Positions 1 to 15,350 of a stretch of 15,350 nucleotides of DNA are shown piece by piece (positions within the stretch are counted from its first letter, which is position 1; each line of letters opens with the position of its first letter). Below the pieces are notes generated by a model. The model had not been told where the DNA came from and ran no database searches. It saw only the letters and a list, made by a program, of their open reading frames with translations. The stretch is from positions 1 through 15,350 of the forward strand of contig JAUWKS010000072.1 of the NCBI GenBank assembly GCA_030614005.1, written 5' to 3'. Origin of the DNA: Candidatus Heimdallarchaeota archaeon. Its GTDB lineage: Archaea; Asgardarchaeota; Heimdallarchaeia; JABLTI01. A program made the translations under genes and the position numbers.

Positions 1-137
1 ATCGTTATGTAAAATTTAAACACAGAAGAGATAACTACAGATAGTAATTATGCCTGTACATATGTTAAAGGAACAAGAGATGGTTTACAGACTTTATTTG
101 TAATCTTTCTGATCTCCAATTTGTCAGTCATCAGAAT

Positions 138-341
138 TTAATGATCAGTAGTTATTGAAGGTTGTTCTTCTGGTTCATAAAAATCTTTTATCTCAACATT
201 CACAATTGCTTTTACAACAGGAGTATCTTCTGTTTCCCCTGATTGGATTTCTTCCTCATTACTTTTTTTTTCGTAAAAATTAGTAAAAACCAATGTTGTA
301 TTTCAGTAATTAATATACAGGATTGCTAAAGTTATTAATTG
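138..341 (-). pseudogene. Possible decayed 3' end of a membrane-protein gene (hydrophobic segment plus acidic tail)
   Basis: The minus frame reads QLITLAILYINY*NTTLVFTNFYEKKSNEEEIQSGETEDTPVVKAIVNVEIKDFYEPEEQPSITTDH*. There is an internal TGA at 303-305, a terminal TAA at 138-140 and no start codon. The composition resembles a TM plus acidic tail. Confidence 0.25.
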
Positions 342-530
342 CGATTTGGTGTTATTATTTCTGTGCTTAAATTATCCACTATATGCTATTACTAGTCTGT
401 TCACTCTCTATGAAGCACATCAAGTATTAACTATAGATTCATCAGTGTTTTGATATTTACTTTTTTCACCTAATCTAACTACAATCATTAAACTTGAACG
501 TATTTTGCAAAAAAAAATCGAGACATAGCA

Positions 531-538
531 TTTATATA
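531..538 (+). promoter_or_regulatory. Candidate archaeal TATA box for the 606-3308 gene
   Basis: TTTATATA lies about 70 nt upstream of the TTG start. An SD-like GAGGT at 594-598 supports the TTG at 606. Confidence 0.35.
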
Positions 539-605
539 AAATGTTCATTTAAAAAGCATTTAATAACTAAAAAGATAATTACAGTCTGTTTCAGAGGTTT
601 ACGAG

Positions 606-3308
606 TTGATATCTAACTATAAAAAAATAACTTTGTTCATTATTTTTTGGTTAATGATATTTTTTACTGTGAAAGATCAAAGTATTGCTCTGGATAACAC
701 TACAATCCTTGAACCAAATTCAATGGCTGCTATAGAAAATTGGAGTTATAATCTTGGTGATGATATAGAATCATCTCCAACATTTGCCGATGTAAATAGC
801 GATGGTCTTTTTGATGTAATTGTTGGTTGTTCTGATAGTCGTCTTTATTGTATAAATTCTTCAGGTGAAAAATTATGGAGTGCTCCTGTGGCAGGTAAAA
901 TAACTTCAAAACCAGCTATTGCTGATTTAGATTCTGATGGTACACCTGAAATTATTGTTGGTTCTATGAATTTGAAACTTTTTTGTTTCAGTCATAATGG
1001 AACCATGGAATGGGTTTATACCACCAATTGGCATGTTGTGGTTTCTCCTACTATTGCAGACTTAGATGCTGATGGTACTTTTGAAATTATTGTAAGTAAT
1101 GCTGATTTTGTATATTGTTTAAGTCATGAAGGAAAATTGGAATGGAAGATTAGCACATTAGGTACTCATTCTTCTGTTGCTGTTGCAGATCTAGACAACG
1201 ATGGCACATTGGAGATTATTGTTTTATCGAGTCATGAAAATCATCTTTTTTGTCTAAATCATGCTGGAGGGATTGAGTGGGAGGTTGCTCATGGGTCCAG
1301 CTCTAATTATCTAATAGTAGCTGATTTAGATGCAGATAACACTTTTGAAATAATATTTGGAAACATTAATTCTGAAATTAGATGTTGCGATCATGAAGGG
1401 AATTTGGAATGGAGTTACTCAACATCTCAAGGTATTTATGCATCTCCTGCAGTTGCTGATCTCAATGATGACGGTGATTTAGAAATAATCATTGGGTCAC
1501 GCGACAATAGTCTTTATTGTCTTAACTCTACAGGTGGTGTAGAATGGATTTATACAACTGGAGCTGATATTAACTCCTCTCCGGCTATTGCTGACTTGGA
1601 TGGTGATGGAGTTTTAGAAGTAGTTGTAGGATCAAATGACAATAAGCTGCATTGTATATCCAATCTTGGCATACAATTATGGACTTTTACTACTGGAGGT
1701 GATATTTACTCCTCTCCAACTATTGTTGACCTCGATAGAGATGGCATTTTTGAAATTGTTTTTGGTTCTAGTAACGACTACCTTTATTGTTTGAGTTTCG
1801 ATGATGTAACCGCTTCAGGTGAAGCTCCTTGGTATTCTCTTGGTGGTTCAATATATAACACTGGACATATTGACAGTGATAGTGATTTATTAGATGACAT
1901 AACAGAGGATTTCTACAATACAAATCCAAATAATCCCGATTCGGAGAACGATGGTTTATCAGATGGCTTGGAAGTAATTATGTTTCATACTAATCCTCTA
2001 GATAGCGATACGGACGGAGATAATCTTTCTGATATTTTTGAAATAAACACTAGTCACACTGATCCAACAAATGCTGATTCGGACGGAGACGGTTTAAATG
2101 ATTACGAAGAGATAAACGATGGTGTTGATGGTTTTATCACTGACCCAAACAATGCAGATACCGACGGAGATGGTGTTTCTGACTTTCAAGAGCTTTTAGA
2201 TGGTACAGATCCTACTGATAATACTGATTTTCGCGGGGATATGCCGGTTTGGTTTTTGCCCACTGTTATTGGTTCATCCGTAGTTGTTGTGATACTGATT
2301 GCAATTAGCATAGCTTTATCCCGAAAGAGGAAAGTAACAACTGAGGGAGAAGAAGAACCTGAACCAGCAATTGATGAGATCAATCTTATTGACATCGAAG
2401 ACACTCCTGAATTAGAGTTTGAAGAAGAATCAACTTTAGAGATAACTCCTACTGTTGAATTTGATGAACTTCCAAAAATTCCTCTTGTTGAAAGCATAAA
2501 ATCGCCAGAGATTTCTTATATTGAAATTAATGATGATTCTCCAGAAATTCTTGCTGATGAAATTATTGAATCTCCTGAAATTACTGATGATGAAATTTCT
2601 GAATCTCCCGAGACCCCAGTGAGTAAAAGTAAAGCAACAATTTCTCACAGTTATTTGAGTGATTTAGTAAATGCTCAAAGTATTATAATCATCAGCAAAG
2701 ATGGCATTCCAATCTTATCTATGAATTTCAGTTTAGATATAGATTCCAGTCTTGTTGGAGGATTTTTAACAGCAATCACTGGTTTTGGTGATGAGATTTT
2801 CACTGGGAAACAACAATCTGAAAGTAGATTCATTCAAATGGGAGAAGAAGGAGGTTTATTCTGGATATTTGAAGGACGATTTGTTCGTTTAGCCTTGCTC
2901 TTTACCAATGCCCCAAATAAAGCTTTTAAGAAATCTGTCTGGGACACTTTGAAAAATTTCGAAAAAGCCTATCAAACTGAGTTGAAAGATTTTTCAGGCA
3001 ACGTTTCTCAATTTGAACCTGCTCAAAGATTGCTTGAAAAATATCTATCTATTCATTATCTTTATCCAATGAAGATAAATGTCCAAAAATTGGATGAGGT
3101 TGAATTAGCTGATAATAAGTTAAAAACAGTCCTTGACAAGTACATAGAAAACTTCAGTGAGGAAGTTACTCTTGATATTCACCAGTTAATTGAGAAATCA
3201 TTTAAAGAACTAAAGAACATCACGTATGATGAAATTCTCACTCAAATAATAACCTTTGTTACTGAAGATATTCTTATCCCTACACCTATTGATTTGAATA
3301 CAGAATGA
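606..3308 (+). CDS. Single-pass membrane protein: signal peptide, 8 FG-GAP/PQQ-like propeller blades, 5 TSP3-like Ca-binding repeats, TM helix, acidic linker, cytoplasmic longin/roadblock-like domain
   Basis: The 900-aa ORF has an N-terminal KK plus hydrophobic stretch, then 8 copies of SP.(I/V)ADL(D/N).DG..E(I/V)(I/V).G....L(Y/F)C....G...W and 5 copies of D(S/T)DGDG(L/V).D..E....T(D/N)P. TM is PVWFLPTVIGSSVVVVILIAISIAL followed by SRKRK. The C-terminal IIIISKDGIPI...LVGGFLTAITGFGDEIF...FEKAY...F.G.V..F pattern is recognised as longin-like. Confidence 0.85.
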   Translation: MISNYKKITLFIIFWLMIFFTVKDQSIALDNTTILEPNSMAAIENWSYNLGDDIESSPTFADVNSDGLFDVIVGCSDSRLYCINSSGEKLWSAPVAGKITSKPAIADLDSDGTPEIIVGSMNLKLFCFSHNGTMEWVYTTNWHVVVSPTIADLDADGTFEIIVSNADFVYCLSHEGKLEWKISTLGTHSSVAVADLDNDGTLEIIVLSSHENHLFCLNHAGGIEWEVAHGSSSNYLIVADLDADNTFEIIFGNINSEIRCCDHEGNLEWSYSTSQGIYASPAVADLNDDGDLEIIIGSRDNSLYCLNSTGGVEWIYTTGADINSSPAIADLDGDGVLEVVVGSNDNKLHCISNLGIQLWTFTTGGDIYSSPTIVDLDRDGIFEIVFGSSNDYLYCLSFDDVTASGEAPWYSLGGSIYNTGHIDSDSDLLDDITEDFYNTNPNNPDSENDGLSDGLEVIMFHTNPLDSDTDGDNLSDIFEINTSHTDPTNADSDGDGLNDYEEINDGVDGFITDPNNADTDGDGVSDFQELLDGTDPTDNTDFRGDMPVWFLPTVIGSSVVVVILIAISIALSRKRKVTTEGEEEPEPAIDEINLIDIEDTPELEFEEESTLEITPTVEFDELPKIPLVESIKSPEISYIEINDDSPEILADEIIESPEITDDEISESPETPVSKSKATISHSYLSDLVNAQSIIIISKDGIPILSMNFSLDIDSSLVGGFLTAITGFGDEIFTGKQQSESRFIQMGEEGGLFWIFEGRFVRLALLFTNAPNKAFKKSVWDTLKNFEKAYQTELKDFSGNVSQFEPAQRLLEKYLSIHYLYPMKINVQKLDEVELADNKLKTVLDKYIENFSEEVTLDIHQLIEKSFKELKNITYDEILTQIITFVTEDILIPTPIDLNTE
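771..1799 (+). repeat. Eight ~44-aa FG-GAP/PQQ-like repeats (predicted 8-bladed beta-propeller)
   Basis: The repeats are counted in the translation: ADVNSDG, ADLDSDG, ADLDADG, ADLDNDG, ADLDADN, ADLNDDG, ADLDGDG, VDLDRDG. Seven are followed by a G..(L/E)W motif; the eighth leads into PWYSLGGSIYNTG. Confidence 0.85.
1872..2231 (+). repeat. Five TSP3-like (DxDGDGLxD...TDP) calcium-binding repeats
   Basis: The units are DSDSDLLDD, DSENDGLSD, DTDGDNLSD, DSDGDGLND and DTDGDGVSD, each followed by T(N/D)P. Confidence 0.8.
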
Positions 3309-3330
3309 AGAAATCAAAGTAAAAGAAATT

Positions 3331-3436
3331 TGGTGCCGAGAGGGAGAGTTGAACTCCCGGCTCAGGAACCACAATCCCGAATGTTGCCAATGTATTTTAG
3401 AAAGAGTGCTTCTAACTAAATTTACACCATCTCAGC
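3331..3436 (-). tRNA. tRNA-His(GUG) with ~30-32 nt D-loop intron; CCA encoded
   Basis: Reverse complement: acceptor GCTGAGA/TCTCGGC, D-stem GTGT/ACAT, anticodon arm CGGGA-TTGTGGT-TCCTG, T-arm GGGAG-TTCAACT-CTCCC, then A73 and CCA. The D-loop region is 39 nt instead of about 8. Confidence 0.9.
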
Positions 3437-3462
3437 TTTTGTAATGGAGAATTATTAAGTGA

Positions 3463-3470
3463 GTATAAAA
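3463..3470 (-). promoter_or_regulatory. Candidate TATA box of tRNA-His
   Basis: TTTTATAC on the minus strand at -34 to -27 relative to G1 of the tRNA, the typical archaeal spacing. Confidence 0.55.
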
Positions 3471-3629
3471 GTCATTCGAAAGAAGTTGAAATTTAAATTA
3501 TTAGAGGTTTTAAAGATTCAAGGATTTCTTCTAATTCCTCTACTTTTCGTATTTGTGTTTCTTGAGTATTATTTGTCAATTTAAGGAGAAAAAAGTACAA
3601 AAAAAATTAAATTAGTTCCAAATTATCAA

Positions 3630-4130
3630 TTGTGCATATCATTTATAGCTATTCGACCACCAATGATTCTTGGTCCAGGTGATGAACCAGCTAAAGCTCT
3701 GATGGAAAATCTAGAAAAAGGACGTATAGTTCTTCTTCGAGGAGGGAAAGGTATCATACCAGTTGTTCATCCTAAAGATGCAGCTAGAGCACACTTATTA
3801 GCTTTAGAAAAAGCAACCGAATTTGACGGAGAGTCTTTCCATTTAGCAAGTTTTCAAGTTCAATTCAAAGATTATGCTAATACCTTCAGCAAAGAGCTTG
3901 GACTAAAATCAGTTAAAATGAAAGCACCTTATTCACTTCTTTATTCAATTGGTTGGTTTTTGGAAATTTTACCAAAAGAGTATGATATCAATCGTTTTAC
4001 TATAAAATTCCTCGGATCAAATACCAAATTAGATGTTAGTAAGATAACTGAAAAGTTGGGATTCAAACCCAAATATGGCTTAGAGCAAACGGTAAAAGAA
4101 ACTGCAGATTGGTACAAATCACTGAAGTGA
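3630..4130 (+). pseudogene. C-terminal half of an extended SDR (NAD-dependent epimerase / 3-beta-HSD-like); Rossmann fold and YxxxK missing
   Basis: AIRPPMILGPGD, VHPKDAARAHLLAL, GESFHLA and LDVSKITEKLGFKPKYGLEQTVKETADWY are typical extended-SDR C-terminal motifs. There is an in-frame TAA at 3582-3584 and no GxxGxxG or YxxxK in the short upstream stretch before tRNA-His. Confidence 0.75.
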
Positions 4131-4137
4131 GTAGCAA

Positions 4138-5334
4138 TTATTTCCTCTTTTTTCTGCTTTTTTCAAATATTTTTATCCACAATAATGCAACTGTGAAAGC
4201 AACTGAAATTATCGCAAGAGATGTATTCTCTATAGTTATTGCTGTTGTGGGTGTTGGAGTATATGGATATTCATTCAACGAAGGCAGAATAAAATCTGAG
4301 ATGAGAGTTGGTACTAAAGTGTGAGTTCTGAATGAGCTTGATGTTACTATTGCAATTAAATCATATTCTGGAAAAACATGAATGATTTGACCTAGGAAAC
4401 CTTCTGCAGAATAGCTATCGTATTGCGGATAAAGCCACCACAAATAACCATAATCAAATGCTTCTGCTGTGTAGTTATATTTAGTTCTAGAAGTACTCAC
4501 CCAATTTTCTGATATTATTTGTTCGGCATTCCAAGTACCATTATTCTGATAAAGAAAACCAAATTTAGCCATATCTTGAGGTCTCAAACTAAGTCCATGC
4601 CCACCGAAATAGATCCCTTGTGGGTCAATATCCCAATAAACATTTTCGATTCCAAGAGGATCAAATAACTTTTCTTGAGCATATGATAATGTTGTTTGCT
4701 CTGTTACATTCTGCAAAATTGCAGATAGTAAATGTGCAGCCCCGGTATTATAATTGAATATTTCACCTGGTGCTGTATCCATTGGTCGATCAAGTAAATA
4801 TTGCACAGGGTCCTCGCTTGTGAAAAATATCGAATCATGTATTGCTTCTATCCAAGCTAAACCCGAAGACATTGTAAGCAAGTGTTCTACTGTAATATTC
4901 TCCTTTGCTGTATCTAAATTTTCGATTACTCTATCAGGGAAGAAACTCAAAAGCGTTTGACTTACTGTTAAGAGATTTTCTTCTACTGCTATTCCTATTA
5001 AACAAGACATAATACTTTTTGTAACAGAATATACTTGATGAATAGCTGTTTCATTATACTCTTGAAAATATCGCTCGAAAACTAAATAGCCATTTCTAAT
5101 TAATAATATGGAATCAACTGAATGCTCTTCATCGATAATATATTGAAGCATACTCTCGAGATATTGTGAGTTCATATTTTCTTCTTCTGGTGTGGATACT
5201 TCCCAACCATTTGTCGGCCAATAATCTCGTTCAACACTTTGATAATTTATTGACTCGATCACTTGGATAAAATTACAGCTTGCTAAAATGAGAATAATAC
5301 TTATTGTTACATAGATAGAAATTGTCCTTTTCAT
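4138..5334 (-). CDS. Membrane-anchored serine hydrolase, beta-lactamase class C / NylB-like family
   Basis: SxxK (YSVTKS), Tyr motif (FNYNTG) and YGYLWW. It has an N-terminal signal peptide and a C-terminal Pro/Thr linker, TM and basic tail (KSRKKRK). Confidence 0.85.
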   Translation of the reverse strand: MKRTISIYVTISIILILASCNFIQVIESINYQSVERDYWPTNGWEVSTPEEENMNSQYLESMLQYIIDEEHSVDSILLIRNGYLVFERYFQEYNETAIHQVYSVTKSIMSCLIGIAVEENLLTVSQTLLSFFPDRVIENLDTAKENITVEHLLTMSSGLAWIEAIHDSIFFTSEDPVQYLLDRPMDTAPGEIFNYNTGAAHLLSAILQNVTEQTTLSYAQEKLFDPLGIENVYWDIDPQGIYFGGHGLSLRPQDMAKFGFLYQNNGTWNAEQIISENWVSTSRTKYNYTAEAFDYGYLWWLYPQYDSYSAEGFLGQIIHVFPEYDLIAIVTSSSFRTHTLVPTLISDFILPSLNEYPYTPTPTTAITIENTSLAIISVAFTVALLWIKIFEKSRKKRK

Positions 5335-5371
5335 AATTGTACAGTTGTCTTCACTATCTAAATTATTTCTG

Positions 5372-5380
5372 AAAAAAAAA
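5372..5380 (-). terminator. Oligo-T terminator candidate after the aldo/keto reductase gene
   Basis: T9 on the minus strand about 13 nt after the TAG-TAA double stop. Confidence 0.45.
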
Positions 5381-5393
5381 GAGAGAGTGTTTA

Positions 5394-6584
5394 CTAATAG
5401 AATTCTGAAACATCTTTCTTTTTATCTAGAATAGCATGAACTTTTTCTAATTCATCTGGAATTTGAATATTTTGCGGACATTTTTCTATGCATTCGTTGC
5501 ATTTCGTACAAATAGAAGCATTTCCATTTGGATTTTCTAAATCTACCCTCTTCGCGTCACCCACTAGTTTCTTGTATTTCTTTCTTTCAGATGTTTTTCT
5601 CAATCCATGATATTGATTAAAATTATTTAATATTGCAAAATTATCGGGAATATTTACTCCATATGGGCAAGGCATACAATATTGACATGTTGTGCATGGA
5701 ACAAGAATATTCTTTCGAAATATTTCCGCAAGCTCATTGATTATCTTGGTATCATCTTCACTTAAGGTATTAATTCCTGATTTATCAGCACTTTGACAAT
5801 TTTCATCTACCATTCTTTGGTTACCCATTCCACTTATAACCAGTGCAACTTCAGGTAAATTCCAGAGAAATTGTAAAGCCCAATCAACCGGTGTTCGTGT
5901 ATTCTTTGCTTTCTTCATCACTTCGATCGCTTCATCCGGTGGATTTGCTAATTGTCCTCCTTTCAGCGGTTCCATTATAACACAGGCAATGCCTTTTTCG
6001 TGCGCATACTTCAAACCGTCTGTTGTTGCTTGGATACCAGTGTCCATGTAATTATATTGAATTAAGCACATATCCCAATTATAAGAATCAACAATTTCTC
6101 TGAAAACAGGTAAGGTATCGTGGAATGAAAATCCTATGTGCTTTATCAATCCATCTTCTTGTGCTTTCTCCATTTTCGCAAATAGATTGAGTTCTTCAAT
6201 TTTCTTGAAATTATTTCGATTAAGACCATGAAAGAGGTAAATATCAACATAATCTGTTTGCAGTCTTTCTAGTTGTTGTTTCAACAATTTATCAAAATCT
6301 TCTGGTTTTCTTACAAACATCAACGGTAGTTTTGTTACGAGTTTTATTTTTTCGCGATAACCGTCTTTTAATGCTTCACCTAGAACTTTTTCACTACCAC
6401 CTAAATGATACAACCAAGCAGTATCAATATAATTAATTCCTTGGTCAATCCCACTACGAATTATTTCAATAGCTTTCTTCTTTTTCACTCCACCAGCCAT
6501 ACCAAATATAGCTGGCAATCGCATTGCACCAAAACCTAGGGCAGAAACTTCCCAATCTAGAGAACCCATTTTTCTGTATTTCAT
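5394..6584 (-). CDS. Aldo/keto reductase with C-terminal 4Fe-4S dicluster domain
   Basis: VSALGFGAMRLP, GINYIDTAWLY, YVDIYLFHGL, HIGFSFH, QYNY and IMEPLKGG are AKR motifs. CTTCQYCMPCP and CTKCNECIEKCP are the Fe-S motifs. The ATG at 6584 is preferred over the TTG at 6593 because the RBS-like AGTGA abuts the TTG and lies 9 nt before the ATG. Confidence 0.9.
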   Translation of the reverse strand: MKYRKMGSLDWEVSALGFGAMRLPAIFGMAGGVKKKKAIEIIRSGIDQGINYIDTAWLYHLGGSEKVLGEALKDGYREKIKLVTKLPLMFVRKPEDFDKLLKQQLERLQTDYVDIYLFHGLNRNNFKKIEELNLFAKMEKAQEDGLIKHIGFSFHDTLPVFREIVDSYNWDMCLIQYNYMDTGIQATTDGLKYAHEKGIACVIMEPLKGGQLANPPDEAIEVMKKAKNTRTPVDWALQFLWNLPEVALVISGMGNQRMVDENCQSADKSGINTLSEDDTKIINELAEIFRKNILVPCTTCQYCMPCPYGVNIPDNFAILNNFNQYHGLRKTSERKKYKKLVGDAKRVDLENPNGNASICTKCNECIEKCPQNIQIPDELEKVHAILDKKKDVSEFY

Positions 6585-6738
6585 TTTAATCAATCACTTA
6601 ATCCTATTTTTGTGCAAGATGAATTTCAATGTGTCCATTTAGAATTGAAAGAACACAATACACCATTGATTTATCATTGAAAAAACATTTTGATAAATAA
6701 ACAAAGCTAAGGAATCTTAGTCCTTAATCCTTTATACT

Positions 6739-6754
6739 AAAAAAAAGAAAAAAA
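6739..6754 (-). terminator. Oligo-T terminator candidate after the 6768-7220 gene
   Basis: T7-C-T8 on the minus strand starting about 13 nt after the stop. Confidence 0.5.
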
Positions 6755-6767
6755 TCAAACAAAGAAT

Positions 6768-7220
6768 TCACTTCTTTAATTTGATTGTCAATTTCTTTCC
6801 TACTCTTTTATATTCTTGAGTCATTCCGAGGTAATCTAGAATAGGTTGATTCATTTCCATAAAGGAATCCAAATCTTCTAGAGTCACACCCCACATTTTT
6901 AGAATATCATCGCTAGGCCAATTATCAGTTTCTACAAAAGCTTCTTTTTCATCGCCATCATATTTGTAGTTATCAGCACCCATTGAAACATAATTCCATG
7001 CAAAATACATTGCTATTGTTCTAGCGGATGCTCCTTTTGCCTTTGCCCATGTGGGAGCACTTATTTCACCCATAAACTTTCCAAATTCCTTAATTGAAAT
7101 ATTCTTTTTCTTTAGGAATGCTATTGCTCCTAAAAAAGGAGTCAAAGCAGCAGATCTACTTCTTTTACCAATTGCTTCTTCAGAAAACATTGTATCTTCT
7201 TTAAGCTCATCTTCAGACAA
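6768..7220 (-). CDS. Hypothetical soluble protein (~150 aa)
   Basis: The open frame has natural protein composition. GGAGG at 7233-7229 lies 8 nt before the TTG at 7220, so the 7235 start in the ORF track is probably too early. No family recognised. Confidence 0.7.
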   Translation of the reverse strand: MSEDELKEDTMFSEEAIGKRSRSAALTPFLGAIAFLKKKNISIKEFGKFMGEISAPTWAKAKGASARTIAMYFAWNYVSMGADNYKYDGDEKEAFVETDNWPSDDILKMWGVTLEDLDSFMEMNQPILDYLGMTQEYKRVGKKLTIKLKK

Positions 7221-7428
7221 ATATTGTCCCTCCAACTTAATATTCTTGAGGTTTTAATATAAATTTATCCTTCAAAGAGATTGCTTTGGTTAGAAATCTA
7301 ACTTTTTAGTTAATTATTATTAGCATTTGTAAAAAAAATTGAGATATCTACAAATATATTTAAAATAGGTCTGCCCTTATTTATTGAATGGGAGATTAGT
7401 TAAAGAACTAGAAAGGAGCTTTAACAAT

Positions 7429-15123: not shown

Positions 15124-15233
15124 AGACCCGTAGTCTAGTCCGGCCAAGGATTGGGGACTTTGAAAAAAGTCACAATTCGTTTGGGATTTTCAAGAATCCC
15201 TCGACGGGAGTTCGAATCTCCCCGGGTCTACCA
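15124..15233 (+). tRNA. tRNA-Gln(UUG) with 32-nt anticodon-loop intron; CCA encoded
   Basis: Acceptor AGACCCG/CGGGTCT, D-stem GTCT/GGAT, anticodon stem GGGGA/TCCCT, mature loop CT-TTG-AA, T-arm GGGAG-TTCGAAT-CTCCC, A73, CCA. The intron lies within 15162-15196; the best bulge-helix fit is 15165-15196. All registers give the same mature sequence. Confidence 0.93.
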
Positions 15234-15350
15234 ATTCTTTCTGGTATCAGGTTCAATAAATGTTTTTTAAAGGTTAGAGAAGATTAGTAATGTTCTAGAA
15301 AATAATCAAGAAATCATACCAATAACTCCTTTTTACTTTTGATTTGTTTA

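Follow-up and report, generated by a model that had tools for sequence, protein, structure and literature searches.

A tRNA-His gene with A73 and no encoded G-1 in a Heimdallarchaeia genome, probably charged by a histidyl-tRNA synthetase that does not need G-1

The window analysed here, a stretch of 15,350 nucleotides from a Candidatus Heimdallarchaeota archaeon that HisRS matches place in Heimdallarchaeia and in the genus of assembly JABLTI01 (which we take to be Gerdarchaeales; deposited labels are unreliable), contains a real, intact, intron-containing gene for tRNA-His(GUG) that has A73 as its discriminator and lacks an encoded G-1. With a probability of about 0.72, we consider that this tRNA is charged without G-1, in analogy to the systems of Caulobacter and Trypanosoma brucei, and not after eukaryote-style G-1 addition. 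Its recognition probably follows a rule that has so far not been described for archaea, and not the eukaryotic route. G-1 has been called a near-universal identity element, and archaeal tRNA-His is described as having C73 with G-1 either encoded or added; reviews likewise list C73 as the archaeal base and date the switch to A73 to early eukaryotes (PMC3245924). We found no report of A73 or a missing G-1 in Asgard or other archaea, in a literature search of incomplete coverage. New here are a phylum-wide tally of the two positions, a test of HisRS length with one exception, a case of U73, and the relocation of the gene in the window genome.

The gene lies on the minus strand at positions 3331–3436 (106 nt with the intron, 74 nt mature, CCA encoded), as defined by ARAGORN after intron removal and by the orthologues. 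Its 5' exon (3422–3436, from G1 at 3436) comprises tRNA positions 1–15, ending in A14 and A15, and its 3' exon (3331–3389) positions 16–76; the 5' exon was delimited by the intronless orthologues of genomes G005 and G006 and by the fit to a BHB motif. The anticodon GUG is found at 3370–3372, next to G37 at 3369. TCTCGGC-A-CCA forms the 3' end and puts A73 at 3334, and position -1 (3437) is an A that is unable to pair with A73. Both of these bases had been pointed out in a first-pass annotation of the window, and both are confirmed. Position 73 is covered by public contigs of three studies (X1, X4, X6) and position -1 by those of two studies (X1, X2, X4), with no differing letter at either site, though some of these contigs may be the source sample. 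The annotation had named reads with C at position 73 as evidence that would speak against it, and none of the contigs carries this base.

After intron removal, ARAGORN calls a tRNA-His(gtg) with a complete cloverleaf and GUG anticodon. The acceptor stem has seven pairs, one of them G-U, the T arm is perfect, and the folding z-score of the strand (107 nt) is -3.8, better than 200 of 200 shuffles. ARAGORN and Rfam missed the gene in the unspliced window because of the 32-nt intron in the D-loop, which the annotation had not mentioned. The gene differs from a canonical prokaryotic tRNA-His in having A73 instead of C73, and in having neither an encoded G-1 nor a TLP in its genome that could add G-1 opposite C73. 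The A15:C48 pair, which had raised the suspicion of a degenerate gene, is real, but it is also present in the intronless orthologues of G005, G006, G008, G003 and G002, and even in G-1:C73 genes of other families (G315, G126). Since it is common to the relatives in this way, it is no sign of decay, and we reject this suspicion for the window copy.

The predicted intron (3390–3421, minus strand) occupies the non-canonical position 15/16, where we placed it because the intronless orthologues show a plain D-loop (A14 A15 Y16 G18 G19 Y20 A21). It forms an HBh' motif, in which D-stem residues G10–U13 and the end of the intron build the central helix; a bulge of 3 nt comes next, and then an inner helix of 5 bp. 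The central helix has all four pairs in three of four tRNA-His copies and three pairs in the fourth, and the inner helix shows a compensatory change in G001 (TTTAG/CTAAA to TTCAG/CTGAA). The insert thus has the 4-bp central helix, the 3-nt bulges and at least one flanking helix of an archaeal BHB tRNA intron, and the window genome carries two EndA genes. An enlarged D-loop in place of an intron was ruled out by the intronless orthologues and the motif fit; a strict hBHBh' motif deeper in the insert was ruled out as well, as it would leave a 15-nt D-loop and is absent in the other copies. Non-canonical D-arm BHB introns of Asgard archaea have been described that share the 15/16 site, the four central pairs and the inner helix, and that are missed by standard finders (bioRxiv 10.64898/2026.10.13.758758). 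The window intron shows no essential difference from these; the scoring used in that study counts HBh' as canonical, and the study makes no mention of His, the discriminator, G-1 or Thg1. D-loop introns at or near 15/16 were also seen in the tRNA-His of a G-1:C73 genome (L239, G085) and in a tRNA-Gly(UCC) of the window genome (G000:C16:14793-14901).

For a table of N73 and N-1 across Asgard archaea, as proposed in the first-pass annotation, we searched 399 genomes by pattern and also used a covariance model and loci that were fetched individually. Four families of Heimdallarchaeia (f1, f2, f4 and f6) have A73 in 48/48 tRNA-His genes; Ca. Heimdallarchaeum aukensis and endolithica, both with closed genomes, belong to f2. 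The G-1:C73 combination is found, with no exception, in 39 genomes from 14 families, among them f3 and f7, which belong to this class too, and all 39 C73 genes have G at position -1. Family f3 includes B3_Heim and presumably, with the same reservation about deposited labels, corresponds to Hodarchaeales; genome G133 is Ca. Harpocratesius repetitus. In f19, f21 and a single genus of f17, there are eight further genes with A73 and no G-1; the tRNA-His of G032 (f5) combines U73 with A-1. The counts exclude tRNA-His-like matches of bacterial or viral appearance and those of which just one end was seen (G137, G142, G153, G157, G159, G167, G169, G231, G254, G306 and the second gene of G126), and G279 and G280 are counted but less certain. 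An apparent A73 tRNA-His in G299 was a tRNA-Leu. The A73 state is ancestral to the four Heimdallarchaeia families, and the HisRS lineages of Asgard archaea seem to have departed from G-1:C73 on three or more occasions. In the window genome, 20 of the 29 other CCA-ending tRNA genes that were called also have A73, so that this base cannot itself mark His identity.

The window genome (G000; 3.6 Mb, 90% complete) encodes a single HisRS (L021/P0001, G000:C94, 493–501 aa). It scores 252 bits with the Thermoplasma enzyme (1wu7), 191 with the trypanosome, 111 with the E. coli and 101 with the human enzyme, and a structure model (pLDDT 93.6) gives the same order of nearest solved structures, 1wu7 and then trypanosome. 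The motif-2 loop reads RDETLQRGRVKEF and is not the AMT-like loop of the cytosolic type. The label "eukaryote-like" given to the gene by the annotation therefore holds for the base A73 and not for the partner HisRS. A HisRS phylogeny had been suggested along with an inspection of motif 2. In our tree, which was built without eukaryotic or Caulobacter sequences (the human comparison uses phmmer scores), the enzymes of all A73 genomes in f1, f2, f4 and f6 form one clade of the Thermoplasma/Trypanosoma subtype, also when the insertion and motif-2 columns are removed (SH-aLRT 99). A73 changes three times on the tree, compared to 22 times for shuffled labels, which shows clustering only. The subtype alone is not diagnostic, as the G-1:C73 family f20 and plant organellar HisRS belong to it too; a placement of f20 as sister of the A73 clade was not upheld after outgroups had been added.

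The enzymes of the A73 clade have an insertion domain enlarged by about 55 residues between motifs 2 and 3. The span between these motifs measures 203–209 residues in the clade of f1, f2, f4 and f6, 164–168 in the other non-C73 Asgard lineages (f19, f21, G127, G032), and 144–151 in C73 genomes, with a median of 144 in 130 outside relatives. It correctly predicted the tRNA state of 15 genomes that were read later, seven of them non-C73 (G011, G007, G009, G051, G127, G135 and G032) and eight C73. The exception to this rule is G130, which has an A73 gene and a HisRS of standard length (span 148), and the co-occurrence of A73 and enlarged HisRS amounts to just three or four independent events. An internal repeat as origin of the extra residues found no support by BLAST. 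In the T. thermophilus enzyme, the G-1 end of the acceptor sits in a clamp that the insertion domain forms with R115/R122 (PMC4357726). This arginine pair (R116/R123 in E. coli) is altered to T and K in the HisRS of the window genome, and the K is present in 112 of 119 close homologues. Among the A73 genomes of f2 and f4, around half retain R123. We rejected R116 as a marker of G-1 dependence, because it is missing in Thermoplasma and in the G-1:C73 family f3 too.

The U73 gene of G032 (L253, G032:C30:10846-10975, minus strand) has two introns and agrees with T. brucei at position 73. At a distance of 6 kb there is a HisRS that sits on a long branch and whose motif-2 loop (RDEDTKRTRLREF) is unusual. 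In G127, the A73 tRNA and an enlarged HisRS adjoin each other on one contig (L234, L263), whereas G126, from another genus of the same family, has a G-1:C73 tRNA and a standard HisRS (L202, L135). This difference suggests that tRNA and HisRS move or switch together as a pair.

We found no Thg1 or TLP gene in the window genome, either with Pfam or with an unfiltered profile of 12 Asgard TLPs; the best E-value of the latter was 0.43, which speaks against a divergent Thg1. Among the 82 Heimdallarchaeia genomes, including the closed ones of Ca. Heimdallarchaeum aukensis and endolithica, none has Thg1. TLPs are present in 16 of the 399 Asgard genomes, and in none of those for which A73 was read. 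Opposite A73, the TLPs of archaea would incorporate U instead of G (PMC3245924). The window genome thus has no genomic or enzymatic source of G-1, as is expected of a G-1-independent pair, and it contains an RNase P RNA. A T-1, C73 tRNA-His (L203, G306:C1:161784-161856) was observed on a contig, perhaps a mobile element, that also carries a TLP gene about 8 kb away; this pair represents the templated archaeal route.

The combination of no encoded G, no Thg1, an unconstrained position -1 and a remodelled HisRS is most simply explained by cleavage at +1 and G-1-independent charging. The tRNA would be transcribed with a leader, RNase P would cut the precursor at the normal +1 position, and EndA would splice the intron at 15/16. 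The mature tRNA should then lack a nucleotide at -1, and have A73 and an acceptor stem of 7 bp. The HisRS is predicted to charge this G-1-less tRNA mainly through the GUG anticodon and the acceptor stem, and the enlarged insertion domain may grip the shorter acceptor end. If the analogy to Caulobacter (PMC3064791) and T. brucei (PMC4338351) holds, the anticodon likely is the main identity determinant. The first-pass annotation had named two options, and the G-1-independent HisRS is the one that this inference supports.

Similar solutions are known from two other groups. As in Caulobacter crescentus and some other Alphaproteobacteria (PMC3064791), there are A73, no encoded G-1, no Thg1 and a HisRS with inserts. 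However, the host is an archaeon, the tRNA has G1-C72 and a 7-nt D-loop instead of the alphaproteobacterial G1-U72 and 9-nt D-loop with U20a, and the HisRS keeps Q118 and carries its extra residues in the insertion domain that separates motif 2 from motif 3, with no marked gain in the anticodon-binding domain. By these tRNA features, the pair of the window genome is outside the alphaproteobacterial clade, and the nearest named relatives of its HisRS in our tree (without a Caulobacter sequence) are of other subtypes. With T. brucei, whose HisRS is G-1-independent (PMC4338351; PDB 3hri, and 3hrk for T. cruzi), it shares the lack of Thg1 and of an encoded G-1, a residue other than arginine at the R116 position, and the HisRS subtype, as judged by the bit scores given above (191 vs 101 for human) and by the modelled fold (TM 0.70–0.75). 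The T. brucei tRNA differs by its U73, found only in G032 among the genes that we read, and the T. brucei HisRS retains R123 and is without the extra residues, roughly 55 in number. The eukaryotic cytosolic system of yeast and human (PMC3245924) has A73 and no encoded G-1 in the gene as well, but the system of the window genome is without two of its defining features, Thg1 and a HisRS of the cytosolic subtype with an AMT-type motif-2 loop.

The alternative that survives best, though we consider it unlikely, is that RNase P cleaves at -1 and the encoded nucleotide (A here, often U in relatives) is kept, the HisRS reading its 5' phosphate with any base. The phosphate does matter more than the base (PMC4338351), the HisRS of A. 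pernix accepts A-1 and C-1 (PMC9976931), and C. elegans keeps an encoded G-1 opposite A73. The -1 bases of the 48 A73 genes (T 26, A 19, C 2, G 1) would allow a U-1:A73 pair in 26 of them, and G032 has A-1 opposite U73. However, the other tRNAs of the window genome show a comparable distribution (T 15, A 10, C 6, G 1), so that U at -1 is not enriched (Fisher p 0.65, with kin that are not independent). Moreover, A-1 and A73 of the window gene are unpairable, position -1 varies within one genus (A, T, C), and the phosphate-binding arginine pair is altered in the HisRS of this genome.

It is distinctly improbable that an unrecognised or very divergent enzyme adds a non-templated G-1 opposite A73 in the eukaryotic manner, the other option of the annotation. 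A73 without encoded G-1 is the eukaryotic gene pattern (PMC3245924), TLPs do occur in Asgard archaea, and a decayed second tRNA-His copy of the window genome has G at -1. Against this stand the lack of Thg1 family members in all genomes of the class, the closed ones among them, the absence of TLPs wherever A73 was read, and a HisRS that is not of the eukaryotic cytosolic type and lacks the AMT-type loop.

This second copy (C94:20287-20402, minus strand), which also has A73, lies 3 kb from hisS at a site that is ancestral, being syntenic with G001 and G005. Its existence, the location of the window copy away from this site, and the 10% of the genome that may be missing could indicate that the cell relies on another tRNA-His, with the window copy as a silent or degenerate duplicate. 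We regard this as very improbable. It is the hisS-linked copy that is decaying, with two acceptor mismatches, G19 changed to A and loss of the TATA-like box that is present upstream of the same site in G001. The window gene is a relocated duplicate with intact stems and its own putative archaeal promoter (3461–3496, minus strand), with a TATA-like TTTTATA at 3470–3464 inside an upstream block that is conserved with the tRNA-His of the relative G010. In G010, the hisS-linked copy is deleted, and the only tRNA-His found resides in a 210-bp cassette with 89% identity to that of the window and encodes the same mature sequence. Together, these sequence patterns argue that the window copy very probably is the working gene, and all relatives of the family have A73. 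A separate canonical C73 tRNA-His, which the annotation had raised as a counter-case, was not found in the 90%-complete genome by ARAGORN, T-arm scan, BLAST or pattern search. That A73 is edited to C by 3' repair and then receives a templated G-1, the known archaeal TLP route opposite C73, is barely conceivable, as it would take two unknown steps plus the absent TLP, and CCA is encoded directly after A73.

The A73 of Heimdallarchaeia is a parallel to, and not a demonstrated source of, eukaryotic A73. Its distribution nevertheless bears on the timing of the latter. If a G-1-less A73 was already present in the heimdallarchaeal ancestor of eukaryotes, with A73 inherited and G-1 addition by Thg1 acquired later, the early-eukaryote origin of A73 (PMC3245924) would be overturned. 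We think this doubtful; it would need a reversal to G-1:C73 in f3 and f7 and a HisRS replacement in the line leading to eukaryotes. Several Asgard lineages seem to do without G-1, including four of the seven families of the class nearest to eukaryotes, and the three or more apparent switches with different HisRS enzymes are repeated natural experiments on the rewiring of tRNA identity. The organisms concerned exist as enrichments or cultures. Such a HisRS/tRNA-His pair could also be orthogonal in E. coli, like the Caulobacter pair.

The Asgard HisRS closest to human cytosolic HARS1 is that of family f3 (L143, L144, L146, L148, L149, L151, L152, L269), with 220 bits to HARS1 and 68 to GCN2, and it is a lead on the origin of eukaryotic HisRS. 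Since f3 has G-1:C73, the eukaryote-type enzyme is not coupled to A73, with the exception of the Loki-type genome G130 (L227, L273). G130 has an A73, T-1 tRNA-His and a HisRS that groups with f3, the most eukaryote-like combination seen; it has no Thg1 match. The HisRS of G098 (L276; family f12 of another class) is of the enlarged Heimdall type and sister to f1 in the tree, which makes a transfer between classes possible.

The surroundings of the window gene provided some further observations. Just upstream of the tRNA promoter lies a 5'-truncated gene for an NAD-dependent epimerase (3630–4130, plus strand; Pfam positions 162–237 of 240), and its truncation fits a rearrangement where the tRNA cassette arrived. 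On the other side, the stop codon of a gene at 606–3308 (plus strand) is 22 bases from the 3' end of the tRNA-His. Its 900-aa product is a secreted or membrane protein with an FG-GAP beta-propeller, TSP3 repeats, a membrane segment and an acidic linker followed by a C-terminal domain without Pfam match. Further along, a bacterial-type GlnRS (13107–15032, plus strand; 642 bits to E. coli GlnRS) precedes an intron-containing tRNA-Gln(UUG) (15124–15233, plus strand), and the window genome has two gatD-like genes above the cut-off.
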